The notes under the pieces are model-generated. The model saw only the letters and a program-made list of their open reading frames with translations. It was not told the origin of the DNA and did not search any database. A stretch of 64,000 bases of DNA from Parcubacteria group bacterium (GTDB lineage: Bacteria; Patescibacteriota; Minisyncoccia; Phycocordibacterales; WO2-35-19): positions 110,897-174,896 of the forward strand of contig JAAZAU010000012.1 in assembly GCA_012514175.1 (NCBI GenBank), read 5' to 3'. Of the stretch, positions 1 to 64,000 are shown one piece after another. Every line of letters begins with the position of its first letter. The first letter of the stretch is position 1. The translations under genes and the position numbers were made by a program.

Positions 1-69
1 AAATATATCTTTAAAATTACTTAAAATCAATAAACTGGAAAAACAATTTTTTTATTGTAAAATAACGCT

Positions 70-1818
70 ATGACCGCAAACGCAATTAGAACAAAATATT
101 TGAAATTTTTTGAAAATAAAGGACACAAAATAATTCCAAGCGCTTCTTTAATTCCTGAAAACGATCCTTCTGTGCTTTTTACTACAGCCGGTATGCATCC
201 ATTGGTTCCTTTTCTTTTGGGAGAAAAACATCCAGCCGGAACCAAATTAGTCAATATTCAAAAATGCATTAGAACCGTAGACATAGAAGAGGTGGGGGAT
301 TATTGCCACCATACTTTTTTTGAAATGATGGGCAATTGGTCTCTTGGAGAATATTTCAAAAAGGAAGCAATTGAATTTAGTTTTGAATTTTTGACTTCGT
401 CAGAATGGTTAGGGCTTGATAAAAACAGAATAGCAGTTTCAGTTTTTGCTGGAGACGAAAATGCACCTTTTGATGAAGAAGCTTTTGAAAAATGGAAAAG
501 TCTGGGTATTTCTGAAAAAAGAATTGCCAAATTGCCAAAGAAAAATAATTGGTGGGGACCAGCGGGCGAAACTGGACCATGCGGACCAGACACCGAAATA
601 TTTTATTGGACAGGCGATCCAAAAGAAACGCCAGAAACTTTCAACGACGACAACCCAAAATGGTTAGAAATCTGGAACGACGTTTTTATGCAATACAACA
701 AAACCAAAGAAGGGAAATTTGAACCTTTGGCTCAAAAAAATGTAGATACTGGTATGGGATTAGAAAGAACACTCGCTGTTATTAACGGACTAGACGACAA
801 TTATAAAACTGAACTATTTTGGCCAATCATAGAAAAAATAGAAAATCTATCTAACCAAAAATATGAGGGAGAAAATATTAGAGTTATGCGCATTATCGCT
901 GATCATCTAAAAGCGGCAACTTTTATTTTAGGAGACGAGAAAGGTATAACTCCAAACAATACTGGTCAAGGTTATGTTTTGCGCCGACTTATTCGCCGAG
1001 CGGTAAGATATGGTAAGAATTTGAATATTTCCTCTTTTACTAAAGAAATCGCGGAAGTTGTTGTAAAAATGTATGGGGAAATTTATCCAGAACTTTCTAA
1101 AAATCAAAATTTCATTTTTACTAATCTTACCCAAGAAGAAGAAAAATTTGAAAAAACTTTAGAAAAAGGACTCAGAGAATTTGAAAAAGGCACCGATCCT
1201 TTCATACTTTTTACTACTTACGGTTTTCCGTTTGAATTAACTAAAGAGCTTGCTAAAGAAAAGGGAATTGAAATAGATCAAAATAAATTTAATGAAGAAT
1301 TAAAAAAACACCAAGAACTTTCTCGCACATCTAGCGCTGGTATGTTTAAAGGCGGACTTTCAGATAGCGGAGAAGAAACAAAAAAATTACACACAGCGAC
1401 ACATCTACTTCGTCGCGCGTTAGAAATTGTTTTAAATGAACCTATAATTCAAAGAGGGAGCAACATTAACGCCGAAAGACTAAGGTTTGATTTTGGGTTT
1501 AACAGAAAAATGACAGACGAAGAAAAACAAAAAGTGGAAGATTTGGTTAATCAAAAAATTTCTGAAAGTTTGCTAGTAAATAAAGTTATTATGAATATTG
1601 AGGAAGCTGAAAAAACTGGCGCGGTTCATTCTTTTGGAGACAAATATGGAGACGAGGTGAGTATTTATTATATCGGCGACTCTTTAGAAGACGCATGGTC
1701 TAAAGAATTTTGCGGTGGTCCTCATGTTTCTAAAACTTCTGAACTCGGAAAATTTAAAATCATCAAAGAAGAAGCAGTGGCTTCTGGTGTCCGAAGAATT
1801 AAAGCAACCTTAAGTTAA
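70..1818 (+). CDS. alaS: alanine--tRNA ligase, short form lacking the C-terminal C-Ala domain
   Basis: 582 aa. Class II AlaRS core at the N-terminus (FTTAGM, WNDVFMQY). Editing-domain HTATHLL (HxxxH) and CGGPH zinc motifs lie near the C-terminus. The protein ends about 290 aa short of canonical bacterial AlaRS. Confidence 0.9.
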   Translation: MTANAIRTKYLKFFENKGHKIIPSASLIPENDPSVLFTTAGMHPLVPFLLGEKHPAGTKLVNIQKCIRTVDIEEVGDYCHHTFFEMMGNWSLGEYFKKEAIEFSFEFLTSSEWLGLDKNRIAVSVFAGDENAPFDEEAFEKWKSLGISEKRIAKLPKKNNWWGPAGETGPCGPDTEIFYWTGDPKETPETFNDDNPKWLEIWNDVFMQYNKTKEGKFEPLAQKNVDTGMGLERTLAVINGLDDNYKTELFWPIIEKIENLSNQKYEGENIRVMRIIADHLKAATFILGDEKGITPNNTGQGYVLRRLIRRAVRYGKNLNISSFTKEIAEVVVKMYGEIYPELSKNQNFIFTNLTQEEEKFEKTLEKGLREFEKGTDPFILFTTYGFPFELTKELAKEKGIEIDQNKFNEELKKHQELSRTSSAGMFKGGLSDSGEETKKLHTATHLLRRALEIVLNEPIIQRGSNINAERLRFDFGFNRKMTDEEKQKVEDLVNQKISESLLVNKVIMNIEEAEKTGAVHSFGDKYGDEVSIYYIGDSLEDAWSKEFCGGPHVSKTSELGKFKIIKEEAVASGVRRIKATLS

Positions 1819-1871
1819 GTTTTTTCCACAATATTTATTGTGTATAAACAAAATAAGTTTATAATATAGAT

Positions 1872-3296
1872 ATGTCAAAAATCCAATTTAGTGATGTTAC
1901 TCCTCCGGAGCGAAGAAGAAGTATTCGCGATATTCCTATACCAAGCAGTAAAAGAAAATCATCACCAACAAAAACAAAACCAGATATTACTCCAAAATCT
2001 TCTTCTCAAGAAGAGAATTTTATCAAGATTACACAAAAAAACACCGCCCCGCAAGCAGATTATTCTTCAGTTCCAGAAAATAGAAACGAGAGCGCTTACG
2101 AATATTATTATCCGAAAGAAAGACAGGTGCCAGGAAAATATTTCAACATCAACAAACCTAAAAGAGGCAGGTTTGTATTTGGGGGTATAGCTTTTTTGGT
2201 AATAATAGGCTTCATAGTTGGTATGATGACAATTTTTGCTTCAGCCACAATAGCAATAACCCCAAAGAGTCAAACTATAGGTGTTGATATGGAAATAGAC
2301 GCCTCTCTTGAAGCGGGCACTGAAGCAGTAAGATACGAGATTATAAAATTAGCTAAAACCAAATCAATTTCAGTTCCTGCTACTGGCGAAGAAGTTGTAG
2401 AACTTAAATCTTCCGGCAAAATAATCGTCTACAACAATTTTTCTACAGAACCTCAAAGGTTAATCGTGCGAACCAGATTTGAAAGTCCAAAAGGACTTAT
2501 ATATAGAATACCCGAGTCAATCGTTGTGCCAGGCAAAACTGTTAAAGATGGCAAAACTGTGCCAGGTAGTATAGAAGTTGAGGTATTTGCTGATGAAGCT
2601 GGAGAAAAATACAACATAGAAAAAACCGATTTTACAATCCCAGGATTTAAGAACGACTCGGCTCGTTATGCTGGATTTTACGCGAGATCTTCTACTGATT
2701 TAACTGGAGGATTTATTGGCAAGAAAAAAACTGTCCTACCAGCAGATAAAGAAACTGCTTTACAAAAAATTCAGTCCGAGATAGAGAACGAATTACAAAA
2801 AGAATTACAATCCAAAATTCCAGAAGATTTGGCTTTGTTGCAAGATTCAATAATCTTTAAATCAAAAGAGTTGCCAACCAAAGACGAAAGCTCATCTGTT
2901 TTATTAGAACAAGAAGTAACCGCATACGCCGTAACTTTAAACACAGAAAGTTTGTCTGAAAAAATCATTTCCGAATATATAGTTAACTCATCAGAATGGC
3001 AAGGTATTGAAGCTGTAGTCCAAGATTTTTCAGGTCTGAAAATAACAAGCTTACCGGAAAATCCTGAATCCGGCGAAAATATTAAATTAAAAATATCAGG
3101 GACAGCCAAAGTCAGAGCTGATATAGACACAGATGTTATAACTCAAAGACTTTTAAACGCCCCTAAAAAAGAAGCGGCCAAACTGATAGACGAATTTGCC
3201 GGTATTTCTAGTGTAACTTCCACCTTAAGGCCTCTTTGGAAACAAAGTTTTCCAAAAGACACCTATCGGTTGCATGTGGAAGTGGTTCCTAAATAA
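1872..3296 (+). CDS. hypothetical membrane-anchored protein
   Basis: 474 aa. Basic S/P/K-rich N-terminal ~110 aa, one hydrophobic helix (FVFGGIAFLVIIGFIVGMMTIFASATIAI) and a large C-terminal ectodomain. No recognisable family. Confidence 0.6.
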   Translation: MSKIQFSDVTPPERRRSIRDIPIPSSKRKSSPTKTKPDITPKSSSQEENFIKITQKNTAPQADYSSVPENRNESAYEYYYPKERQVPGKYFNINKPKRGRFVFGGIAFLVIIGFIVGMMTIFASATIAITPKSQTIGVDMEIDASLEAGTEAVRYEIIKLAKTKSISVPATGEEVVELKSSGKIIVYNNFSTEPQRLIVRTRFESPKGLIYRIPESIVVPGKTVKDGKTVPGSIEVEVFADEAGEKYNIEKTDFTIPGFKNDSARYAGFYARSSTDLTGGFIGKKKTVLPADKETALQKIQSEIENELQKELQSKIPEDLALLQDSIIFKSKELPTKDESSSVLLEQEVTAYAVTLNTESLSEKIISEYIVNSSEWQGIEAVVQDFSGLKITSLPENPESGENIKLKISGTAKVRADIDTDVITQRLLNAPKKEAAKLIDEFAGISSVTSTLRPLWKQSFPKDTYRLHVEVVPK

Positions 3297-3352
3297 ACAG
3301 CTTGACACTAATAAGACTTATATGATAAGCTTTCTTAGTCGTTTCATTTAAA

Positions 3353-3586
3353 ATGTCAGATAAAGAAAGGTCGGAAACTAGCGTCGGATCAGTAACGGAA
3401 GCCCTTCCGAACGCCCTTTTTCGTGTCAAAATGCAAAACGGTGAAGAAAAACTTGCATATTTGTCTGGCAGAATGAGATTAAACAGAATTAAAGTCTTAA
3501 TCGGAGATTCTGTGGAGATGATCCTTGATCCTTATGGAGGAAAAGGCAGAATTGTCCGCAGACTTGATAATAAACGACCAACTTAA
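3353..3586 (+). CDS. infA: translation initiation factor IF-1
   Basis: 77 aa with S1-like IF-1 signature (FRVKMQNGEEKLAYLSGRMRLNRIKVLIGDSVEM). Confidence 0.92.
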   Translation: MSDKERSETSVGSVTEALPNALFRVKMQNGEEKLAYLSGRMRLNRIKVLIGDSVEMILDPYGGKGRIVRRLDNKRPT

Positions 3587-3666
3587 AAAATGAATCCCGT
3601 TAGAAGTACGGGAATCAGCGCGGTTTATAGGTTTGAAATTATAAATTATTTAATACTTCTAACAGG

Positions 3667-3783
3667 ATGAAAGTAAAAGCTTCTATAAAGAAAATATGCA
3701 CCAAATGCAAACTCGTCCGTAGGAGAGGGGTTTTGTTTGTCATATGTAAAAGCAATCCAAAACACAAACAAAGACAAGGTTAA
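3667..3783 (+). CDS. rpmJ: 50S ribosomal protein L36
   Basis: 38-aa [41 protein letters not shown] with the zinc-ribbon CxxC...C...H pattern. Canonical position between infA and rpsM. Absent from the ORF track because of its length. Confidence 0.85.
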
Positions 3784-3805
3784 AATTAAATTTTAAATAT
3801 CAAAA

Positions 3806-4186
3806 ATGCGTATATTAGGAATTACAATACCAGACGACAAAAGACTTGAAATAGGACTTACCACTTTGTTTGGAATAGGTCGCTCAAGAGCTAAGAAAAT
3901 TTTGGATGAAGCTAAGGTAGATTGGGGCACTACCGCTAAGGATTTAAGCGAAGAAAAAGAAAACGAAATCAAAAAAATAATAGAAAGATTAAAGATTGAA
4001 GGGGACTTAAAAAGAGAAGTTTCTGGCAACATTAAAAGACTGAAAGATATAAAATGTTACAGAGGCATCCGACATATGCGTTCATTACCAACTAGAGGCC
4101 AAAGAACCAAAACCAACTCTCGCACACGCAGAGGTAACGTTAGAAAAACTATGGGCACTGGTCGCAGAGCTGTAGATAAGAAATAA
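3806..4186 (+). CDS. rpsM: 30S ribosomal protein S13
   Basis: 126 aa, MRILGITIPDDKRLEIGLTTLFGIGRSRAKKIL. Conserved operon position. Confidence 0.95.
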   Translation: MRILGITIPDDKRLEIGLTTLFGIGRSRAKKILDEAKVDWGTTAKDLSEEKENEIKKIIERLKIEGDLKREVSGNIKRLKDIKCYRGIRHMRSLPTRGQRTKTNSRTRRGNVRKTMGTGRRAVDKK

Positions 4187-4196
4187 AATAACTAAT

Positions 4197-4628
4197 ATGG
4201 GGAAAAAAAGAATTGTAAAAACAGAAGGAGAAACAGGAACTGAAGATGTAAAAAAAACAACCAAAGTTTCTAGCAAAAGAAAAGTTGAGACTGGCATACT
4301 TTATGTCAGATCTACTTTTAACAATACCGAGTTAGTGCTCACTGACAAGAAAGGCAACGTCTTAGCTAGCGAATCTAGCGGTAAACTTGGTTTTAAAGGA
4401 GCCAAAAAAGGCACTCCGTTTGCAGCCGCCAAAGTCGGTGAAGCCCTGGCTGTTAAAGCCCAAACTATCGGCATTAAAGAAGTTGGTGTAGTAGTAAAAG
4501 GTATTGGCTCTGGACGAGAATCCGGAATCAGAGGTTTTATTTCTAAAGGCGTTAATATTTCTTATATCAGGGACGCCACCCCGGTGCCTCACAACGGACC
4601 AAAACCTAGAAAACCAAGAAGAGTATAA
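4197..4628 (+). CDS. rpsK: 30S ribosomal protein S11
   Basis: 143 aa, GILYVRSTFNNTELVLTDKKGNVLASESSG ... PHNGPKPRKPRRV. Confidence 0.95.
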   Translation: MGKKRIVKTEGETGTEDVKKTTKVSSKRKVETGILYVRSTFNNTELVLTDKKGNVLASESSGKLGFKGAKKGTPFAAAKVGEALAVKAQTIGIKEVGVVVKGIGSGRESGIRGFISKGVNISYIRDATPVPHNGPKPRKPRRV

Positions 4629-4640
4629 AAAAATAAAATT

Positions 4641-5246
4641 ATGAAAATCGGACCAAAATACAAAATAGCAAGAAGATTAAAAACACCTATTTTTGAGAAA
4701 ACTCAAACTCAAAAATTTAGTTTGAGACAAGATCGTAAATCTTCAAGATCAAAATTTTTCAAACCAAAAACTGATTATGGTTTGCAAATGGACGAAAAGC
4801 AAAAAGCTAGGATGTTTTATTGTGTAGGCGAAAAACAATTCTCAAAATATGTCAGAGAAGCCTTGGCTAAAAAAACAGGTTCTCCAGCTTCCAATCTCCT
4901 TAGATCTCTTGAACAAAGATTGGACAACGTGATTTGGAGAGCGGGTCTTTTGCCAACACATTTAGCTGCGAGACAAGCTGTTGCTCATGGTCATTTTCTA
5001 GTTAACGGTAAAAAAACATACGTTCCATCTTTTTCAGTAAAAGAAGGTGACAAAATCACCATCCGTGAAGGAAGCAAGAACAGCAAACTTTGGAGCAATC
5101 TTGAAAACGGCAGAGAAGTTCAAGAACCTGATTGGATGTCTTGGGATAATAATAAAAAAGAACTCACCATAAAAGACGGTTCTTTTACTGAAACTGCAGA
5201 TTTGATGTTTGATCTTGGGCAAGTGATTGAATTTTATCAAAGATAA
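4641..5246 (+). CDS. rpsD: 30S ribosomal protein S4
   Basis: 201 aa, MKIGPKYKIARRL ... S4 domain LDNVIWRAGL. Confidence 0.95.
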   Translation: MKIGPKYKIARRLKTPIFEKTQTQKFSLRQDRKSSRSKFFKPKTDYGLQMDEKQKARMFYCVGEKQFSKYVREALAKKTGSPASNLLRSLEQRLDNVIWRAGLLPTHLAARQAVAHGHFLVNGKKTYVPSFSVKEGDKITIREGSKNSKLWSNLENGREVQEPDWMSWDNNKKELTIKDGSFTETADLMFDLGQVIEFYQR

Positions 5247-5291
5247 TATTTTATAAAAATTTTGTTAGATTTTTAGTTAACTTTTAATATT

Positions 5292-6275
5292 ATGAACGAC
5301 AATTTTGATAAAGTTATAGTTTTGCCTTCAAAACCAAAAGTGGTATTAGATGAAGGCAACAAGGGAATTTTTGAGATAGATGGATTCTATCCTGGATTCG
5401 GCTACACCGTAGGCAACAGCTTAAGACGCATTATCTTGTCTTCTTTGCCTGGCGCCGCCGTAACTTCAATGAAAATAAATGGTGTAGATCATGAGTTTTC
5501 TTCTATCAAAGGAGTAAAAGAAGACGTAGTGATGATAATGCTCAATCTCAAAAAACTCAGGATAAGAATGATTACAGACGAACCACAAACTCTTACTCTG
5601 AAAGCTAAAGGAGTTAAAGAAGTAACCGCAGGGGATATTGAAGTCCCTGGTCAAATAGAAATAATGAACCCAGAACTTTTAATTGCCACTTTAACTGATA
5701 AAGATTCGGAATTAGAAATGGAAATGACGGTAGAAAAAGGTTTAGGTTTTATTAGTCGCGATCTGTCTAACAGAAACAAGGTTGATATTGGCACCATAGT
5801 ATTAGACGCCAACTTCACCCCAATCAGAAGAGTTAGTTACGAAGTAGAAAATATGCGAGTCGGCGATCGCACTGACTTTAACCGACTTCGTATCTCCTTA
5901 GAAACCGATGGCAGTATCTCTCCTAAAGAATCACTTGAAAAATCTATCAACATTATGATAGAACAATTGAAGGCCATTACTGGTTTTGAGGATAAAGAAG
6001 AAATTGTAAATGAATCAGTTTCTGATAGCGAAACCGCCGAGGAAGAAAATGAGAGCAATGCCCAAAAAATGGATCCAGAATTTCTTAAAACCAGAATAGA
6101 AAATTTAGAGCTCTCAACTAGAACTATGAATGCTCTTTCTAGCGCCAACATTAGAACCATTGGTGGTTTAGCTAGAAAAAAAGAAAAAGACATTCTTGAA
6201 ATAGAAGGCTTGGGCGCTAAAGGAGTTGCTGAAATCAAAAGAGTTTTAGCTGAACACGGTATAACATTAAAGTAA
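5292..6275 (+). CDS. rpoA: DNA-directed RNA polymerase subunit alpha
   Basis: 327 aa. N-terminal dimerisation/assembly domain and C-terminal aCTD (LELSTRTMNALSSANIRTIGGL). Located between rpsD and rplQ. Confidence 0.95.
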   Translation: MNDNFDKVIVLPSKPKVVLDEGNKGIFEIDGFYPGFGYTVGNSLRRIILSSLPGAAVTSMKINGVDHEFSSIKGVKEDVVMIMLNLKKLRIRMITDEPQTLTLKAKGVKEVTAGDIEVPGQIEIMNPELLIATLTDKDSELEMEMTVEKGLGFISRDLSNRNKVDIGTIVLDANFTPIRRVSYEVENMRVGDRTDFNRLRISLETDGSISPKESLEKSINIMIEQLKAITGFEDKEEIVNESVSDSETAEEENESNAQKMDPEFLKTRIENLELSTRTMNALSSANIRTIGGLARKKEKDILEIEGLGAKGVAEIKRVLAEHGITLK

Positions 6276-6276
6276 G

Positions 6277-6624
6277 ATGAGACATCATAACGCAAACAGA
6301 AAATTTGGTAGGGTCAGAAAAGTGAGAGTAGCTTTGCTTAATTCTCTTGCTCGTTCTTTGGTGTTGCATAAAAAAATTGAAACCACCGAACCAAAAGCTA
6401 AAGAACTTAGACCTTTCATAGAAAAACTGGTAACCAAAAGCAAGCTACAAACTGTCGCTTCAAGAAGAGCGGTTTCTGCCAAAATTGGTCCAAAAGCCAC
6501 CAAAATACTGTTTGATGATATTTCCAAAAAGTATGATGATCGCAAGGGTGGCTTTACGAGAATAGTAAAAACTGGTAGAAGACTTTCAGACGGTAGCAAA
6601 ATGGCTATAATAGAATTTATATAA
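6277..6624 (+). CDS. rplQ: 50S ribosomal protein L17
   Basis: 115 aa, MRHHNANRKFGRVRKVRVALLNSLARSLVLHKKIETT. Confidence 0.95.
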   Translation: MRHHNANRKFGRVRKVRVALLNSLARSLVLHKKIETTEPKAKELRPFIEKLVTKSKLQTVASRRAVSAKIGPKATKILFDDISKKYDDRKGGFTRIVKTGRRLSDGSKMAIIEFI

Positions 6625-6626
6625 AA

Positions 6627-6992
6627 ATGGAAAAAGAAAAAAATAAAAAAGAATACGAATTGGACGCGCAAGATCAAAAATTGGGCAGGTTGGCAAGTCA
6701 GATAGCTTCTTTATTAATGGGTAAAAATCGTCCAGATTTTGTCCGTAACGCTATCCCTGAAATCAAAGTTAAAGTCATCAATGCTAGCAAGATTCCAGTG
6801 ACTAACAAAAAAAAGATTTCCAAATTTTATAAAAGTTATTCAGGCTATCCGGGAGGTCTTAAAGAAACAAGTATGAAAAAAGTTATTGCCGATAAGGGAA
6901 TGGGAGAAACTTTAAGAATTGCCGTGAGAGGAATGTTGCCAAAAAACAAACTCAGAGATAGGATGATGAAAAACTTAACAATCAGTGAATAA
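6627..6992 (+). CDS. rplM: 50S ribosomal protein L13
   Basis: 121 aa, GRLASQIASLLMGKNRPDF ... typical L13. Confidence 0.93.
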   Translation: MEKEKNKKEYELDAQDQKLGRLASQIASLLMGKNRPDFVRNAIPEIKVKVINASKIPVTNKKKISKFYKSYSGYPGGLKETSMKKVIADKGMGETLRIAVRGMLPKNKLRDRMMKNLTISE

Positions 6993-7401
6993 AATGACAA
7001 CAGAAAACAAAAAAGAAAAATACACCGAAGCTACAGGCAGAAGAAAAACTTCTGTCGCCAGAATTCGTATTACCCCAGCTTCTAAAACCTCTTTCAAAAT
7101 TAATGAGCGTGATTTTGCTAGTTATTTTCCAACAGAAGAACTTCGTAAATTAGTGGAAGAACCTCTTGAAAAATCAAAACTTGGCACTTTCACCATTACC
7201 GCTGTTATTAAGGGTGGTGGCATTCATTCTCAAGCGGAAGCTATGCAACACGGCATTTCTAGGGCTTTAGTTAATTTTGACCCATCTTCAAGAACCAAAC
7301 TGAAAACTCTTGGTTTTCTTAAGAGAGATCCTAGAGCTAAAGAACGCCACAAATTCGGTCTCAAAAAAGCTCGTAAAGCTCCACAGTGGAGTAAAAGATA
7401 A
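6985..7401 (+). CDS. rpsI: 30S ribosomal protein S9
   Basis: 138 aa, TGRRKTSVARIRI ... KFGLKKARKAPQWSKR C-terminus. Confidence 0.95.
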   Translation: MNKMTTENKKEKYTEATGRRKTSVARIRITPASKTSFKINERDFASYFPTEELRKLVEEPLEKSKLGTFTITAVIKGGGIHSQAEAMQHGISRALVNFDPSSRTKLKTLGFLKRDPRAKERHKFGLKKARKAPQWSKR

Positions 7402-7406
7402 TAAAA

Positions 7407-7432
7407 AATCTCGGTTTATTCCGAGATTTTTT
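7407..7432 (+). terminator. rho-independent terminator after rpsI
   Basis: Hairpin AATCTCGG-TTTATT-CCGAGATT followed by a T-run. Confidence 0.7.
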
Positions 7433-7475
7433 AGAGTTGATTTTTTTCTAAAAAAGAGTAAAATATTGTTATCTT

Positions 7476-8060
7476 ATGAATAAAAACAAAGAAAAAAACC
7501 GCTCAGAAGAAGAAGCGGAGGATATAATTTTTGAAGAAGAAATAGATGAAGACGGTCAAAGCGACCCGATAGCAACCATCAAAAAACTTCGGCAAAAAAT
7601 AAAAGTTTTAGAAGAAAAATCCCAAGAATATTTAACTGGTTGGCAAAGAGAAAGAGCTGACGCCATCAATCTTAAAAAACGTCTAGAAGAAGAGAAAAGG
7701 GATTTTGCCAAGTTCGCCAAAGAAGATATCGCCACCGAACTTATGTCAGTTTTAGATTCATTTGAATCAGCTTTCAAAAATAAAGAAGTTTGGGAAAAGG
7801 TTGATAAAAATTGGAGAATAGGCATAGAACACATCCACAACCAACTTATAAGCGTTCTCTCCAATCACGGAATAAGCATCATCTCACCTTTAGGAGAAAT
7901 TTTTGATCCAAAAAGAGACGAAGCGGTAGAAGTAGTCCCAGTAAAAGACAAAAAAGATGATCAAAAAATAGTTGAAGTAACTAGCATTGGATACAAAATT
8001 CATGATAGAATAATCCGCGCTCCTAAAGTTAAAGTTGGAGAATTTAAAGTTGAAAATTAA
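7476..8060 (+). CDS. grpE: nucleotide exchange factor GrpE
   Basis: 194 aa with coiled-coil N-terminus and GrpE core. Preceded by TTGATT-17-TAAAAT promoter-like hexamers. Followed directly by dnaK. Confidence 0.9.
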   Translation: MNKNKEKNRSEEEAEDIIFEEEIDEDGQSDPIATIKKLRQKIKVLEEKSQEYLTGWQRERADAINLKKRLEEEKRDFAKFAKEDIATELMSVLDSFESAFKNKEVWEKVDKNWRIGIEHIHNQLISVLSNHGISIISPLGEIFDPKRDEAVEVVPVKDKKDDQKIVEVTSIGYKIHDRIIRAPKVKVGEFKVEN

Positions 8061-8107
8061 ATATTACCAGATTATTTAAAAATTAATAAATTAATAAATT
8101 AAAAAAT

Positions 8108-10003
8108 ATGTCTAAGATAATAGGAATAGATTTAGGGACCACCAACTGTGCGGTTGCGGTAATGGAATCAGGAGAACCGAAAATCATAGAAAATAGCGAG
8201 GGTGCACGCACCACACCATCAATCGTAGCCATATCTAAAACAGGTGAAAGATTGGCAGGCCTTTTAGCTAGAAGACAAGCTGTCACCAACCCTCAAAATA
8301 CCGTCTTTGGCATCAAAAGATTCATCGGTCACAATTTTGATGAACCAGCAATACAAAAAGACAAAGACACTGCGCCATTTGAGATTTCCAAATCCGACAC
8401 GGGGAGCGTGCAAGTCAAAATGAACGATCACATATACAGGCCAGAAGAAATTTCCGCTATGATTCTTACCAAACTAAAAACTGATGCTGAAGCCAAATTG
8501 GGAGAAAAAATTACTGAAGCTATCATCACCGTCCCGGCATACTTCAATGACGCGCAAAGAAAAGCCACTAAGGATGCTGGCCAGATAGCAGGTCTTGATG
8601 TGAAGAGAATAATCAACGAACCCACCGCGGCTGCTCTCGCTTACGGTTTTAACAAAAAGAAAAATGAGCAAATCGCAGTTTTTGACTTTGGTGGCGGGAC
8701 TTTTGATATCTCCATACTTGAGGTCGCTGATGATGTAGTTGAAGTTAAAGCTACTGACGGTGACTCACACTTGGGTGGTAAAGATATTGATCAAAAAATT
8801 ATCAACTGGCTTGCAAATGAGTTTAAGAAAGAATCGGGTATTGATATCACTAAAGACCCTTTGGCTCTCCAACGTCTTGATGAAGCTGCTGAAAAAGCGA
8901 AAATAGAACTTTCTTCTACCACCGAAACCGAGGTCAACATTCCATTTATTACATCCGACGCTTCTGGTCCAAGACACTTACTCATTAAGATGAACCGCGC
9001 TAAATTAGAAGAAATCGCGGATGAATTCATTCAAAGAGCCATAGATATTACAAAACGCGCCATAGAAAGTTCGCCATTTAACGTGGGTGATATTGATGAA
9101 ATTGTGCTCGTTGGTGGACAAACCAGAATGCCAAAAGTAGTAGAGGAGGTGAAAAAGTTTTTTGGTAAAGAACCAAACAAGAGCATTAACCCTGACGAAG
9201 TGGTCGCACTCGGCGCCGCTATTCAAGGTGGTATTATTGGTGGTGAAGTTAAAGATATTTTACTTCTTGATGTGATTCCGCTTTCTTTAGGATTGGAAAC
9301 TATGGGCGGTGTAGCCACTAAACTCATTGAACGCAACACCACCATTCCAGCTTCCAAATCTCAAATATTTTCAACTGCCGCTGACAATCAAACCTCTGTT
9401 GAAATCCATATCGTTCAAGGAGAGCGACCTCTTGCTAGCGACAACCGCACTTTAGGCAGATTTATTCTTGATGGTATTCCACCAGCACCTCGTGGCACAC
9501 CTCAAATTGAAGTAACCTTTGACATTGACGCTAATGGTATTTTGAATGTCAAAGCTAAAGATAAATCTAGCAACAAAGAGCAGTCTATAAGAATTGAAGG
9601 TAGTTCTGGACTTTCTAAAGAAGAAATAGAAAAAATGCAAAAAGACGCTGAAGCTCACGCCGCTGACGACGCTAAAAAGAAAGAAATTGCTGAAGCCAAA
9701 AACTTAGCTGAACAACTCATTTACACCACCGAAAAAGCACTCAAAGACGCGGAAGGAAAAATTTCTGACGAAATTAAAAAAGGAGTAGAAGAAAAAGTTG
9801 TCGAACTTAAAAACGTAAAAGATCAAAACGATATTTCTGCTATCAAAACTGCCACCGAAAATCTCTCTAAAGAAATTCAAAAAATAGGGGAGTATATGCA
9901 AAAAAATCCTCAACAAGGTGGAACCGCTACTGAAAGCTCTAGCGAGTCAAAAGAAGAACCTAAATCAGAAGAACAAAAGCCTTCTGAAGAAGAAAATAAG
10001 TAA
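8108..10003 (+). CDS. dnaK: molecular chaperone DnaK (Hsp70)
   Basis: 631 aa with [22 protein letters not shown] and [10 protein letters not shown] Hsp70 signatures. Confidence 0.97.
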
Positions 10004-10015
10004 AAAAAACAAATA

Positions 10016-10046
10016 AAACCACGACAAAAACGTGGTTTTATTTTTT
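10016..10046 (+). terminator. rho-independent terminator after dnaK
   Basis: AAACCACG-ACAAAAA-CGTGGTTTT hairpin plus T-run. A TGtgaTATAAT extended -10 for dnaJ follows. Confidence 0.7.
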
Positions 10047-10073
10047 CTTAAAATGTGATATAATAAGGGTTAT

Positions 10074-11168
10074 ATGGCAAAAAACTACTATGAAATTTTG
10101 GGTGTGGACAAAACGGCTTCAAAAGACGAAATAAAAAAGGCTTTTAGGAAATTAGCGCACAAATACCACCCCGACAAAAAAGACGGTGATGCGGACAAAT
10201 TTAAAGAAATAAACGAAGCTTACACCGTGCTTTCAGATGATCAAAAAAGACAGCAATACGACACCTTCGGACAAAGCTTTGCGGGTGGTCAAGGTGGTGG
10301 TTTTACTGGCAATTGGGAAGACATAATGAGACAGTCTGGTTTTGATTTTTCAGGTTTTACAAATCAAGGAGGGTTTTCCGCTGAAGGTTTTGATTTAGGA
10401 GATATTTTTGGAGAATTTTTTGGTGGTGGTCGTAGAAGCGGTAGAGTTAAGAGAGGCAGAGACATTTCCATAGATATTGAACTTTCCTTTGAAGAATCAA
10501 TTTTTGGAATAGAAAAAGCTATCTTGCTGAACAAAGTTTCAGTTTGTCAAACTTGTGAAGGATCTGGCGCCAAAAAAGGCACCGAGATGAAAACCTGCGA
10601 AACTTGTAACGGCAGGGGCACCATAAGAGAACTGAAAAGGTCTATCTTTGGTTCAATTGAAATGACACGCGCTTGCGAAACTTGTAGTGGCACCGGCAAA
10701 ACACCAAAAGAAAAATGTCCGATTTGCGCCGGTCTTGGTGTTTTCAAAAAAGAAGAAGAAATTAAAATAAAAATCCCAGCTGGTATAGAACATGGAGAGA
10801 TGGTCAAACTCGCTGGCGCAGGTGAAGCGATTAAAGGTGGAGCTTCTGGTGACCTTTACATAAAAATTCACGTTAAAAACCACAAAATTTTTCGCAAAGC
10901 AGGCAATGATTTAATAATGAATCTAGAAATTAAGCTTTCAGACGCACTCCTGGGCGCTAAAATAGATGTTCAAACCCTAGACGGACTTTCCACATTAGAT
11001 ATACCAGAAGGCACCAGTAATGGCGATATTTTACGAATTAAAGGTAAAGGTGTCCCACAAGGCAGGAGTCGGGGGGATATTTTGGTTAACGTAAAGGTAA
11101 TAATGCCTAAAAAACTTTCCAAATCTGCTCGCGAATCTATCCAAAAACTCAAAGAAGAAGGAATATAA
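10074..11168 (+). CDS. dnaJ: molecular chaperone DnaJ
   Basis: 364 aa with J domain (HPD in KYHPDK), G/F-rich linker and four CxxCxGxG zinc-finger repeats. Confidence 0.95.
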
Positions 11169-11305
11169 ATTAAAATAACAATATTATTCCCGTTTTTTCC
11201 GCTCAAGCCTTTAAATAAGTGATGTATGGACTTTTTTGTTTAAATACTGTATACTTATAAAACAGTCTAAAAAACACAGAAAGACAACGTAATTTTGAGC
11301 AAGTT

Positions 11306-12010
11306 ATGGCAATAAAATACAATTACTTTACCCCGCTGATAATGCAAAAAATTAGTTATTGCTTATTTTGGCCATTGTATAAAGTCTTTGCCAGATTAAA
11401 AATTACCGGAAGAGAAAATTTAATAGGTTTGAGGGGTCCGGTTATCTTAGCCTCAAACCACACTAGTGAATTAGATGTAACGGCACTGCCTATGGTACTG
11501 CCGTTTTTTTCTTCTCTTTCGCCAATATATTTCATTTCAAACGCTACTAAAAAATACAGAGAGAACAAAAAATTTGGTTGGAGAAGACATATTTATGGAG
11601 GTCTTTTCTTTAAAGTTCTCGGCGGTTTTTCAAGCAATTCTGGATTCAAAGATTACGCCACAGCTTTAAAAAATCACGTTGAATTACTTACAAAGGGTCA
11701 CACTCTTTGCATATTTCCAGAAGGCAAATGCACCCTTGATGGCAACATCGGTTTAGCGCGCGGAGGTTTGGGTTATTTGGTTCACACAACTCGGGCAACC
11801 GTTGTGCCCATCGCCATAAATACATTTTTTAAATTTTCTTTTAAAGATTTCCTTTTCAGAAAAAGAAAAATTTCAATTACTGTCGGCAAACCTCTTCAAG
11901 CTGAAGACATCGTTCTCCGCGGAGTTACAAACCCCGATGTAGAAGAATATCGCTTTATGGCCAATACTGTTTTGAATAAAATTAAAGAAATAATGAATCA
12001 AAAATTATGA
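11306..12010 (+). CDS. 1-acyl-sn-glycerol-3-phosphate acyltransferase-like (PlsC family)
   Basis: 234 aa with the acyltransferase HxxxxD motif (NHTSELD) and FPEG motif. Confidence 0.75.
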   Translation: MAIKYNYFTPLIMQKISYCLFWPLYKVFARLKITGRENLIGLRGPVILASNHTSELDVTALPMVLPFFSSLSPIYFISNATKKYRENKKFGWRRHIYGGLFFKVLGGFSSNSGFKDYATALKNHVELLTKGHTLCIFPEGKCTLDGNIGLARGGLGYLVHTTRATVVPIAINTFFKFSFKDFLFRKRKISITVGKPLQAEDIVLRGVTNPDVEEYRFMANTVLNKIKEIMNQKL

Positions 12011-12063
12011 CATCCTCATCGCAGAAAAGCGATATTTCAACCTCATCTGAAAAAGAAAAGGGT

Positions 12064-12513
12064 TTATAAAAGCTTTTTTATCTTGTCCAGCGAAGAATGA
12101 ACGGCTTGTATTTCTTCGATCACGCTATCTTTTCCTTTTGACAGACCCGAATGAAGTGCAAAGATAGAATCTCTTAATTCATCAGCTAGTCTTTTTCCGT
12201 CATCAATGTTACAAGTCTCTAAAAGTTCGGCCAAAAGACCGTTAGTGGAAACGTTTAAGTCGGGTTTATTTTGGTTGGTTAGAAGCATATCTTCAACTCC
12301 AAAAATAAAATCAGCATCCTCAATAAATTCAGCAAAAGGCAATTCTTCCCTTAATCTTTCTTCTGGTAAGTTAATTACCAATTCCAGCTCGGAGATAAAA
12401 GAGAGTAGTGTTTTTTTAATTTCACTTACCTGCTCTTTTTCTTTTGTGTGCGCTAATTCGTAACCGATTTTTTTGTAATTCATAGTTAGATTATATAAAG
12501 ATAGGTGACACAA
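12064..12513 (-). CDS. hypothetical acidic helical protein; true start probably the ATG at 12483
   Basis: The track ORF begins at a TTG. The first ATG (MNYKKIGYELAH...) lies at 12483..12481 and is preceded by a TATAAT 6 nt upstream, suggesting a leaderless transcript. No family recognised. Contains LPFAEFIEDADF, a weak resemblance to graspetide leader motifs. Confidence 0.5.
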   Translation of the reverse strand: MCHLSLYNLTMNYKKIGYELAHTKEKEQVSEIKKTLLSFISELELVINLPEERLREELPFAEFIEDADFIFGVEDMLLTNQNKPDLNVSTNGLLAELLETCNIDDGKRLADELRDSIFALHSGLSKGKDSVIEEIQAVHSSLDKIKKLL

Positions 12514-12689
12514 AACAAATCTGTGTCACCTATAAAACCTTGTCAACTTTTGGAGGATAGAATCCATGGTTTCTTCAGATATACTATTATACAGCAATAT
12601 GAATTACAAAAATAAGGCGCACGAGAATATAAAAATTTTTGAAGAAATTATTGGAAAAACTTTTTTCTATAAAAATTGAATATTTTTTC

Positions 12690-12788
12690 ATGAAAATTTT
12701 TGTTACAGGAGGAACAGGTTTTATTGGTAGACGACTCGTAGATCGTCTTTCTAAAAATAAAAACAATCAAGTTTTTATTCAAAAATAA
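12690..12788 (+). pseudogene. remnant of an NAD-dependent epimerase/dehydratase N-terminus
   Basis: 32-codon ORF MKIFVTGGTGFIGRRLVDRLSKNKNNQVFIQK* carries the Rossmann GxxGxxG start of an SDR-type epimerase and then stops. No downstream continuation in any frame. Confidence 0.55.
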
Positions 12789-12807
12789 AAAGGATATTTT
12801 AGCCCTA

Positions 12808-12847
12808 ATGATAAAAAGTCCTCGCTCTCTTTGTTAGAGCGAGGACT
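12808..12847 (-). terminator. rho-independent terminator of the ATP-grasp gene
   Basis: GTCCTCGCTCT-CTTTGTT-AGAGCGAGGAC perfect 11-bp stem, followed on the minus strand by TTTTTAT. Confidence 0.75.
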
Positions 12848-12862
12848 TGAGGTGTTGTATCC

Positions 12863-13810
12863 TCACAAATTTTTTTTGAAATATTCGACAATTGAATCAC
12901 GGATTGAGCCGTCATAGAGATAGTCGACCCACCACCATGCACCACAAGTGTTTATCTCAAGAAAATAAAGGTTGCCCTCGCTGTCTTCCATAAAATCTGC
13001 TGAACAATATTCAATAGATAATCTCTTCATGAGAATACGAAGTTGGCTTGTTGTCTTGTCATCAAAGTCGCAAGGTTTGAATGACACTCCTGTCGATCCA
13101 CACCTTCGGATGTCCTCAAGCTGCTGTTCGTTTGGTTCACAACAAGCTGCAAAAACATCATCTCCAACAACTACAACACGGTAGTCTTTTTTACGAACTC
13201 GATACTCTTGATATATAACCGGGCAAAATTGAAGATCGGCATCTTTTTTCAGCCAATCTTCCGGGACAATTTTAGTGTATGCCGCCATGGTTTCTCCTGG
13301 TAAAACAACCCAGGGGGTTGCCAGATTTTTGGCGACCGTTAGGTTTTTTTCTGAAAATGCCCTAATGTCTTTTGGTGTATTGGATATCAACGTAATTGGT
13401 ATCTTTAGTCCAGCCGATTTTGCATACATAAGCTGAAGTGGTTTGTTTGCGGCATAGATTATGTTTTTTGGGCTGTTTAGCCACGGCACACCAAGCAAAT
13501 CAAATATCGCAAACTGCGCAGCCCAAAGACTTCTACGTTGCAGATTTTCTCCGACAGAAGATTTTTGGTTCAAATACGGAGGAAGCTGTTGGCACCAACC
13601 GATTCCAATATGAGAACAGTTTATCTCCCGCCCATCGCAGAAAAGCGATATTTCAGTCTTATCACCATCAATAGCTAGAGAAACCTCAGATGCGTTTTCT
13701 TCCGCATCACAATTGAAACGGAATACAGGTACGCCATCCTGGCGAAGAGCATCAATCACAGTGTCGGCTTCAAAACCACGCTGGTGCGTTACGATCAAAA
13801 CGGTTTTCAT
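12863..13810 (-). CDS. ATP-grasp ligase of the microviridin/graspetide maturase family (MdnC/MvdD-like)
   Basis: 315 aa. N-terminus MKTVLIVTHQRG...VFRFNCD parallels MdnC MTVLIVTFSRD...AFRFDTD. Conserved LQFCP and YFLEIN motifs of RiPP ATP-grasp macrocyclases. AAGGAAGG SD 6 nt upstream. Confidence 0.85.
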   Translation of the reverse strand: MKTVLIVTHQRGFEADTVIDALRQDGVPVFRFNCDAEENASEVSLAIDGDKTEISLFCDGREINCSHIGIGWCQQLPPYLNQKSSVGENLQRRSLWAAQFAIFDLLGVPWLNSPKNIIYAANKPLQLMYAKSAGLKIPITLISNTPKDIRAFSEKNLTVAKNLATPWVVLPGETMAAYTKIVPEDWLKKDADLQFCPVIYQEYRVRKKDYRVVVVGDDVFAACCEPNEQQLEDIRRCGSTGVSFKPCDFDDKTTSQLRILMKRLSIEYCSADFMEDSEGNLYFLEINTCGAWWWVDYLYDGSIRDSIVEYFKKNL

Positions 13811-13880
13811 TGGAACCTTCCTTTCTTTTTATAAAGAACGAGTTTGACTGCTTTCTTAATAATATGATATAATGGTCACT

Positions 13881-15713
13881 ATGTCAAATGAAAAAGAAAA
13901 ATGGATGCAGAGGTTTTATGACCCGACAATATTTTGTATAAATCCTGCACGTAGCACGCCACACAAAACCATTATGGTTTCCAATATTTCTGGAAAGTTC
14001 CAACTTCATTCTTATGATTTTATTACAGGATTTTCTCGCCAAATAACGAACAAGCCCCAAGGCGCGCTTTTTGGTTCTATCTCTCCAGACGGAAAGTTCA
14101 TCTATTACTTAAATGATGGTCACGGTAGTGAACATGGTCATTTTGTGCGTGTGCCTTTTGTTGGTGGACGTGCAATAGACATAACTCCGTCTCTCCCGCT
14201 TTATTATTCATACGAAGTTAGTGTAAATAATGCCTGTAACCTATTATGTTTCCATGCGTCAATAGAAGATAAAAACAAAGTATACATCGTGCCTTTTGAC
14301 ACGAAGGGGAAGCCTTTGTCGCCTTATCTTTTATACGAATCAAACAAATCTATCCAAGGATCAATAATGAGTCCAGATGGAAAGTTCACCTGTATTTCAT
14401 TGTTGTCCGGCAAAAGCATAACCTCTTCCGATATACTTGTATTTGATAACACAACACGTAAAATCGCTTATTCATTTCATAATATTAAAGGTTCGTTCTT
14501 TCCTTACGCTTTTTCTGAATATTCGTCTAAGCTGAAAGTGCTAGGTCTTTCAAATGGTTCAGGATTTTATCGCCCTATTTTATTTAATCTTAAAGAAAAA
14601 ACGTCTAAGGAAATAAATAACTCTGCACTTAAGGGCGATGTTTTTGTTTTAGGATGGATTGAAAAAGAAAGAAAAATGCTGATCTCTGATGTGCATCAAG
14701 CCCAACAGAGTTTGTTTCTTTATGATTTAGAGAAAAACATCGTCAAAAAAATCGGTCCAACTACTGGCACTTTTGATCTATTCTTTAACTCAGTCGCGGT
14801 ATTACCTGACTCATCTCTCCTTATAAAATGGCACTCTTTTGAATCTCCACCGAAAATTTTAAAACTAAAATCTCCTTCATACAAAAAAATAATTGACGTA
14901 TATACGCCTGTTCCGACGACTAAATCTAAATACATACACAAAAATGTAAAATTCCGTTCGTCAGATGGCAAAGAGGTGCAGATGTGGATTGTTCAGCCCA
15001 AGAAGAAGAAAAAAAGACCTTTTGTAATTGATATCCATGGCGGACCGCACGGGTTTGTCGGTGACGAATTTTCTCCAAAAACTCAAGCATGGCTAGATAA
15101 AGGTTTTGGATATTGCGCCGTAAATTACAGGGGTTCAATAGGGTTTGGAAAAGAATTTATGGAGGGCATATATGGCAATCCTGGAACGTGGGAAGTTGAG
15201 GATGTTGTAGCTGCCCGTAATTGGCTTGTTAAAAAAGGGCTGGCGGATTCAAAGAAGATTATTCTCTCCGGTTGGTCTTGGGGAGGCTACATAGTGCTCC
15301 TTGCTCTTGGTAAGTATCCGAATTTATGGGCTGGGGGGATAGCAGGGACACCTATTGCAGATTGTGTTCTCCAATATGAAGATGAGCCAGCATATTTTCA
15401 AGCAATTGACAGAAAGAGATTTGGAGGTACGCCAGCTCAGAAACCAAAAATATACAAGAACAGTTCTCCAACAACTTACGCCAAAAACTTCCAAGCCCCC
15501 GTTCTTATTCTGTATGGGGAAAATGATGTCCGTTGTCCGCCGAGACAAATTAAACATTTTGAGAAAATACTCAGAAAAGCGAACAAGCGCATCATTGTTA
15601 ATAAATTTTCCTCAGGTCATGCCGGTGAATTTGCTAATACTAAAATCCGTATTGCCAATACGAAAAAAGCTCTTGATTTCGCTGTTAACACAATAAAAGA
15701 AGCCTCTACCTAA
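13881..15713 (+). CDS. S9 family serine peptidase (prolyl oligopeptidase / acylaminoacyl-peptidase type), cytoplasmic
   Basis: N-terminal beta-propeller region plus C-terminal alpha/beta hydrolase with GWSWGGY nucleophile elbow, ENDVRCP Asp and SSGHAG His. No signal peptide. A TTGACT-18-TATAAT promoter ends 7 nt before ATG 13881, so the transcript is probably leaderless. The track start 13872 overlaps the -10. Confidence 0.85.
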   Translation: MSNEKEKWMQRFYDPTIFCINPARSTPHKTIMVSNISGKFQLHSYDFITGFSRQITNKPQGALFGSISPDGKFIYYLNDGHGSEHGHFVRVPFVGGRAIDITPSLPLYYSYEVSVNNACNLLCFHASIEDKNKVYIVPFDTKGKPLSPYLLYESNKSIQGSIMSPDGKFTCISLLSGKSITSSDILVFDNTTRKIAYSFHNIKGSFFPYAFSEYSSKLKVLGLSNGSGFYRPILFNLKEKTSKEINNSALKGDVFVLGWIEKERKMLISDVHQAQQSLFLYDLEKNIVKKIGPTTGTFDLFFNSVAVLPDSSLLIKWHSFESPPKILKLKSPSYKKIIDVYTPVPTTKSKYIHKNVKFRSSDGKEVQMWIVQPKKKKKRPFVIDIHGGPHGFVGDEFSPKTQAWLDKGFGYCAVNYRGSIGFGKEFMEGIYGNPGTWEVEDVVAARNWLVKKGLADSKKIILSGWSWGGYIVLLALGKYPNLWAGGIAGTPIADCVLQYEDEPAYFQAIDRKRFGGTPAQKPKIYKNSSPTTYAKNFQAPVLILYGENDVRCPPRQIKHFEKILRKANKRIIVNKFSSGHAGEFANTKIRIANTKKALDFAVNTIKEAST

Positions 15714-15737
15714 AATAGATTTGATAGAGGCTTCAAA

Positions 15738-15754
15738 GGAAGAATTATTCTTCC
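15738..15754 (+). terminator. terminator-like hairpin after the S9 peptidase gene
   Basis: GGAAGAAT-T-ATTCTTCC hairpin followed by a T-rich stretch. Confidence 0.5.
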
Positions 15755-15971
15755 TGGTTGTGCTTGACCGGACTCATCACAATCGGCTTGCGGTGAGACC
15801 ATGTCTGAGTACTCGGTGTCATAGTTAAACTGGTTGACACGGCCTTAATTGTTGTCATCATACCACAACAATTTTGAGGAAATTACGCGGAGGATTTGGT
15901 TTATAAAAACTTTTTTTCTATCTTGTGATAATATAGATAAAAACGATGGATTTAAAAATTAATTAAAAATT

Positions 15972-16724
15972 ATGACCTCTCCACAATTAAAACAAAATAA
16001 TCCAAAAGAAAAAGAATGGAAAGAAAGCATTTTCCTACGACTTTCTTACTCCTTTCTCAAGGCCACTTTAGGCACATTAATCCGTTTAATTTGGGTAAAA
16101 AAAGTAGAGGGACTAGAAAATATCCCTAAAAAAGGTTCCGTAATAATTGCTTTTAACCACCAAAGTATTTTTGATTTTCTTTGTTTTATACCAATATTAC
16201 CGAGACATATTCATTATCTATCAGCTGAAAAATTTTTCTCACATCCTGTTTGGACCCCGCTCGTCAAAATGACTGGACAAATTAAGGTAGATCGCGTCAG
16301 TCGAGATAAGAGCATCTCACACCAAACTCTTTATAAATACCTAGCTAATAATAAAGTAATTGGTATTTACCCAGAGGGGACCCGATCGCCATTTGAGAAA
16401 GAAATGCTTTATGCTTTCACAGGTGTTGCTAAATATGCAATCAACGCACAAGTGCCGGTTATACCGGTTGGCATCAAGGGCACTTATGAAATTATGTCCC
16501 GACACGACAAAAAACCTAAATTTAAAAAACTAGCAACTTTTCACATTGGCAAACCAATAGATTTTACAAAATACCAAAGCGCAAACCTCAACAAAAAAGC
16601 TTACCGAGTTTTAACAGATAGAATTATGATGGAAATTTCAAAACTTTCGGGTAAAACTTACCCATATTACGGCAAGTTTAAAACTAAAAAACCCAAAAAA
16701 ACCACGGTTGAAACAAAGTGGTAA
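15972..16724 (+). CDS. 1-acyl-sn-glycerol-3-phosphate acyltransferase-like (PlsC family), second paralog
   Basis: 250 aa with HxxxxD (NHQSIFD) and YPEGTRS motifs. Only distantly related to the 11306..12010 paralog. Confidence 0.75.
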   Translation: MTSPQLKQNNPKEKEWKESIFLRLSYSFLKATLGTLIRLIWVKKVEGLENIPKKGSVIIAFNHQSIFDFLCFIPILPRHIHYLSAEKFFSHPVWTPLVKMTGQIKVDRVSRDKSISHQTLYKYLANNKVIGIYPEGTRSPFEKEMLYAFTGVAKYAINAQVPVIPVGIKGTYEIMSRHDKKPKFKKLATFHIGKPIDFTKYQSANLNKKAYRVLTDRIMMEISKLSGKTYPYYGKFKTKKPKKTTVETKW

Positions 16725-16750
16725 AATTTAAAATAATTTAAAATAATAAT

Positions 16751-17659
16751 ATGGAAAAATTTACAAACAGTACAGAACAACGAGAAGACAGTTTTGAAAA
16801 ACAATTTTCAAATAGAGAGACCATAGAAGTTTTAGACGGAAAAGTTGAAGTTGTTGACATAATACCGGAAAATTTAGAGAAGGAAATTCCCGTCTTATTT
16901 GCTTCAGGTTGGGGTAACACCATCAAAAGCTACAAGGACTCAATGAAAATAATGAGCGAAAAAGGTAGGCGAGTTTTAGGAGTAGAGCACGCCAGACAAG
17001 GTATAAGTGAAAATTCCTTAAAAAACGAACAAACAGACGAAACAAAAAAATACCCAATAGAAGAACTCAGAAAAGCATTTTCTATTTTAGCCGTAATAAA
17101 CAAAAAAAATATAGAAAAAATAGATGTTATTGCTCATTCTGAGGGAGCGATAAATACAGCTATCGCTGCTTCAATAGAACCAGAAAAATTCAGCAGAATC
17201 GTTTTCCTAAATCCAGCCGGAATGATTGGTAAAGATAATTTTTATACTCTTACCAAACGATATATTTCTAATAATCTAAAAGAAACTAAAAATAATTTAT
17301 TTCAACAAACGGATAAAACCAGAAAAAAACGCTTCGCAAATTTTGCCAAAGAACAAATTACTTATATCATCAAAAACGTCATCAGAGCAAACAATGAATC
17401 TAAAGCCATATCAGAAACAGATGTAAGAGATTTATTAAAAGAGTTAAAGGGGTTAGGAATAAAAATTATAGTTGTAGCTGGTGTAGATGATGCCTTATAT
17501 CCAATAGAGAAAATAAATGCACACACCAAAGCAGAAGGTGTTGATGGTTTTCTTTCAGTTTTAGGTGGACATATAGAAATGAGTATGCAACCCGAAAAAT
17601 TTGTCCCCGCTATTGATTCTCTGCTCTCTAAAGAGGAAATCAACCGAGATTCTAACTAG
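16751..17659 (+). CDS. alpha/beta-fold hydrolase
   Basis: 302 aa with nucleophile elbow IAHSEGA (GxSxG-type) and an abhydrolase-like layout. Confidence 0.7.
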   Translation: MEKFTNSTEQREDSFEKQFSNRETIEVLDGKVEVVDIIPENLEKEIPVLFASGWGNTIKSYKDSMKIMSEKGRRVLGVEHARQGISENSLKNEQTDETKKYPIEELRKAFSILAVINKKNIEKIDVIAHSEGAINTAIAASIEPEKFSRIVFLNPAGMIGKDNFYTLTKRYISNNLKETKNNLFQQTDKTRKKRFANFAKEQITYIIKNVIRANNESKAISETDVRDLLKELKGLGIKIIVVAGVDDALYPIEKINAHTKAEGVDGFLSVLGGHIEMSMQPEKFVPAIDSLLSKEEINRDSN

Positions 17660-17819
17660 ATAATACTGTTTGTGGTATAATACTTATAAACAAATTAATT
17701 ATAATTTTAAAAGAATAAAATTAAACAACCAAAATAACAAAAATAGTTTTTGTTATTTTTAAAACTGTTTTTAGGTACATTTATTTGTTCAATTTAAGCA
17801 AGAGTGGTATAATACTTTT

Positions 17820-18479
17820 ATGAACGAACTAGTTATTTTTGATGTAGATGGAACTATTTTAAAAGGACAGAGTCAAAAATTGTTTCTAAACTACATGTTT
17901 AAAGAAAAGTACATTTCTTTATTTGGATTTATAAAACTGAATCTCTGGTTTATTTTTTATAAGTTAGATTTTATAAAAAATCCCTTACCCGCAATAAATT
18001 ATGCTTACAGTTTTTTGAAAGGTAAAAGCATTTCTGAAATAGAAAATTTGATAAATAATTTTTTCAATTCGATTTTAAAAAAATATATTTTTAAAGAAGT
18101 AATTGAGATCATAAATGACCATTTAAAAAATGGAAGAAAAGTTATCTTAGTATCAAATTCAGTTGATATTTTAATAAAAAAAATAGCTGAATATTTAAAC
18201 GTTTCTGATTTTATATCTACTAAATTAGAAGTTCAAAACGATAGATACACAGGAAAAATAATCGGAAGCATGATGTATGGTGAAAATAAAATTAAAGCCG
18301 TAGAACAATATGCGCAAAAGAATAATATTTCATTAAATAATTCTTGGTCTTATGCAGATCACTATTCTGACATACCTTTGTTATTGAAAACGACATATGT
18401 TTTTGTGGTTAACCCATCAAAAAAATTACAACAAATAGCTACAGAAAAAAATTGGCAAGTGTTACAATTTAACATATGA
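17820..18479 (+). CDS. HAD-IB family hydrolase (phosphoserine phosphatase-like)
   Basis: 219 aa with DxDGT motif I (VIFDVDGTILKG) and HAD-IB cap region. Preceded by a TGGTATAAT extended -10. Confidence 0.75.
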   Translation: MNELVIFDVDGTILKGQSQKLFLNYMFKEKYISLFGFIKLNLWFIFYKLDFIKNPLPAINYAYSFLKGKSISEIENLINNFFNSILKKYIFKEVIEIINDHLKNGRKVILVSNSVDILIKKIAEYLNVSDFISTKLEVQNDRYTGKIIGSMMYGENKIKAVEQYAQKNNISLNNSWSYADHYSDIPLLLKTTYVFVVNPSKKLQQIATEKNWQVLQFNI

Positions 18480-20065
18480 ATATATTCGGAATAACAAGCT
18501 TGATGATATTCTTTGCAGGAATTGGCTTTGGTCTTTTTTTGTATTCATCTGACAGAACTTCAAAACTTAATAAATCTTGGTTTATAGTTTCAATTTTTAC
18601 AGCCTTATGGGGGTTATCACTTTTCGGGGTCACTTCCGCGGACACAGCAAACATTGCTATGAAATGGCAATGTTTGCTTGATGTGTCCGCTACTTTTATT
18701 CCAGTCACATATTTTTATTTCGTTTGTCAACTATTAAAAATAAAAAGAAAAGCCTGCAATAGATGTATTTTAATTTTGGGAATTGTAATAGCAATATTTT
18801 CCTTAACTCCTTATCACAAAACAGAAATTACTACAAGATATGGTTTTTTTTGGGTTGATCCGGGGGAATATTACTTCTTGTTTTCATTTTTCTTTGGAAT
18901 TGTAACTCTCACATCACTTTTCTTGTTAATACAAGGATACTTCAAAAACAGAAAAGAACCCCTGTTTAGAGCTCAAATAAGAAACACATTAATAGCGGGC
19001 ATAATAGGTTTTGGAGGAGGTATCACCAATTTCTTTCCACAACATATAGATATATACCCATATGGTAATTATTTTATTTTACTTTATGTGTTTTTCATGA
19101 GTTATGGAGTATTGAAATACAAATTACTAAACACAAAAATAATATCTGCTCAATTGTTAGCGGGAGCAATTGTTTTAATATTTTTATTTGATCTATTAAG
19201 ATTTAATTACAATTTATATGATTGGATTGTAAAATTTATATTATTTATACTTGTTTTGTTATTTAGTGTTTTCTTAATAAGAAGCGTATTTAAAGAAATA
19301 GAGCAACGTGAACATATAAAAAACCTCGCTAAAGATTTACAGGAAGCAAATGAAAAATTGAAAGAATTGGATCAAATGAAATCAGAATTTATGTCCTTAG
19401 CCACACACCAAATTAGAGCGCCACTGACCGCTATCCGAGGTTATTCTTCAATGCTTCTAGAAGGGGATTTTGGAGCTTTGCCAGCAAAGGCTGCCGATTC
19501 TATAGAAGTCATAACCAAATCCAGTCAAAACCTGATTGATATCGTGAACGATTTCCTCAACATTTCCAGAATAGAGCAAGGGAGAATGGTTTATGAAAAA
19601 AGTGTTTTTGATTTAGTGAAATTGGTAAAAGAAGTAGCGGATGAGTTGAGACCTAACATTAAAGACGCTGGGTTAGATTTGAAAATCAATATAATACCAA
19701 ACAATCTTTTTATGGAAGTGAACGGTGATAGAAACAAATTGAGACAAGTTTTCAGCAATCTTTTAGACAACGCCACCAAATACACACTGAAAGGTAGTAT
19801 TGAAATTTCTATTACAGAAGAAAATTCTAAAGCAAAGATAGAAGTAAAAGACACCGGTGTTGGCATAGACCCAGCAGAAACCGAAAAACTTTTCGGAAAA
19901 TTTAACAGAGCCAAGGACGCAAACAAAACCAATGTTATTGGCACTGGAATCGGTCTTTATCTTGCTAAAAAAATAGTGGAAGCTCACGATGGTCGTATCC
20001 AGGTTTTTTCAGAAGGTTTAGATCATGGCACCACTTTTACCATTGAATTACCTTTGGAAAAATAA
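18476..20065 (+). CDS. sensor histidine kinase with multi-TM N-terminal sensor domain (orphan, no adjacent response regulator)
   Basis: 529 aa with about 7 predicted TM helices, then a coiled coil, H-box HQIRAPLTAIRGY, N-box and G-boxes (GTGIGLYLAKKIVEAHDGRI). Confidence 0.9.
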   Translation: MNIFGITSLMIFFAGIGFGLFLYSSDRTSKLNKSWFIVSIFTALWGLSLFGVTSADTANIAMKWQCLLDVSATFIPVTYFYFVCQLLKIKRKACNRCILILGIVIAIFSLTPYHKTEITTRYGFFWVDPGEYYFLFSFFFGIVTLTSLFLLIQGYFKNRKEPLFRAQIRNTLIAGIIGFGGGITNFFPQHIDIYPYGNYFILLYVFFMSYGVLKYKLLNTKIISAQLLAGAIVLIFLFDLLRFNYNLYDWIVKFILFILVLLFSVFLIRSVFKEIEQREHIKNLAKDLQEANEKLKELDQMKSEFMSLATHQIRAPLTAIRGYSSMLLEGDFGALPAKAADSIEVITKSSQNLIDIVNDFLNISRIEQGRMVYEKSVFDLVKLVKEVADELRPNIKDAGLDLKINIIPNNLFMEVNGDRNKLRQVFSNLLDNATKYTLKGSIEISITEENSKAKIEVKDTGVGIDPAETEKLFGKFNRAKDANKTNVIGTGIGLYLAKKIVEAHDGRIQVFSEGLDHGTTFTIELPLEK

Positions 20066-20141
20066 TAGGGTAAAATTTGTATTCCATAATAAAAAATGTA
20101 AGTCTATACAAATTTGTAAAGTAGTCTAAAATCTAAAAAAA

Positions 20142-21038
20142 TTGTATGATGCAACGTATATGCTAAAAAATAAATGTTTTGAATTTCTATCCTGTCCTAT
20201 AGATGGAAGCGACATGGTCTCTTTAGGAAAAAGTGTTTGTTGTGTAAATAAACACTCTTTTGACGTATCAAAAGAAGGATATATAAATATGCTAACGAGC
20301 GATAAACGCTTCAAACAGAAAATAGGTGACGTAAAAGATATGCTACTAGCAAGGTCTAATTTTCTACAAAGCGGATACTACAATTTTCTTTCAGAAGAAA
20401 TAAATAAAATAGCAATAAGATATTTACAAAATAATAACAATAAAGATGGCTGTATTTTAGAAGTAGGTTGTGGCACTGCTTTTTATCTAAAAAGATTAAA
20501 AGACAACATAGATAATGATTTAAAAAAAGAATTTTGCTATTTTGGGACTGATATATCAAAAGAAGCAATCAAAATCTCAGCAAAAAAATATAAAGACATA
20601 AATTTCATAGTTGCAGATACTTACTTTAAAATTCCTATAAAAAACAAAACTGTAAAAATTATTTTAAATATATTTTCTCCCAGAAATCCGGAAGAATTTT
20701 CAAGATTATTAGACGATAAAGGGATTATAATAACAGTGATTCCAAACGAAAATCATCTTAACGAACTTATAGAAAAATTCGGACTAGTAAAAGTCGAACA
20801 AGAAAAGAAAAAACATCTAATGGACGCTCTTGATGGTCAATTTGACAAAATAGAAGACTATAATTTTACGAAGAAAATTTCTTTAAAATCTAATTCTATC
20901 ATAGACTTAATTAAAATGGGACCAAGCTATAAATGTCTAAATGATAAAAAAATAATAAACATAAAAAATATGAACAAAAATTTATTAGAAGTAACTGCTT
21001 CTTTCAATATCTTAGTTTTTGTTTCAAAAAGCCGGTAA
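20142..21038 (+). CDS. RlmA-like 23S rRNA (guanine-N1) methyltransferase
   Basis: 298 aa. N-terminal Zn-ribbon CPIDGS...CCVNKHSFDVSKEGYINML matches the RlmA CPxC...HxFDxAKEGYVNLL pattern. Class I SAM motif LEVGCGTAFY. Confidence 0.75.
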   Translation: MYDATYMLKNKCFEFLSCPIDGSDMVSLGKSVCCVNKHSFDVSKEGYINMLTSDKRFKQKIGDVKDMLLARSNFLQSGYYNFLSEEINKIAIRYLQNNNNKDGCILEVGCGTAFYLKRLKDNIDNDLKKEFCYFGTDISKEAIKISAKKYKDINFIVADTYFKIPIKNKTVKIILNIFSPRNPEEFSRLLDDKGIIITVIPNENHLNELIEKFGLVKVEQEKKKHLMDALDGQFDKIEDYNFTKKISLKSNSIIDLIKMGPSYKCLNDKKIINIKNMNKNLLEVTASFNILVFVSKSR

Positions 21039-21060
21039 CCAATACAACTGGTTACCGGCT
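21030..21060 (+). terminator. bidirectional terminator between rlmA-like and DUF397 genes
   Basis: AGCCGGTAACC-AATACAACT-GGTTACCGGCT perfect 11-bp stem. Confidence 0.7.
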
Positions 21061-21078
21061 TGATAAGTAATGACTTTT

Positions 21079-21294
21079 CTAAGACATTTCAAATTCGTTG
21101 TCTTTGACACCTTTCGAAAATGCCTGCCATTCACCACGTGAAAAACACAAAACTGAACCTTCTGGATTCTTGGAATCCCGAACGAAGACCATCTCATCCT
21201 TGAAAGCCACCTCAACACACCGATTGTGTGTATATTGGGAATAGGATGACTTTCGGAAATTCAACCCTTCGATATTCTGCACATTCTTGCTCAT
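21079..21294 (-). CDS. DUF397 domain protein
   Basis: 71 aa: FRKSSYSQYTHNRCVEVAF...VFVRDSKNPEGSVLCFSRGEWQAFSKGVKDNEFE closely matches the actinomycete DUF397 consensus (WRKSSYS..NCVEVA..VRDSKDP.GP.L.F...EW.AF..GVK.GEFD). Confidence 0.8.
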   Translation of the reverse strand: MSKNVQNIEGLNFRKSSYSQYTHNRCVEVAFKDEMVFVRDSKNPEGSVLCFSRGEWQAFSKGVKDNEFEMS

Positions 21295-21297
21295 AAC

Positions 21298-22110
21298 TTA
21301 TCCCTCCTGAGAAACAATGTTGTGATATTGTTTCCAGATTTGTAAGTATTTTTGGTAAGACCCCACGTTCTGTTTTATAACAAAACGATTTATATTGTCT
21401 CTCTCATCTCCTTTCTCACTTTCTAAATCATTTATAAGTCTTAATACTTCATTTGGTTTTGGCCCAGAAAAATGAACCAGTCTTGCATTAGGATTGAAAC
21501 CCCACCAAGGTTTCCAGTCATATTCAGGTGATAAGTTATCCCATTTTTGAGAATAAAATGTATTCCACGCTCCTTGACTACAAGGACCATGTCCTGCAAA
21601 AGAAAAATCAAAATTGTGCGAAATCAGATGTTTAACAAATTTATCGTAATCCTCCCTTAATCTTTGAAGATTTAACACCATTACTCCAGTACTCACAAAT
21701 GTCCAATCCAACACATCCCAATCTGGTGGTGCAGAAAAGTATCTAGGTTTATGGTCAAATTCCAAATTGTTCATAACCATAATATCTGCATCAAGATATA
21801 TCGCGTACTCATCATCGATACTGTTTGCTTTGAAAGCATTAGCTGTTTCAATACACAAATAAGCTCCAGCACAATAATCGAAAGATTTATTACCTGTATA
21901 TGTCATTTCAATTTCTTCCAAAAACGGAACCTGCCATCTAATACAAGGTACCTTGCGATTATAGAGCCAAGACATAAAGCTAATATCCTGACCGTCATAC
22001 AAACAACATACATCAACATTAGAATTTAATTGTGCTGTTAATACCAAGACCTTAGCCATCTCGATATAAGTAGGATCTCTATCAGTTACCGTAAATACAC
22101 ATTTCATCAT
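21298..22110 (-). CDS. glycosyltransferase family 8 (LgtC/glycogenin-like)
   Basis: 270 aa with DxD motif (YLDADIMV) and the GT8 C-terminal HFSGPKP (I-HF-G-x-KPW-like) motif. Sits 4 bp upstream of the DUF397 gene on the same strand. Confidence 0.8.
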   Translation of the reverse strand: MMKCVFTVTDRDPTYIEMAKVLVLTAQLNSNVDVCCLYDGQDISFMSWLYNRKVPCIRWQVPFLEEIEMTYTGNKSFDYCAGAYLCIETANAFKANSIDDEYAIYLDADIMVMNNLEFDHKPRYFSAPPDWDVLDWTFVSTGVMVLNLQRLREDYDKFVKHLISHNFDFSFAGHGPCSQGAWNTFYSQKWDNLSPEYDWKPWWGFNPNARLVHFSGPKPNEVLRLINDLESEKGDERDNINRFVIKQNVGSYQKYLQIWKQYHNIVSQEG

Positions 22111-22213
22111 CTTCTTCTCCCAATATTTTTAAAATTGTAAAACAACAATTACATCCAATTTAGATTGGATTATATAAATCACAAATAGTCAAATACAGAA
22201 ATTACCATTTAGA

Positions 22214-22271
22214 TCACATTCGGAAATTTAGGTCATGGCACCACTTTTACCATTGAATTACCTTTGGAAAA
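22214..22271 (+). pseudogene. remnant copy of the histidine-kinase 3' end (direct repeat of 20005..20061)
   Basis: 39 nt (22233..22271) are identical to 20023..20061. Flanking bases are also similar. The fragment encodes ..GHGTTFTIELPLE.. in frame, like the kinase C-terminus (DHGTTFTIELPLEK*). Confidence 0.7.
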
Positions 22272-22299
22272 CAGAAAACAATTTACAAAATAGTCTATA

Positions 22300-22328
22300 T
22301 TGACTTTAAGTGCTAAATTTGCTATAAT
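22300..22328 (+). promoter_or_regulatory. consensus sigma70-type promoter
   Basis: TTGACT - 17 nt - TATAAT. A short hairpin plus T-run follows at 22357..22384, then the DUF167/tyrS genes. Confidence 0.55.
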
Positions 22329-22420
22329 TAGGGGTAGTGCTTCTCATAGAAATCAAAAAAGAGCCTCATCAGCTCTTTTTTATTTAGGAAAATATTCAAA
22401 AAAATGCTATTTTATAAAAG

Positions 22421-22681
22421 ATGAAAGTTTATGTGAAAGCCAAAACCAGAGCAAAGGAAGAAAAAATTGATCCAGCCACGCTGGAGTTGTGGCAAGCAAA
22501 GAAAAATCACGATTCTTCTGATTTAAACTGGTTAACTGTATCTGTTAAAGAACCACCAACCCAAGGTCAAGCCAACATAGCAATAATGAAAGCGTTGGCA
22601 AAATTTTTTGGCGTTTCCAGTTTTCAAGTGCGCTTGGTTTCGGGCTTTTCCTCCAAACAAAAGGTTTTTGAAATTTCATAA
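22421..22681 (+). CDS. DUF167 (YggU-like) protein
   Basis: 86 aa with GQANIAIMKALAKFFGVSSFQVRLVSGFSSKQKVFEI matching the YggU/UPF0235 pattern. Confidence 0.75.
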   Translation: MKVYVKAKTRAKEEKIDPATLELWQAKKNHDSSDLNWLTVSVKEPPTQGQANIAIMKALAKFFGVSSFQVRLVSGFSSKQKVFEIS

Positions 22682-22697
22682 AAAGAATGGTAGGATA

Positions 22698-23939
22698 ATG
22701 AATAATATGGATCCATTAAAAAATTTACAGGACAGAGGATTTGTAAAAAATTGCTCAAACGAGTCTGCTTTGCGCGAAAAAATCACCAAAGAACCAATAA
22801 CTTTTTACGTGGGTTTTGATGCTACTGCCGACAGTTTGCACGTAGGTCACTTAATGCCCATTATGGCCGTTGCCCATCTTCAAAAAGCGGGGCATATTCC
22901 TATTTTGGTAGTTGGTGGTGGCACAACCCTCATCGGCGATCCCAGCGGTAGGACCGAAATGAGAAAAATGCTTTCTCTTGAAACCATTATGCATAATGCT
23001 GAACAAGTCCAAAAACAACTCAGTAAATTTATTTCTTTTGAAGACCAAAAAGGCATGTTTCAAAACAACCTAGAATGGTTAGCAGATTTAAAATACATTG
23101 AGTTCCTTAGAGATGTTGGTAAATATTTCAGAGTTAATGAAATGATAAAATCTGAGGCTTACAGACTACGCTTAGAAAGACAAGATGGTCTTTCGTTTAT
23201 TGAATTTAACTACCAACTTTTGCAAGCTTATGATTTCTTAATGCTGAACGATAAATACGGTTGCGTTTTACAAATTGGCGGTGATGATCAGTGGGGCAAC
23301 ATCGTAGCGGGGGTGAGTCTCATCAGGCAAATGAGACAAAAAGAAGTTTACGCTCTCACTTTTCCATTATTAGAAACAGCAAGTGGTAAAAAAATGGGGA
23401 AGACCGAAGCTGGTGCAGTCTGGTTTGACGCTCTGAAAACTTCACCTTTTGAATATTATCAATATTGGATCAACACTGATGACAGAGATGTGATTAAATT
23501 TTTGAAATTTTTCACTTTCTTGTCTTTAGACGAAATCGCAGAAATGGAAAAACTTACCGGCGCCGACATCCGTCAAGCTAAAGAGACACTCGCTTTTGAA
23601 GCCACTAAAATCGCCCACGGTGAAGAAGAAGCAAAAAAAGCTATGGAAGCTTCTAGATCACTTTTCGGCTCTGATGTAAAAGATCACGAAAACATCCCTA
23701 GTAAACAAGTAGAAAAAAAATTATTTGAAAAAGGTATCTCGGTTGTTGATTTATTTTGTATAGCAGGATTAGCCACAAGCAAAACCGCATCACGAAAACT
23801 TATTGAACAAGGGGGCGCATACATAGAAAATGAACGTGTCACATCAGCTGAAAAAATCATCACCGAAAAAGACCTGGTTGATAACTCCATTCTTTTAAGA
23901 CAAGGCAAGAAAAATTATATTAAAGTAGTTTTGAAATAA
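22698..23939 (+). CDS. tyrS: tyrosine--tRNA ligase
   Basis: HIGH motif in FYVGFDATADSLHVGHL, KMSKS-like KMGKT and C-terminal S4-like domain. The track ORF starts at an upstream TTG overlapping DUF167. The ATG at 22698 (MNNMDPLKN) is preferred. Confidence 0.92.
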   Translation: MNNMDPLKNLQDRGFVKNCSNESALREKITKEPITFYVGFDATADSLHVGHLMPIMAVAHLQKAGHIPILVVGGGTTLIGDPSGRTEMRKMLSLETIMHNAEQVQKQLSKFISFEDQKGMFQNNLEWLADLKYIEFLRDVGKYFRVNEMIKSEAYRLRLERQDGLSFIEFNYQLLQAYDFLMLNDKYGCVLQIGGDDQWGNIVAGVSLIRQMRQKEVYALTFPLLETASGKKMGKTEAGAVWFDALKTSPFEYYQYWINTDDRDVIKFLKFFTFLSLDEIAEMEKLTGADIRQAKETLAFEATKIAHGEEEAKKAMEASRSLFGSDVKDHENIPSKQVEKKLFEKGISVVDLFCIAGLATSKTASRKLIEQGGAYIENERVTSAEKIITEKDLVDNSILLRQGKKNYIKVVLK

Positions 23940-23948
23940 AACAAGAAA

Positions 23949-23978
23949 AAAGAAGCGTCCTCCAAGCGCTTCTTTTTT
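23949..23978 (+). terminator. bidirectional terminator between tyrS and HNH gene
   Basis: AAGAAGCG-TCCTCCAAG-CGCTTCTT followed by TTTTT. Confidence 0.7.
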
Positions 23979-23997
23979 GATAAGAACAAAAGAACAA

Positions 23998-24546
23998 TTA
24001 ATTTTTCTTTTTCCTAATTGAGATTTTGGCAGTTTTGGATTTGGTAAAAAATTCAATATCGGGATCTAACCAAACCTTATTACAAATTTCCAAAATCTCA
24101 TCCAAAGAAAGATTATCAAACAACAAAATCCAAGCGCACAACTTTTTGGCTTCGGACTTACTGTTTATGTTGGTCAAATTTATTACTTGTCTCAAACTTT
24201 TAGAGTTAAATAATTTGTTGCGTCTACTTTTTTGGTGAGACTCCAAAAGATTTAAGACAATTTGTCTGGCCATCAAAACAGCTTTGCCTTCACCAAATTT
24301 TTTCCAATACTTTTCCAATTTGAAGGCCACTTTTTCGTTAGGATACCTGTCAAAAAGCAGGTTCCAAGCTTGGTGATGTTCCGCTGAAACAAAAGATATA
24401 TTTCTGTCGGAATCATCACCTCCGTCTTCTCTTCGTTTGCGGTGGTGGATTGTATAACCAGTTGGTGCGCTTATTCCCACGCCTTTCCTCCTTGGTTGGT
24501 GTTTGTCTTTCCACAATATACCCCCATTTTTAAGAAAATCAAACAA
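23998..24546 (-). CDS. HNH endonuclease domain protein
   Basis: 182 aa. N-terminal YTIHHRKRREDGGDD..NISFVSAEHH fits the HNH/His-Me finger pattern (HH...GG...N...H). C-terminal ~100 aa has no recognised family. Confidence 0.6.
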   Translation of the reverse strand: MFDFLKNGGILWKDKHQPRRKGVGISAPTGYTIHHRKRREDGGDDSDRNISFVSAEHHQAWNLLFDRYPNEKVAFKLEKYWKKFGEGKAVLMARQIVLNLLESHQKSRRNKLFNSKSLRQVINLTNINSKSEAKKLCAWILLFDNLSLDEILEICNKVWLDPDIEFFTKSKTAKISIRKKKN

Positions 24547-24569
24547 ATAAAGTTTGTTAGAATACTTTT

Positions 24570-26219
24570 ATGACCCAAAAAGAAGCCTTGGACATCCTAA
24601 AAACTGGAAGAAACGTGTTTTTAACTGGCGCCGCAGGTTCCGGCAAAACTCACGTTTTACGCGAATATATTGCTTATTTAAAAGACTTAGACGCTAATAT
24701 CGGCATCACTGCCTCAACAGGCATCGCGGCGACTCATATGGGCGGAACTACCATACATTCGTGGAGCGGTATTGGTATCAGAGATTCTCTTTCTAAAAGT
24801 GAAATCAAAGAAATCGCCGAAAAAAGACAGGTCAGAAAAACCGTGCAAGACGCTTCAGTTTTAATCATAGACGAGATTTCTATGTTACATCATTTTAGAC
24901 TAGACCTTATAGATTCTGTAATCAGGGAAGTTAAAAATTGTAACGAATCTTTTGGTGGTATGCAGGTAGTTTTTTGTGGTGATTTTTTTCAATTACCACC
25001 AGTCAGAAAAGCGGGCGGACCAGAAACTTTATTTGCTTATCATTCTGAAACTTGGAAAAATCTTAATCTTAAAATTTGTTATCTTTCCGAACAACACCGT
25101 CAAAACGATTTGGATTATTTAAAAATATTAAATGCGGTTAGAGAATCTTCGGTGTCTGAGGAAATTATAGAAACCTTAAAAACCAGATTCCATCAAAACA
25201 TCCCAACAGAACCAACCAAACTTTATTCTCATAATCGCGATGTTAATTCTGAAAATGAAAACGAACTGAATAAAATACCAGGTAAAACTTTTGAATATGA
25301 AATGCGTGAGATGGGACGCCAAAGCATCATAAAATCTTTGAAAAAAAGTTGCTTGGCGCCGGAAACTCTAAAACTAAAAGTGGGCGCTAAGGTGATGTTT
25401 GTAAAAAATAATTTTGAACAAGGTTATGTTAATGGCACCTTGGGCACTGTTATAAAATGTGGTTATGAAGAGATAACAGTTCAAACATTTTCTGGCAAAA
25501 CTATTGATGTTGAGAGAGAAACTTGGGTGATAGAAGAAGATGGCAAAATCAAAGCGGAAATAAACCAGTATCCTTTGCGATTAGCCTGGGCTATTACCGT
25601 TCATAAAAGCCAGGGTATGTCTCTAGATTCGGCTCTGATAGATTTATCACGTTCTTTTGAAAGAGGAATGGGTTATGTGGCGCTTTCCCGGGTGCGTTCT
25701 TTAGAAGGACTTTTTTTGAAAGGATTTAACTATATGGCATTGCAGATCAATGAAGAAGTTCTTGAACAAGACAAAAAATTTAAAGAATATTCTAAAACCA
25801 ATTCTTTCCACATAAGAACAATGGGGGAGAAAAAACTTTCCCAAATGCATCAAGAATTTGCTAAAAAAATAAAGGGGGTTCGCTCCGCTAAAGCAACACG
25901 AAATAAAGAAAAAACTACTGTGGAACAAACTAAAGATTTGCTTGATGAAGGCAAAGGTCTAAAAGAAATTGCTAAAATTAGAGGCCTGAAACTCGGCACG
26001 ATTTTGGATCATATAGAACAAATAAAAAAACAAGATAACAACTACAATATTTACAATCTCCGAAACAGCATCACGAAAAATAAATTCAAAGAAATTTATA
26101 ACGCTTTTCGCAAAAATGGCATAAGTGAAGGTGGTGTTTACCATTTAGCGCCAGTCAAAAACCTTCTCGGTCCAAAATATTCTTATGACGATTTGCGATT
26201 AGTGCGATTGTTTTTGTAA
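24570..26219 (+). CDS. Pif1/RecD-family ATP-dependent DNA helicase with C-terminal HTH-like extension
   Basis: 549 aa with Walker A GAAGSGKTH, DEISML, QLPPV and VHKSQGMSLD motifs typical of Pif1-like SF1B helicases. Confidence 0.85.
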   Translation: MTQKEALDILKTGRNVFLTGAAGSGKTHVLREYIAYLKDLDANIGITASTGIAATHMGGTTIHSWSGIGIRDSLSKSEIKEIAEKRQVRKTVQDASVLIIDEISMLHHFRLDLIDSVIREVKNCNESFGGMQVVFCGDFFQLPPVRKAGGPETLFAYHSETWKNLNLKICYLSEQHRQNDLDYLKILNAVRESSVSEEIIETLKTRFHQNIPTEPTKLYSHNRDVNSENENELNKIPGKTFEYEMREMGRQSIIKSLKKSCLAPETLKLKVGAKVMFVKNNFEQGYVNGTLGTVIKCGYEEITVQTFSGKTIDVERETWVIEEDGKIKAEINQYPLRLAWAITVHKSQGMSLDSALIDLSRSFERGMGYVALSRVRSLEGLFLKGFNYMALQINEEVLEQDKKFKEYSKTNSFHIRTMGEKKLSQMHQEFAKKIKGVRSAKATRNKEKTTVEQTKDLLDEGKGLKEIAKIRGLKLGTILDHIEQIKKQDNNYNIYNLRNSITKNKFKEIYNAFRKNGISEGGVYHLAPVKNLLGPKYSYDDLRLVRLFL

Positions 26220-26253
26220 CCTCTTCTGAGTATTTCTATATTTTGCGCAAATC

Positions 26254-26289
26254 AAATCCCGCTGTTTGTTTAAAACAGCGGGATTTTTT
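26254..26289 (+). terminator. rho-independent terminator after helicase gene
   Basis: AAATCCCGCTGTTT-GTTT-AAACAGCGGGATTTTTT. Confidence 0.75.
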
Positions 26290-26321
26290 GATAAATTGCT
26301 TTTGTTGTAAGAGAGAGCAAG

Positions 26322-27194
26322 GTGAGTTATCCTATAGATATGAAAAATATCAAAATTTGGACAGAAGAGATGGGTGAATACAAACTCTTAGATTCAGGGA
26401 ATAAAGAAAAATTAGAAGAAATCGGGGGTATAAAAATAGTAAGAAACGAGCCGAGAGCTTGGTGGGAACCTGAACTTTCAAAAGAAAAATGGAAAACAGA
26501 ATCATTTTTAAAAAAAGGGGAAGGGTTAGAAGCTGTTATTGATATTGGTTTAGAAGGAATCAAAGCAAAAATAAGATACAAAAAAACCTCCAAACATATC
26601 GGTATTTTTCCAGAACAGTTTCCGCAATGGCAATGGATCTTTAAAAAAATTACAGACACCAAATTACAAACGCCAAACAGAGTAGTGAATGTTTTAAATT
26701 TATTTGGTTATACCGGAATGGCAAGTTTGGTCGCAACAAAAGCTAATGCTAAAGTCACTCACGTAGACGCTTCAAAACCAAGTGTTGATTGGGCAAGAGA
26801 AAATCAAAAACTTTCTAAAATGGAAAAAGCTCCAATAAGATGGGTGGTTGATGATGTGGTTAAATTTATAAAAAAAGAAAAGAACAGAGGTATAAAATAC
26901 GACTGCATCATAATGGACCCGCCAAGTTATGGAAAAGGTCCAAAAGGAGAAGTTTGGAAAATAGAAAAAGAGCTTCCAAATTTACTTTTGGCTTGTAGAG
27001 AAATTTTAAGCGATCAACCTTTGTTTATAATTTTTAATATGTATTCTACCGAACTCTCTTCAATTTCTGTCGCCAACTTACTTTCTGAAATAACAAAAGA
27101 TTTGGGGGGCACCATTGAATCTGGCGAACTTGCCCTTAAGACCACAAATTCCAACCGTCTTCTGCCTATGTCTATTTTCGCTTTATGGAATTAA
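26322..27194 (+). CDS. class I SAM-dependent methyltransferase (RlmI/YccW-like, putative rRNA methyltransferase)
   Basis: 290 aa with VLNLFGYTGMASL...HVDASK and IIMDPPSYGKG motifs typical of the RlmI-type MTase fold. Confidence 0.7.
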   Translation: MSYPIDMKNIKIWTEEMGEYKLLDSGNKEKLEEIGGIKIVRNEPRAWWEPELSKEKWKTESFLKKGEGLEAVIDIGLEGIKAKIRYKKTSKHIGIFPEQFPQWQWIFKKITDTKLQTPNRVVNVLNLFGYTGMASLVATKANAKVTHVDASKPSVDWARENQKLSKMEKAPIRWVVDDVVKFIKKEKNRGIKYDCIIMDPPSYGKGPKGEVWKIEKELPNLLLACREILSDQPLFIIFNMYSTELSSISVANLLSEITKDLGGTIESGELALKTTNSNRLLPMSIFALWN

Positions 27195-27203
27195 AAAAGA
27201 AAA

Positions 27204-27226
27204 GGTCCGAGGTAAAACCTCGGACC
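27204..27226 (+). terminator. bidirectional terminator between methyltransferase and lipase genes
   Basis: GGTCCGAGGT-AAAA-CCTCGGACC perfect hairpin flanked by A/T runs on both sides. Confidence 0.8.
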
Positions 27227-27247
27227 TGAAAATTTTAATTTTAGAAA

Positions 27248-28516
27248 TCACTGACGAACAACGTAGACACGTTTTCCATCTGCGTCTAACGAGACATCAA
27301 TGAAAGCTACAATATACGGACGGCTATCGCCAGCACTTCCATGACTTTCACTTAAATCCTGTATGAAAGTTCTAGTTTTACCGTCGGATGTGCTAATTTG
27401 AATCTGAGCCGTTTCTGGGCCATAACCACGGTAATAATTCACGCCCACTTGATATGTGCCTAAACCATCGCTTCCACAAGGGACGTAATAATGTTCAGGT
27501 CCAAAACCGGTAACATCGTCCAAATCCAAATACCCGAAAGATCCAGTCATATTCCAATAATACACATGGTTACCGTCGGGCTCAAAGATGTGCAGATCCA
27601 CATCTGGTTCAGCTCCCCACGTAAGCGTAACGGTAATAGCTCCACTACCAAGATAGGTATATGGAAAGACCATATCCACGATTCTGGAAGCCAAATCTTC
27701 GTCAATCAATCTTCTGCTAACCAATTTACTTGAAAAATATGATTCAATAAACTGGTGGTTAGAAAAATCTCTATGATCCCCAAAAATACCTGGATCATTA
27801 TCCACATTGGAGTCAAGCACGGGAAACAGGGCTCTAAGCGCATTAATCACTCGGTCGTCATGGGCAGTGTAATAGGTGCTATCGCCATAAAGCAACTTTG
27901 CTGGCGAAGCCACTCCAATCATACCGATGCTTTGGGGAAACTCATTTGACAGAGCTGCCATCGCGTCATTAGCAAACATATTGCCTTGACTATGAGCGAC
28001 CAACAAAACTCTTTTACCTTCCAAAAGATCAGTCTCATATTTTTGGATGAGAGCCGAAGAGTTAACTTCGGCAGTAATCCTAGCGGCCAAAAATTCCTCA
28101 ATAGTGAGAATAATCGGTTGAGCCTCAGGTGGAAAAAGAAGCTGGACGTTTCGCAAACTCATATACATCGCAAAATAAACTTCAGGTGAAGTTCGCGAAA
28201 CCTGTGGAGCGTTGATTTCAACTATCTTTTGACCGATAACCTCAATAACATCCCGAACTTTGTCCACGTGATAGTTGTAAGCTAATTTGAACTCAAAAAC
28301 TTGATCTGGGTAGATAGTTTTGAGAGTTTCTGCATATGCTTTTACAAGCGCAACTCTACCCATCTCCGCTTGGTCTACCGTGTTCCAAACACCATTAACA
28401 AAATAGATCGCAGTGGTTTTAGCGTTGGAACAAAAATCCACTGATGTTTGTCCTGTGTTAGGACAAACGGCAAGCAAAGCAAAAGCGAAAACACCACAAA
28501 GAAGTTTAACTTTCAC
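27248..28516 (-). CDS. secreted alpha/beta-hydrolase (lipase/esterase-like) with C-terminal beta-rich domain
   Basis: 422 aa with signal/lipoprotein-like N-terminus MKVKLLCGVFAFALLAVC and nucleophile elbow LLVAHSQGN (cutinase/lipase-like xHSQG). C-terminal ~130 aa is a separate Gly/Tyr-rich domain. G+C is visibly higher than neighbours. Confidence 0.7.
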   Translation of the reverse strand: MKVKLLCGVFAFALLAVCPNTGQTSVDFCSNAKTTAIYFVNGVWNTVDQAEMGRVALVKAYAETLKTIYPDQVFEFKLAYNYHVDKVRDVIEVIGQKIVEINAPQVSRTSPEVYFAMYMSLRNVQLLFPPEAQPIILTIEEFLAARITAEVNSSALIQKYETDLLEGKRVLLVAHSQGNMFANDAMAALSNEFPQSIGMIGVASPAKLLYGDSTYYTAHDDRVINALRALFPVLDSNVDNDPGIFGDHRDFSNHQFIESYFSSKLVSRRLIDEDLASRIVDMVFPYTYLGSGAITVTLTWGAEPDVDLHIFEPDGNHVYYWNMTGSFGYLDLDDVTGFGPEHYYVPCGSDGLGTYQVGVNYYRGYGPETAQIQISTSDGKTRTFIQDLSESHGSAGDSRPYIVAFIDVSLDADGKRVYVVRQ

Positions 28517-28539
28517 TATCGCACCACCTTTCTTTTCGT

Positions 28540-29061
28540 TTATTCGCAGGGATTTTCTTCTTGGTCAGAACCGTAAAAACCACCACTAAGCAACGCGTTG
28601 AAATTTTGGTAGGCTTTGTTTCGGTTAGGATCACCTTTGAGCATTTCCACTTCCAAAAGCGATGATTCTTCATACATACCCTCTATGCTACCAGTTCTCT
28701 CAAACAAACAATAATTACCTTTACTGATAGCAGCTCTACCCGCTTGAGCAGCACTGTCATCTCCAGCATTGCCAGCGTAAACACCGGTTTGCAAAGCTTT
28801 GGCTTTTTGTCTTAGCGCAGACTGCATAACCGCGCTGTCTGGGTATCGGTCTACAATATATTTATCAAGATCATCCCAAACTCCGTTAGCGTCATCGTCA
28901 TAACCAAAACCATCGTAAGTGCTCTGCGAGGGATTGTTGGTGCCACCAGTATTGGTCGTTTTGGTGTTAGTGGCTTTTTTAGATCCACCAAAACCACAAC
29001 CCAATAAAACAATGCTCAACAAAAGCACGATCGGCAAACAAATAAGCAACGGTTTTTTCAT
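28540..29061 (-). CDS. small secreted lipoprotein, paralog A of a tandem pair
   Basis: 173 aa with lipobox LLGC. Shares YDGFGYDDDANGVWDDLDKYIVDRYPD...LQTGVYAG..DDSAAQAGRAAISK..EESSLLEVEMLKGDPNRNKAYQNFNALLSGGFYGSDQ-ENPCE with the next gene. Stretches of >100 nt are near-identical at DNA level. Confidence 0.6.
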   Translation of the reverse strand: MKKPLLICLPIVLLLSIVLLGCGFGGSKKATNTKTTNTGGTNNPSQSTYDGFGYDDDANGVWDDLDKYIVDRYPDSAVMQSALRQKAKALQTGVYAGNAGDDSAAQAGRAAISKGNYCLFERTGSIEGMYEESSLLEVEMLKGDPNRNKAYQNFNALLSGGFYGSDQEENPCE

Positions 29062-29137
29062 AAATTTCTCCTTTTAGCTGTTAATTGATTGATTTCTCAA
29101 GGTGCGAGACCTAGCCCTGAGTATAACTTATTTTCAT

Positions 29138-29641
29138 TTAAAATGCAGGTGTGAGAGGTTCGCAGGGATTTTCTTTCTGGTCAGAGCCGTAAAAACCACC
29201 ACTAAGCAACGCGTTGAAATTTTGGTAGGCTTTGTTTCGGTTAGGATCACCTTTGAGCATTTCCACTTCCAAAAGCGATGATTCTTCATCAAACCTCCTG
29301 ATGTCACCATCAGTTCTTTCAAGTAAACAATAAAGGGATTTGCTTATGGCAGCTCTACCCGCTTGAGCAGCACTGTCATCTCTAGCACTACCAGCGTAAA
29401 CACCAGTTTGCAAAGCTTTAGCCATTTGCTTCAACGTGGCCTGCATAACCGCGTTGTCTGGGTATCGGTCTACAATATATTTATCAAGATCATCCCAAAC
29501 TCCGTTAGCGTCATCGTCATAACCAAAACCATCGTAAGTGCCAAGTTGAGAAGAATTTTTAGACCCATCAAAATTATAAATCAAAAAAATAACACCTAGT
29601 AAAAACAAAATTGATAAACAAACGAACACAATTTTTTTCAT
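29138..29641 (-). CDS. small secreted/membrane-anchored protein, paralog B of the tandem pair
   Basis: 167 aa with signal-anchor N-terminus. Shares long near-identical nucleotide blocks with 28540..29061. Confidence 0.6.
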   Translation of the reverse strand: MKKIVFVCLSILFLLGVIFLIYNFDGSKNSSQLGTYDGFGYDDDANGVWDDLDKYIVDRYPDNAVMQATLKQMAKALQTGVYAGSARDDSAAQAGRAAISKSLYCLLERTDGDIRRFDEESSLLEVEMLKGDPNRNKAYQNFNALLSGGFYGSDQKENPCEPLTPAF

Positions 29642-29763
29642 AAATTTATTTTTAATGATTGGTTAATAATAGTATTTTACAACATTTCCTGAGATACAAA
29701 ACCCGGTTATGGGTGTAGCTCATAATTTTGGAAATAGCGTCATTTGTGGTAATATTTCAAGGT

Positions 29764-30747
29764 ATGTCAAAAATAATTCTTTCAGGAGTAAAGCCTACAG
29801 GTAGACCTCATATAGGTAATTATTTTGGCGCTATGAAGCAATTCGTAGATTTGCAAAACAGCGAACCAGAAGCCATTAAATATTTCTTTGTAGCGGACTA
29901 CCACGCGCTCAACCTCATTCAAAACGCAGAAGAAATGAGGCAACACTCACGTGATATAGTTTTAGATTTTTTAGCTATTGGCCTTGATCCAAACAAATCT
30001 ATTATTTTCAAACAGTCCGACATTTTAGAACACACAGAACTTTGTTGGATTTTTGACGCAATCACCACTGTGCCATATTTGAAGCGCGCCCACGCTTACA
30101 AAGATGCAGTTGCCAAAGGAGGCGAAGAAATCATTAACGTTGGCACTTTCAATTACCCGATGCTTATGGCAGCCGATATTTTGCTTTACGACACCGACCT
30201 TGTGCCGGTTGGCAAAGATCAAAAACAGCACGTTGAATTTGCTCGTGACACAGCCGAGAAGTTTAATCGTGTTTTTGATAGCGAAACTTTCAAATTGCCT
30301 GAGCCTTACATTTTACCAAATGTAGAAATTGTGCCTGGCACCGATGGACAAAAAATGAGTAAGAGTTATAAAAACACTATCCCGCTTTTTGCTGACGATG
30401 AAGAAATTGAAAAAATAGTGATGGGTATAGTAACTGACTCTACTGGTGAAAAACCGCAAAATGTTTACAACATTCACAAAATTATTCTGTCAGCCAATAA
30501 CGCAAGTGATGTTGTCCAAGACAAACTGCAAAAAATTTACGAGGAAAACAAAGGTAAGTATAAAAACCTAAAAGAAATTTTGATAGAAGATTTAAAAAAT
30601 TTCATAAGACCACTCAGAGAAAAGAGAGCTGAGTTAGCAAAAGATGAAGAACTGGTAAATAATATTTTGAAAGTCGGCAGAGAAAAAGCTGGTCCAGTAG
30701 CAACCGAAAAAATGAAGCAAATAAAAAAAGCTATCGGAGTAATATAA
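29764..30747 (+). CDS. trpS: tryptophan--tRNA ligase
   Basis: HIGH motif in VKPTGRPHIGNYFGA, KMSKS (GQKMSKS). Start taken at ATG 29764 (MSKIILSG), which has an upstream AAGG and TAATAT -10-like hexamer. The track ORF begins upstream. Confidence 0.92.
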   Translation: MSKIILSGVKPTGRPHIGNYFGAMKQFVDLQNSEPEAIKYFFVADYHALNLIQNAEEMRQHSRDIVLDFLAIGLDPNKSIIFKQSDILEHTELCWIFDAITTVPYLKRAHAYKDAVAKGGEEIINVGTFNYPMLMAADILLYDTDLVPVGKDQKQHVEFARDTAEKFNRVFDSETFKLPEPYILPNVEIVPGTDGQKMSKSYKNTIPLFADDEEIEKIVMGIVTDSTGEKPQNVYNIHKIILSANNASDVVQDKLQKIYEENKGKYKNLKEILIEDLKNFIRPLREKRAELAKDEELVNNILKVGREKAGPVATEKMKQIKKAIGVI

Positions 30748-30751
30748 TTAT

Positions 30752-32152
30752 ATGCAAAGAACTTATATAAAAGATTTGAAAGAAAAAATAGGGGAGGAAG
30801 TGATTATTAAAGGTTGGGTTAATGTTCGGCGCGATCAAGGAAAAATGGTTTTCGTTGATATGCGCGATATGACCGGACTTGTGCAATGTGTCGTTTTGCC
30901 AAAAAGCGAAGCTATTGAGGTTGCCAAGGAAATAAGAACCGAATGGGTTTTATCCATAAAAGGAAAGGTAAACGAACGCCCAGAAAAGAATAAAAATGAC
31001 AAGGTTCAAAACGGCGATATTGAAATTGAGATTTTAAACATAGAAATTTTAAATAAAGCTGAAGTTTTACCTTTTGAAATTTCGTCGGATACCAAAGATA
31101 TAAACGAAGATACTCGTCTTAAATATCGTTATCTAGATTTGCGTAGCGAAAGAATGCAAAAAAATATCCGAGCTAGAGGCAAACTCATAAAATACGTAAG
31201 AGATTTTATGGATAGTGAAGGTTTTGTAGAAGTAGAAACTCCAATACTTACTAAATCTACACCAGAAGGTTCGCGCGACTATGTCGTGCCTTCCAGACTT
31301 TACCACGGCAAATTTTATGCTCTACCACAATCACCTCAACAATACAAACAACTTTTAATGACTGCCGGTATGGAAAAATATTTCCAAATTGCGAGATGTA
31401 TGCGCGATGAAGATTCTCGCGGAGACCGACAACCCGAGTTTACACAAATGGACTTAGAAATGAGTTTTGTTGAAAGAGAAGACGTGATGGACATCAACGA
31501 AAGATGCCTCATTGGACTAATCCAAAAACTTTATCCTGAAAAGAAAATACAGCAGATACCTTTTCCAAGACTTTCTTTTGCTGAAGCTATGGAAAAATAT
31601 GGTAGCGACAAACCTGATCTCCGCGAAGACAAAAACGATCAAAATCTTTTAGCTTTTTGTTGGGTAATTGATTTTCCATTTTTTGAAAAAACCGATGAAG
31701 GTGGTTGGACCTTCACTCATAATCCATTTTCTAGACCAAAACCCGAATTTATGGAAGACCTTATGAAAAAAGAGAACATTGAAAAAATCCTAACGACTCA
31801 ATACGACATTGCGTTAAATGGTATGGAAATTGGCGGTGGCAGTATTAGAAACCACGAACCAGAAGCTTTGCAAAAAGTTTTTGAAATTATGGGACACGAA
31901 ACCGAAAAAATAAAAGAAAACTTTGGTCATATGCTATCGGCCTTTTCTTTAGGCACACCCCCTCATGGTGGTATCGCTTGGGGAATAGACAGATTGGTAA
32001 TGATACTTCAAAACGAACCAAACATCCGCGAAGTTATTCCTTTTGCAAAAACCGGGGAAGGTAAGGACCCAATGATGGAATCACCAACCACGATCACAGA
32101 AACTCAACTCCGCGAACTTCATATAAAAATTAGAGACACTAACCCAAAATAA
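30752..32152 (+). CDS. aspS: aspartate--tRNA ligase (compact archaeal/eukaryal-like type)
   Basis: 466 aa with N-terminal OB anticodon-binding domain and class II motifs (FQIARCMRDED..., GGGSIR). Confidence 0.9.
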   Translation: MQRTYIKDLKEKIGEEVIIKGWVNVRRDQGKMVFVDMRDMTGLVQCVVLPKSEAIEVAKEIRTEWVLSIKGKVNERPEKNKNDKVQNGDIEIEILNIEILNKAEVLPFEISSDTKDINEDTRLKYRYLDLRSERMQKNIRARGKLIKYVRDFMDSEGFVEVETPILTKSTPEGSRDYVVPSRLYHGKFYALPQSPQQYKQLLMTAGMEKYFQIARCMRDEDSRGDRQPEFTQMDLEMSFVEREDVMDINERCLIGLIQKLYPEKKIQQIPFPRLSFAEAMEKYGSDKPDLREDKNDQNLLAFCWVIDFPFFEKTDEGGWTFTHNPFSRPKPEFMEDLMKKENIEKILTTQYDIALNGMEIGGGSIRNHEPEALQKVFEIMGHETEKIKENFGHMLSAFSLGTPPHGGIAWGIDRLVMILQNEPNIREVIPFAKTGEGKDPMMESPTTITETQLRELHIKIRDTNPK

Positions 32153-32160
32153 AGATAAAA

Positions 32161-32186
32161 CCCCCAGACGCGAATGCGTCTGGGGG
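32161..32186 (+). terminator. bidirectional terminator after aspS
   Basis: CCCCCAGACGC-GAAT-GCGTCTGGGGG with A/T runs on both sides. Confidence 0.75.
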
Positions 32187-32451
32187 CGGACAACGAGAAT
32201 ACGGAATTGTCAAAAAAGAGAACGAGGACGTCGTGATGCCGAAGGCACGATTTGTTTGGACACAGGCTCCAAACTGCCAACGACAACAGCCGACACCCCG
32301 ATCTCGTTGTTGGTTTACGGTCTACATTTTATTATAGACCAATATACAACTTTTTACCACTTAACATATAAGTATTTATGTGTTATAATTTTATTCACTC
32401 TTATTAAAACAAAGAGAAAAAGAATATTGGAAATATGTTAAAATAAGCCCT

Positions 32452-33183
32452 ATGCACGATGATTTTAAGGTAAAAATAGGGGAAATAGAAGGGCCGTTAG
32501 AGCTTATTTTGGACCTAATAGAAAAGAGGAAACTTCACATAAGTGACGTTTCTCTTTCCCAAGTGGCAGACGAGTTCATTGAATACATAAAATCTTTTGA
32601 GGAATTTCCAATACAAGATTCGGCTGATTTTATTTTGGTTGCTTCAACGCTTTTATTGATTAAGTCCAAATCGCTTTTACCAAATCTTTCACTTACCCCG
32701 GAAGAACAGGACAATATAGAAGATTTAGAAAATAGATTAGCAACCTATAAAAAATACAAGGAGCTTTCTGTAAATGTCGCTCAAAGATTTGGGAATTTTT
32801 TATATTTTGCTAGAGAAAAGAGAAATATCAATATCGTGTTTGCTCCGGCAAACGATATCAATCTTTCTACGTTAAAAAACGCTCTGGTAGAAGTTTTAAA
32901 AAATGTGCCTCAAAAAACTGAAAAACTTCCAAAAGTGGCTATCACCAAAATTATAAGTTTGGAAGAGATGATAAACCGTTTATCAGACAGAATAAAAACC
33001 AGTCTTCGCACTAGTTTTAAAGATTTTTCAGGTATGGGCAAAGCGCAAAAAGTGGATGTGATAGTGAGTTTTTTAGCTATGTTAGAATTAGTAAAACAAG
33101 GCGTGGTAAAAGCCGACCAAAGTAACAATTTTGAAGATATTCAAATAGAAGGCGAAAACGCTGGGGTGCCAAGTTATTATTAA
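32452..33183 (+). CDS. scpA: segregation and condensation protein A
   Basis: 243 aa kleisin ScpA pattern (GPLELILDLIEKRKLHISDVSLSQVADEF...). Confidence 0.85.
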   Translation: MHDDFKVKIGEIEGPLELILDLIEKRKLHISDVSLSQVADEFIEYIKSFEEFPIQDSADFILVASTLLLIKSKSLLPNLSLTPEEQDNIEDLENRLATYKKYKELSVNVAQRFGNFLYFAREKRNINIVFAPANDINLSTLKNALVEVLKNVPQKTEKLPKVAITKIISLEEMINRLSDRIKTSLRTSFKDFSGMGKAQKVDVIVSFLAMLELVKQGVVKADQSNNFEDIQIEGENAGVPSYY

Positions 33184-33194
33184 AAAAGTAAATT

Positions 33195-33746
33195 ATGGAT
33201 TTAGAACAAAAAATAGAAGCTTTGCTATTTTATAAAAACGAACCTTTAACCATAAAAGAATTGGTTAAATACACCTCAGAAAAAGAAAGTAATGTCAGAG
33301 AAGCCCTACAAAGGCTATCAGAAAATCTTTCAAACCGAGGTATTTGCCTTGTTGCAAACGACACAGAAGTTAGTCTAGCGACAGCTGTCCAAATGAAGGA
33401 CTTTTTAGAACAAATCGCCAAAGACGAAATGAGCAAAGAAATAGGCAAAGCCGGACTAGAAACTCTTGCTATAATCCTTTATAATGGGCCTGTAACCAGA
33501 AAAGAGATTGATTATATAAGAGGGGTTAATTCTGCCTTTATATTAAGAAATCTGTGTGTTCGTGGATTAGTAGAAAAGGAAGTGAACGAAAAAGATCAAA
33601 GAACTTTTAAATACAAAAGCAGTCTAGCGCTTTTAGCTCATTTAGGAATTACGAAAGTATCTGAATTGCCAGATTTTGAAATCTTAAATAAAAAAACAAA
33701 CGAATTAAAAAACCCACCTGAAAATGAAGAAGATGATCAAAGATAA
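33195..33746 (+). CDS. scpB: segregation and condensation protein B
   Basis: 183 aa with tandem winged-helix ScpB layout (IEALLFYKNEPLTIKEL...GLVE). Follows scpA. Confidence 0.85.
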   Translation: MDLEQKIEALLFYKNEPLTIKELVKYTSEKESNVREALQRLSENLSNRGICLVANDTEVSLATAVQMKDFLEQIAKDEMSKEIGKAGLETLAIILYNGPVTRKEIDYIRGVNSAFILRNLCVRGLVEKEVNEKDQRTFKYKSSLALLAHLGITKVSELPDFEILNKKTNELKNPPENEEDDQR

Positions 33747-34686
33747 ATTTAAAAAAATATTAGAAATAGAAACGAGAACAAAATATTTTACTCATTTTTT
33801 GTTGTGCCTACTAGTAACTTCAATAATATCTTTCAGCCTACTCGTTGTTCTAGAAACAACTCCTAAGGTTAAAAAAGAAAAACAAACTAAAAAAGTAGAT
33901 GCTTTTGAAACTGTAAAACTGGAAGCTAAAAGCGCTATAGTTTGGGATGTGGTTAATGGAAAAACAATTTTTTCAAAAAACTGTGACGAACCTTTGCCCC
34001 TTGCTTCGCTCACCAAAATAATGACCGCTGTCACCGTTGCCAAAGAAATAGATGATAACCAAAAAATAAAAATAACCCCAGAAGACTTATCACCGGAGGG
34101 AGATTCAAATTTGATAGTCGGAGATATTTGGCGGGCGAGAGAGCTGAGAGATTTTACTTTATTAACCTCTTCTAATGATGGGGCTTACGCTTTAGCCTCG
34201 GTCATTAAAGCCTATCCTAACAATCAACTAACGGACACCGACAACAATTTTGTAAAAAATATGAATGATAACGCGTTAGATATTGGACTTTTGAGTAGTA
34301 AATTCTTTAATGAACACGGTTTAGACAGGGATGAAAATAGAGGAGGCGCTTATGGTTCAGCTCGAGATATGGCTATGCTTTTTGAATACGCTTTAAAAAA
34401 TTACCCTGAAGTTTTAGAAGCCACTCGTTATAAAAATTTACATTTTGCTAGCACCGAAAAAATATACTCTGTTGAAAACACAAATGTTATAGTAGATCAA
34501 ATACCAAACCTCATTGCTTCTAAGACTGGTTACACTGATCTTGCCGGAGGCAACCTAATAATCGCTTTTGACGCTGGGCTCGGACGACCAATTATTATAA
34601 CTGTCCTGGGTTCAACAGAAGAGGGAAGATTTGCTGATGTTTTAAAATTAGTTGAAGCTACTAAGCAACAACTTCCAAATTTATAA
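33724..34686 (+). CDS. D-alanyl-D-alanine carboxypeptidase (S11 family PBP)
   Basis: 320 aa with N-terminal TM and SxxK (ASLTK), SxN (SSNDGA) and KTG (SKTGYT) motifs. Confidence 0.85.
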   Translation: MKKMIKDKFKKILEIETRTKYFTHFLLCLLVTSIISFSLLVVLETTPKVKKEKQTKKVDAFETVKLEAKSAIVWDVVNGKTIFSKNCDEPLPLASLTKIMTAVTVAKEIDDNQKIKITPEDLSPEGDSNLIVGDIWRARELRDFTLLTSSNDGAYALASVIKAYPNNQLTDTDNNFVKNMNDNALDIGLLSSKFFNEHGLDRDENRGGAYGSARDMAMLFEYALKNYPEVLEATRYKNLHFASTEKIYSVENTNVIVDQIPNLIASKTGYTDLAGGNLIIAFDAGLGRPIIITVLGSTEEGRFADVLKLVEATKQQLPNL

Positions 34687-34689
34687 ATT

Positions 34690-35769
34690 ATGATTATTGA
34701 TATTGTAAAAGTTTTTTTACCAGCGGTTGGAGCCTTCGTCTTAGGAGTTTTGATGACCCCAATTTTAACTAACTTCCTTTATTCACATAAGATGTGGAAG
34801 AAGAGGGGAGGCAAAATAGCGCTTGATGGCAACCAAGCCGAGGTTTTCAACAAACTCCATAAAGAAAAAGAAGTAAACACTCCAAGAATGGGTGGAGTTA
34901 TTATTTGGTTTAGTTCGGCAGTTGTTATTATAGGTATCTGGATCGTTTCTAAATTTTTTCCCGGCGACATTACCACAAAACTTGATTTTCTTTCCAGAAA
35001 CCAAACTTGGGTGCCCTTAGGAACACTTCTACTTGGGTCTTTTGCTGGTCTTTTGGATGATTATCTAGAAATCAAAAGATCTGAAAGAACCGACGGGAAA
35101 AATGGCGGTCTTCCAGTAAAAATCCGTCTTTGCGTCGTTTTTGCAATATCTCTGGCTTGCGCTTTGTGGTTTTACGTAAAATTGGATGTAACGGGAATAG
35201 GTCTTCCATTTGGATTTGGAGAACTTTATTTAGGGCCTTTATTTGTTGTATTGTTTTTATTAACTTCGTTATTTATATACGCGAGTGGAGTTATTGATGG
35301 CATAGATGGACTCTCTGGCGGAGTTTTCGCTACTGTGTTTGCGGCTTACGCCGGTATCGCTTTTTATCAACAACAAATAGACCTTGCTGCTTTTTGCACT
35401 GCTGTTGTCGGAGGCATATTGGCATTTCTTTGGTTTAATATTCCGCCAGCCAGATTTTATATGTCAGAAACTGGCACGATGGGGCTCACTATTACGTTAA
35501 CAGTAGTCGCTTTTATGACTGATAGATTGGGCGGAGGTTATGGTTTTTTGGTGCTACCGATTATCGCTTTACCTTTAGTAATAACTGTATTATCCGATCT
35601 TATTCAAGTTTTTTCTAAAAAATTTAGAGGAAAAAAAGTTTTCCGCGTCGCTCCTTTACATCATCATTTTGAAGCCATTGGTTGGCCATCTTATAAAGTA
35701 ACTATGCGTTATTGGGTAGTTTCTGTGGTTTGCGCCATAACTGGTATTACTTTGGCTCTCATTGGATAA
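34690..35769 (+). CDS. mraY: phospho-N-acetylmuramoyl-pentapeptide transferase
   Basis: 359 aa polytopic protein with MraY signatures PRMGGV, LLDDY, GIDGL and HHHFE. Confidence 0.92.
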   Translation: MIIDIVKVFLPAVGAFVLGVLMTPILTNFLYSHKMWKKRGGKIALDGNQAEVFNKLHKEKEVNTPRMGGVIIWFSSAVVIIGIWIVSKFFPGDITTKLDFLSRNQTWVPLGTLLLGSFAGLLDDYLEIKRSERTDGKNGGLPVKIRLCVVFAISLACALWFYVKLDVTGIGLPFGFGELYLGPLFVVLFLLTSLFIYASGVIDGIDGLSGGVFATVFAAYAGIAFYQQQIDLAAFCTAVVGGILAFLWFNIPPARFYMSETGTMGLTITLTVVAFMTDRLGGGYGFLVLPIIALPLVITVLSDLIQVFSKKFRGKKVFRVAPLHHHFEAIGWPSYKVTMRYWVVSVVCAITGITLALIG

Positions 35770-35836
35770 TTCTTTAAAATCTCATAAGTTTTCTTCTCCT
35801 TAGTAAGAGGAGGCTGAGGGTGTTATAATAGAGAGC

Positions 35837-36952
35837 ATGTCAGCTAAACTTGGAAAAATAAGCAAGCCGTTTTTGTTTTGGACTATAATTCTGGTTGTTG
35901 GTGGTTTTTTTATTTTTAGTTCAGCTTCACTTGGAGTTTTGGCTAGAGATGAAGTTAAATTTTCCAATGTCGCTTTTAACCAATTGTTTTACGGTTTATT
36001 TTTTGGTTCTATTGCTTGCCTTTTTTTTGCAAAAACTGATTATCATATCTGGAAAAAATATTCTTTTATATTTTTTGTGGGTTCAATATTGCTTACTGCT
36101 CTGGTATTTGTGCCCGGTATCGGTATGGAACACGGCGGAGCAAAACGCTGGATCAATCTTGGTTTTATCACATTTCAGCCCGCAGAAATTTTAAAAATCT
36201 CTTTTATAATATATTTTGCTGCTTGGCTTTCACAGATGAAAGAAAAAATAGGCACCTTTAAATGGGGTCTTTTGCCGTTCATTGTTTTTGGCGCCATTAT
36301 TGGAGTTATTCTTTTAACCCAACCAGACACCGACACTTTTGCAGTTATTATTTTCGCAGCCCTTTCAATGTATATCGTCGCCGGTGCTAAATGGCGTCAC
36401 ATAGGTTTGATACTTCTTTTGGGTGTGGCTATTGCGACCGCGCTTTATTTCACCAGACCTTACATCAAACAAAGAGTAGATGTAATGCTTCACCCGTCTA
36501 TAAACAACCAAACATCTGGTTACCAACTTAAACAATCTCTAATAGCAATTGGTTCTGGAAAAATGTGGGGCAGGGGATTCGGTCAAAGTATTCAAAAATT
36601 TCATTATCTACCAGAACCAATTGGCGATTCAGTGTTCGCGGTAGCCGCGGAAGAATTCGGTTTTGTGGGAGCCTGTATAATAATAGTCAGCTTTGTTATT
36701 TTTAGTTTTGAAGGCTTGAAAATCTCAATCAGATCAAGAGATGATTTTGGTAGACTTGTGTCTTTAGGAATTGTTATAATGCTAATGTCTCAAGCTTTTA
36801 TCAATATTGGGGGTATGATAGGCGTATTACCGCTTACCGGGATACCTCTACCATTTATCAGCCATGGCGGTACTGCTCTTTTTATAACTTTAATTGAAGT
36901 TGGTATCGTAATGAATATATCTAAAAACAGAAAACGTATTAAAAAATCATGA
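35837..36952 (+). CDS. ftsW: SEDS-family peptidoglycan polymerase FtsW/RodA
   Basis: 371 aa with 10 TM helices and SEDS motifs. Located between mraY and murG. Confidence 0.88.
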   Translation: MSAKLGKISKPFLFWTIILVVGGFFIFSSASLGVLARDEVKFSNVAFNQLFYGLFFGSIACLFFAKTDYHIWKKYSFIFFVGSILLTALVFVPGIGMEHGGAKRWINLGFITFQPAEILKISFIIYFAAWLSQMKEKIGTFKWGLLPFIVFGAIIGVILLTQPDTDTFAVIIFAALSMYIVAGAKWRHIGLILLLGVAIATALYFTRPYIKQRVDVMLHPSINNQTSGYQLKQSLIAIGSGKMWGRGFGQSIQKFHYLPEPIGDSVFAVAAEEFGFVGACIIIVSFVIFSFEGLKISIRSRDDFGRLVSLGIVIMLMSQAFINIGGMIGVLPLTGIPLPFISHGGTALFITLIEVGIVMNISKNRKRIKKS

Positions 36953-38082
36953 AAATAATATTTACAGGCGGAGTTACAGGTGGACATTTTTATCCGATTA
37001 TAGCTGTCGTAGAAGCTATTCAAAAAATATCCAGAGAGAAAAAAATTCTTTCACCTAAAATGTATTTTTTTGCACCTTCTCCATACAACCAAGGTCTGCT
37101 TTATGATCACAATATAGAATTCAAAAGAGTGACTGCAGGCAAAATGCGCACATATTTTTCATTACAAAATTTTACAGATATATTTAAAACTATATGGGGA
37201 ATTTTAAACGCTCTTTATGACGTTTTCAACATTTATCCAGATGTTGTTTTTTGCAAAGGAGGATACGGAAGTTTTCCGGTAGTATTCGCGGCTAGAATAT
37301 TGCGTATTCCAGTATTTGTTCATGAGTCAGATTCTGTCGCCGGCAAAGTTAATAAGTGGGCAAGTAAATTTGCAGACAGAATCGCAATTTCCTTCAAAGA
37401 AGCCATTGCCTCTTTCCCTGAAGCAAAAGTAGCTTACACCGGACAGCCTGTGCTAGAAGAAAAACTGAACCCGATTGCAGACGGCGCTAATGAATTTTTC
37501 GGATTTGATAACAGTGTTCCAACCATCTTTATAATGGGGGGCTCCCAAGGCGCCGAGATGATCAATAATGCTATTTTGGATATTTTGCCAGACTTGGTTG
37601 AAAATTATCAAGTTATTCACCAAACTGGTCTAACCAATCTAAAAGTAACAGAAGAATCAGCTGCCGCCATACTTTTGGGCAATCCAAACAAAGATAGGTA
37701 CAAAACTTTCGGTTATATGAATAATCTTGAAATGATGATGGCAGCGGGAATATCTTCGCTAGTTATAAGCAGAGGCGGTTCTAGTATTTTTGAAATAGCT
37801 TCTTGGGCCAAGCCTTCAATTATAATACCGATCACAAATTCAAGCGGTAACCACCAAATTAAAAACGCATTCGCTTACGCTTCAAGTGGTGCTTGTTCGG
37901 TCCTGCAAGAAGAAAATCTTAAACCTAGCATCTTTATTGCCGAAATTAAAAGAATACTTAATAATCCAGAAATCGCAGAAAAAATGAAAGAAAATGCTAA
38001 AAATTTCTTTAAACCCGGCGCAGCTGACACTATCGCGAGAGAACTTTTATCTATTATGTTTTCCCACGAAAAATTAGAATAA
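36949..38082 (+). CDS. murG: UDP-N-acetylglucosamine--N-acetylmuramyl-(pentapeptide) pyrophosphoryl-undecaprenol N-acetylglucosamine transferase
   Basis: 377 aa with N-terminal GGTGGHFYP motif and GT28 fold. Confidence 0.9.
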   Translation: MKIIFTGGVTGGHFYPIIAVVEAIQKISREKKILSPKMYFFAPSPYNQGLLYDHNIEFKRVTAGKMRTYFSLQNFTDIFKTIWGILNALYDVFNIYPDVVFCKGGYGSFPVVFAARILRIPVFVHESDSVAGKVNKWASKFADRIAISFKEAIASFPEAKVAYTGQPVLEEKLNPIADGANEFFGFDNSVPTIFIMGGSQGAEMINNAILDILPDLVENYQVIHQTGLTNLKVTEESAAAILLGNPNKDRYKTFGYMNNLEMMMAAGISSLVISRGGSSIFEIASWAKPSIIIPITNSSGNHQIKNAFAYASSGACSVLQEENLKPSIFIAEIKRILNNPEIAEKMKENAKNFFKPGAADTIARELLSIMFSHEKLE

Positions 38083-38148
38083 TTAATTCTAAAAATTAAT
38101 TCTAAAAAAGATCTAATCCAACAAGGTATTTTTTGCTATAATAGACTT

Positions 38149-39609
38149 ATGGCAAATAATGAAAAAGTGGTCACCAGATTTGCGCCGTCACCAACGGGTT
38201 TTATGCATGTTGGAAGCGCAAGAACCGCCCTTTACGCGTGGTTATTAGCTAAAAAAAACAATGGCACTTTTATATTAAGAATAGAAGACACAGACAAAGA
38301 AAGGGAAGTTGCTGGTTCTATTGAACATATAAAAAAATCTTTGAAATGGCTTTCTTTAAACTGGGACGAAGGACCTGATATTGGCGGTCCTAGCGCTCCT
38401 TATATTCAATCAGAAAGATTGGAAATATATAAAAAATACGCAAATATTTTGATAGAAAAAGGTTATGCGTATGCCGATCCTTACACAGCCGAAGAAATAG
38501 AAAACTTCAAGAAAAAATCAGAAGAAGAAAAGAAACCTTTTTTGTATCGGGAATACAGACCAGAAAATCCTCCTCCTTGGGATGGTTCTAAGCCTCTTAG
38601 ATTTAAAGTGCCTGAATTAAAAAGAACCGAATGGAAAGATTTAGTTTGGGGCGAACTTTCTGCTGGCATTGAAGCTTTGGACGATTTTGTATTAATAAAA
38701 AGTGATGGTTTTCCGACATATAATTTTGCCCACATTGTTGATGATATTGAAATGGGTGTCACTCACATAGTGAGAGGACAAGAATTTATTGCTTCCACGC
38801 CAAAATTTTTATCAGTCTATGAAGCTTTAGAAATTACTCCTCCAAATTTTGTAACCGTGCCTCCAATAATGGGAGCCGACGGCAAAAGAAAACTTGGCAA
38901 ACGAGATGGCGCTAAAGATATTTTGGATTACGAAAACGAAGGTTATCTCCCAGAAACTATGGTTAATTTCCTCGCCTTTCTAGGTTTTAATCCAGGGGGA
39001 GAGAAAGAGATCTACACCAAAGAAGAATTGGCAAAAGTCTTTGATCTAAACAAAATTCAAAAATCGGGAGCACAATGGAATGACGACAAATTAGACTGGA
39101 TGAACAGAGAACACATTAAATTGTTGCCCGAAGAAGAACGTAACGAAAAAATATTTGACCGTCTTCAAAAAAATCCTGAAATATCAAAAAGTGAAAAAAT
39201 AAAAGACCGAGATTATGTTTCAAAAATTTATCCTATTATTTTTGATAGAATCTCTAAGTGGTCAGATATAGACACAATGATTTCAGCGGGGGAGCTTTCT
39301 TATTTCTTTGAAAAACCTACTCTAGAAAAAGAAAAAATTGTCTGGAAAACTCAAACTCAAGAAAATGCTAAAGAAAATCTGGAAAAAGTTTTAGGAATTT
39401 TTGAATCAGAAATTACCAATTACGAATCGTGTAAAGAAAAAATTATACAACACGCAACCGAAGTAGGGAAGGGGGAAGTACTTTGGCCTCTACGCTATGC
39501 CCTATCAGGAAAAGAAAAATCGCCAGACCCACTAACCTTGATTAGCGTGCTGGGTATAGCAGAAAGCAAAGAGAGAGTTGCAAAAGCTATCCAAATTTTG
39601 ACGCCTTAA
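38149..39609 (+). CDS. gltX: glutamate--tRNA ligase
   Basis: 486 aa, FAPSPTGFMHVGSARTAL (HIGH-type) and KLGKRDG (KMSKS-type). Confidence 0.92.
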   Translation: MANNEKVVTRFAPSPTGFMHVGSARTALYAWLLAKKNNGTFILRIEDTDKEREVAGSIEHIKKSLKWLSLNWDEGPDIGGPSAPYIQSERLEIYKKYANILIEKGYAYADPYTAEEIENFKKKSEEEKKPFLYREYRPENPPPWDGSKPLRFKVPELKRTEWKDLVWGELSAGIEALDDFVLIKSDGFPTYNFAHIVDDIEMGVTHIVRGQEFIASTPKFLSVYEALEITPPNFVTVPPIMGADGKRKLGKRDGAKDILDYENEGYLPETMVNFLAFLGFNPGGEKEIYTKEELAKVFDLNKIQKSGAQWNDDKLDWMNREHIKLLPEEERNEKIFDRLQKNPEISKSEKIKDRDYVSKIYPIIFDRISKWSDIDTMISAGELSYFFEKPTLEKEKIVWKTQTQENAKENLEKVLGIFESEITNYESCKEKIIQHATEVGKGEVLWPLRYALSGKEKSPDPLTLISVLGIAESKERVAKAIQILTP

Positions 39610-39622
39610 TTTTTCAAAAGAA

Positions 39623-40897
39623 ATGTTTGTATCAATTAAAAAAACAACAACTGTAACACTTGCTCTAGTTTTGTTATTGGGCGTGGTTCATAAAACTAAA
39701 GCAGAATCCGTTGCCGAACTCAAACAAAACATCCAAAACAATGTAGACAAAATCAAACAACTAGACGAAGAAATAAAAATTTACGAGAAACAGATAGAAA
39801 CCACCAACAGTCAAGCTCAAACGTTAAAAAACACTATTCAGGTGCTTGATATTAACCAAAAAAAGATAAGCACAGAAATTCAAAAAACCGAAACTAATAT
39901 TAAAAAGACGAACTTGACAATACAAGATATAAGTGATGAAATAAAAACAATTGAAGCTAAGATGGAAGCCAACACCAAAGCTATCGCTAAGGCTATAAAT
40001 AGCATTCATCAACACGACGAACAATCTCTGATAGAAAGTTTTCTTACCAACAACAGCCTAACCGACGTGTTAGACAAATACGAATCTATCACGAAATTTC
40101 AAGAAAATGTGCGAGATAAATCAAAAGAGCTTGAGGCTCACAAAAAAGAACTTTCTGAAAAAAGAAATTTAAGCGAAAAAGAAAAAAGTAATTTGGTCTC
40201 TTTTAAATCAGAATTAAATGATCAAAATCAAATTCTGGCGAATAATAAGAAAGAGAAAAGCAATCTTTTAAGCGCGACTCAAAATAAAGAGGCTGAGTAT
40301 AAAAAAATATTAGCGGCCAGACAAGCTGAGAAAGAAAGATTTGAAAAAGAATTGTTTGATTTTGAATCTAGACTTAAAAGGGCTATTGATCCAAACAGTT
40401 TTCCGTCTAGCGGTAAAGGCATCTTTTCTTGGCCAGTAGATCCTGTCCGTATCACTCAATATTTCGGCAAAACTGCCGATTCTAAGAGACTTTACACATC
40501 AGGAACTCACAACGGTGTTGATTTTGGTGTCAGTCGTGGCACTCCTGTTAAATCAACTTTGAAAGGGGTAGTTCGGGGTACCGGCAATACCGATGAGCAA
40601 AAAGGTTGTTATTCCTATGGCAAATGGATACTTATAGACCACCCAAACGGTTTATCCACGCTCTACGCTCATTTAGACCTTATTAAAGTCTCCGCCGGAC
40701 AAGCCGTAGAAACTGGTCAAGTAATCGGTTATAGCGGTAATACTGGCTATTCAACTGGTCCACATTTGCACCTCACTGTTTACGCCACTCAAGGTATCGT
40801 TGGAATTCAAAAATATTCTTCCAGTAAAAATTGTAAAAATGTTAGTATACCGATAGCTGACGTTAAAGCTTATTTAGACCCAATGCTGTATTTCTAA
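39623..40897 (+). CDS. M23 family peptidase with long N-terminal coiled coil (EnvC-like)
   Basis: 424 aa with signal peptide, ~230 aa coiled coil and C-terminal LytM domain (HNGVDFG...GYSGNTGYSTGPHLH). Confidence 0.85.
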   Translation: MFVSIKKTTTVTLALVLLLGVVHKTKAESVAELKQNIQNNVDKIKQLDEEIKIYEKQIETTNSQAQTLKNTIQVLDINQKKISTEIQKTETNIKKTNLTIQDISDEIKTIEAKMEANTKAIAKAINSIHQHDEQSLIESFLTNNSLTDVLDKYESITKFQENVRDKSKELEAHKKELSEKRNLSEKEKSNLVSFKSELNDQNQILANNKKEKSNLLSATQNKEAEYKKILAARQAEKERFEKELFDFESRLKRAIDPNSFPSSGKGIFSWPVDPVRITQYFGKTADSKRLYTSGTHNGVDFGVSRGTPVKSTLKGVVRGTGNTDEQKGCYSYGKWILIDHPNGLSTLYAHLDLIKVSAGQAVETGQVIGYSGNTGYSTGPHLHLTVYATQGIVGIQKYSSSKNCKNVSIPIADVKAYLDPMLYF

Positions 40898-40937
40898 TTT
40901 TAATGCGTTAAAAATAAATTAGTTTAGCAGAAACCCA

Positions 40938-41201
40938 ATGAAAACTTTCAAAAATAAAAACAACAAAGGTTTTATCAAGATCAAAGTAATTTTGATTATA
41001 ATCGCCATATTAGTGGTATTAAAGTATGTCTACGATATAGATATCGTCGGTTTTTTGACTCAAGGCAAATTTAAAGAGCTTTTAGATAAATTTTATAATT
41101 TAAGTCTTAAAGGTTGGGAAAAATACAAAGACACCGTAATGCAAGTTTGGAATTTGCTGGTTGGGTTCATAAAGGGTCTTTTTGCTAAACTCACAAAATA
41201 A
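40938..41201 (+). CDS. small hypothetical membrane protein
   Basis: 87 aa with one TM helix. Weak evidence beyond the ORF. Confidence 0.4.
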   Translation: MKTFKNKNNKGFIKIKVILIIIAILVVLKYVYDIDIVGFLTQGKFKELLDKFYNLSLKGWEKYKDTVMQVWNLLVGFIKGLFAKLTK

Positions 41202-41512
41202 TAGGAGAGAACCACCGAAAGAAAAATAAAAAAAATAATTTTCTTTAAAATTAATTTGTCTCTAAAAAATAATTTTAATAATGGGGAAGGGGTTTTATCA
41301 TTAATTTTATAAAGTAAGCACTGTATTAGAATTATTACATAATGACTACTACAAAGGTATATTGTGCGACGTTCATACTATCTAAAAACAACTTAAAGAA
41401 ATTAATAAAAAAATGAAAGATGAACCTAATCATTCGCTTCCCTTTACCTAACCAGTAAGACAAAAATAAAATCCCCTAGTCCGAGAACTAGAGGATTTTA
41501 TTTTAAAATTCA

Positions 41513-41986
41513 TTACCTATTGATTGCCAAATCTGTATATTCGGAATAGGCGACTGTTTTGGTCCAACATTTAGAAGAGGAGCTCCAAGGTTTGACGCCA
41601 TACTTCTCAAAGAGATATCTAGCGTAAGCTGTGTTCCCTTCTAGGGTGAGGATATCAAATCCTAATTTTTCCGAATCTTCACTGTGATAGTATTCGTTGA
41701 TTTGCATTACTCCCCTGTCAAGATTGTTTACTTCACCACGCAACACATTTCCATTTTTGTCATATTGACGGAAACGAGATTCACATCTAGCAACTTCAAT
41801 CATAATCGGAATATCTGAAAAGTAACTTCTCACATATTCCTCAACAGTCATATTTCTTTCAACTACTTCTTTCTTCGCCTCACTTGGCAAAACATTTTTC
41901 GTTTGTATAACTTCCGGTGTTATAGCAGGAGCAAGAGATGATCCATTAAAACCTATAACCGTTGAAGCCAACATCACGAATCCCAA
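41513..41986 (-). CDS. lytic transglycosylase-like (SLT/lysozyme-like) protein
   Basis: 157 aa with ARCESRFRQYD...GVMQINE fitting the SLT catalytic E-S and GLMQ motifs. N-terminus and start codon uncertain. An in-frame TTG lies 2 codons upstream. Confidence 0.6.
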   Translation of the reverse strand: MGFVMLASTVIGFNGSSLAPAITPEVIQTKNVLPSEAKKEVVERNMTVEEYVRSYFSDIPIMIEVARCESRFRQYDKNGNVLRGEVNNLDRGVMQINEYYHSEDSEKLGFDILTLEGNTAYARYLFEKYGVKPWSSSSKCWTKTVAYSEYTDLAINR

Positions 41987-42300
41987 AGCGGTAGTTTGGA
42001 AAATAAGCCGATTGTTTAATTTTAATCTACTCTAATCCCCTAGCCTACCTTTGATAGACTTTGCATTTTTAGTTTGGGATTAAAATAGTAGAGATACATT
42101 TTCAGAAAACCTCAAGCGCGAACCTTAACTCTGTTTTAGAGTATAAATTTATACTTGAGCCAAAAAGTTTCTCTATATTACCTTCTTGATTTGTGAAAAC
42201 CTTGTCAAAAAAGCAAAAATCCAGTATTACTGGACCTACATATATATTAGCATTTTTTGCTCTTGCTGTCAAGAGTAAAATGTGTTCAAATTTGTGTTCC

Positions 42301-42327
42301 AAAAATGGCTCTATTGAGCCATTTTTT
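42301..42327 (-). terminator. terminator after the 441-aa secreted protein gene
   Basis: AAAAATGGCTC-TATT-GAGCCATTTTT symmetric hairpin. Confidence 0.65.
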
Positions 42328-42358
42328 AGATAATTTTTAAAGAAAATCCGCTCAAAAA

Positions 42359-43684
42359 TTAGAATTCTTTGTAGTTTGGATTGATCGCAAAATTAGCGTG
42401 AACAGTCTTGTTGCCCGTAGCAGTTAGGGTGCAAGTCCCTCCAGAACCATCAGCTTCCTTTGTGGAACCCCCATCGCAAACAGTTGAATCACTCCAACCC
42501 ACAAATATGCGACCAGTAGACGGTGTAGCGGTTAAAGTAATCTCTTCACCTTCTTCAAATTTAGCAGATTGAGAAGAACACCCTTCCCCGCATTTAATAC
42601 CATCAGGGCTACTAACCACAACTCCCTGACCAGATTTTATAACAGTAATATCAAATTCCTGATTAAGAATTTTGATTAAAACATTCGCGTAAGAATTGGT
42701 GCCTGCCGGACTACAATTTATTTCATAAGTGGTATTTACCACTGGACTGACAGAGAAAGTTCTTGAATCATTAGGATAATTCAAAGACGAACCATAACCA
42801 GTAACAGTGCAGTTGGTAGCGTTTTGATACGAAAAAGTGATATTGGCGCTATTACCTTTCTTTATTTCTGTCGGGCTGGCACTTATATTAACAGTTGCAG
42901 CAACTGGAGTGGCATAATTAGCTATCACAGTCTTATTAGAATTCACTTTAACGTTACAAGTGCGACCAGTTACAGAATTACAACCATGCCAAGCGGAAAA
43001 GGTTTGACCTCCCACAGTAGCAGGAGCGGTCACAGAAACATCGCTATTATGATAAACGTTGTAAGTTCTTTGGAATGGTGTTGAGCCGTTTGCATTACCC
43101 GCCACATCAGCTGGTGACACAACCATCGTTACCCCGCTTGCAGGATTATTGGAACTTATTGAAAGAGTGCGGAATAACCCGCCGACACTAACACCAGAGA
43201 AATCAACCCAACCAACAACACTTGAACCCCAAGCAAAACCAGAAAAACTACCCGTTTCAGTATTAAAAGAAACAGAATTAGAATGCCCATCTAGACGAAT
43301 CCAGCCATCCCAACCATCAGTCCGGCTAGTCATTGAAGAACAATTACCAGAAGCGGTTCCCGCGCAAGCCCGAATCCAACCGGTAACTTTTCCCGTAGAG
43401 AAATCAATAAGAGCATTGCCCCCTACCCCTCCCGGAAAAGAACTGAGACCACCAAATTTTACCCAGCCAATATTTTCCGACCAGGCATAACCGCCCAATA
43501 CACCATTGACATCATCAAGATAGACTCCACCATACGCTGGAGTCATATCTATCCAACCGATAGTTTCCGACCAGGCATAACCGGAAACACTAGTCACAGC
43601 AGAAAGTGCTCGAGCAGGAGCTATATTGAAAAACAAAACGGATACCATTATCAAACAGAGAAATATCAAAGTCTTATTTTTCAT
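42359..43684 (-). CDS. secreted Trp-rich repeat protein with C-terminal divergent InlB B-repeat domain
   Basis: 441 aa with signal peptide. At least 4 copies of G[YF]AW[SG]x2-3[IV]GW[IV]x[FM] (GYAWSETIGWIDM, GYAWSENIGWVKFGG, GFAWGSSVVGWVDFSG). C-terminus FVGWSDSTVCDGG...CTLTATGNKTVHANFAINPNYKEF. Confidence 0.65.
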   Translation of the reverse strand: MKNKTLIFLCLIMVSVLFFNIAPARALSAVTSVSGYAWSETIGWIDMTPAYGGVYLDDVNGVLGGYAWSENIGWVKFGGLSSFPGGVGGNALIDFSTGKVTGWIRACAGTASGNCSSMTSRTDGWDGWIRLDGHSNSVSFNTETGSFSGFAWGSSVVGWVDFSGVSVGGLFRTLSISSNNPASGVTMVVSPADVAGNANGSTPFQRTYNVYHNSDVSVTAPATVGGQTFSAWHGCNSVTGRTCNVKVNSNKTVIANYATPVAATVNISASPTEIKKGNSANITFSYQNATNCTVTGYGSSLNYPNDSRTFSVSPVVNTTYEINCSPAGTNSYANVLIKILNQEFDITVIKSGQGVVVSSPDGIKCGEGCSSQSAKFEEGEEITLTATPSTGRIFVGWSDSTVCDGGSTKEADGSGGTCTLTATGNKTVHANFAINPNYKEF

Positions 43685-43702
43685 AATTTTATATAACTAT
43701 TA

Positions 43703-45043
43703 TTATTGTTTCCAAATATAAACATAACCATCCCCACCTGCACCAGCAGTACATTGATCATGAGACGCACCACCACCGCCACCACCACTTACACCACTTG
43801 TAGCGTTTGTAGTATTACTACAATTTCCACTCCCTCCTCTTCTTGTGCCACCTCTACCACCAAATGGACCACCGCCATTACCTCCAGGGACAGAGTCTTC
43901 GTCGTCGGTATTTTTAATAGGCATTCCGCCAAGACCTCCGGCTATTCTGATTGTATCTGCAGTCGCACTTTTTCCAACACCTCCCCCAAAGCCACAAGAA
44001 CAAACGGTGCTAGCGCACAAAGTATGCCCACCATTATCTATATAACACCCGCCTTTACCACCATAAGCCACAAGAGAAGTGCCCCCTATGCTCATAGTAG
44101 TGTTACCACCATTTCCTCCTGTTTGAAATGTGGCAGATCCTCCATAACCTCCAACTCCCACATTACCATTTACAGTAGTTGCAGTATCGAGAGTAACTCT
44201 ATGATAAACTGTTTCCCCTTCTCCACCACCACCGCCAGATTCGGGGTTGCTATCGTTCCAGCTAGCACCACCACCACCACCACCAGCACCTTTCATTTCT
44301 ATAATATAAGTTCCTGGCTCCAAATTAGCCGAAAAATTACCAGAACCAGTTTGACTGAAAGCTAAACTTTCTCCCAAAAACGGTCCGGAATTGGCAGAAC
44401 CACCAGGCGCTTGCCAACTAGCGTTACCAGACGCATCAGAAGTCAAAACCTTCCCAACACCAGGAGAACCTCCGGAGATTTTCACTGTGCCATTTACATC
44501 AAGATTAGCAGAAGGATTTTGGACACCAATACCAACCTTACCGTTAAAATAAGTATTGTTTGTGTTTACATCCATACGAACTATATAGTCGTCGTGATTA
44601 CGACCTATCCAAAGAAAATTTATTGTTTCTGCGGAGTAACCATGGCCACCATAGCCTCCAAGCAGTGCAGAACCATCAGAAGTAGAGAAGCCAAATCTTC
44701 TAGACCAACCTCCACCAGGAGCAGCCGAAATAGCAACACCATAAGCAGGTTGATTATATGAAATTCTCACAAGATTTTGAACATTCAAAACTCCATTTAG
44801 AACAAAACCTCCATTAACTGTCAAAACGTTAGCACCAGCAACACCCATATTCAAAATTTTATTACCAGCAAAAATTTGTTTGTTGGTGCTGATGTTGATT
44901 GGCGCTGAAACGTTATTGCCAGGAGGTTCCGCCGTCGGCGCAGTCCAGCTGTAAGCTATTCCTACAAAACCCGTAACTGCAAAGCAAACAGCAATAGTTA
45001 TGATGATTTGTTTTATATTCCGCATATTTTTTAAATTAATCAA
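43703..45043 (-). CDS. secreted glycine-rich protein
   Basis: 446 aa with signal peptide. N-terminal WTAPTAEPPGNNVSAPIN motif and long poly-Gly tracts (GGGGGGASW, GGGGGEGE, GGNGGGPFGGRGG). Confidence 0.65.
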   Translation of the reverse strand: MINLKNMRNIKQIIITIAVCFAVTGFVGIAYSWTAPTAEPPGNNVSAPINISTNKQIFAGNKILNMGVAGANVLTVNGGFVLNGVLNVQNLVRISYNQPAYGVAISAAPGGGWSRRFGFSTSDGSALLGGYGGHGYSAETINFLWIGRNHDDYIVRMDVNTNNTYFNGKVGIGVQNPSANLDVNGTVKISGGSPGVGKVLTSDASGNASWQAPGGSANSGPFLGESLAFSQTGSGNFSANLEPGTYIIEMKGAGGGGGGASWNDSNPESGGGGGEGETVYHRVTLDTATTVNGNVGVGGYGGSATFQTGGNGGNTTMSIGGTSLVAYGGKGGCYIDNGGHTLCASTVCSCGFGGGVGKSATADTIRIAGGLGGMPIKNTDDEDSVPGGNGGGPFGGRGGTRRGGSGNCSNTTNATSGVSGGGGGGASHDQCTAGAGGDGYVYIWKQ

Positions 45044-45068
45044 TAATTAAATAACAAATTTATTAATT

Positions 45069-45395
45069 TTATAAATTTTCCATTTCTTTAGTTTGTTCAG
45101 AAACAAGATCTCCTTCTGCTTCATTTCCTTCATTTTCTTTTTCTAGATTATTCATTTCATTCATTTGAGCATCCAAGGTTTCTTCAGACGCAGGCTGAAA
45201 ATCGTTGCTGTTTACTATTTTTTCCATTTCTCTCAATTGCCCTGAAATAATCTCCTCTTCTGTTGGAGATTTGGCTTTGTTATAAAAATATATAGAAAGA
45301 ATAATTACTGCTATCAATAACAAAACACCCGCAACCCACCAGATAAGTTTAGATTTGGAAAAGCCAGACATATTTTTGTATTTTGATTTTGACAT
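45069..45395 (-). CDS. small membrane-anchored acidic protein
   Basis: 108 aa with one TM helix and E/N-rich tail. Confidence 0.45.
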   Translation of the reverse strand: MSKSKYKNMSGFSKSKLIWWVAGVLLLIAVIILSIYFYNKAKSPTEEEIISGQLREMEKIVNSNDFQPASEETLDAQMNEMNNLEKENEGNEAEGDLVSEQTKEMENL

Positions 45396-45449
45396 ATTTA
45401 TGTATTGTATATAAAAAATTTAGATTTTGATAGATTTATTTGTAGATAA

Positions 45450-46493
45450 CTAAAATTCTTTATAATTTGGGTCAACAATAAAGTTGGCTTTTACGTTTTT
45501 AGCGTCATTCATTATAAGGTTGCAGAGTCCCAAACCGGTGCAATCACCACTCCAACCGGCAAATTTTCTTCCTGGATTTGGTCTAGCAAACAAAGTAATT
45601 TTTGTATCTGGTAAATAATCAGAAATACAAGCGCCTCCGCAGTTAATACCGGGCTGACTTGGATCAACAAGCGTGCTAAAAACCAAACCTTGACCACTTT
45701 TTTCTACTTTCAAACTAAAAGGAGTTGGAGGTGAAGAAACATTTATAGACACGTTATCATTTATTGGTAAACCATTACTACCCCAACAGGTTAAAGAATA
45801 AGAATAAGAACCTGGACCGATTAGATTACCAGTTTCAAAACTACCAGAATCAGCGCCATCAGTAGCGTCAAATCCTGGGAAACTAGGAAAAGTAGCCGTG
45901 CAAGAATTTGCATTACTGTAATTCCAATAAACCGTAGTGCCAGTATTATTACTTAAGTTTTCGTTAAGAGCGGACATATTGACGGTGGCAGGAGTAGGTT
46001 CGGGAGTAGGACCTGTACCCGGACCTGAGCCTGGGTCTGTGCCTGGATCTGGATTTTCTGGGTCTGGTGTTGGACCTGGATCAATACAGTCTGCATCTGA
46101 ACCACACATATTCTCAGTAGCGGTGCCAGTGCTGTCTATTTGGCAAGATTGATTTTGACAAATTAAATAATTATTGGCTGGTTCTGGCTCAACACACTGA
46201 CATTCTCTACCTTTATCGCACTTAATAGAAGTAGTAAATTCATTAGAAAGTATGCACTGCTCCCAACCAAGCCAACTGCAGGTGGCTACTTTGCCAACTT
46301 CACAATCACAGGTGTTGAAAACCGGTCTTACACAATCGTGTCTTCCGTCCCTTCCGTTATAACAAGCTTCACCGCCAACATACGTCCCTTCTGGAGTAAA
46401 TTCTGGCAGACCGCGACAAACCAGAGCGTCGGCGCAAGAAGGTAAAAATAAAATAAAAGCAGCGATTATAGAAAATTTTAAAAATAACTTCAT
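45450..46493 (-). CDS. secreted cysteine-rich protein with Pro/Thr linker and C-terminal divergent InlB B-repeat domain
   Basis: 347 aa with signal peptide and about 20 Cys in the first 140 aa. PTPDPENPDPGTDPGSGPGTGPTPEPTP linker. C-terminus FAGWSGDCTGLGLCNLIMNDAKNVKANFIVDPNYKEF. Confidence 0.65.
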   Translation of the reverse strand: MKLFLKFSIIAAFILFLPSCADALVCRGLPEFTPEGTYVGGEACYNGRDGRHDCVRPVFNTCDCEVGKVATCSWLGWEQCILSNEFTTSIKCDKGRECQCVEPEPANNYLICQNQSCQIDSTGTATENMCGSDADCIDPGPTPDPENPDPGTDPGSGPGTGPTPEPTPATVNMSALNENLSNNTGTTVYWNYSNANSCTATFPSFPGFDATDGADSGSFETGNLIGPGSYSYSLTCWGSNGLPINDNVSINVSSPPTPFSLKVEKSGQGLVFSTLVDPSQPGINCGGACISDYLPDTKITLFARPNPGRKFAGWSGDCTGLGLCNLIMNDAKNVKANFIVDPNYKEF

Positions 46494-47062
46494 ATTGATT
46501 TAGGTAAAACTTGTATTGAAACCTCAACGAGATCAGTTTCTAATTGTGCAAGATTAATTTGGATTTGATATTTGGTCCCTTCTATTTCAATCATCCCAAA
46601 CTTTTCACCATAACTAGAATACAAAACATTGCTATCTTGGAACGAACTGAAGAAATCTGAAAAAATTTGAGCTAATTCCCCATTTTTATTATATAAAAAA
46701 CTATAACCTGCTCCACCCTTAAAATCTAATTTTAAGTATCTCGCTTCGTTTACTGAATCGGTCGGCACAAAAATAACTAAATTTGAAGGCAAATCTTCTT
46801 TTTTAATTTCTGTCAATGAATCAGCTTTAGGAATAGCTATTGTAGATTTTTGAGAAATAACTAAACGTTCTTTAACAAGAGCTTCGTCTAATTTTCTTTC
46901 ATTTAAAACAGGCTCTTCTGTTATAAAAGATGATTCGTTAACTGCTTTGTAGACAAAAAGAGAAACAAGACCCAAAAACAAAAAAATCCCCACCACAAAC
47001 AAAAGAACTAGAAGTTTCTTGTCAGTGTTGGTGTTAGTATTGGGTTGAAACTCGTCTGGCAT
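46490..47062 (-). CDS. hypothetical N-terminally membrane-anchored protein
   Basis: 190 aa with one TM helix after a short cytoplasmic N-terminus. Overlaps the upstream gene by 4 bp (operon). Confidence 0.55.
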   Translation of the reverse strand: MPDEFQPNTNTNTDKKLLVLLFVVGIFLFLGLVSLFVYKAVNESSFITEEPVLNERKLDEALVKERLVISQKSTIAIPKADSLTEIKKEDLPSNLVIFVPTDSVNEARYLKLDFKGGAGYSFLYNKNGELAQIFSDFFSSFQDSNVLYSSYGEKFGMIEIEGTKYQIQINLAQLETDLVEVSIQVLPKSI

Positions 47063-47140
47063 TATGGATATATTTTAACATGTTCAAAATTTACCAAACA
47101 AAAAACTGTGTATAAGACATTTATTGAAAAACCGATGTTT

Positions 47141-47833
47141 TTACTTTTTTAAAGCCTCGTCTATAACTGTTTTAAAAGCTTCATAAGATTGAGCGCCAAC
47201 CAATTTTTGACCGTTGATAATAAAAACTGGAGTGCCATTTACTCCGACGTTTTGTCCATCTTTGAAATCAGCCGAAACCACCTTGCTAGTTGACCCCGAA
47301 TCTAAACAAGAATTGAATTGTGCCATATTAAGACCGAGCTCTTCAGCGTATTTTTTTAGATCCGAAACAGCGAGACCGGTTCCATCGCCGTTACCATTTT
47401 TAAAGAGTAAATCGTGATAAGGCCAAAATTGACCTTGTTTGTTAGCACACTCCCCTGCCTCTGCTGATTTTTGAGCATTTGTATGACCTGGTAATGGAAA
47501 ATGACGAAAAATTATTTTGATTTTATCGGTATCAACATAATTAGTTTTAATCTTTTCAAAAGTCTCTTGCGTAAATTTTTTAGAATATGGACACTGAAAA
47601 TCAGAAAATATAAAAAGTTCCACTTTCCCTTTACCCATAGTGGGAGCATCTTTTCTGGCATTAACTTTAATAGTTTGAGTTGCGCTTTCATTTTCAACTT
47701 TCTCTTCTCCTCCTCCAAAAGAGAGCTTGCCAGCGCTAAAACCAATACTAACAGCAATAAAAACCGATCCCAATAAAATACTTATGGGGATCAATAAATC
47801 TTTAAATTTTATTTCATTTATATTCCAAAACAT
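47141..47833 (-). CDS. DsbA-like thioredoxin-fold protein with CXXS active site
   Basis: 230 aa with signal anchor. FSDFQCPYSKKF aligns with the DsbA/BdbD F-x-D-F-x-C-P-x-C motif, but the second Cys is Ser (TGT CCA TAT TCT read directly from the DNA). Confidence 0.75.
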   Translation of the reverse strand: MFWNINEIKFKDLLIPISILLGSVFIAVSIGFSAGKLSFGGGEEKVENESATQTIKVNARKDAPTMGKGKVELFIFSDFQCPYSKKFTQETFEKIKTNYVDTDKIKIIFRHFPLPGHTNAQKSAEAGECANKQGQFWPYHDLLFKNGNGDGTGLAVSDLKKYAEELGLNMAQFNSCLDSGSTSKVVSADFKDGQNVGVNGTPVFIINGQKLVGAQSYEAFKTVIDEALKK

Positions 47834-47883
47834 TTTTTTAATTTAATCTTTTTTCGTTGCGTTAGCAATAACATATTATAAAA

Positions 47884-48339
47884 TTATTTTAAACCTTTAC
47901 AGTTACTGGCTGGAGTATAACCAGCTTTGCGAGCTTCTTCAATTGAGCTAAAGGTAATGAGATTTTTAGCAGAAATTTGTTTAGCTCCAGCGCACCACGG
48001 ATAATGATATTTAGTGCCATTTTTTGAAGCCACCACAGCGCCAGCAACCATAGTGGAATTCATAGTAGTGTCAGGTTGTTCTACTCCCACCTGCCCTTGT
48101 TGACCAGAAAACGTTTTATCTAAAACCCCCTTCGTTTCCTCTTCTCCAGAAATTATTCTCACCGGCATTTTTTTATCTTGCAAACCAGAAATCCTACCCA
48201 AAGAAAAACCGATCACCGCCACCAAAATAATAATTAAAGGCACAAAATATTTACCTGTTAAAACAACTTCTATTTTAGACCTCCAACCTTCCGTTTTTAC
48301 CTCTTCAAACTCTTCTGTTTTGATATATTCTTCCTCCAT
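47884..48339 (-). CDS. hypothetical membrane-anchored protein with C-terminal Ada-like metal-binding-type motif
   Basis: 151 aa. C-terminal KYHYPWCAGAKQISAKNLITFSSIEEARKAGYTPASNC resembles the YHxPxC...F.S..EA..AGYRPC pattern of Ada N-terminal Zn domains but has only two Cys. Confidence 0.5.
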   Translation of the reverse strand: MEEEYIKTEEFEEVKTEGWRSKIEVVLTGKYFVPLIIILVAVIGFSLGRISGLQDKKMPVRIISGEEETKGVLDKTFSGQQGQVGVEQPDTTMNSTMVAGAVVASKNGTKYHYPWCAGAKQISAKNLITFSSIEEARKAGYTPASNCKGLK

Positions 48340-48435
48340 TTTTTAACTGGAAATTGTCTCTTGCATTTAAATTAAAGTTAAGTTATACTTCTAGCTGTTA
48401 GTAATTATAGCAGATTTTAGTATTTACCTTATATT

Positions 48436-48708
48436 ATGGCACGGAAAAAAGCCGCAGGCTCAACAAAGAACGGGCGAGATTCAAACCCAAAATATTTAGG
48501 TGTTAAACTCACCGACGGCAGTTTTGCTAATGTTGGTTCTATTATAATACGCCAAAGAGGTTCAGATGTATTGCCTGGAGACGGTGTCGGCATAGGTCGT
48601 GATCACACTCTTTTCGCTCTTAAATCAGGCACAGTTAAGATGTCCACCAAAAGGAAAGTTCATTTTGATGGTTCAACTCTCATAAAAAAAGTGGCTTCTA
48701 TAATTTAA
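48436..48708 (+). CDS. rpmA: 50S ribosomal protein L27
   Basis: 90 aa, [24 protein letters not shown]...[14 protein letters not shown]-17-TATACT promoter upstream. No adjacent rplU. Confidence 0.93.
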
Positions 48709-48769
48709 TTTATAAAACTATAAAACCAATGACAATCGCAAGCTTTCAAGTATTTTGTAGGCTTGTTTT

Positions 48770-49231
48770 TTATTCTTTTTCAACAATTACTTTAAATTCA
48801 GTTTTACTGCTACCAATTGAAACTAAAACCGTATGCTCCCCTATTTCTTTTATCGGTTCTTCTACAGATAAAAATTCCGCACCTATTTCAATACTCGCTT
48901 GTTCTTTTAGTGCTTTAACAATCTCGTCTGGATGAACCTGCTCAAATAGGTTGCCTTTTTCATTACTCTTCTTTTTTAAGACTACCGCAACATTTTTTAA
49001 AGTCTCTATTTGTTTCTCTGCCAACTTCTCTTTAATTTCCATTTCTACGACAGCATTCATTTTAGAAATTTCTGCTCTTTTCACTGCTTCTGGAGAAGCG
49101 TGTTCAGCTAATTTGTTCGGTATTAAAAAATTGTTAGCGTAACCAGCGGAAACGTCTTTAATTTCAAATTTTCTCCCCACACCTTTTACGTCTTGTTTTA
49201 ATATAACTTTCATAAGCACAATATAGCACAA
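48770..49231 (-). CDS. rplI: 50S ribosomal protein L9
   Basis: 153 aa, MKVILKQDVKGVGRKFEIKDVSAGYANNFLIP. Confidence 0.9.
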   Translation of the reverse strand: MCYIVLMKVILKQDVKGVGRKFEIKDVSAGYANNFLIPNKLAEHASPEAVKRAEISKMNAVVEMEIKEKLAEKQIETLKNVAVVLKKKSNEKGNLFEQVHPDEIVKALKEQASIEIGAEFLSVEEPIKEIGEHTVLVSIGSSKTEFKVIVEKE

Positions 49232-49284
49232 AATAACAAAAACACGTAATTTCTTTTTTTATGCAAAAAAAGATTAAAAGTAGA

Positions 49285-50496
49285 TTATTTCAAAAGATAA
49301 TTCACCGCTGTGTCTTTTTGCGGGTCTTTTCCGTCTTTAGTGTTTTCCAAAGTTAACCCCACCTCAATATCAGGAGTCAGCCCACCTTCGGAAATAGAGT
49401 TACCAAGCGGTGTAAGCCAATGAGCCACAGTTACTTTAAGAGAAGTATCCGAAGTAATCGGTAAAAGTTCTTGAACCGAACCTTTGCCAAAAGTTCTGGT
49501 ACCAATAAGAGTAGCCTTGCCATATTCTCTCAGAGCTCCCGCTAAAATTTCTGAAGCAGAAGCAGAACCCTCGTTTACTAATATTACAAATTTCAAATTA
49601 TCATTGAATATATCATAACCCTTACTCCTATAAATTTTTGGCGAAATAGACTCCCCAAAATCTTCAGTGACTACCACTTTACCAGCTGGCAAAAACCAAC
49701 TAGCCATATCAAGCGCCGCCTCCAAATAACCACCAGGATTATTGCGTAAATCTAAAATCAATTTATTGGAACCGGATTCAACGAACTCCCGCAAAGCCCC
49801 ACGGAACAAATTTGGAGAGGTTGCTGTAAAACTATAAAGCTCTATCACAAAAATATCTTCCGACAGGATTTCTGTTTCAATAGTTGGCACTTCTATATTA
49901 GCTCTTACAATAGTTTTCACAATCGGCTCATTGACTCCTTTTCTGGCAAAAGTAATGACTATAGGTGTCCCAGCTTCACCTCTAATCAATTTAACAGCTT
50001 CATCTGAACTAAGTTTTGAAGCGGGAATTTCTCCAATAGTAATTATCTTATCACCAGCTTTAACTCCAGCTCTTTCAGCTGGTGTGCCTTTCAAAGGAGC
50101 GACAACCGTAAGAACGCCGTCTTGAACACCCACTTCTATACCGATACCCCCAAAAGAGCCACTGATTTCCTCTTCAAACATTTTAGATTCCGCTGGTGGG
50201 AAAAATACAGTATAAGGATCCTTATATGAAGCCGTTAAACCTTGAATAGCGCCCCAAATTTTTTCTTGATTTTTTACAACTTCAACAGTGGATGAGGCGG
50301 GAGTAAACTTTTCATCAAGAATTTTCCAAGCTTTCCAAAACGGAGCTAAATCTACATTTTCTACATTTGAAGTATTTAAAAATTGAGACGGAACACCACT
50401 GAGAGACCTTTCTTGACCCACATAAAAACCCAGAGCAAAAACCCCGCCCACCAGCGCTATTATTATCAAAGCTTGAGTATACCTATGTTTTATCAT
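49285..50496 (-). CDS. ctpA: carboxyl-terminal processing protease (S41 family)
   Basis: 403 aa with N-terminal TM, PDZ domain and S41 catalytic region (GSASASEILAGAL...TFGKGSVQ). Confidence 0.9.
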   Translation of the reverse strand: MIKHRYTQALIIIALVGGVFALGFYVGQERSLSGVPSQFLNTSNVENVDLAPFWKAWKILDEKFTPASSTVEVVKNQEKIWGAIQGLTASYKDPYTVFFPPAESKMFEEEISGSFGGIGIEVGVQDGVLTVVAPLKGTPAERAGVKAGDKIITIGEIPASKLSSDEAVKLIRGEAGTPIVITFARKGVNEPIVKTIVRANIEVPTIETEILSEDIFVIELYSFTATSPNLFRGALREFVESGSNKLILDLRNNPGGYLEAALDMASWFLPAGKVVVTEDFGESISPKIYRSKGYDIFNDNLKFVILVNEGSASASEILAGALREYGKATLIGTRTFGKGSVQELLPITSDTSLKVTVAHWLTPLGNSISEGGLTPDIEVGLTLENTKDGKDPQKDTAVNYLLK

Positions 50497-50543
50497 TTTC
50501 TGATATAATATATCACAGTTTTAATTGTCATCAAAAATACCAA

Positions 50544-51446
50544 ATGATAACCACACGTTCATTTATGGATCAGATTTGGATAGACCTCAATTCTCCAACC
50601 AAAGAGGAGGTTGATTCCATTATGATCACACAAAATATAAGTCCAGCTTTAGCCAAAGACTTACTTACACCAACTCCAACTCAATATTCTGAAGATTGCG
50701 GTGATGTGATTTACGCCGTTTTACGTATTCCTACATTTAAACACACCCACCCTAATGAGATTGGACAAGAATTAGATTTCATTATTTCAAAAAATAGCGT
50801 AATCACTGCCAGATACGATTCCATAGACGCTTTACACTATTTCGCCAAAAAAATTGAAGTAAATGAAATTTTAAATCATCAAAACAACCTTCATCTTTTT
50901 TTTGGTATGATGGAAGAAATTTACAATTTTATAACCAACGAATTGGCGAGTATTGAAGTTTGGATAACAGAAATAGAAAAAAATATCTTTGAAGGTCAAG
51001 AAAAAGAAATGGTTTTTGCAATTTCTAACACAGGTAGAAATATTCTTAATTTCAAAAGGGCCATTGATCCACATGGTGAAGTGTTTGATTTCATAGCTCG
51101 TGTTGGTGGAGAAAAATTTGGCAAAAGTTTTGAAGATGAAGCAAAAGTTCTTCGGGATGAATGGCGCAGAGTAATGAAAAGAATAAACAACTATTTAGAT
51201 ATGATCGCCGAATTACGCGAAACCAATAATTCTATGCTTTCCACTAAACAAAATGAGACGATGAAGATTCTCACTATTATGGCTTTTGTTACCTTCCCTC
51301 TTTCGCTTATAGCATCTATATTTGGAATGAATACTTATTTTACACCTTTTGTTGGTAATCCTAATGATTTTTGGATAGTTTTAAGCATTATGTGTGTTAT
51401 GAGTATTGCAATGTTTGGTTTCTTCAAGTATAAGAGATGGATATGA
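50544..51446 (+). CDS. corA: CorA-like magnesium transporter
   Basis: 300 aa with two C-terminal TM helices and the GMN signature (IFGMNTY). Confidence 0.8.
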   Translation: MITTRSFMDQIWIDLNSPTKEEVDSIMITQNISPALAKDLLTPTPTQYSEDCGDVIYAVLRIPTFKHTHPNEIGQELDFIISKNSVITARYDSIDALHYFAKKIEVNEILNHQNNLHLFFGMMEEIYNFITNELASIEVWITEIEKNIFEGQEKEMVFAISNTGRNILNFKRAIDPHGEVFDFIARVGGEKFGKSFEDEAKVLRDEWRRVMKRINNYLDMIAELRETNNSMLSTKQNETMKILTIMAFVTFPLSLIASIFGMNTYFTPFVGNPNDFWIVLSIMCVMSIAMFGFFKYKRWI

Positions 51447-52849
51447 CAGAGATTAAACTTCAAAACACATTAACTGGCAAAAAAGAAATATTTAAACCCC
51501 TTAAAGAAAAAGAGGTTAGTTTTTATCAATGCGGACCAACTGTTTATTGGACCCAACATATTGGTAATTTGCGAGCTATGACAATGGCCGACATTATTAA
51601 TCGCACTTTTCAATATTTAGATTATAAAGTTAAGTTTGTTCGCAATTATACCGACGTTGGTCACCTTACCTCAGATAACGATGAAGGTGAAGACAAAATG
51701 TCTAAAGGCGCCGAAAAAGAAGGTCTTTCACCAAAAGAAATTGCCGACAAATACATTGCTATTTTTGAAAAAGATAATTCTGCTTTAAACAATTTAGAAC
51801 CCACAATTAAACCTAAGGCCACTGAAAACATAAATGAGGTTATTGAAATGGTAAAGATAATGTTAGAAAAAGGTTATGCTTATCAAACTGAGCTTGCAAT
51901 TTATTTTGATATCACCAAAGCCTCAGAATACAACTGTCTTTCCCATCAAGATTTAGAAAAACAAAAACAAGGTGCTGGTGCAGGAGAAGTTAGTGATAAC
52001 GATAAAAAAAATCCAGCAGATTTTGCTGTTTGGTTTTTCAAAAAAGGTAAACACATCAACGCTTTACAAGTTTGGGATTCGCCTTGGGGTGTCGGCTTTC
52101 CTGGTTGGCATATTGAGTGTTCGGCTTTCATTAGAAAATTTTTAGGTCCAACTATTGATATTCATATGGGTGGTATAGAACACATCTCTATTCATCACAC
52201 TAACGAAATCGCCCAAAGCGAAGCGGTCAACAACGCCCCCCTTGCAAACTACTGGCTCCATAACGAACACTTGCTTGTTGATAATAAAAAAATGTCCAAG
52301 TCTGAAGGAACCAGTTATAGTTTAGAAGAAATAAAAACTAAAGGTTTTGATCCACTAGCCCTGCGTTATCTTTTTCTTAGCGCTCATTATCGCTCCAAAC
52401 AAAATTTCACCTGGGAAGCACTCTCCTCTGCTCAAAATGGTTTGCATAATATTTATAGACAGATTAAAGAATTAAAAAATGTCTCCCCTGCTTTGCCAGA
52501 TGAATCTTTTAAAGAAGATTTTATTAAAACCATCACTGATGATTTTAATATTCCTAAAGCTCTTGCTGTCATTCAAGAAGTTTTGAAATCCGATTTGGTA
52601 GCAGATAAAAAATTAGCCACTTTGCTTGATTTTGACAAAGTTTTGGGATTAAAATTGGCTGAAGCAATTTCTAAAAAAGAAACAGATACAGAAATCCCTG
52701 AATACGTTTTAGAAATGAAAAAAGAACGCGACGATGCCCGCGCTCAAAAAGATTGGCAAAAATCTGACGAACTCCGCAAAGAAATAGAGCGTGAAGGTTA
52801 TATTTTAGAAGATTCAAACACAGGGAGCACTATAAGAAAAACTAACTAA
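51437..52849 (+). CDS. cysS: cysteine--tRNA ligase
   Basis: 470 aa with HIGH (CGPTVYWTQHIGNLR), KMSKS and zinc-binding Cys/His residues. Confidence 0.93.
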   Translation: MDMTEIKLQNTLTGKKEIFKPLKEKEVSFYQCGPTVYWTQHIGNLRAMTMADIINRTFQYLDYKVKFVRNYTDVGHLTSDNDEGEDKMSKGAEKEGLSPKEIADKYIAIFEKDNSALNNLEPTIKPKATENINEVIEMVKIMLEKGYAYQTELAIYFDITKASEYNCLSHQDLEKQKQGAGAGEVSDNDKKNPADFAVWFFKKGKHINALQVWDSPWGVGFPGWHIECSAFIRKFLGPTIDIHMGGIEHISIHHTNEIAQSEAVNNAPLANYWLHNEHLLVDNKKMSKSEGTSYSLEEIKTKGFDPLALRYLFLSAHYRSKQNFTWEALSSAQNGLHNIYRQIKELKNVSPALPDESFKEDFIKTITDDFNIPKALAVIQEVLKSDLVADKKLATLLDFDKVLGLKLAEAISKKETDTEIPEYVLEMKKERDDARAQKDWQKSDELRKEIEREGYILEDSNTGSTIRKTN

Positions 52850-52983
52850 TTGTGCGAGCCGTGGGACGTTATCGGAACAATTTTAGTGAAAAATAAGTAA
52901 ATTGAAAAGCTATTCTTTCCTTAAGAATCTTCTTTTATTTATATCTATGTTACAATATTTTTACTAATCACTTAAATAAAAAA

Positions 52984-53565
52984 ATGAAAAGATTGGGTAT
53001 ATTCCTTTTGATTGGTATAGTCATTATAGGAGGGATAATAGGATGTTATTTCTGGTATAAAAACACTCCACCAATAACACCAGATGAAACGGCGTTAATT
53101 AAAAAAGAGAAAAACCAACCTGGACTGAAAACTTATAGAAATGATAAATTTAGATTTGAATTTTCATATCCAGAAGATGTGCCTGTTAGTGTAAACAAAA
53201 ACCCACTTTTTCTATTATACGTAGAAATTGGAAAAGGTATGCTTAATCCATATGCTTTGACAGTGGAGAAAACAGATATAAAAGATATTGAATCTTTAAA
53301 CAATTACACCCTTAAAAAAGATTTCGAATCCAGAGGGCAAGGAGTAAAGGAGCAACATTACATAACTTTGGCTGGAGAAAAAGCGAGAGTAACCACTTTT
53401 AATGTAAATTTCTATGGTAGCCCTGGTTCCAAAAAAAATGTCTTCATACAAATAATCCATGATGGAAAATTATATTCGATGTTGATATGGGAAAATACTG
53501 GTTCAGACAAAACAAGCTGGAATATATATGATGTAATGCTTCCAACTTTTAAATTCTTAAAATGA
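52984..53565 (+). CDS. hypothetical N-terminally membrane-anchored protein (FxFSYPE family)
   Basis: 193 aa with one TM helix. Shares FRFEFSYPEDV with 62629..63186 (FIFSYPEKLKV) and the same architecture. Confidence 0.5.
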   Translation: MKRLGIFLLIGIVIIGGIIGCYFWYKNTPPITPDETALIKKEKNQPGLKTYRNDKFRFEFSYPEDVPVSVNKNPLFLLYVEIGKGMLNPYALTVEKTDIKDIESLNNYTLKKDFESRGQGVKEQHYITLAGEKARVTTFNVNFYGSPGSKKNVFIQIIHDGKLYSMLIWENTGSDKTSWNIYDVMLPTFKFLK

Positions 53566-53614
53566 AAAGAGCTCCCCAGCAAAGCCAAGAAGCTCTCAAA
53601 AAAGCAAAGGACTA

Positions 53615-53831
53615 TTTACGGCTCATCTTCCCATAAAATGTTGGAATCGCCGTTTCCATATGGATCTACAGGAGTTACGCCACTGACACGAACTTCAAAA
53701 TGGAGATGGTATCCAACCGATACTCCGACGGGTGCTTGGTTACCAACCGTGGCAACCACATCACCTTGCGTCACAGTCGAGTATCCTTGAAAAAGGATGT
53801 CTGATTCAACTGCGCTACTGTTAAACCCACT
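53615..53831 (-). pseudogene. C-terminal remnant of an M23 (LytM) peptidase gene
   Basis: Minus-strand frame encodes ...QGDVVATVGNQAPVGVSVGYHLHFEVRVSGVTPVDPYGNGDSNILWEDEP*, matching the HLH..V-containing C-terminus of M23 peptidases. An in-frame stop lies upstream and there is no start codon. G+C is higher than surroundings. Confidence 0.6.
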
Positions 53832-53898
53832 CTAGAAATACCCCCCAAAGAGCTTAAACGCATTTTAGACAAAGAATTATTCTTATTTGGAGAAATTG

Positions 53899-53969
53899 TG
53901 CGAGATGCGAGAATCGAACTCGCGTCTGATGCTTGGGAAGCACCCATTTTGCCACTAAACTAATCTCGC
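53899..53969 (-). tRNA. tRNA-Gly (anticodon CCC)
   Basis: Minus-strand sequence GCGAGAT-TA-GTTT-AGTGGCA-AAAT-G-GGTGC-TTCCCAA-GCATC-AGAC-GCGAG-TTCGATT-CTCGC-ATCTCGC-A folds into a canonical cloverleaf with 7-bp acceptor, TTCGATT T-loop and anticodon loop U-CCC-A. No encoded CCA. Confidence 0.85.
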
Positions 53970-53971
53970 GT

Positions 53972-54349
53972 TTACTTAAATAAATTTACCACAAAATTTT
54001 TAAATTTTTGCCAATTTGAAATTTTAATCGTGGAGGGGACGATTGGGATTTCTTCTTCCACGATAATCGCCACGCTCTCGCCCACTTCAGCCACATTTAG
54101 TTTTCTACGCATTTCAAATGCCAAACCTTCTTGAGTTTTCAATCTTTCCAAAGAATCGTTTAATTCCTTTTCCCTTTTTTGCAATTCATAAACTCTATCA
54201 TTCATTTTAACCAAAGCTTCTTCTGCTCCGATTTTTTTATTATAAACTTTGCGCACTGAATTCAATAAAACACCCAAAACCAGGACCAAAAACAAAAAAG
54301 CTACCAGTATTTTCCATTTGCTACTTTTTTTTGTTTTAATACCTCGCAT
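53972..54349 (-). CDS. FtsB/DivIC-like septum formation initiator
   Basis: 125 aa with N-terminal TM helix then a coiled coil (NDRVYELQKREKELNDSLERLKTQEG). Confidence 0.6.
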   Translation of the reverse strand: MRGIKTKKSSKWKILVAFLFLVLVLGVLLNSVRKVYNKKIGAEEALVKMNDRVYELQKREKELNDSLERLKTQEGLAFEMRRKLNVAEVGESVAIIVEEEIPIVPSTIKISNWQKFKNFVVNLFK

Positions 54350-54493
54350 TATGTTATTATATTATAACTATGTTGTGGAATCCAAAAATGCGCAAATTTA
54401 TCAAAATAGCTTGGTTTGTAATATCTATTTTTCTTATCTTTAGCCTAGTTTTGATGTATATGCCTATAGGTTAATTTTCAATTTGAAAATTAA

Positions 54494-56296
54494 TTACTCT
54501 GGTTTCATTATTTTTATAAAAACATCTTGAGGAATTGAGATTTTGCCCCTCTCTTTCATTTTCTTTTTCCCCTTCTTCTGTTTTTCCCGAAGCTTCATTT
54601 TGCGAGTAATGTCTCCGCCATACATATGTTGAGTAACATCTTTTCGGTAAGCCGAAAGAGTGCGAGAAGCAATAATTCGACCTGACACTTGAGCTTGAAT
54701 CTTAAGTTCAAACATTTGACGAGGTAAAAGATTTTTGAGTTTTTCTACTAAAACTTCTGCTTCTTTCTCAACAATTCTTCTAGAAACTACTCTAGAAAGC
54801 GATGGTTCTTCATCCCCACCAATCAGAATACTAAGCTTGGTAACCTCAGCTTTACGCATTTCAAAATTTTCATAAGAAAGAGAAGCATAACCTTGAGAAA
54901 GACTTTTCAGTTTATCAAAAAAACCTCGCATAAGTTCACGAAGTGGCATTATTATGTGCACATTAGTCTTGCTAGCGTCACCGCCGAAGTTTTCGGTTGA
55001 AATTATTTCGGCTTCATGTTCATACAGGAGAGGTAAAATATTGCCCAAGTTGTCAGATGGAGTAATAATATTAGCTTTAACCCAAGGTTCAAATATTTTT
55101 TCTAACAAACCATCTTCTGGGAAAAAAGCCGGTGAATAAATTTTCTCAGTTTTACCATTTTTATAAACAACTTCGTAAGTAATAGACGGCTGAGTAATAA
55201 CTAGCGTAAGGTTAAATTCCCTTTTAAGTCTTTCTGTAATAATTTCCAAATGAAGCATACCAAGAAAACCGCAACGAAAGCCCTTGCCCAAAACCCCAGA
55301 CGATTCTTCTTCATAATACAGCGACGAATCAGTAAGTTTAAGCTTAGCGAGTGATTGTCTCAGTAAAAGCAAATCGCTTTGATCTTCAGGAAAAATACTA
55401 GCCCAAACTACTGGATTCGGCATTGTATATCCAGCCAAAGCTGTGCCGTTTTCTTTTTCTTTGCCTATGGTGTCCCCCACCGAAACAATGCCTGGAGTTT
55501 TAATACCTGTCACAATATAGCCAATTTCTCCCGACGTTAATCTTTCAGCTGGAGTTTCTTCAGGATGAAAAATACCCACTTCCAAAGCTATAAATTTTTG
55601 ATCAGCTATTCTAAAAATTAAATTTTCCCGAGACTTGACTTCACCAGAAATAATTCTAACGAAAACAATGATTCCTTTATGAGTTGAATATTTGAAATCA
55701 AAAACAAGAGCTTGAAGTTCTTCTCCGGTTTTTCCGTTAAGATGAGAAGAATTGTGTAAAATCGGACTTGGTATTTTTCCCACAATAGTTTGCAAAAGTT
55801 TTTCAACCCCGTCTCCAGTTTTGCCTGAAGTTTCTATGATATCTTCCTCCTGACAACCAACAAGAGAGACTATTTCCGCCTTCACCTCCGAAACTCTCGC
55901 CAAAGGTGAATCTATTTTGCTTAAAGCTGGTATTATTACCAGTCCAAGATTTTTAGCCATTTCAAGCACCGAAAGAGTTTGCGCTTCCACTCCTTGGGTG
56001 GCGTCCACCAAGAGAATCGCTCCTTCAACCGCTTTAAGAGCTCTGGAAACTTCATAAGAAAAATCAATATGCCCCGGGGTGTCTATCAGATTTAAAATAT
56101 AGTCTTTATAAACCATTCTAACGGGCGTCATCTTTATCGTTATCCCTCTTTCTCTTTCAAGCTCCATACTATCAAGCGCCTGAGCTTTCATTTTTCTTTT
56201 CTCAATAGTGCCAGTTATCTCAAGCAACCTATCTGCTAGAGTAGATTTGCCATGATCAATATGCGCAATAATGCAGAAATTTCTGATGTTATTCAT
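54494..56296 (-). CDS. lepA: elongation factor 4
   Basis: 600 aa with NFCIIAHIDHGKSTLADR G1 motif, DTPGH and LepA-specific C-terminal domain. Confidence 0.95.
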   Translation of the reverse strand: MNNIRNFCIIAHIDHGKSTLADRLLEITGTIEKRKMKAQALDSMELERERGITIKMTPVRMVYKDYILNLIDTPGHIDFSYEVSRALKAVEGAILLVDATQGVEAQTLSVLEMAKNLGLVIIPALSKIDSPLARVSEVKAEIVSLVGCQEEDIIETSGKTGDGVEKLLQTIVGKIPSPILHNSSHLNGKTGEELQALVFDFKYSTHKGIIVFVRIISGEVKSRENLIFRIADQKFIALEVGIFHPEETPAERLTSGEIGYIVTGIKTPGIVSVGDTIGKEKENGTALAGYTMPNPVVWASIFPEDQSDLLLLRQSLAKLKLTDSSLYYEEESSGVLGKGFRCGFLGMLHLEIITERLKREFNLTLVITQPSITYEVVYKNGKTEKIYSPAFFPEDGLLEKIFEPWVKANIITPSDNLGNILPLLYEHEAEIISTENFGGDASKTNVHIIMPLRELMRGFFDKLKSLSQGYASLSYENFEMRKAEVTKLSILIGGDEEPSLSRVVSRRIVEKEAEVLVEKLKNLLPRQMFELKIQAQVSGRIIASRTLSAYRKDVTQHMYGGDITRKMKLREKQKKGKKKMKERGKISIPQDVFIKIMKPE

Positions 56297-57923
56297 GACG
56301 GATTTTTTTGATAATTTCTTTTAATTCTCTGTTTTTAACAAGATACAATAATACAACTCCAGCCGCAATACCTGTAAGACCAGAGGCTAACGCGTGACCA
56401 AAAACATTAATAAGAGAATCCAAAACAAAAAAGGTGCTGAAAAATCTCAAAGCATAAAAAGTCACAAAACCAACAACCAATGAAGCGAGCACGGTTTCCA
56501 ACGCAGTTTTCAAGATTCCCTCGCTGGCAATATCTTTAGTTTTTTTATTCAAAAAGAACCAAAGCCCCAAAGTGGTGAAGGCTGATCCTAAAGAAAACGA
56601 TAACGGCAAAATAATTATTTTTGAAGTTATAATTCCACCAATCTCTAAAAAATGACTAAGCCAAGAAACAAATCCTGACAAAAAATCAAAATAAAAAAGT
56701 GTCGTAAACAAAGCCGTCACCACCGCTCCTGAAAGTCCAAAAATGAGAGGAATCTTTGTTTTACCTAAAGCATAGTGCGCTCTCGTCAAAAAAAGGTTTA
56801 TACTTTGAAAAACAAAAGAAAGAGCAAAAAGCGACAAAACTGCAGCGGTAAGCTTGGTATCTGTCCAATCAAAAGCGCCGGAGCCCAAAATAACTCTTAC
56901 AATGTGTGTTCTTAAAATAATAAAAAGAGCGGTAACGGGCACGGTTAAAAATATAATATATCTGATTGACTCACCTATATATTTCCCACACTCTACAACA
57001 TTATTTTTAGCATGATGTTCAGACAAAGTTGGAAAAGCTGCTAAAGAATAACTAGCACCAATAACTGACAGTGGCACAGATTGTAAATTGAAAGCCAGAT
57101 TAAAGACGGCAACTGCACCCGTCCCCAAAAAAGTTGCCACGATCGTAAAAACAATGTTAATAATCTGAGTTGCTGAAAGAGCTAAAGTGCGAGGAATAGA
57201 AACTAACGCCGTCTCTCTTACTTCCAACCAATTTATCTTCCGAGTCAGACGCGGAACTTTCTTTTTATAAAAAATAAAACTGGCTGGCACCAAAAAATGC
57301 AACAAGGCGCCAAAAACCACTCCCCACACCACTGCTGTAATACCAAAATGTTTAGCACCAAAAACTATACCAGAAATAATACCTCCGTTGTAAAAAAGTG
57401 GACTTAAGGAATAAAGTAAAAATCTTTTTTCATATTGAACAATACTGCCAAAAAAATTTGAAAACCCTAATAAGATCGGTGACAAGAGTAAAATTCTGGA
57501 AAACTTGATAACCTCGCTTAAAACTTCGGCAGAAAAACCTTTAAATAAAAGCCCGGCTATTTGAGGCATAAAAATAAAAGCCAACAAACAACTGAAAACG
57601 ATAGCCACTGAAAAACTAGTGAAAATAGAGTTAATATAAGTTTGAACTGACTTTTCATCATTGACTGCTTTCTTAGAAAACATTGGGACCAAAACCGAAA
57701 TAGAAACCAAAGAACCAAAGGTGATAAAAATAAAATCAGGAATTCTAAACGCGGTGTAATAAATATCAAGAACTTCGTTAGCGCCAAAATGATGAGCAAG
57801 CAACCTATCCCTTATAAAAGCCAAAACTTGAGACAAGATTGAAAAACCTGCCAGCCAAAAAGCGGCTTGATGCAAGCCGCTTATTTTGGCAGTAATGGCT
57901 TTTAAAGTTCTGCTGACCATCAC
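56289..57923 (-). CDS. murJ: lipid II flippase MurJ
   Basis: 544 aa with 14 TM helices and the MurJ/MviN layout. Overlaps lepA start by 8 bp. Confidence 0.88.
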   Translation of the reverse strand: MMVSRTLKAITAKISGLHQAAFWLAGFSILSQVLAFIRDRLLAHHFGANEVLDIYYTAFRIPDFIFITFGSLVSISVLVPMFSKKAVNDEKSVQTYINSIFTSFSVAIVFSCLLAFIFMPQIAGLLFKGFSAEVLSEVIKFSRILLLSPILLGFSNFFGSIVQYEKRFLLYSLSPLFYNGGIISGIVFGAKHFGITAVVWGVVFGALLHFLVPASFIFYKKKVPRLTRKINWLEVRETALVSIPRTLALSATQIINIVFTIVATFLGTGAVAVFNLAFNLQSVPLSVIGASYSLAAFPTLSEHHAKNNVVECGKYIGESIRYIIFLTVPVTALFIILRTHIVRVILGSGAFDWTDTKLTAAVLSLFALSFVFQSINLFLTRAHYALGKTKIPLIFGLSGAVVTALFTTLFYFDFLSGFVSWLSHFLEIGGIITSKIIILPLSFSLGSAFTTLGLWFFLNKKTKDIASEGILKTALETVLASLVVGFVTFYALRFFSTFFVLDSLINVFGHALASGLTGIAAGVVLLYLVKNRELKEIIKKIRHE

Positions 57924-57941
57924 CCACTATATTAACATACT

Positions 57942-60332
57942 TTAGTTTTCTTCTTTTATAGGCAACTCAGCTCTCTTTTCTGGCTCTTCATCTAACGGAG
58001 CTTGAATACCGGCAAAGACATCTTTACCAGCTTTAATGTTTTCTACAATAAGAGAGACTTCAGTGTTTTCCGGATTAGTAACTTTTATTTCTTCAAACTG
58101 TTTCAGAGAATCATCTTTGCGATTGAGTTTGTAATAAGCCAGTCCTAAGAAATATTTAGCATTTGCATAATCAGGAATTAAAGTTACTGCTTTTTCCAAA
58201 GCGCTAGCTGCACCAAGGTAATCTTTTTGATTGTATTTAAGAAGACCAAGTTGGAAATAAAGACCAGTATTGTTTGGCTCCACTAAAGTAGCAGCTTCCA
58301 CAGATTTAATAGCAGATGGAATATCGTCTTGAGCAACCTGAAGTTGAGCTAAAGTAAAGTAGGCGTCAGTGTAATTATTTTTGAGTTCCAAAGCTTTAAC
58401 AATATTAGCTTTAGCTCCTTCAATATTACCTTCCAAAGCATCAAGTCTAGACAAAGCTAGAGGCACCGAAGGGTTGCTTGGAGAAAGTGTGCCAGCTTTG
58501 TTGTAAGCGTTGCGAGCCTCTTCCAGAGAACCCCCTATTCCATTAGCACCTAAAACTTCATAAACTCTTGCTAAGACAAACCAGTTTTGGAAATTATCAT
58601 CATCAACCGCAACAGCCGCTTTGGCAGACGCTACCGAATCAGAGATGAGAGTTTGAGCTTGGGTCCTGACTTCATCTGTCACCTGTTCTGGAGCGTTAAT
58701 ATTACCTAACACTCTACCTAAATCATTGAGAGAAATTTCAGTAAGTCCTCTCCAGTAAATATCGCTCGGCACCATAGTAACTGATTTAGCAATAGATTGT
58801 TTTGCAGATTGAATATCGCCAGTCATTTGATAATTTATAATGCCTTTTTCAAAAATGACAGCGGCTGCCGATCTTTCCCACACAAAATAACCTCCAGCAA
58901 CAGAAACGATAAGCAAGATCACAATAGAGAGCACTGAAAGGAAATTAGTTTTTGGATTTGAAAAAATATTGATTTTCCAAAGACTCATAATTCCTTGAGG
59001 CACAAGCGTAGCGGTAAACAGACCAGTAAAGATGAAAGCGAGAGCCATCACAACTATGCTTGGACTATAAAGGAAAAGCATTATCCAAAAATAAACAGAA
59101 ACCAAGAAGGAAGCAGTTGATAAATAGCGTGAACGACCAGCATAAACTTGAGCAAAAATCGCTTTTACACCTGTCAAAAGATACATCACAATAAAAGCAA
59201 GAAGTGAGAGCAGACCCAAGAGACCGGTAGTGATAGCGATAGTCGGAACAAAACCAGAACCAGAATAAAATTCAGTACCCCAAAATTGAGTTTGATTTAT
59301 TTCTACTGGTTTGTGCATATCCCAAAATTCTGAAAAACGATTAGGACCGACACCTAAAGCAAAATTTTGTTTCCAAGACAATAGCGACAAATCCATAGTA
59401 GTCTGGAAATTTGGTCGGATTTCAGTAGTCTGCACTCTCAAAGTTTTTGAGAAGAAATCAGAAATGCCAGAACCACCCAAAAGCAATATAATTGAAGCAA
59501 TTAAAACTATAAGAGAAGAGAGAGAAATTTTTCGGTTTAAACCTTGATTGTTATCTTCTGAACTAGTTGTCTCACTGCTTGGTTTGCCAACAGACCAAGA
59601 CAAAATATAAACAAAGAAAACTAAAGAAATTAAACCAAGAATGATAATTACTGGAGTAAAATTGGTAGCTCCAATAAAAATCAAAGAAAAGGCAGTAAGC
59701 GCATACAAGACATATCTCATCTTTTTAGAAACATCTGACATATTGATAGCGCAAAGCGCTAAAATCACCGCGCTACCAAAAATAATTGCAGTATCAACGG
59801 CACCGCCAGCAAGGAAAAATGGCATTTTAGAAGCCAAAGATTCTGGGATCAAAGAATAACCAAAAGCTCCGAGCAAAGTATAAAGCGCCAAAGCAACTGT
59901 GGAATAAATGAAAGCTGTTATGATTTTGCTTACTGTTCCAACGCTTTTAACAGCCAAAACTGTCATAAACAAAAGAAACACAAGCATAATGATTGAACCC
60001 GAAGTGCCGAGATCAAAAACTGAACCAGCCAAAGAAGAATTGATAGAGCCAGAAAAGACCGATGAGAGCAATGCTACCAAAGCAAAAACTCCTATCGGGA
60101 TCAGATACTTAGCCTTAGGTAATTCAATCATGCCAGTAGAAAGTACTGACGACAAAAAAATGGCAAAAATTGCCACTAAACCAGTAGCCAAAAAGGTTAT
60201 CTTGGCCACATATAAACCGACTCCGCTAACCGGCACGAAAAAGATCGGCAACAGAAAAACGAAGATCGACAAAATTGTTCCTAGTTTCCTGACGAGCAAG
60301 TTACTAGAAGTATTTTGAACTTCTTGTTCCAT
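57942..60332 (-). CDS. O-antigen ligase-like polytopic membrane protein with C-terminal TPR repeats
   Basis: 796 aa with ~12 TM helices (Wzy_C-like large periplasmic loop), then a TPR-rich domain (AYNKAGTLSP..., YFQLGLLKYNQKDYLGAASALEKAV). Confidence 0.75.
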   Translation of the reverse strand: MEQEVQNTSSNLLVRKLGTILSIFVFLLPIFFVPVSGVGLYVAKITFLATGLVAIFAIFLSSVLSTGMIELPKAKYLIPIGVFALVALLSSVFSGSINSSLAGSVFDLGTSGSIIMLVFLLFMTVLAVKSVGTVSKIITAFIYSTVALALYTLLGAFGYSLIPESLASKMPFFLAGGAVDTAIIFGSAVILALCAINMSDVSKKMRYVLYALTAFSLIFIGATNFTPVIIILGLISLVFFVYILSWSVGKPSSETTSSEDNNQGLNRKISLSSLIVLIASIILLLGGSGISDFFSKTLRVQTTEIRPNFQTTMDLSLLSWKQNFALGVGPNRFSEFWDMHKPVEINQTQFWGTEFYSGSGFVPTIAITTGLLGLLSLLAFIVMYLLTGVKAIFAQVYAGRSRYLSTASFLVSVYFWIMLFLYSPSIVVMALAFIFTGLFTATLVPQGIMSLWKINIFSNPKTNFLSVLSIVILLIVSVAGGYFVWERSAAAVIFEKGIINYQMTGDIQSAKQSIAKSVTMVPSDIYWRGLTEISLNDLGRVLGNINAPEQVTDEVRTQAQTLISDSVASAKAAVAVDDDNFQNWFVLARVYEVLGANGIGGSLEEARNAYNKAGTLSPSNPSVPLALSRLDALEGNIEGAKANIVKALELKNNYTDAYFTLAQLQVAQDDIPSAIKSVEAATLVEPNNTGLYFQLGLLKYNQKDYLGAASALEKAVTLIPDYANAKYFLGLAYYKLNRKDDSLKQFEEIKVTNPENTEVSLIVENIKAGKDVFAGIQAPLDEEPEKRAELPIKEEN

Positions 60333-60444
60333 AATTATTTTACTTATCCCTTCGGCCTACGTCTTTTTAGGCGCAATAGCCATCACCTCTTATACACTGA
60401 CTAAGTGCAAAGGATAATTTAAAGGGGGTTAATAATCTATTAAT

Positions 60445-60861
60445 TTAACCTGTATATATTATAAAATGCTCACAAACAAAAACAAGAAAAAAGTGTGGAA
60501 AAATCAACTTCCCAATGTCCGACGTTGGGAGATGAGCCAGCCAAAGTTTAAAAGGTTCAGCGTTAGGTGATGGGATAGATTGAACAATTCGGAGCGTTGT
60601 CTCCGTATCGGCAACATCTGTAAAATAATATTTACCATCAGAAGACTGCATTTTCAGTTGTCCGATTTTTCCGGACAACTCATTTCCTTCTTTTTTGAGT
60701 TTAATTTTTAAATCATTCCAATATTTTCTAGGTCTATCAGTTTGAGTCAAAGTCTCAATAATATCTATAATTGAAAAATACCAAATTTCTTTTTCCTTAT
60801 CCCAATGGCGCCGAATCTGTTTATCTTTAAATAAAATTATTTTTGATTCTTTTTTTATCAA
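60445..60861 (-). CDS. Bro-N/KilA-N-like domain protein (phage antirepressor N-domain only)
   Basis: 138 aa: IRRHWDKEKEIWYFSIIDIIETL...DGKYYFTDVADTETTLRIVQSIPSPNAEPFKLWLA parallels the Bro-N pattern (DGE.WF.A.DVA..LG...KPEAKKFKKWV). The usual C-terminal domain is missing. Confidence 0.6.
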   Translation of the reverse strand: MIKKESKIILFKDKQIRRHWDKEKEIWYFSIIDIIETLTQTDRPRKYWNDLKIKLKKEGNELSGKIGQLKMQSSDGKYYFTDVADTETTLRIVQSIPSPNAEPFKLWLAHLPTSDIGKLIFPHFFLVFVCEHFIIYTG

Positions 60862-60884
60862 ATTATTAATTTATTTGTTAAAAA

Positions 60885-62606
60885 TCACTCTCTAAATATC
60901 ACTCCACTTTTGAAAATCGCTCCGCCTTTCAAAACTTTGTCCGCACTGGCTCCTGCTGTTGGAGTCTCACCTCCCCCTGCGACATATTCATCAGCACCTA
61001 TGTCCCATGCACTTCTTGTATCTCCATCAACATCATCTGTAAAAGTCCCAGACAAATCTTCACCAGATATTCCAAACAAACTCAAACCTGTGCCTTTAAG
61101 ATGAAAATCTTTATTTATATAATCTTCAAAATAATCTCCATAAGAAGTTAAACCAGTAGCGACTGTAGTCCCTACAGCAGTAGCATCAGAAGAAACATTC
61201 CTATCAGAAGATGCACTCCAATCAATGTCATAATCAATGTTGGTATTATTAAAAGAGATATTGTTTTTCGCAATTGAATATGCACCAATGTTACTCGCAG
61301 CCATACCATAATAATTGTTATATAAAGTATTATTATAATAATAACCATAACTACTAGAAGTCGTTTTACCTACCTTAATTCCGTATGCATTGCTGTTATA
61401 ATTAAATCCATAAATTATATTGTTATACACTAAAGCGTCGCTATAATCGGGTATTTCTACACCTACACCCGCCTTATATATACCTTTCAGTATATTATGA
61501 GAAAAGATTGGACTAGCGGATCCATAAGAAAAAAGAACACCATTACTCCAATAAGTAGCATTCGAATCTACACCCATTTGCAATCCTATGATTTTTGTAT
61601 AATCTGTATTCGCACCGACATTCAACACTCTAGTGTAACTAACTGAATCAGTATTTATTAGTCTATATTTTGTATCATCCCAAACCCCATCATGTCTATC
61701 ACTTCCAGCAGGATTGGTCCAAATTTTTATATAATGAGTAGAGTTAGTTGTATAACCTGTGACATCTACACTTGTAGTATCAGCTGTACCATCACTGGCT
61801 TCGCATTCAAAAGTAAGTTGTTCATCAGAAACAGTAAGATCTCTGGCTTCGGCAACAACAGCAGCGTTAAGAGAAGCATAATCACCTGTGCCTCCTGTAT
61901 CCACCGTAACGACGGTCGCAGTTAAAGCATAAGCAGTCGGTCTCATTATATCCACAAACTTTTGCCAATTAGTTTTTTCGGGAGGAACATAATCAGCCAT
62001 TGAAACGACGGCTTTTTGATCGGATTTCTTCTCTTTAATGATATTTAAATCAATAACCGGCAATCTCTTGATATCTTCTAGCTTTGAGACTTTTTCGATT
62101 TCATTTGCGTTAAGGATAGTTGTGTAGTCAATGCCCTTTTTTCTCATTTTTAAAGTTTTTTCAAATTCAATTTCCTCACCTTCAACGACTTCTCTTTCTG
62201 TAACCACTTCTGAAGACATAAGATCTGCTATTTGCCCCTTAGTCAGTTTAGCTGGATAATACAAAGGTAGAAGTTTGACTGTCTCTAGTCTACTCAGTGG
62301 ATTTCTATCTCCAAATTGATTACAAAGTTTGGTCCCGTCTCTTATTTCTACAATATCTCCCGCTTCATATCTACCTTCGCCTACTCCTGTCGCTACTGGT
62401 TTGACAAGGAGTATCATCCCGTCTTTATAGTCGCAAGCTTTAAAATCTGGATCAGTTGGGACAATGAAATTCCAAACTGTTTGAACGATATCATTTGGAA
62501 GATTGAGTTTTTGACCGACAGCAGTCTGAGAGAAAATGATAAAACCAGTGATGAGGAAGATGACAACGAGTCCGATTTTAGTTGATTTATGAAGTTTAGT
62601 GAGCAT
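60885..62606 (-). CDS. surface protein with right-handed parallel beta-helix repeats
   Basis: 573 aa with signal anchor. VDTGGTGDYASLNAAV start of a pectate-lyase-like beta-helix and repeated NN-I/V motifs (NNIIYGFNYNSNAYGIKVG, NNTLYNNYYGMAASNIG, KNNISFNNTNIDYDI). Confidence 0.6.
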   Translation of the reverse strand: MLTKLHKSTKIGLVVIFLITGFIIFSQTAVGQKLNLPNDIVQTVWNFIVPTDPDFKACDYKDGMILLVKPVATGVGEGRYEAGDIVEIRDGTKLCNQFGDRNPLSRLETVKLLPLYYPAKLTKGQIADLMSSEVVTEREVVEGEEIEFEKTLKMRKKGIDYTTILNANEIEKVSKLEDIKRLPVIDLNIIKEKKSDQKAVVSMADYVPPEKTNWQKFVDIMRPTAYALTATVVTVDTGGTGDYASLNAAVVAEARDLTVSDEQLTFECEASDGTADTTSVDVTGYTTNSTHYIKIWTNPAGSDRHDGVWDDTKYRLINTDSVSYTRVLNVGANTDYTKIIGLQMGVDSNATYWSNGVLFSYGSASPIFSHNILKGIYKAGVGVEIPDYSDALVYNNIIYGFNYNSNAYGIKVGKTTSSSYGYYYNNTLYNNYYGMAASNIGAYSIAKNNISFNNTNIDYDIDWSASSDRNVSSDATAVGTTVATGLTSYGDYFEDYINKDFHLKGTGLSLFGISGEDLSGTFTDDVDGDTRSAWDIGADEYVAGGGETPTAGASADKVLKGGAIFKSGVIFRE

Positions 62607-62628
62607 TGGTTTATTATATCAAAAAATA

Positions 62629-63186
62629 TCACCTAAACTTCCAAGTTTTCAAAATTTCTTCCATTGTTGATCCAAAGTCGCGATAAGTGCGGGCTTGATA
62701 AATAGAACCTTTATAAACAAACCAAATCTCATAAGTCGGACCGATATCTGACGTCTCACTTTCAAAAGCTAGAGCGTCTATCCCCTCGCCCACCGAGACT
62801 CTCTTTTCTTTTTGGATAACCAAGTTTGGCAAATCTTTCAAAATCCTCTCTTTAGTAATAGGACCCGCTTCATCAAAAGGCAAAACTATGATTTCAAAAC
62901 CTTTGCCCAATTCACCACTTTCTACCAAAATCACTTTCCCCGCTGGCGCTCCTTCTATGCCTCCTAGGGGTGTCTCGGTCACTTTCAATTTTTCAGGATA
63001 AGAAAAAATAAAATCATTTTCTGAATTTTCATATTTTTGAGCTTCACCCAATTCGGCAACTACCGAAGAAGGTAGATTTCCATCTGAAAATAAATCCGGA
63101 CTCTCTCCTCCAAATCGCCACCAAACCAAAACTCCGATGACCAATATCACAATTATCCAAATCAATTTTGTCGTATGTTTTTGCAT
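62629..63186 (-). CDS. hypothetical N-terminally membrane-anchored protein (FxFSYPE family)
   Basis: 185 aa. Paralog-like to 52984..53565. Confidence 0.5.
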   Translation of the reverse strand: MQKHTTKLIWIIVILVIGVLVWWRFGGESPDLFSDGNLPSSVVAELGEAQKYENSENDFIFSYPEKLKVTETPLGGIEGAPAGKVILVESGELGKGFEIIVLPFDEAGPITKERILKDLPNLVIQKEKRVSVGEGIDALAFESETSDIGPTYEIWFVYKGSIYQARTYRDFGSTMEEILKTWKFR

Positions 63187-63223
63187 TTTGTTTTTAAAAT
63201 TTCAAATTTTGGGAAATAAATGA

Positions 63224-64000
63224 CTAATTACCTTTGACACAACGAACATAATAAATGGTATCCTTGAAGTTGCTATATATATCACCATTACTGAAATGGA
63301 CGTACTTCGCGCCCGAAGTATTGTACTCCGTACTCGACCAGTAGCCGTTCGACTGAAAAGTGCCAAAAAGAGCGCGGTTAGTGTACATAGAAGAAAGCTC
63401 GGTGACGGTCGGCAATCTACCTCCTATTGCTTTACAAATATTGCGAGCAGAATAATCTGTAAAATCAACCGCATTGCTTGAGACTAAATTGTCTCCATCT
63501 TGAGCACCATCTAGTCCACATTGCGGAGTATCACAAGCAGTATTTGAAGTCTTCCAAGAACCAGCTAAATCAATTCGTCCCACCAATACATAGTCGCCAT
63601 CTCCCAAGGTGTTGGCGATGACATCGTCTTGATCACAATACCAGACTTCGTTATCGCAGGTTGAAGCTGGTGGAGTATAGGTGATTTTCATCCCCGCCCC
63701 TTGATTATAAAGTCTTTTTATTTCCTCTGCCGACAAAACACGATTATAAACACGAACATCATCCATAAGACCCAAAAAAGAATAGTTTACTAAATCCTCG
63801 TCTATACCAATATATACAGGATTATTGTTTTGAGGAGCATTTCGTGTTGAAGCAGTATTGCCACCATCTAATTGCCCATTTATATAAAACGAAACTCCGT
63901 TGGTTGAACTTTGTATATAAGTAACATGTGACCAAACATCCATAGGCACACTGCTATTGGAATAAGAATAAGTCCCATTACCATAATTGTAACCGGTTAA
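63224..64000 (-). CDS. LamG-like (concanavalin A-like) domain plus DUF1566 (Lcl C-terminal) domain protein, 5' end beyond window
   Basis: The reading frame is open to the window edge. LMDDVRVYNRVLSAEEIKRLYN is the signature end of LamG-like jellyroll domains. C-terminal CKAIGGRLPTVTELSSMY...GYWSSTEY...YYVRCV matches DUF1566. Confidence 0.75.
   Translation of the reverse strand, partial: LTGYNYGNGTYSYSNSSVPMDVWSHVTYIQSSTNGVSFYINGQLDGGNTASTRNAPQNNNPVYIGIDEDLVNYSFLGLMDDVRVYNRVLSAEEIKRLYNQGAGMKITYTPPASTCDNEVWYCDQDDVIANTLGDGDYVLVGRIDLAGSWKTSNTACDTPQCGLDGAQDGDNLVSSNAVDFTDYSARNICKAIGGRLPTVTELSSMYTNRALFGTFQSNGYWSSTEYNTSGAKYVHFSNGDIYSNFKDTIYYVRCVKGN

Follow-up and report, generated by a model that had tools for sequence, protein, structure and literature searches.

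Graspetide (omega-ester/omega-amide RiPP) loci in genomes of the Candidate Phyla Radiation (CPR) were described by Makarova et al. (2022; PMC8939145). In the part of that study drawn on here, the ATP-grasp ligases form branches 1 and 2, many branch 2 precursors are given as unidentified, and for that branch a peptidase of the alpha/beta-hydrolase type is raised as a possibility. Its supplementary file 12, to the extent used here, places a Y-D-x-x-x-Q-(T)-W box at the end of the leader in Actinobacterial 'ATP-grasp target RiPP' precursors. Characterised relatives of this SAV_5884 type include prunipeptin (PruB) and graspimiditides such as fuscimiditide. Corallotide, of graspetide group 15, contains a Lys9-Asp13 isopeptide with Lys-x3-Asp (i, i+4) spacing (PMC13097080). 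In a class III lanthipeptide cluster, the leader is removed by the S9 prolyl oligopeptidase FlaP, which cuts after Pro and favours cyclised substrate (PMC10885120).

The DNA analysed here (the window) is a 64,000-nucleotide stretch from a Parcubacteria group bacterium, in which an earlier, sequence-only reading had flagged the interval 12011-15971. This interval very probably holds a graspetide cassette with its precursor at 15745..15861. The best explanation of the interval as a whole is likely to be a three-gene graspetide cassette typical of one clade of the ultra-small CPR/Patescibacteria. By sequence comparison, dozens of related loci carry homologues of all three genes, similarly linked. 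The features are as follows.

12816..12848, minus strand: intrinsic terminator 3' of the ligase gene (13-bp stem with 7 G-C pairs, then a T-run)
12863..13810, minus strand: ATP-grasp peptide macrocyclase (graspetide synthetase), 315 aa; profile, PDB and fold matches
13811..13880, between the divergent genes: promoter region of 70 nt, two sigma-70-like promoters matching 11/12 each in a consensus scan
13844-13873, plus strand: candidate S9 promoter, TTGACT-18-TATAAT; consensus match only
13887-13859, minus strand: candidate ligase promoter, TTGACA-17-TATTAT; consensus match only
13881..15713, plus strand: cytoplasmic S9 serine oligopeptidase, beta-propeller plus alpha/beta-hydrolase, 610 aa; PF00326 6e-41
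15699-15734: hairpin overlapping the S9 stop, between the convergent S9 and precursor genes
15737-15755: hairpin overlapping the precursor stop, between the same two genes
15745..15861, minus strand: graspetide precursor gene, 38 codons plus stop, MMTTIKAVSTSLTMTPSTQTWSHRKPIVMSPVKHNQEE; homologous ORFs, linkage and selection on the core

The 315-aa ORF had been proposed to encode an MdnC/MvdD-type RiPP macrocyclase, and both the ORF and the assignment were borne out. The best profile was NCBIfam TIGR04187 over the full length (1.2e-46), followed by MvdC (9e-41) and MvdD (1e-35), far ahead of the RimK family (1e-12). Sequence matches in the PDB were to MdnC/MdnB/CdnC/AMdnB (∼1e-24), and the top 32 Foldseek matches of the AF2 model (pLDDT 88) were all graspetide ligases (TM ≤0.84). 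Every curated NCBIfam cut-off lies above the score of the ligase, which counts against a graspetide assignment. Profile, sequence and predicted fold nonetheless agree on a graspetide macrocyclase of the MdnC/CdnC/PruB type. A housekeeping enzyme of the RimK/glutathione-synthetase type was also considered for this ORF and was rejected on the graspetide profiles and the PDB and fold matches.

No classical precursor had appeared obvious in the sequence-only reading. One nonetheless lies in cis within the flagged interval, convergent with the S9 gene, and nearly all annotation pipelines had also missed it; one JGI annotation calls it from the second ATG (15858; 37 aa, P0186). It matched no NCBIfam or Pfam model. 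It has ∼100 homologues (database homologues numbered 93), and homologous small ORFs adjoin the S9 or ligase gene in ∼50 loci. The family layout is an N-terminal amphipathic leader helix (h-L-x-x-L-F-E), a Y-D-x-x-T-Q-T-W box and a fixed-length tail (S-H-R onward), with box and tail making up a fixed 25-residue C-terminal module, Y-D-x-x-T-Q-T-W-S-H-R-x4-M-S-P-x-K-x3-E-x, which is present in the window peptide. P-8, K-6 and E-2 are each invariant (97/97), as is S/T/C-9 (97/97), and T/S-19 is kept in 96/97; the invariant Glu is always followed by exactly one residue, which varies. The invariance of the Pro, the Lys and the penultimate Glu predicts one ring, closed onto this Glu, a prediction that we hold with fair confidence.

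The precursor in cis bears directly on the proposal that the genes form a horizontally acquired islet whose ligase modifies a 149-aa protein, the product of a 37-codon ORF, or a substrate encoded elsewhere, a proposal that is now largely refuted and very improbable. The acidic 149-aa ORF (12064..12513) exists, although it probably encodes 139 aa from a start at 12483, and its LPFAEFIE segment superficially resembles h-h-x-x-h-h-E leader helices. It was rejected as a precursor because it belongs to a full-length protein family of its own (∼135-140 aa; 34 representative clusters) that no other ligase locus carries; the leader HMM gave no scoring match to it. The 37-codon ORF (12566..12679) was rejected as well, having neither a homologue nor a family match.

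As the sequence-only reading had it, plsC-type acyltransferase genes lie on both flanks (PF01553), although they are only 22% identical to each other. The junction of plsC1 stop and plsC2 start is duplicated over 26 nt on the two sides of the block, which suggests an earlier insertion or re-insertion of the 3.96 kb between plsC genes that had been neighbours. The epimerase remnant stops matching PF01370 after position 24 and is a 32-aa stub in other assemblies. The repeat scar at 12017-12047 copies ligase codons 49-58 (28/31 bases, versus ≤24/31 in 100 shuffles). The junction duplication and the ligase-fragment scar show local rearrangement. However, the claim that both enzyme genes are richer in G+C than the flanking core was not upheld, as the composition of the cassette is near normal: the ligase gene (GC 0.424, z 1.5; GC3 z 2.0) sits at the upper edge of a range spanned by other genes in the window, and the S9 gene is ordinary (0.384, z 0.5). 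The cassette is moreover identical in at least 24 independent assemblies of the window species and lies near dnaK-dnaJ in four lineages. The case for an accessory islet, and for foreign, G+C-rich DNA, is weak.

With both ligase and precursor in hand, the locus can be set against the described systems. TIGR04187 being the best profile of the ligase, PruB (PDB 9bou) being among its top fold matches, and the box shared with the window precursor family all recall the Actinobacterial SAV_5884 type; recognisable members of the precursor family even lie upstream of ligases in Phytoactinopolyspora and Blastococcus. However, the ligase scores 159 bits against a TIGR04187 cut-off of 350, the precursor escapes the NCBIfam and Pfam models, the core has a fixed, very short length and a single invariant acid instead of being long and Thr/Ser...Asp/Glu-rich, and the family is mainly found in CPR genomes with a dedicated S9 (or DUF7689) partner. 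The microviridin system (MdnA/MdnB/MdnC) shares the ligase fold and pre-ATP-grasp domain (MdnC 5ig9, 1.8e-24, TM ∼0.8), and its PFFARFL motif resembles the family leader helix. It differs in having two ligases instead of one, and the window cassette lacks the TxKxPSDx(E/D)(D/E) core and the GNAT and ABC-transporter genes. With at most one side-chain acceptor in the window family, the tricyclic microviridin cage cannot form. The loci of Makarova et al. likewise place graspetide ligases in CPR genomes, but the cores (TxxxTx(6-10)Dx(1-4)D) and partners (cluster 23 protein, TPR, zincins, SPASM, UbiE) given in the part consulted do not fit, and neither the taxa nor the motifs of the window family were found in that part of its supplements (PMC8939145).

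The S9 ORF was confirmed at 13881..15713, the start used by gene callers, with an alternative in-frame ATG at 13872 that would give 613 aa. As had been claimed, it appears to lack a signal peptide: its N-terminus has no hydrophobic segment, and the AF2 model (pLDDT 91.5) begins with a helix followed by strands. The family assignment to S9 also holds, but by sequence and model the enzyme is closest to S9C acylaminoacyl peptidases (1ve6 and others in the PDB), not to the S9A prolyl oligopeptidases that had been named. The Ser (GWSWG)/Asp/His triad is kept in 23/23 family members. The nearest relatives of known structure are acylaminoacyl or carboxy-peptidases; these are exopeptidase-like, which counts against a role as leader peptidase.

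S9 is linked to the ligase in ∼40 loci across CPR lineages, whose ligases are essentially one clade with two stable arrangements. Ligase/S9 identities fall in parallel (66/72, 58/56, 52/47, 48/36 and 43/29%). The S9-less sister loci carry a Cys/His protein (DUF7689) in the slot by the ligase, and the two never occur together in that slot. This mutual exclusivity suggests that the accessory gene is a maturation hydrolase; for DUF7689 an invariant Cys/His/His/Asp pattern points to the same putative activity. It is improbable that S9 is a housekeeping cytoplasmic oligopeptidase, a chance neighbour in gene-dense CPR genomes of a unit made up of precursor and ligase. Many loci, Actinobacteria included, do have precursor and ligase without S9, and S9 relatives of ≤37% identity in other phyla stand alone (3/3 of the closest relatives outside CPR that were checked). 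However, chance does not readily account for adjacency maintained from 43% to 100% ligase identity in two orientations and at least five genomic neighbourhoods, for the position of S9 always between ligase and precursor, for the sharp step in S9 identity that sets the ligase-linked clade (≥43%) apart from the rest (≤37%), or for the exclusivity with DUF7689.

We infer ring formation, ring partners and cleavage site from sequence. The ligase would dock on the leader and TQTW box, phosphorylate the gamma-carboxylate of the penultimate Glu, the sole invariant acidic residue, and then join that residue in a single ring to one of three invariant nucleophiles. The first candidate is the Lys four residues upstream, by analogy with corallotide, whose Lys-x3-Asp spacing is that of the invariant K-x3-E; corallotide, known only from Corallococcus, differs in its large multi-repeat precursor, in having a 2OG oxygenase and a partner protein, and in a ligase not closely related to that of the window. 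The Ser/Thr/Cys seven residues upstream of the Glu or the Thr of QTW might serve instead. S9, with a propeller admitting only short peptides, would then remove the leader, probably at a conserved proline (PETP, YDP), and DUF7689 would appear to take this role where S9 is missing. Against this cleavage site, not every S9-linked locus has a Pro ahead of the TQTW box. FlaP offers a precedent for an S9-family oligopeptidase in a RiPP cluster, but it is an S9A enzyme acting on another RiPP class, and the role of the S9C-like window enzyme is putative. The suggestion that the peptidase serves as leader protease survives in the broader form of a maturation peptidase, our best reading of S9, to which we give an even chance.

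S9 could be tied to the peptide in another way, a possibility that we regard as unlikely. If the graspetide inhibits proteases, S9 could be its target or its self-resistance partner. S9 could instead be an esterase-isopeptidase that breaks down or recycles the peptide, as Atxe2 does with lasso peptides, a carboxypeptidase trimming the single residue after the Glu, or a transpeptidase of the POPB/PCY1 kind using the two prolines bracketing STQTWSHRxxxxMSP. Observations in favour of such readings are a weak NCBIfam match to Atxe2 isopeptidase (8.6e-6, catalytic region only), an S9 carboxypeptidase as best fold match with PCY1 among the top matches, the exactly one variable residue after the Glu, and P-x14-S-P in most S9-linked precursors. 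However, a shared hydrolytic maturation step explains the exclusivity with DUF7689 more simply; several S9-linked lineages lack the first Pro, ahead of the TQTW box (YDQ, YDR and Peribacteria variants); cyclising at S-P would leave the invariant Lys and Glu in the discarded follower; and the intact triad is that of an enzyme rather than a decoy.

The window copy itself is unusual. Among ∼100 homologues its peptide has the shortest leader, and at most one other likewise lacks a recognisable leader helix. The core aligns at the DNA level with relatives, whereas the leader and Shine-Dalgarno do not, and the window precursor has no clear Shine-Dalgarno of its own: the relatives' start region (GGGAGGTAAAC-ATG) is replaced by non-aligning sequence, and no frame holds a relic of the leader. 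Loss of the leader helix and of a clear Shine-Dalgarno would normally abolish recognition in characterised graspetide systems. The cassette here may therefore be a decaying relic, with a precursor no longer made or recognised and enzymes fading or re-used, although we consider this doubtful. The epimerase stub, scar and duplicated junction are further marks of decay or rearrangement in the patch, and copies elsewhere have decayed (ligase frameshift in L018, precursor stop in L044). However, the core ORF is intact and under strong purifying selection, with dN/dS ∼0.06-0.13 at saturated dS, and it is identical across independent assemblies; both enzymes are fully constrained, with 0/32 (ligase) and 0/50 (S9) departures from family-invariant positions.

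The promoter-like and terminator elements, which are intact, also speak against decay. Divergent promoters had been expected, within 60 bp rather than the actual 70. On the S9 side, 7 nt separate the end of the -10 box from ATG 13881, which makes a leaderless S9 mRNA probable; the ligase has a AAGGAAGG Shine-Dalgarno. The two hairpins in 15699..15755 are probable bidirectional terminators.

We lean slightly towards a functional window copy. The pairing of ATP-grasp ligase and S9 peptidase, already noted as atypical of described graspetide architectures, is real, conserved and apparently undescribed, as no description was found in the literature searched. Given the selected core and the two intact enzymes, the cassette is probably still active on a short-leader substrate, and its product is most likely a small ring-closed ribosomal peptide.

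All of the open reading frames (ORFs) described in the sequence-only reading were present: the ligase gene, a divergent S9 peptidase gene, the flanking plsC genes, and a 149-aa ORF on the minus strand. The main features of the region are as follows, including a precursor ORF that was added in this analysis.

11306..12010, plsC1, acyltransferase gene (PF01553), left of the flagged 3.96-kb block
12863..13810, minus strand, ATP-grasp ligase, 315 aa
13872/13881..15713, plus strand, S9 peptidase, divergent to the ligase
15745..15861, minus strand, precursor ORF, 38 codons, MMTTIKAVSTSLTMTPSTQTWSHRKPIVMSPVKHNQEE
15972..16724, plsC2, acyltransferase gene (PF01553), right of the block

The ligase had been proposed to be a graspetide-type (MdnC/MvdD) enzyme, and profile, structure-sequence, and fold comparisons all agreed with this assignment. 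Over its full length the protein matched the NCBIfam models TIGR04187 (SAV_5884 family; 1.2e-46), MvdC (TIGR04185; 9e-41), and MvdD (TIGR04184; 1e-35), and the pre-ATP-grasp domain PF21068 was also detected (1.9e-5). Scores of 159, 140, and 123 bits were below the curated cutoffs for these three models (350, 425, and 475, respectively), and as judged from its sequence the enzyme is a relative of these subfamilies rather than a member of any of them. The nearest solved structures by sequence were MdnC, MdnB, CdnC, and AMdnB (∼1e-24), followed by 9bou and PsnB. When the AlphaFold2 model (pLDDT 88, pTM 0.87) was compared to the PDB with Foldseek, the best 32 matches were all graspetide macrocyclases (CdnC, 6e-27, TM 0.84; MdnC; AMdnB; PruB; MdnB; PsnB). 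A housekeeping ATP-grasp enzyme of the RimK, LysX, or glutathione synthetase type was rejected in each comparison: the RimK family reached only 1e-12 in NCBIfam versus 1e-46, RimK reached 0.005 versus 1e-24 among PDB sequences, and ArgX, LysX, and RimK ranked after the graspetide macrocyclases in Foldseek, at ∼1e-14 versus 6e-27. Because sequence profiles and Foldseek both ranked the macrocyclases higher, the placement with RimK or glutathione synthetase that had been named as evidence against a graspetide ligase was not found. Homologues of the ligase were numerous and came mostly from CPR/Parcubacteria metagenomes.

The sequence-only reading had seen no obvious classical precursor, but a search within the flagged interval recovered a conserved one encoded in cis. 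Contigs of Ryanbacteria and Vogelbacteria have an S9 gene after the ligase gene and, convergent to this peptidase gene, a 51-codon ORF; the encoded peptides end in ...YDPSTQTWSHRDAILMSPTKHNQEH and ...YDPITQTWSHRNARLMSPVKHNQEH. The 38-codon ORF at 15745..15861 (minus strand) occupies the equivalent position, 31 nt past the S9 stop codon. Nine such peptides were combined into a profile, which found a match in almost all of the 67 related loci of sufficient length, and profile searching across 5.8 billion proteins yielded 93 further homologues, all annotated as hypothetical and without a Pfam domain; one of these (P0186) is the precursor peptide of the window species itself. Six precursors were compared with Pfam and NCBIfam, and no model matched, even at E values up to 10. 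Nearly all gene callers miss the precursor gene, and none of four assemblies of the window species had it annotated.

The family carries a conserved leader and a core with Thr, Ser, and Lys donors and a Glu acceptor. Among 97 distinct C-terminal tails, numbered back from the C terminus, the length of the C-terminal module was fixed, Pro(-8), Lys(-6), and Glu(-2) were invariant, and Glu(-2) was followed by one variable residue, never more or fewer. Position -9 was Ser, Thr, or Cys in every tail, and position -19 was Thr or Ser in 96. Arg(-15), His(-16), and Tyr(-25) were each kept in 93 to 95 tails, and an Asp followed the Tyr in only 66. The family motif combines a leader, h-L-x-x-L-F-E, with the core SHRx4MSPxKx3Ex; upstream of a Y-D-x-x-T-Q-T-W box the leaders form the amphipathic helix motif (S/P)-h-L-x-x-L-F-E. 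One orthologous precursor with a full leader is MQNQQGQTSLLNRLFEPVPETPAVELGQYDPSTQTWSHRNSIVMSPVKHCQEE. The G+C content of the window ORF (0.46; GC3, 0.56) is higher than the window gene mean (0.37; GC3, 0.29), and the precursor region is also G+C-rich in relatives from ∼35% GC genomes; constraint at the codon or RNA level is a candidate cause. A structured RNA in the G+C-rich spacer (15714..15971) was considered and rejected, as neither Rfam nor ARAGORN gave a match and the precursor ORF accounts for the G+C content.

The two weak precursor candidates put forward earlier did not hold up. The 149-aa ORF, also considered as a trans-leader, belongs to a separate family of ∼139-aa proteins (34 representative clusters with full-length matches) that is absent at all other ligase loci and was missed by the leader hidden Markov model; searches against Pfam, NCBIfam, and PHROG gave no match. 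Just upstream of its likely start codon (ATG 12483, giving a 139-aa gene) is a 14-bp perfect hairpin at 12501-12533 (ATAGGTGACACA...TGTGTCACCTAT). The 37-codon ORF at 12566..12679 has a GGAGGA Shine-Dalgarno sequence and neither homologues nor a family match, and it lies in a decayed stretch just upstream of an epimerase stub. This NAD-dependent epimerase/dehydratase stub (12690-12788, within an ORF listed as 12639-12788) encodes 32 aa, MKIFVTGGTGFIGRRLVDRL..., and ends in a stop codon; its match to PF01370 covers just positions 1 to 24, in agreement with the gene remnant described previously.

The window precursor has a complete core (T, S, K, and E are all present) and lacks the leader helix. 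In its closest relatives (ligase 66% and S9 72% identical) the precursor is MQNQQGQTSLLNRLFEPVPETPAVELGQYDPSTQTW..., with GGGAGG upstream. The DNA could be aligned with these relatives from the Pro codon before STQTW through the stop codon; upstream of that codon the window sequence is A+T-rich and unalignable, with no Shine-Dalgarno sequence and no leader helix. No leader relic was detectable in any frame or across the 64 kb, and upstream of the precursor ORF, where a frameshifted relic was sought, frame 0 (...PPRNFLKIVVV and two stops) resembled LLNRLFEPV only vaguely and not significantly. The precursor region did not differ among four independent assemblies (of at least 24 contigs with the ligase), and the loss of the leader is thus not an assembly artifact. 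Differences between the window core and its closest relatives were mostly synonymous (pS, 0.6 to 0.96; dN, 0.08 to 0.19 in most pairs; dN/dS, ∼0.06 to 0.13), and the core has therefore been maintained as coding sequence. None of the 32 family-invariant columns of the ligase and none of the 50 of the S9 peptidase were altered in the window species. The system may still be operating with a short-leader peptide as its substrate. Alternatively, a second precursor may be encoded outside the window; none was found elsewhere within the 64 kb. It is also possible that the leader was lost too recently for the enzymes to have relaxed. Damaged genes were seen at two related loci and may be pseudogenes or assembly errors. 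The ligase gene at L018:6001-6920 (Peribacteria) is frameshifted near codon 209 and so acquires several in-frame TAG stops, which arise from the frameshift and not from an alternative genetic code, and in the precursor gene at L044:2934-3152 a stop codon replaces the Gln of TQTW.

Assignment of the neighboring protein to the S9 peptidases was borne out by the PF00326 match (6e-41), the predicted beta-propeller and alpha/beta-hydrolase domains, and a catalytic triad (Ser in an invariant GWSWG, Asp, and His) that was kept in 23 of 23 distinct family members. Its nearest relatives appear to be S9C acylaminoacyl peptidases, which were the closest solved relatives by sequence (1ve6, 7.6e-28) and, together with an S9 carboxypeptidase, gave the best superpositions on the model (pLDDT 91.5; TM 0.81 to 0.86 for acylaminoacyl peptidases). 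Prolyl oligopeptidases and PCY1, which are of the post-proline S9A type that also includes FlaP and POPB, were slightly behind (TM 0.8 to 0.86 over acylaminoacyl peptidases and prolyl oligopeptidases). The 70-nt spacer between the divergent ligase and S9 genes contains two sigma-70-like promoters at 11 of 12 consensus matches. The plus-strand -10 box ends 7 nt ahead of ATG 13881, which suggests that the S9 mRNA is leaderless. This position, and the choice of the same ATG by gene callers in other assemblies (610 aa), agree with the start coordinate assigned earlier.

In a ligase tree the S9-linked loci fell essentially into a single clade, in which two arrangements are stable, ligase>S9> <precursor and <ligase S9> <precursor, the latter being the window type, and the identities of ligase and S9 fell in parallel across loci. 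Identities of S9 homologues dropped in a step, from at least 43% (∼75 clusters) to 37% or less, and three of three members checked in the distant set (Chloroflexota and others) were stand-alone genes. On the basis of this single clade, the identity step, and the stand-alone distant genes, it seems that a widespread cytoplasmic S9 lineage was recruited once. Full-length S9 relatives (33% identity; P0302 to P0304) are annotated on Mb-scale scaffolds of the bdelloid rotifers Adineta vaga and A. steineri, and may reflect horizontal transfer into rotifers.

Clustering of the flanking ORFs across 34 nonredundant loci placed an S9 gene at 18. No conserved transporter, immunity gene, or second tailoring enzyme was found among the flanking ORFs of these loci; the only conserved neighbors were S9 and a ∼170-aa protein that lies directly beside the ligase in eight S9-less loci (L011, L013, L034, L035, L042, L048, L051, and L054; e.g., L013:7022-7540 and L042:6079-6591). 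The latter matches DUF7689 (27 to 33 bits versus a gathering score of 22.6) and has an invariant Cys (YNCF), His, SKWxWGPL, His, and Asp; no match was found among PDB sequences. It and S9 never occurred at one locus. That two unrelated proteins with nucleophile/His signatures alternate beside the ligase is the best argument available for a hydrolytic maturation step encoded in this slot. The DUF7689 protein may be a papain-like hydrolase.

The cassette had been viewed as an inserted accessory islet, and this view was weakly supported. A 26-nt direct repeat (11989-12014 and 15954-15979; 22/26 matches, a level reached in 0 of 60 Markov simulations) lies at either edge of the 3.96-kb block, with the plsC1 stop codon in the left copy and the plsC2 start codon in the right copy (...AAAAATTATGAC...). 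A second direct repeat pair (12061-12079 and 15898-15916) also exceeded Markov chain simulations. The 26-nt repeat resembles a duplicated junction at which the plsC genes, once adjacent, shared an ATGA stop/start overlap, and an old insertion or reinsertion between them is therefore plausible; the two plsC genes are only 22% identical. However, four lineages (the window, the L005 and L038 groups of related loci, and the L010 group, which also has plsC1) have the cassette close to dnaK-dnaJ, with different intervening genes, and the cassette is therefore not a strain-specific acquisition. The impression that both genes are G+C-richer than their surroundings was weak: compared to a window gene mean of 0.367 (standard deviation, 0.037), the ligase gene (0.424; z, 1.5; GC3 z, 2.0) is within the window range and is equaled by genes at 27 to 29 kb, and the S9 gene (0.384; z, 0.5) is ordinary. 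Two very-low-G+C genes, at 17820-18479 (a HAD-family hydrolase; 0.242; z, -3.3) and 20142-21038 (0.267; z, -2.7), deviate far more in composition than the cassette.

The repeat scar reported within the block was confirmed as a 31-nt copy of ligase codons 49 to 58 (13633-13663) in the spacer just past the plsC1 stop codon (12017-12047), with 28/31 matches and a 23-nt exact run, compared to at most 24/31 in shuffled sequences. A larger degraded second ligase copy around it was sought at relaxed thresholds and rejected. This scar, the epimerase stub, and the 26-nt repeat are signs of rearrangement in the window. In the Ryanbacteria contig (L001/L002, from position 14320), a giant toxin-like gene of the RHS/YD-repeat/SpvB type (>2,100 aa) lies ∼4 kb from the graspetide cassette.

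Microviridin leaders contain a PFFARFL recognition helix, which the amphipathic leader helix of the CPR family resembles; however, the window has neither PFFARFL nor a TxKxPSDx(E/D)(D/E) core, and one ligase compared to the two of microviridin. Among the precursors collected by Makarova et al. 2022, Actinobacterial peptides of the SAV_5884 type, labeled "putative ATP-grasp target RiPP" (...PGDYDEQSQTWSFPDG..., ...GHYDPVSQTWRGADG...), have by inspection a YDxxxQ box in common with the Y-D-x-x-T-Q-T-W box of the CPR family (PMC8939145). There the leader terminates with the box, and long cores rich in Thr/Ser and Asp/Glu come after it (PMC8939145), a core architecture unlike that of the CPR family. 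Peptides with the full module were also found upstream of distant ligases (∼30% identity) in Phytoactinopolyspora and Blastococcus. The common box, these full modules, and the leader helix suggest that the precursor family is a short-core offshoot of SAV_5884-type graspetides, as far as sequence comparison can place it. Graspetides in CPR genomes have already been reported (PMC8939145), and protease neighbors are known for some graspetide groups (PMC13097080). As far as the accessible parts of the 2022 study describe them, its CPR ATP-grasp branches 1 and 2 differ in having the core TxxxTx(6-10)Dx(1-4)D, absent from the window family, and apparently also a cluster 23 protein, whereas the sole conserved neighbors here are S9 or DUF7689. 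In the accessible graspetide literature and supplements, neither the precursor motif nor these taxa were mentioned, and PF00326 was not listed among co-occurring families. Within those sources graspetides, including those of CPR, are known, and no earlier description of this precursor motif or of the PF00326 pairing was found.

By analogy with characterized systems, we infer a mechanism and its possible ring partners. The ligase would bind the leader and TQTW box of the precursor and activate Glu(-2), the only invariant carboxylate, as an acyl phosphate, and an invariant nucleophile would then close a single ring onto it. Lys(-6) is the favored partner because the documented K-x3-D isopeptide ring of corallotide has equal spacing (PMC13097080); alternatives would be Ser/Thr/Cys(-9), where every substitution keeps a nucleophile, or Thr(-19). 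The propeller-gated S9 enzyme would afterwards trim the leader. The conserved prolines (PETP, YDP) would be fitting cleavage sites, since FlaP, a precedent from a lanthipeptide pathway, cleaves the leader after Pro with a preference for cyclized substrate (PMC10885120). However, Pro is not universal in the family, and the closest kin of the S9 enzyme are exopeptidase-like.

To our knowledge, the native leader peptidases of most graspetides have not been identified; those of the graspimiditides are likewise undetermined (PMC12291112). A protease gene locked between ligase and precursor genes, and swapped for a Cys/His protein in sister lineages, provides two concrete leader peptidase candidates. 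We propose, as a tentative and on balance rather unlikely whole, that CPR bacteria widely carry a previously undescribed, minimal graspetide family with a single ring and a dedicated S9C-type or DUF7689 maturation hydrolase, and that the window species relies on a leader-truncated precursor. In that species the ligase would recognize the core-proximal TQTWSHR box instead of an N-terminal leader helix. If this proposal is true, SAV_5884-type graspetides would gain their first native leader-processing enzymes. As its substrate is very small, of fixed length, and has only one acceptor residue, the family, which includes a natural short-leader variant, would be an attractive minimal model for ATP-grasp macrocyclization. 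It would also add a defined, conserved secondary-metabolite-like function to CPR/Parcubacteria, which, according to the 2022 survey, have tiny genomes, few such systems, and poorly understood host interactions (PMC8939145).

Follow-up and report, generated by a model that had tools for sequence, protein, structure and literature searches.

The region considered here belongs to a 64-kb stretch of a Parcubacteria group genome, hereafter called the window, in which two acyltransferase genes, PlsC1 and PlsC2, are separated by 3,961 nt (Table 1). The two genes are neighbours in three relatives: the gap between them is 42 nt in L005 and 46 nt in L015, and in L030 one 149-aa ORF alone lies between them, with the PlsC2-HAD-HisK synteny continuing as in the window. 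This closeness in the relatives shows that the 3,961 nt found here are an insertion, a mosaic island. Within it lie a 527-nt segment 97% identical to an unrelated CPR contig, pieces of two genes (an epimerase and an acetyltransferase), a graspetide precursor gene truncated at its 5' end and a short direct repeat, O. Gene fragments are also found at joints other than the one next to PlsC1, namely the epimerase N-terminus, the acetyltransferase 3' end and the leaderless precursor.

Table 1. Features of the PlsC1-PlsC2 interval, with positions counted along the window
Feature	Coordinates	Strand	Description
PlsC1	11306..12010	+	Acyltransferase gene; left backbone gene flanking the island
Joint	12011..12060		50 nt from the PlsC1 stop to the start of the foreign segment: CATCCT + R1 (31 nt) + TGAAAAAGAAAA + G
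Copy 1 (R1)	12017..12047	-	Core of 23 identical nt (12017-12039) followed by 8 nt at 5/8; non-coding, corresponds to ATP-grasp codons 50-60 and lies between the stop codons of PlsC1 and hyp
Segment A	12061..12587	-	527 nt, 97% identical to L012 (GCA_029570585.1)
O_left	12061..12086	-	Last 23 nt of the hyp gene including the stop codon, plus 3 nt downstream
Epimerase fragment	12690..12788	+	N-terminal 32 codons of an NAD-dependent epimerase gene, with GxxGxxG motif; remainder deleted
ATP-grasp ligase gene	12863..13810	-	315 aa, related to graspetide (MvdC/MvdD/SAV_5884) ribosomal peptide maturases
Copy 2 (R2)	13633..13663	-	Source copy within the ATP-grasp CDS
S9 peptidase gene	13872..15713	+	Prolyl oligopeptidase family; conserved divergent partner of the ATP-grasp gene
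Graspetide precursor gene, 5'-truncated	15745..15816	-	Last 23 codons (PSTQTWSHRKPIVMSPVKHNQEE) and stop remain
B'	15845..15897	-	What is left of a TrmB promoter/operator region of L012 type, which directly adjoins O in L012 (91%)
O_right	15898..15926	-	Orphan 29-nt remnant of the hyp 3' end; marks the right end of the island
PlsC2	15972..16724	+	Acyltransferase gene; right backbone gene

The feature that drew attention to this interval is the 23-mer CATCGCAGAAAAGCGATATTTCA, which the initial annotation described as a perfect direct repeat. It is indeed present exactly twice in the window, at 12017-12039 and 13633-13655, both on the plus strand; no third site exists in the 64 kb even when 3 mismatches are allowed, and 100 dinucleotide shuffles of the window gave 0 matches. 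The similarity had been said to continue imperfectly to about 37 nt. An imperfect extension was found, but without gaps it reaches 31 nt (28/31 identical, 12017-12047 against 13633-13663), and outside copy 1 the homology drops to background level in flanks that consist of the intact PlsC1 gene and the hyp segment. The three mismatches, all of them transitions, are confined to the final 8 nt (5/8 identical there) and, given this position at one end, the homologous patch proper may be just 23-24 nt followed by a chance extension. Copy 1 begins 6 nt past the PlsC1 stop codon (TGA, 12008-12010). Copy 2 encodes D50-K-T-E-I-S-L-F-C-D59 and the first base of G60, in agreement with the minus-strand reading E53-I-S-L-F-C-D59 already proposed for it. 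C58 and D59 are near-invariant across the ATP-grasp family, and the location of copy 2 in such a conserved protein segment identifies the ATP-grasp gene as the source of the repeat, with copy 2 as the constrained original. Copy 1 matches the resident ATP-grasp gene at 28/31 positions versus 17-21/31 for the ATP-grasp genes of relatives.

The product of this gene is a graspetide-type ligase, which may form ester/amide macrocycles on its precursor. It aligns over its full length with the MvdC/MvdD/SAV_5884 maturase models, with E-values from 1e-36 to 1e-47 and scores below the curated cut-offs (159 vs 350 bits for TIGR04187 and 140 vs 425 for TIGR04185, in full-length alignments at E 1e-41 to 1e-47). 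In five relatives (L006, L008, L011, L063 and L065) the ligase is linked to a precursor-like ORF of 51-55 aa with the pattern LLxRLFEPxPE...PSxQTWSHR...SPxKxNQE, whose leader region is missing from the window; a hairpin across the precursor stop codon was not supported as a conserved structure. The locus resembles the known clusters for graspetides, which are omega-ester peptides (of MvdC/MvdD and SAV_5884 type, and those of CPR loci; Makarova et al. 2022, PMC8939145) in the full-length match of the ATP-grasp protein to maturase models and in the linkage, in relatives, of the ATP-grasp gene to a conserved precursor-like ORF and a peptidase gene. It differs from them in scores far below the cut-offs, in the S9 peptidase partner and in a precursor that lacks its leader in the window. 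The cluster provides the surroundings of the repeat but took no part in its origin.

Segment A, the foreign DNA that follows the joint, comprises the final 62 nt of an acetyltransferase gene, a hairpin of 13-14 bp (12501-12533) and hyp (12064-12483), an ORFan gene with the L012 and L013 copies as the sole homologues of its protein. Just outside it, at 12598-12612, 15 nt match the hyp start in inverted orientation, a similarity that was not significant once extended (p about 0.07). A second piece of the same donor lies at the opposite end of the island, where the -35 box of B' is degraded and the homology ends exactly at the expected TrmB ATG. In fact, what is a contiguous 580-nt segment in L012 has been split in the window, and its halves appear in permuted order: L012 positions 7927-8453 correspond to window positions 12587-12061 (97%), and L012 positions 8431-8506 to window positions 15919-15845 (91%), with 23-26 nt present at both places. 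These shared nucleotides constitute the direct repeat O, whose two members lie 3,837 nt apart, agree at 25/26 positions with a 3-nt indel (26/29 nt) and match the same L012 bases, 8427-8453; apart from a 3-nt insertion, O_right is L012 sequence. The permuted halves and the shared 23-26 nt require more than one unit length of the 3,837-nt repeat, and the arrangement would be the footprint of a tandem duplication of about 3.84 kb followed by deletions. The divergence is alike in the R pair (3/31) and in the O pair (1/26 plus the indel). The hyp 3' flank carries no copy 1 in the three donor-type arrangements compared (L012/L058/L061 and the variant L062, in which the sequence downstream of hyp is unrelated), so copy 1 did not arrive with the foreign segment. 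The joint holds, beside copy 1, a 12-mer (TGAAAAAGAAAA) with one other occurrence in the window, at 13889-13900 (S9 codons 6-10), collinear with R and O. A-rich matches as long as this one also occur in other, L012-like loci. The order copy 1, 12-mer, O_left mirrors that of copy 2 (13633), 13889 and O_right (15898), all of them direct repeats on the same strand, and the collinearity of the 12-mer may be taken as weak support for a duplication.

Several trivial origins of the repeat can be weighed at this point. An unrelated 23-nt coincidence, noticed through the scanning of many windows, is improbable. One of 300 windows simulated with an order-3 Markov model contained a direct repeat of 23 nt, which gives P about 0.003 per window, falling to roughly 2e-4 if a spacing of at most 1.6 kb is required; the initial estimate of about 1e-4 was thus of the right order of magnitude, although somewhat optimistic. 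Some repeats of this kind are expected over thousands of windows, and the homology past the 23 nt is not significant, its 5/8 identity being weakly above background. However, the longest exact repeats elsewhere in the window end at 17-18 nt once obvious paralogous genes are excluded, the two copies are separated by 1.6 kb only, and copy 1 sits in a demonstrable rearrangement joint with the strand and order predicted by an independently supported duplication. Even less credence can be given to the idea that the repeat belongs to a dispersed (REP/MITE-like) family or was created by the assembly at a shared k-mer. A dispersed family unrelated to the ATP-grasp gene had been named as the finding that would overturn the original proposal, and it did not appear: with up to 3 mismatches there are only 2 copies in the 64 kb, and no other copy in about 0.7 Mb of fetched loci. 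The 23-mer also gave 0 matches in metagenome, genome and viral collections, a weak test in the case of the metagenome and genome scans since these missed the species' own two copies. As for the assembly, the locus was recovered in 16 independently assembled contigs, 99.6-100% identical to the window, which come from several samples and apparently from different assemblers (their names are SPAdes-style NODE_, JGI and Logan). Each of the 11 contigs covering the two sites has the two copies, at unchanged positions, and the remaining 5, which are shorter, each carry the one site covered. The contigs differ by a 1-nt homopolymer indel at 12870, a few SNPs and a 19-nt block in L051 made of 9 bases and 10 N, that is, a scaffolding gap. 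An assembly artefact is therefore excluded. A search for strain variants or intermediates by exact look-up of ATP-grasp, PlsC1 and PlsC2 returned the same structure in every contig, and no genome with two ATP-grasp copies was found: the available contigs of the species are all clonal and all in the final state, and the next ATP-grasp homologue is 67% identical.

Taken together, the location of copy 1 in the joint at the left edge of the island, the O repeat, the permuted donor segment, the strand and position of copy 1, its 28/31 match to the resident gene and its non-dispersed nature support the proposal of the initial annotation that it is a decayed piece of a second ATP-grasp gene or a recombination scar and not a chance match. 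Our preferred explanation, to which we assign a probability of about 0.55, is that copy 1 has no function and is a scar, all that can still be recognised of a second ATP-grasp gene copy. According to this explanation, the PlsC1-PlsC2 spacer of a Parcubacteria-type (CPR) genome would have come to hold a graspetide cluster (precursor, S9 peptidase and ATP-grasp), set beside DNA taken up from a CPR genome unrelated to it (acetyltransferase, hyp and the TrmB promoter). A unit of about 3.84 kb would then have been duplicated in tandem, with the acetyltransferase 3' end at one extremity, the epimerase 5' end at the other and, between them in this order, hyp, the TrmB-promoter remnant, the truncated precursor, S9 and ATP-grasp. 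Deletions would later have taken the redundant halves: the right-hand unit would have lost hyp save its last 29 nt (O_right), while the left-hand unit would have kept, of all that lay between PlsC1 and hyp, the 31 nt of copy 1 (ATP-grasp codons 50-60) and possibly 12 nt from the 5' end of S9. The repeat, the island, the foreign segment with its permuted halves, O and the gene fragments are observed directly; we infer both the order, duplication and then deletion, and the descent of copy 1 from the lost unit. A remnant of a duplication should be accompanied by a second marker one unit length apart, a role that O_left and O_right fill, and should keep the strand and order of the intact copy, as copy 1, the 12-mer and O_left do; copy 1 itself has the strand and order expected for the lost second ATP-grasp copy. 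Decayed homology reaching into the flanks of copy 1, which might also be expected, was not detected. It is important to consider that the O repeat and the permutation prove a duplication involving hyp, and not that the duplicated unit included the ATP-grasp gene. A further weak point is the number of steps: two or three deletion end-points close to each other are required to leave 31 nt, or 31 + 12 nt, and a single templated-patch event would take fewer.

Such an event is a possible but clearly less probable origin of copy 1. During one illegitimate or microhomology-mediated repair that joined the hyp segment to the PlsC1 3' end, a brief polymerase template switch could have copied about 23-31 nt of ATP-grasp and perhaps 12 nt of the S9 5' end, which implies that no second ATP-grasp gene existed at any time. 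This would account in one event, versus several deletions, for a short and sharply bounded patch (23 exact nt, with flanks devoid of homology) located precisely within a 50-nt joint made up almost entirely of short pieces, with its source 1.6 kb off on the same strand; a possible TCA microhomology at the boundary between copy 1 and the 12-mer, where a 17-nt match (15/17) overlaps the end of copy 1, goes in the same direction. However, a templated patch alone leaves the O repeat and the permuted donor segment unexplained, so that a separate duplication would be needed, and the 3 mismatches of the 31-nt version need later mutation, just as in the remnant model. Repair of this kind is, to our knowledge, undocumented in CPR bacteria. 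A scar derived from the ATP-grasp gene is supported under the remnant and the templated-patch readings alike. A functional RNA element is, by comparison, very unlikely. In one version, PlsC1 read-through would produce a 3'UTR with 23-31 nt antisense to ATP-grasp mRNA codons 50-60 that couples both genes, and in the other the hairpin ATCGC-AGAAAA-GCGAT would terminate transcription of the convergent PlsC1 and hyp genes in both directions. Complementarity is inherent in a repeat of this kind, and the 53-nt convergent spacer, which has no other hairpin, folds slightly better than shuffles (z = -2.05). Against both versions, no terminator was called in the 12011-12063 spacer (the stem has 5 bp and the tail, ATTTCA, no T-tract), Rfam searches at permissive E-values gave no match at either copy, the same hairpin is plain coding sequence in the ATP-grasp CDS, and the arrangement is confined to one clonal population. 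The only promoter-like match in this spacer is a weak one at 12007-12036 (9/12), no better than shuffles. Rfam, the terminator and promoter scans and the comparison of folds with shuffles thus yielded no evidence of function for copy 1, and it is highly doubtful that the repeat has been kept for one, be it as an antisense PlsC1 3'UTR or as a deletion switch between the two copies. A run of 23 identical bp comes near the shortest homology that RecA recombination can use. A switch of this kind, if real, would excise 1,616 bp, with hyp, what remains of the epimerase gene and the C-terminal 255 codons of ATP-grasp, turning a peptide-modifying enzyme off in part of the population.

Among known processes, the preferred duplication and deletion scenario has its closest counterpart in duplication-random-loss and in the decay of bacterial pseudogenes by deletion, with which the locus shares the permuted order of a once-contiguous segment, orphan gene fragments at joints, short direct repeats one unit length apart (O, 3,837 nt) and a remnant collinear with the intact copy and on its strand. 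It differs in that 31 nt alone are left of the presumed second ATP-grasp gene, with homology untraceable into the flanks, and in that no genome in the intermediate state was found. Templated insertions produced by template switching or microhomology-mediated break-induced replication offer a parallel for a bounded patch copied from nearby at a junction and for a joint tiled by pieces, although junction microhomologies need parental sequences to be established. The interval also recalls att-bounded integrative islands, being a 3.96-kb insertion in a conserved backbone with 26/29-nt direct repeats near both ends. However, neither an integrase nor a recombinase was found among the island genes (hyp, the epimerase fragment, ATP-grasp, S9 and the precursor remnant), there is no tRNA target, and O corresponds to the 3' end of hyp, a cargo gene, and not to a chromosomal attachment site; O was accordingly rejected as an integron or att site.

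Copy 1 is thus most likely the leftover of a past duplication and deletion, that is, ordinary genome wear and no working element. The repeat alone is of little weight, yet it provides a small and clear example of how reduced CPR genomes are remodelled by the uptake of foreign DNA, local duplication and deletion, which leave coding-derived fragments in spacers. For annotation, this means that the fragment downstream of PlsC1 should be called neither a gene nor a regulatory site. The same rearrangements appear to have cut off the 5' part of the graspetide precursor gene, whereas the genes for the ligase and the peptidase are still intact, a circumstance that bears on the activity of the cluster today.

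The 23-mer CATCGCAGAAAAGCGATATTTCA occurs at 12017-12039 and 13633-13655, on the plus strand both times, which confirms the direct repeat described in the initial annotation. In-register similarity of the two copies extends over 31 nt (28/31 identities, 12017-12047 versus 13633-13663) and drops to background level outside, and because the mismatches, three in all, are grouped near one end of this stretch, the true copied patch may be just 23-24 nt long. Copy 1 lies within the 53-nt spacer separating the stop codon of the acyltransferase gene PlsC1 from that of the ORF hyp, and copy 2, inside the ATP-grasp gene, encodes residues D50-K-T-E-I-S-L-F-C-D59. In an alignment of 23 homologues the repeated segment is a conserved protein stretch with nearly invariant C58 and D59, which marks copy 2 as constrained coding sequence and argues that copy 1 is derived from it. 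Copy 1 shares 28/31 positions with the resident ATP-grasp gene and 17-21/31 with the homologous genes in the four closest relatives, pointing to the lineage's own ATP-grasp gene, and no foreign paralogue, as its source.

Coordinates of the genes around the repeat and of the small ORF found with the ATP-grasp gene (L numbers denote comparison contigs)
Feature	Sequence	Position	Strand	Remark
PlsC1 acyltransferase gene	Window	11306-12010		Stop codon 6 nt before copy 1 start
hyp, 139-aa ORF	Window	12064-12483		Convergent with PlsC1
ATP-grasp gene, 315 aa	Window	12863-13810	Minus	Contains copy 2
Small ORF accompanying ATP-grasp gene	Window	15745-15861	Minus	
Small ORF	L011	3901-4059		
Small ORF	L006	3909-4064		
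Small ORF	L008	1348-1506		
Small ORF	L063	7900-8055	Minus	
Small ORF	L065	4808-4975		

PlsC1 and the second acyltransferase gene, PlsC2, are separated by 46 and 42 nt in two relatives (L015 and L005, respectively) and by a single 149-aa ORF in a Zambryskibacteria contig (L030) whose downstream order, PlsC2-HAD-histidine kinase, is the same as in the window. In the window their separation is 3,961 nt (12011-15971), and the insert is a mosaic. Its 12061-12587 portion is 97% identical to contig L012 (GCA_029570585.1), from an otherwise unrelated CPR genome in which the same DNA belongs to a co-directional array of an acetyltransferase gene, hyp and then TrmB; the window part comprises the last 62 nt of the acetyltransferase gene, the spacer hairpin and hyp. 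The next 53 nt in L012 form the TrmB promoter/operator region, which in the window is located away from hyp, 3.8 kb off (15845-15897), as a remnant with a degraded -35 box (B'), and is preceded by an orphan 29-nt copy of the hyp 3' end (O_right, 15898-15926). O_right and the 3' end of the actual hyp gene (O_left, 12061-12086), at opposite ends of the island, constitute a direct repeat (25/26 identities and a 3-nt indel, starts 3,837 nt apart). The sharing of a 580-nt segment at 91-97% identity (L012 7927-8506; window 12061-12587 plus 15845-15926) between otherwise unrelated contigs, with one weak protein-level match only elsewhere, indicates a recent horizontal transfer between CPR genomes. 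The ORF hyp is an ORFan, with no homologues beyond the L012-type copies among 5.8 billion proteins. In donor-type contigs (L012, L057-L062), repeated promoter-like spacers (CTTGATTTCC..AAAATTGTTGTGGTATGATGACAACAA) lie between co-directional small genes, and contigs differ in which gene blocks they carry and in what order; the region is variable and cassette-like, with shuffling at these spacers. The names of some contigs and samples resemble those of anaerobic-digester or biogas metagenomes. A 15-nt stretch immediately outside the foreign segment's left end (12598-12612, plus) matches the hyp start (TATGAATTACAAAAA, 12470-12484, minus) exactly in inverted orientation; on extension, the alignment is not significant (p ~0.07). 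One of the island's other joints holds an orphan N-terminal fragment of an NAD-dependent epimerase/dehydratase gene (32 codons including GxxGxxG, 12690-12788, plus), the rest of which is deleted; its neighbour is the strong terminator hairpin of ATP-grasp (12816-12848).

Read along the ATP-grasp strand, the elements follow one another as O, B', a truncated precursor gene, the S9 prolyl oligopeptidase family peptidase gene, ATP-grasp, the epimerase fragment, the acetyltransferase 3' end, hyp and O. The donor segment acetyltransferase 3' end-hyp-O-B', contiguous in L012, is permuted here with O present twice, so a structure exceeding one repeat unit is required. The arrangement would stem from tandem duplication, or concatemer formation, of the 3,837-nt unit, followed by deletion of the redundant parts. 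Between hyp and PlsC1, the PlsC1-side unit would once have included B', precursor, S9 and ATP-grasp, and copy 1 would be the leftover of the ATP-grasp gene from that lost unit. The present 50-nt joint consists of CATCCT, copy 1 (31 nt), TGAAAAAGAAAA, G and then O_left. Strand and position of copy 1 are those predicted for the lost gene, and the divergence of the two copies (3/31) is similar to that of the O pair. The joint 12-mer has a single other window match, collinear, at 13889-13900 (S9 codons 6-10), to which little weight is given since its sequence is A-rich and other loci offer matches of equal length. The copy 1 sequence is absent downstream of hyp in three donor-type arrangements (L012/L058/L061, variant L062). 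The earlier proposal that an ATP-grasp gene fragment was left as a recombination scar is thus supported, now with a concrete context in the mosaic island.

A remnant of a duplicated unit is the preferred explanation of copy 1, with a probability of roughly 0.55. On this reading, two or three deletion end-points had to fall close together for the 31 nt to survive, and no intermediate genome was found in the collections searched, where this species' contigs are all clonal and the nearest ATP-grasp beyond the species is 67% identical. The same joint could be generated in fewer steps by a templated patch: during a single complex repair, synthesis would briefly have switched template and copied from the nearby ATP-grasp gene. 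This less probable alternative, however, needs a separate duplication to account for the O repeat and for the permutation. A chance match is unlikely, given that the longest exact repeats in the window reach 17-18 nt, clear paralogous genes excluded, and that 23 nt was reached in 1 of 300 windows simulated under an order-3 Markov model. It is very improbable that copy 1 is a functional RNA element: Rfam gave no match, no terminator-like site was called in the PlsC1/hyp spacer (its sole hairpin has 5 bp and no T-tract), the arrangement is limited to one clonal population, and nothing supports a function. Read-through from PlsC1 would give a transcript antisense to 23-31 nt of the ATP-grasp mRNA. 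Least credible is a dispersed repeat or artefact, as the 23-mer has no third match in the window at up to three mismatches; in 100 shuffles of the window it had no match. Both copies are present in 11/11 contigs spanning both sites, and five shorter contigs carry the one site they cover. An assembly artefact as the source is ruled out by 16 contigs 99.6-100% identical to the window over the locus, which originate from several samples and were apparently assembled with different programs. Recombination between the copies could mediate a 1,616-bp deletion, of which the examined contigs show no instance. The window's remaining long direct repeats (28543-28922 versus 29159-29541, 131-231 nt, 89-98%; 20017-20061 versus 22227-22271, 45 nt, 98%; 43460-43493 versus 43550-43583, 34 nt, 88%) probably lie within paralogous genes or repeated domains.

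Graspetide loci (encoding ATP-grasp-modified ribosomal peptides) have already been described in CPR bacteria in general terms (PMC8939145). The ATP-grasp protein of the window has about 100 homologues (36-67% identity) in CPR/Parcubacteria-type metagenome bins, including Ryanbacteria and Vogelbacteria. Over its whole length it aligns with the NCBIfam ATP-grasp ribosomal peptide maturase models SAV_5884 (E-value 1e-46), MvdC (1e-40) and MvdD (1e-35), with scores all far under the curated cut-offs, and has a weak Pfam match to the MvdD pre-ATP-grasp domain. Near the 3' end of its gene, a T homopolymer (12870-12877) differs in length by 1 nt in contigs L046 and L053, where the product is called as 334 instead of 315 aa; this may reflect true variation or arise from sequencing or assembly. 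The 61-nt divergent spacer between ATP-grasp and S9 contains back-to-back near-consensus sigma-70-like promoters (13844-13887, 11/12 each). In relatives the ATP-grasp gene is paired with the S9 peptidase, except in L065, in which the gene after the ligase encodes a methyltransferase. Past the S9 3' end, relatives carry a 51-53-aa ORF (e.g. MQNQQGQTSLLGRLFEPVPETPTVELGQYNPSTQTWSHRNSIVMSPVKHCQEE), kept across ligases 55-67% identical to the window's, and a 55-aa homologue is located directly upstream of a ligase 44% identical to it. This conserved ORF (51-55 aa, consensus LLxRLFEPxPE...Y[ND]PSxQTWSHR...SPxKxNQE) resembles a graspetide precursor. At another joint of the island, the window's precursor gene is cut to its last 23 codons (15748-15816), with the TrmB-promoter remnant in place of the leader, and the 64 kb hold no second copy. 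The cluster may be orphaned, though its ligase and peptidase ORFs are intact. As a biological feature copy 1 is ordinary; more interesting are its surroundings, a CPR mosaic island where DNA acquired by horizontal transfer is combined with a graspetide-type cluster that has a leaderless precursor gene.

Follow-up and report, generated by a model that had tools for sequence, protein, structure and literature searches.

A 45-bp duplicate of a histidine kinase gene end beyond an inserted three-gene module in a Parcubacteria genome, possibly the scar of a recent duplication

The window, that is, the whole 64-kb stretch of DNA analysed here, carries an intact sensor histidine kinase gene whose 3′ end is repeated 2.2 kb downstream, beyond three inserted genes, in the divergent intergenic region between a glycosyltransferase gene and a DUF167 gene. 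The features of the locus, by position in the window and strand, are as follows:

18476..20065, + strand: sensor histidine kinase gene, intact (Pfam HisKA_7TM, HisKA and HATPase_c), ending in ELPLEK and a stop
20017..20061, + strand: repeat copy 1, the 45 nt of kinase coding sequence that precede the final A of the last codon, with a G-to-A SNP at 20022
20062..20078, + strand: native kinase stops (TAA TAG) and start of the ancestral kinase–DUF167 spacer, conserved in the relative L053
20160..21038, + strand: gene for an RlmA-like 23S rRNA guanine-N1 methyltransferase (putative), with a Zn ribbon and a Rossmann methyltransferase domain; GC 0.27
21029..21061, no strand assigned: G+C-rich hairpin of 13–15 bp at the convergent gene ends
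21079..21294, − strand: gene for a DUF397 (BldB-family) small protein of 71 aa (Pfam PF04149)
21298..22110, − strand: gene for a GT8-like retaining glycosyltransferase of 270 aa, with a predicted GT-A fold and an invariant DxD
22213..22293, + strand: open stretch across copy 2 in the kinase frame, with no start codon and stops at both ends
22227..22271, + strand: repeat copy 2, a lone 45-nt kinase 3′-end fragment in the GT8/DUF167 divergent intergenic region
22300..22328, + strand: strong sigma-70-like promoter for DUF167–tyrS (TTGACT, 17-nt spacer, TATAAT, with TG)
22382..22426, + strand: end of the ancestral kinase–DUF167 spacer, reaching the DUF167 start codon (40/45 against L053, including a 25/25 identical block)
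22421..22681, + strand: DUF167 (YggU-family) gene, which comes next after the kinase in the ancestral order
22698..23939, + strand: tyrosyl-tRNA synthetase gene (Pfam)

The gene contents given in the preliminary description of this DNA (kinase, RlmA-like methyltransferase, DUF397, and GT8) hold by profile scores and, for the glycosyltransferase, by fold. The kinase ends much as its orthologues do, which terminate one to five residues past ELP. The product of 20160..21038 scores 42.3 bits against Zn_ribbon_RlmA (Pfam cutoff 27); its full-length match to NCBIfam PRK11088 reaches 184 bits, where the equivalog cutoff is 303, and its matches to the NCBIfam 23S rRNA G745/G748 methyltransferase families also lie below the equivalog cutoffs. 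By sequence, then, the protein is RlmA-like, with a putative target base. The stretch from the kinase stop to the start of the RlmA-like gene showed no terminator-like site, so this gene may be co-transcribed with the kinase. The hairpin at the convergent gene ends (fold energies of −22.5 and −24.6 kcal/mol; z of −5.5 and −6.1) is predicted to be a bidirectional terminator common to RlmA and the GT8–DUF397 operon. DUF397 matches PF04149 at 68.1 bits (gathering cutoff 24). The GT8-like protein has a weak Pfam score (18.3 bits against a cutoff of 24.3); the top matches of its AlphaFold model (pLDDT 92) are glycogenin, the UGGT catalytic domain, LgtC, and a GT8 protein, with E values of 1e-10 to 1e-9 and TM of around 0.6. 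Residues D107 and D109 are invariant, and the assignment to glycosyltransferase family 8 is confirmed by the modelled fold.

The GT8 and DUF397 genes had been described as visibly G+C-richer than their surroundings, but both are of ordinary composition. With a gene mean of 0.364 ± 0.036, the GT8 gene has a GC of 0.348 (GC3 0.280) and the DUF397 gene one of 0.417; it is the RlmA gene (0.266) and a HAD gene (0.242) that stand out, both being A+T-rich.

The duplication itself, first reported as 39 bp and perfect, is real and extends to 45 nt. A search of the window finds the 39-mer exactly twice, at 20023–20061 and 22233–22271, and the number of matches with up to three mismatches expected by chance is 0.00 (100 shuffles). 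Over its full length (20017–20061 against 22227–22271), the repeat is 44/45 identical in the window, the sole mismatch being the strain SNP at 20022, which changes Gly to Asp in the kinase. Most conspecific metagenome contigs carry a perfect 45/45 repeat—L001, L002, L004, and L028 do so—and copy 2 is the same in every conspecific contig examined. The imperfect extension of about 20 nt that had been claimed beyond the repeat disappears on comparison with shuffles and real genomic sequence: the flanks outside the 45 nt align no better than these controls, of which 0.10–0.67 score at least as well in a first alignment test and 0.21–0.91 in a second.

Read in the kinase frame, the open stretch across copy 2 gives ITFGNLGHGTTFTIELPLENRKQFTK between its two stops; copy 2 thus still reads in frame, as had been noted, yet without a start codon. 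With no start and with stops at both ends, the stretch does not qualify as a gene. The secondary structure of copy 2 is nothing special (z = +0.7), and no match was found in Rfam; copy 2 encodes nothing and has no detectable structure. It is a same-orientation match to part of a nearby intact gene, not translatable alone, and in the shuffle and genomic-control tests, both of its flanks are unrelated to those of the kinase copy.

Relatives with the kinase directly before DUF167–tyrS, the comparison that the preliminary description had called for, were found twice. In L053, the kinase stop is followed by a spacer of ~95 nt and the DUF167 start, and the intergenic DNA is still alignable to the window; in L036, kinase and DUF167 lie 10 nt apart. 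The RlmA-like/DUF397/GT8-like block is absent from both and is, therefore, an insertion in this lineage. Both ends of the ancestral spacer are recognisable in the window. Past copy 1, the blastn alignment with L053 continues to 20078, with TAG GGT AAA ATT T matching at 13/14 positions in the same register, and the 22382..22426 alignment at the DUF167 side has a score of 33.5 (control maximum 21); the −10 region of the promoter at 22300..22328 also bears a weak similarity to the L053 spacer. The right flank of copy 2, in contrast, has no match to the start of that spacer, and copy 2 is absent from relatives sharing the same DUF167 leader. In a further relative, L021, an M16 peptidase gene lies at the same kinase–DUF167 junction instead, and hence, this junction is rearrangement-prone. 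All sampled strains share at least 99.9% identity, and for the next relatives the figure drops to ~76% in kinase DNA; no relative with a kinase identity between 99% and 70% was found, nor, among the sampled strains, any fuller duplicate or intermediate state.

The inserted block had been taken for a cassette acquired as foreign DNA. The GT8-like gene followed by DUF397, with a convergent RlmA, is instead a module conserved in other Patescibacteria at 46%–64% identity and found in other contexts; it occurs in L038, L040, L041, L043, and others in differing neighbourhoods, with DUF397 downstream of the GT8-like gene in all homologous loci. No flanking repeats lie beside the whole module in the two loci checked (L040 and L038), and no kinase-like 45-mer beside it in the nine related loci scanned.

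Since it is copy 1, and not copy 2, that leads into the native kinase stop and spacer start, copy 2 stands alone as a piece of the kinase gene with foreign DNA on either side and does not form half of an attL/attR pair or of a target-site duplication. The reading that we favour, with a confidence that falls somewhat short of an even chance, is that copy 2 is no recombination site but a dead scar, left by a recent duplication and its trimming either together with the insertion of the module or shortly thereafter. The ancestral state would have been the kinase, a short spacer, and then DUF167. The module—RlmA-like gene converging on DUF397 and the GT8-like gene, with its own terminator—would have been joined into the spacer without a dedicated recombinase, by illegitimate or short-homology recombination. 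The left joint would fall within the spacer, 17 nt or more beyond the kinase stop, and the right joint at 20017, which is 49 nt short of where the kinase stop codon ends. With the joints so placed, the interval between them would be duplicated beyond the module, and the right-hand duplicate past 45 nt would have been lost later through a small deletion. We infer the order and type of these recombination events, as well as the non-function of the scar; the duplication would be recent, because the non-coding copy is still perfect (45/45).

Several observations are consistent with a scar. The repeat is genuine, its edges are sharp, and most strains have it in perfect form. Elsewhere in the genome, a 31-nt piece of an ATP-grasp gene stands alone 1.6 kb away from the gene that it came from, in a setting where an insertion model is impossible, and the genome also holds a pair of recent tandem paralogues. 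Copy 2 in this respect resembles the pseudogene fragments left by duplication and loss, being a lone, start-less piece of an intact gene close by, in the same orientation and between two novel junctions, with further duplication relics in the same window. Unlike such fragments, however, only 45 nt survive, with no fuller intermediate, and copy 2 lies exactly across the inserted block, which random duplication does not predict. The scar reading is also weakened by the need for a second event, in which the right-hand duplicate was trimmed. A longer duplicate has left no trace other than a colinear 15/18 match (20111–20128 against 22280–22297), which is not significant and, if real, would leave the mismatches oddly uneven (0/45 against 3/18). 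Nor do the sampled strains offer an intermediate, given their near-identity and the distance to the next relatives.

Homology-facilitated illegitimate recombination during natural transformation involves one homologous and one illegitimate joint and no site-specific recombinase; at the illegitimate joint, recipient sequence may end up duplicated or lost. The locus is similar in that foreign or rearranged DNA has been joined without a site-specific recombinase; a one-step version would, however, need a recipient kinase tail unlike the ancestral L053 state.

An unlikely but still substantial alternative to the scar of module insertion is a later tandem duplication: with the module already present, a unit of 2,210 nt (20017–22226) would have been duplicated and the second unit deleted but for its first 45 nt. 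This is close to a suggestion in the preliminary description, in which a second kinase copy was overwritten, and which agrees better with the flank evidence. Such a history predicts native sequence after copy 1 and an isolated copy 2 between two novel junctions, and the tail of the kinase, ELPLEK, is like the ELPLKK and ELPLYK of orthologues, as expected of an untouched copy 1; the ATP-grasp fragment, one 'unit' from its source, and the extant tandem paralogues in the window are analogous. Against this, three events are required (insertion, duplication, and deletion), the left edge of the unit has to fall by coincidence within ~60–140 nt of the left insertion boundary of the module, and tandem repeats usually collapse precisely by homologous recombination, leaving no trace.

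We think it improbable that the repeats are attL and attR of a small integrase-less cassette, CIME-like or dependent on a host recombinase and mobilisable in trans, whose circular form joined the kinase 3′ end via a 45-bp core. CIMEs, cis-mobilisable elements that retain att sites and have lost the integrase, are an established concept (PMC5704250), and the resemblance lies in perfect direct repeats of a few tens of bp, typical of an att core, that bracket a compact, self-contained, and recombinase-free gene block; one of these repeats is the 3′ end of a chromosomal gene, and the contexts of the module differ between lineages. Furthermore, the public scaffold L005 (LSQX01160174.1) has the order GT8 side, 45-mer, RlmA side, the junction expected of a circle or tandem. 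This junction, however, adjoins Ns and a Nextera adapter remnant, and the scaffold is therefore probably chimeric there, whilst the Logan contigs that start with the whole repeat are seen on the module side and the DUF167 side alike and represent graph behaviour, not evidence of a circle. Integration at the kinase 3′ end, from which the preliminary description derived a target duplication, further predicts native stop and spacer after copy 2, at the right, whereas they trail the left copy here and the right flank of copy 2 is unlike the spacer start of the relative. In further contrast to attL/attR pairs and CIMEs, neither a circle, nor an empty site, nor a related element with an integrase was found: across the 64 kb, ORFs of at least 120 aa encode no integrase, transposase, or recombinase domain (the absence first noted for the block is thus correct and true of the whole window), no integrase lies beside the module homologues, no empty-site kinase variant (535 aa) exists among the cluster members or ~20 DUF167-carrying contigs, and the 45-mer core is unmatched in viral and metagenome scans. 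The cargo, unlike that of CIMEs, is a conserved chromosomal module, free of repeats in the two other genomes checked and, in the nine related loci scanned, of the kinase-like 45-mer.

More doubtful still is the wider proposition that the 45-bp repeats are att sites of a 2.2-kb recombinase-less cassette (GT8-like, DUF397, and RlmA-like) moved among chromosomal sites of Patescibacteria by a host or helper recombinase acting in trans. If true, it would explain both the different neighbourhood of the module in each lineage and the circle-type junction of L005, and an active att site would give two excision products, an empty site (kinase, 45-mer, CAGAAAAC...DUF167) and a circle (GT8 side, 45-mer, ATAATAGGG).

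A transposon with a target-site duplication was rejected. As in such duplications, target sequence is directly duplicated on either side of inserted DNA; transposon target-site duplications are, however, usually 2–15 bp, and here, the duplication is 45 nt, the insert starts away from the repeat edge, and there is no transposase. Terminal inverted repeats were not found at the block ends, with 0.08–0.10 of controls scoring at least as well.

Copy 2 is also improbable as templated filler, in which a polymerase would have switched to the kinase 3′ end during deletion or repair in the GT8–DUF167 intergenic region, and back again once 45 nt had been copied. The fragment is short and sharp-edged, has the same orientation as its source ~2 kb away, and has flanks unrelated to the source flanks, and the 31-nt ATP-grasp fragment is alike in size and distance. 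No microhomology is visible just outside either boundary, however, and the position of the source at the other edge of the module is left unexplained; to our knowledge, the mechanism is poorly documented in bacteria.

A function for copy 2, either as a regulatory site for the divergent GT8 and DUF167–tyrS promoters or as a donor for conversion of the kinase gene, is very improbable. Copy 2 does not vary among any of the conspecific contigs, and 28 nt separate it from the −35 element of the strong promoter downstream; in addition, SNP 20022 is phylogenetically incompatible with SNP 18825, which intragenomic conversion from copy 2 could explain. Conservation is nevertheless uninformative in strains that are at least 99.9% identical everywhere, recombination between strains explains the incompatible SNPs equally well, and the lack of structure, of an Rfam match, and of any counterpart in relatives with the same DUF167 leader also argues against a function. 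As for an assembly artefact, a collapsed or chimeric join via the repeat, the repeat is precisely where assemblies at k=31 break and where one public scaffold is probably chimeric, but this explanation, named at the outset as a possible refutation, is ruled out to a near certainty by four independent long contigs (92–442 kb). These come from separate samples of the ENA and JGI collections and show the identical arrangement at 99.9% identity or more, with both copies in unique context. The arrangement is also identical in all conspecific contigs.

The event is of an ordinary kind and matters little alone. The repeat is, nonetheless, a datable footprint of a recent change in gene order in the streamlined genome of an uncultured member of the Parcubacteria from anaerobic digesters, and it shows that genomes of this type are rearranged even where no mobile-element machinery is obvious. 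As a probable present-day effect, 45 bp of perfect homology could mediate deletion of the three-gene module. The repeat also breaks or mis-joins short-k metagenome assemblies at this locus, L005 being the probable instance among public scaffolds. Perhaps more useful than the repeat is a by-product of its analysis, the conserved GT8-like/DUF397(/RlmA-like) module of Patescibacteria, in which a BldB-family protein is partnered with a glycosyltransferase and not with the XRE regulator known from Streptomyces.

The 39-bp duplication of the 3′ end of the sensor histidine kinase gene, as reported in the preliminary description, occurs exactly twice in the window, at 20023–20061 and 22233–22271; with up to three mismatches allowed, its chance expectation is 0.00 in dinucleotide-preserving shuffles. 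A repeat finder gives a true length of 45 nt (copy 1, 20017–20061, versus copy 2, 22227–22271; 44/45 identity), and the imperfect extension of about 20 nt that had been described amounts to no more than six additional bases at the left edge. Beyond the 45 nt, local alignments of either flank yield no significant similarity, whether judged against shuffles (0.10–0.67 score at least as high as observed) or against genuine A+T-rich stretches of this genome (0.21–0.91 of controls do so). Copy 2 can indeed be read in the kinase frame, giving ITFGNLGHGTTFTIELPLENRKQFTK between two stop codons; this frame has an upstream stop and no start codon. The genes around the two copies are as follows.

18476–20065, sensor histidine kinase gene (HisKA_7TM, HisKA, and HATPase_c domains), with copy 1 at its 3′ end
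20160–21038, RlmA-like methyltransferase gene (RlmA Zn ribbon, 42 bits against a cutoff of 27, plus a SAM methyltransferase domain)
21029–21061, strong hairpin between convergent gene ends (z about −6)
21079–21294, minus strand, DUF397 gene (68 bits)
21298–22110, minus strand, GT8-like gene (sub-threshold Pfam GT8 match plus AlphaFold fold matches)
22421–22681, plus strand, DUF167 gene, downstream of copy 2
22698–23939, plus strand, tyrS

The sole mismatch between the copies is a strain polymorphism, 20022 G→A, which replaces Gly with Asp in the kinase motif EGLGHGTTF. In four conspecific contigs (L001, L002, L004, and L028), both copies have G, which makes the repeat a perfect 45/45, and copy 2 is invariant across all contigs examined. 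The change at 20022 is also the only difference between the window and L001 over 12 kb. SNPs 20022 and 18825 are incompatible, with all four combinations found among five haplotypes, which implies that strains have recombined or that copy 2, in which the base is always G, has acted as a conversion donor.

An assembly artefact, one of the outcomes foreseen at the outset, now has a negligible probability. Exact-sequence look-up of the DUF167, GT8-like, and RlmA-like proteins recovered the same arrangement in four long contigs (92–442 kb), which come from separate samples of the ENA and JGI collections, with 99.90%–99.99% identity over 12 kb. Logan contigs (k = 31) begin or end exactly at the repeat (22256, 22242, 22227, and 20017), which is the expected de Bruijn graph effect of a real 45-nt repeat. 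One of these, L028, spans 20017–22256—the repeat, the block of three genes, and 30 nt of the repeat—and was considered as the signature of a circle; this was rejected as evidence because L010, on the DUF167 side, and L052 likewise start with the whole repeat. In a public scaffold (L005/L027; GCA_001577815.1, LSQX01160174.1), the locus at about 1340–1450 runs from the GT8 side through the 45-mer into 48 nt of the RlmA side, followed by NN, a Nextera adapter remnant (GTATAAGAGACAG), and then the DUF167 side. Given the adjacent NN and adapter remnant, the GT8-side/core/RlmA-side junction is probably chimeric and was set aside; the scaffold is mis-joined at the repeat. Several short-read contigs terminate within the RlmA gene, perhaps because coverage drops in A+T-rich DNA.

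An uncultured Parcubacteria/Patescibacteria bacterium is the source of the window; several public metagenome assemblies contain it, and one or more of these come from an anaerobic digester. Its kinase is identical to NLE07543.1. Kinase homologues place the bacterium among Patescibacteria, the next relatives having at most 70% protein identity; no relatives between 99% and about 76% DNA identity were found, and a kinase scan of the genome contigs returned only distant kinases (27%–44% identity). Downstream of the kinase gene, the relatives are arranged as follows.

L053 (kinase 76% identical in DNA): kinase stop, about 95 nt, DUF167 start
L036 (51% in protein): DUF167 10 nt past the stop, then PIF1, tyrS, and Methyltrans_SAM
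L021 (70% in protein): M16 peptidase, DUF167, tyrS
L022 and L023 (59%–60% in protein): an unrelated methyltransferase, trpS

The comparison first recommended, for a kinase gene directly before DUF167-tyrS in relatives, thus finds this adjacency in L053 and L036; the downstream gene set of L036 is the same as that of the window, and L023 shares the outer backbone trpS-aspS-scpA-scpB-S11 with it. From these gene orders, the kinase–DUF167 adjacency is ancestral, and the window lineage has gained the three genes by insertion. The junction is rearrangement-prone, and no flanking repeat accompanies the M16 insertion in L021. The M16 peptidase gene shifts within the acyltransferase-HAD-kinase neighbourhood of relatives, lying in the kinase/DUF167 gap in L021 (4116–5399), upstream of HAD in L040 (3704–4954), further upstream in L022 (4030–5295), and downstream in L035 (9748–11103), and is missing from the 64-kb window.

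Under an att pair or a target-site duplication, one would expect the insert to begin where copy 1 ends on its inner side, with the chromosome resuming on the outer side of copy 2. The alignment between L053 and the window continues past the kinase stop to window position 20078: the window reads ...TTG GAA AAA TAA TAG GGT AAA ATT T and L053 reads ...TTG AAA AAA TAG GGT AGA ATT T, with 13/14 identity in the same register over the stop and spacer start and one extra stop codon in the window. The protein tails (ELPLEK versus ELPLENRKQFTK, each ending at the stop) had been judged weakly informative alone and are superseded by this DNA alignment. The far end of the L053 spacer corresponds to window 22382–22426 (40/45, with one block of 25/25; the score is 33.5, and no control exceeded 21), which starts 110 nt past copy 2, and the sequence right after copy 2 has no match beyond a 7-mer to the start of the L053 spacer. 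Native sequence therefore follows copy 1 and not copy 2, the opposite of the att/target-site pattern, and the target duplication by integration initially proposed is not supported. Copy 2 is accordingly a stray piece of the kinase gene, bounded at either end by a novel junction.

The identities first given to the three block genes agree with the domain evidence. The RlmA-like protein matches models of 23S rRNA G745/G748 N1-methyltransferases over its full length, with scores below the equivalog cutoffs. The AlphaFold model of the GT8-like protein (13 homologues; pLDDT 92, pTM 0.91) matches glycogenin, the UGGT catalytic domain, a GT8 protein, and LgtC, and its DxD is invariant; a PDB sequence search with this protein gave no match, nor did PADLOC with all three block proteins. 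In Rfam, the hairpin at 21.0 kb and the RlmA 3′ end gave two chance matches that fall far short of the gathering scores, and these were the only ones.

The reading of the block as a cassette of foreign DNA was not borne out, since it is a conserved Patescibacteria module whose composition carries no foreign mark. Homologues of the GT8-like gene are few and lie on Patescibacteria-type contigs, with none on viral contigs. In every homologous locus recovered (L037–L047), a DUF397 gene follows the GT8-like gene, and in the closer loci (L038, L040, L041, and L043), a convergent RlmA-like gene completes the unit (GT8 58%–64%, RlmA 49%–53%). Neighbours vary by lineage: RsmE and an ABC ATPase, M16-HAD-kinase and an acyltransferase, a 267-aa protein, or MBOAT and GSCFA. 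The cargo is thus a native module. DUF397 (BldB family) proteins of Streptomyces are partners of XRE regulators (PMC10364602, PMC10294661), whereas in Patescibacteria the partner is a glycosyltransferase; in L044, the GT8-like/DUF397 pair is followed by the MBOAT and GSCFA genes, which suggests a role in cell-surface modification. The GT8 and DUF397 genes, previously described as G+C-richer, are of ordinary composition: against 59 genes (GC 0.364 ± 0.036, GC3 0.292 ± 0.038), GT8 (GC 0.348, GC3 0.280) and DUF397 (GC 0.417) both lie within about 1.5 SD of the mean. A foreign origin by composition was rejected, the outliers instead being A+T-rich: the HAD-hydrolase gene upstream of the kinase (17820–18479; GC 0.242) and the RlmA-like gene (GC 0.266) exceed the other 57 genes in A+T content by 2.7–3.4 SD.

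The repeat behaves as gene-fragment relics of duplication and loss do, and we tentatively favour, at a little under an even chance, the view that duplication and trimming left it as a scar in connection with the module's arrival. The module would have joined the kinase–DUF167 spacer through recombinase-independent recombination, with the left joint at least 17 nt beyond the kinase stop and the right joint 49 nt ahead of the end of the stop codon; the joint-to-joint interval would thereby be duplicated and its right-hand duplicate later cut back to 45 nt. An insertion-coupled duplication of this kind would account for the position of the fragment, exactly on the far side of the inserted block from its source. 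The last remnant of a longer duplicate would be a colinear 15/18 match between 20111–20128 and 22280–22297, which is not significant. We infer the order of events. The perfect identity of the non-coding copy implies an event more recent than the divergence from known relatives, though older than the sampled population, which is at least 99.9% identical throughout. As a genomic scar the repeat would then be ordinary, while its host is unusual.

A later tandem duplication of 20017–22226 with imprecise collapse is a less probable account, to which we give about one chance in four. It explains the flanks equally well and has an in-window precedent: a stray 31-nt piece of an ATP-grasp gene lies 1.6 kb away from that gene, in a setting that rules out insertion. 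Extant tandem paralogues also speak for it. However, this account requires three events and a positional coincidence.

The repeat resembles an attL/attR pair or a CIME, a cis-mobilizable element that keeps its att sites after integrase loss (PMC5704250), but it lacks a defining feature of that family. This model, which fails the native-flank test, is improbable. It predicts an empty-site junction of kinase/core/CAGAAAAC and a circle or tandem junction of GT8-side/core/ATAATAGGG. No empty-site kinase variant (expected 535 aa) was found in the kinase's 90% cluster or among DUF167-bearing contigs, and exact 31-mer scans of metagenome and viral contig collections with the core gave 0 matches. The original remark that no integrase or transposase is present extends to the whole window, where no ORF of at least 120 aa carries an integrase, transposase, or recombinase domain; the block has no terminal inverted repeats, and no integrase lies near the module in loci with annotated neighbours. 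Direct repeats flank none of the GT8-like/DUF397 loci L037–L040, which include the two other whole-module loci (L040 and L038), and a kinase-like 45-mer adjoins the module in 0/9 related loci scanned (L021–L023 and L035–L040). Templated filler as the origin of the copy is just as improbable, and a trans-mobilised, recombinase-less cassette moving among Patescibacteria chromosomes is somewhat more so. A functional element is very improbable: the secondary structure of the 45-mer is unremarkable (z = +0.7), and Rfam finds nothing at either copy. As for a dif/Xer-like architecture, the 45-mer shows by eye only an imperfect 7/11 palindrome.

Two further candidates were rejected. A block swap (tandem duplication plus loss) from an L040-like order fits in orientation, but the L040 kinase is only 40% identical; a paralogous kinase remnant fails because no further kinase similarity precedes copy 2. 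No remnants of the module or kinase genes occur elsewhere in the window.

The 31-nt direct repeat (12017–12047/13633–13663; 28/31, 23 nt exact) has one copy near the 5′ end of a minus-strand ATP-grasp (MvdD-like) gene, inside the gene, and the other in intergenic DNA past the next gene; it cannot be an insertion scar and looks like a relic of a collapsed tandem duplication. The tandem paralogues (28540–29061 and 29138–29641, minus strand; 173 and 167 aa) are 89%–98% identical in DNA over 131 and 231 nt, indicating recent tandem duplication or ongoing conversion.

The DUF167-tyrS leader (window 22300–22430; L053 1481–1545) carries a near-consensus promoter (TTGACT, 17-nt spacer, TATAAT, with TG) followed by a hairpin and T run (22354–22390), and has no Rfam match. 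Its 25-nt block is 25/25 in L053, although the kinases are only about 76% identical in DNA. A mini-ORF within the block encodes MLFYKR in the window and MLFL in L053, and its stop codon overlaps the start of DUF167. The leader may be regulatory.
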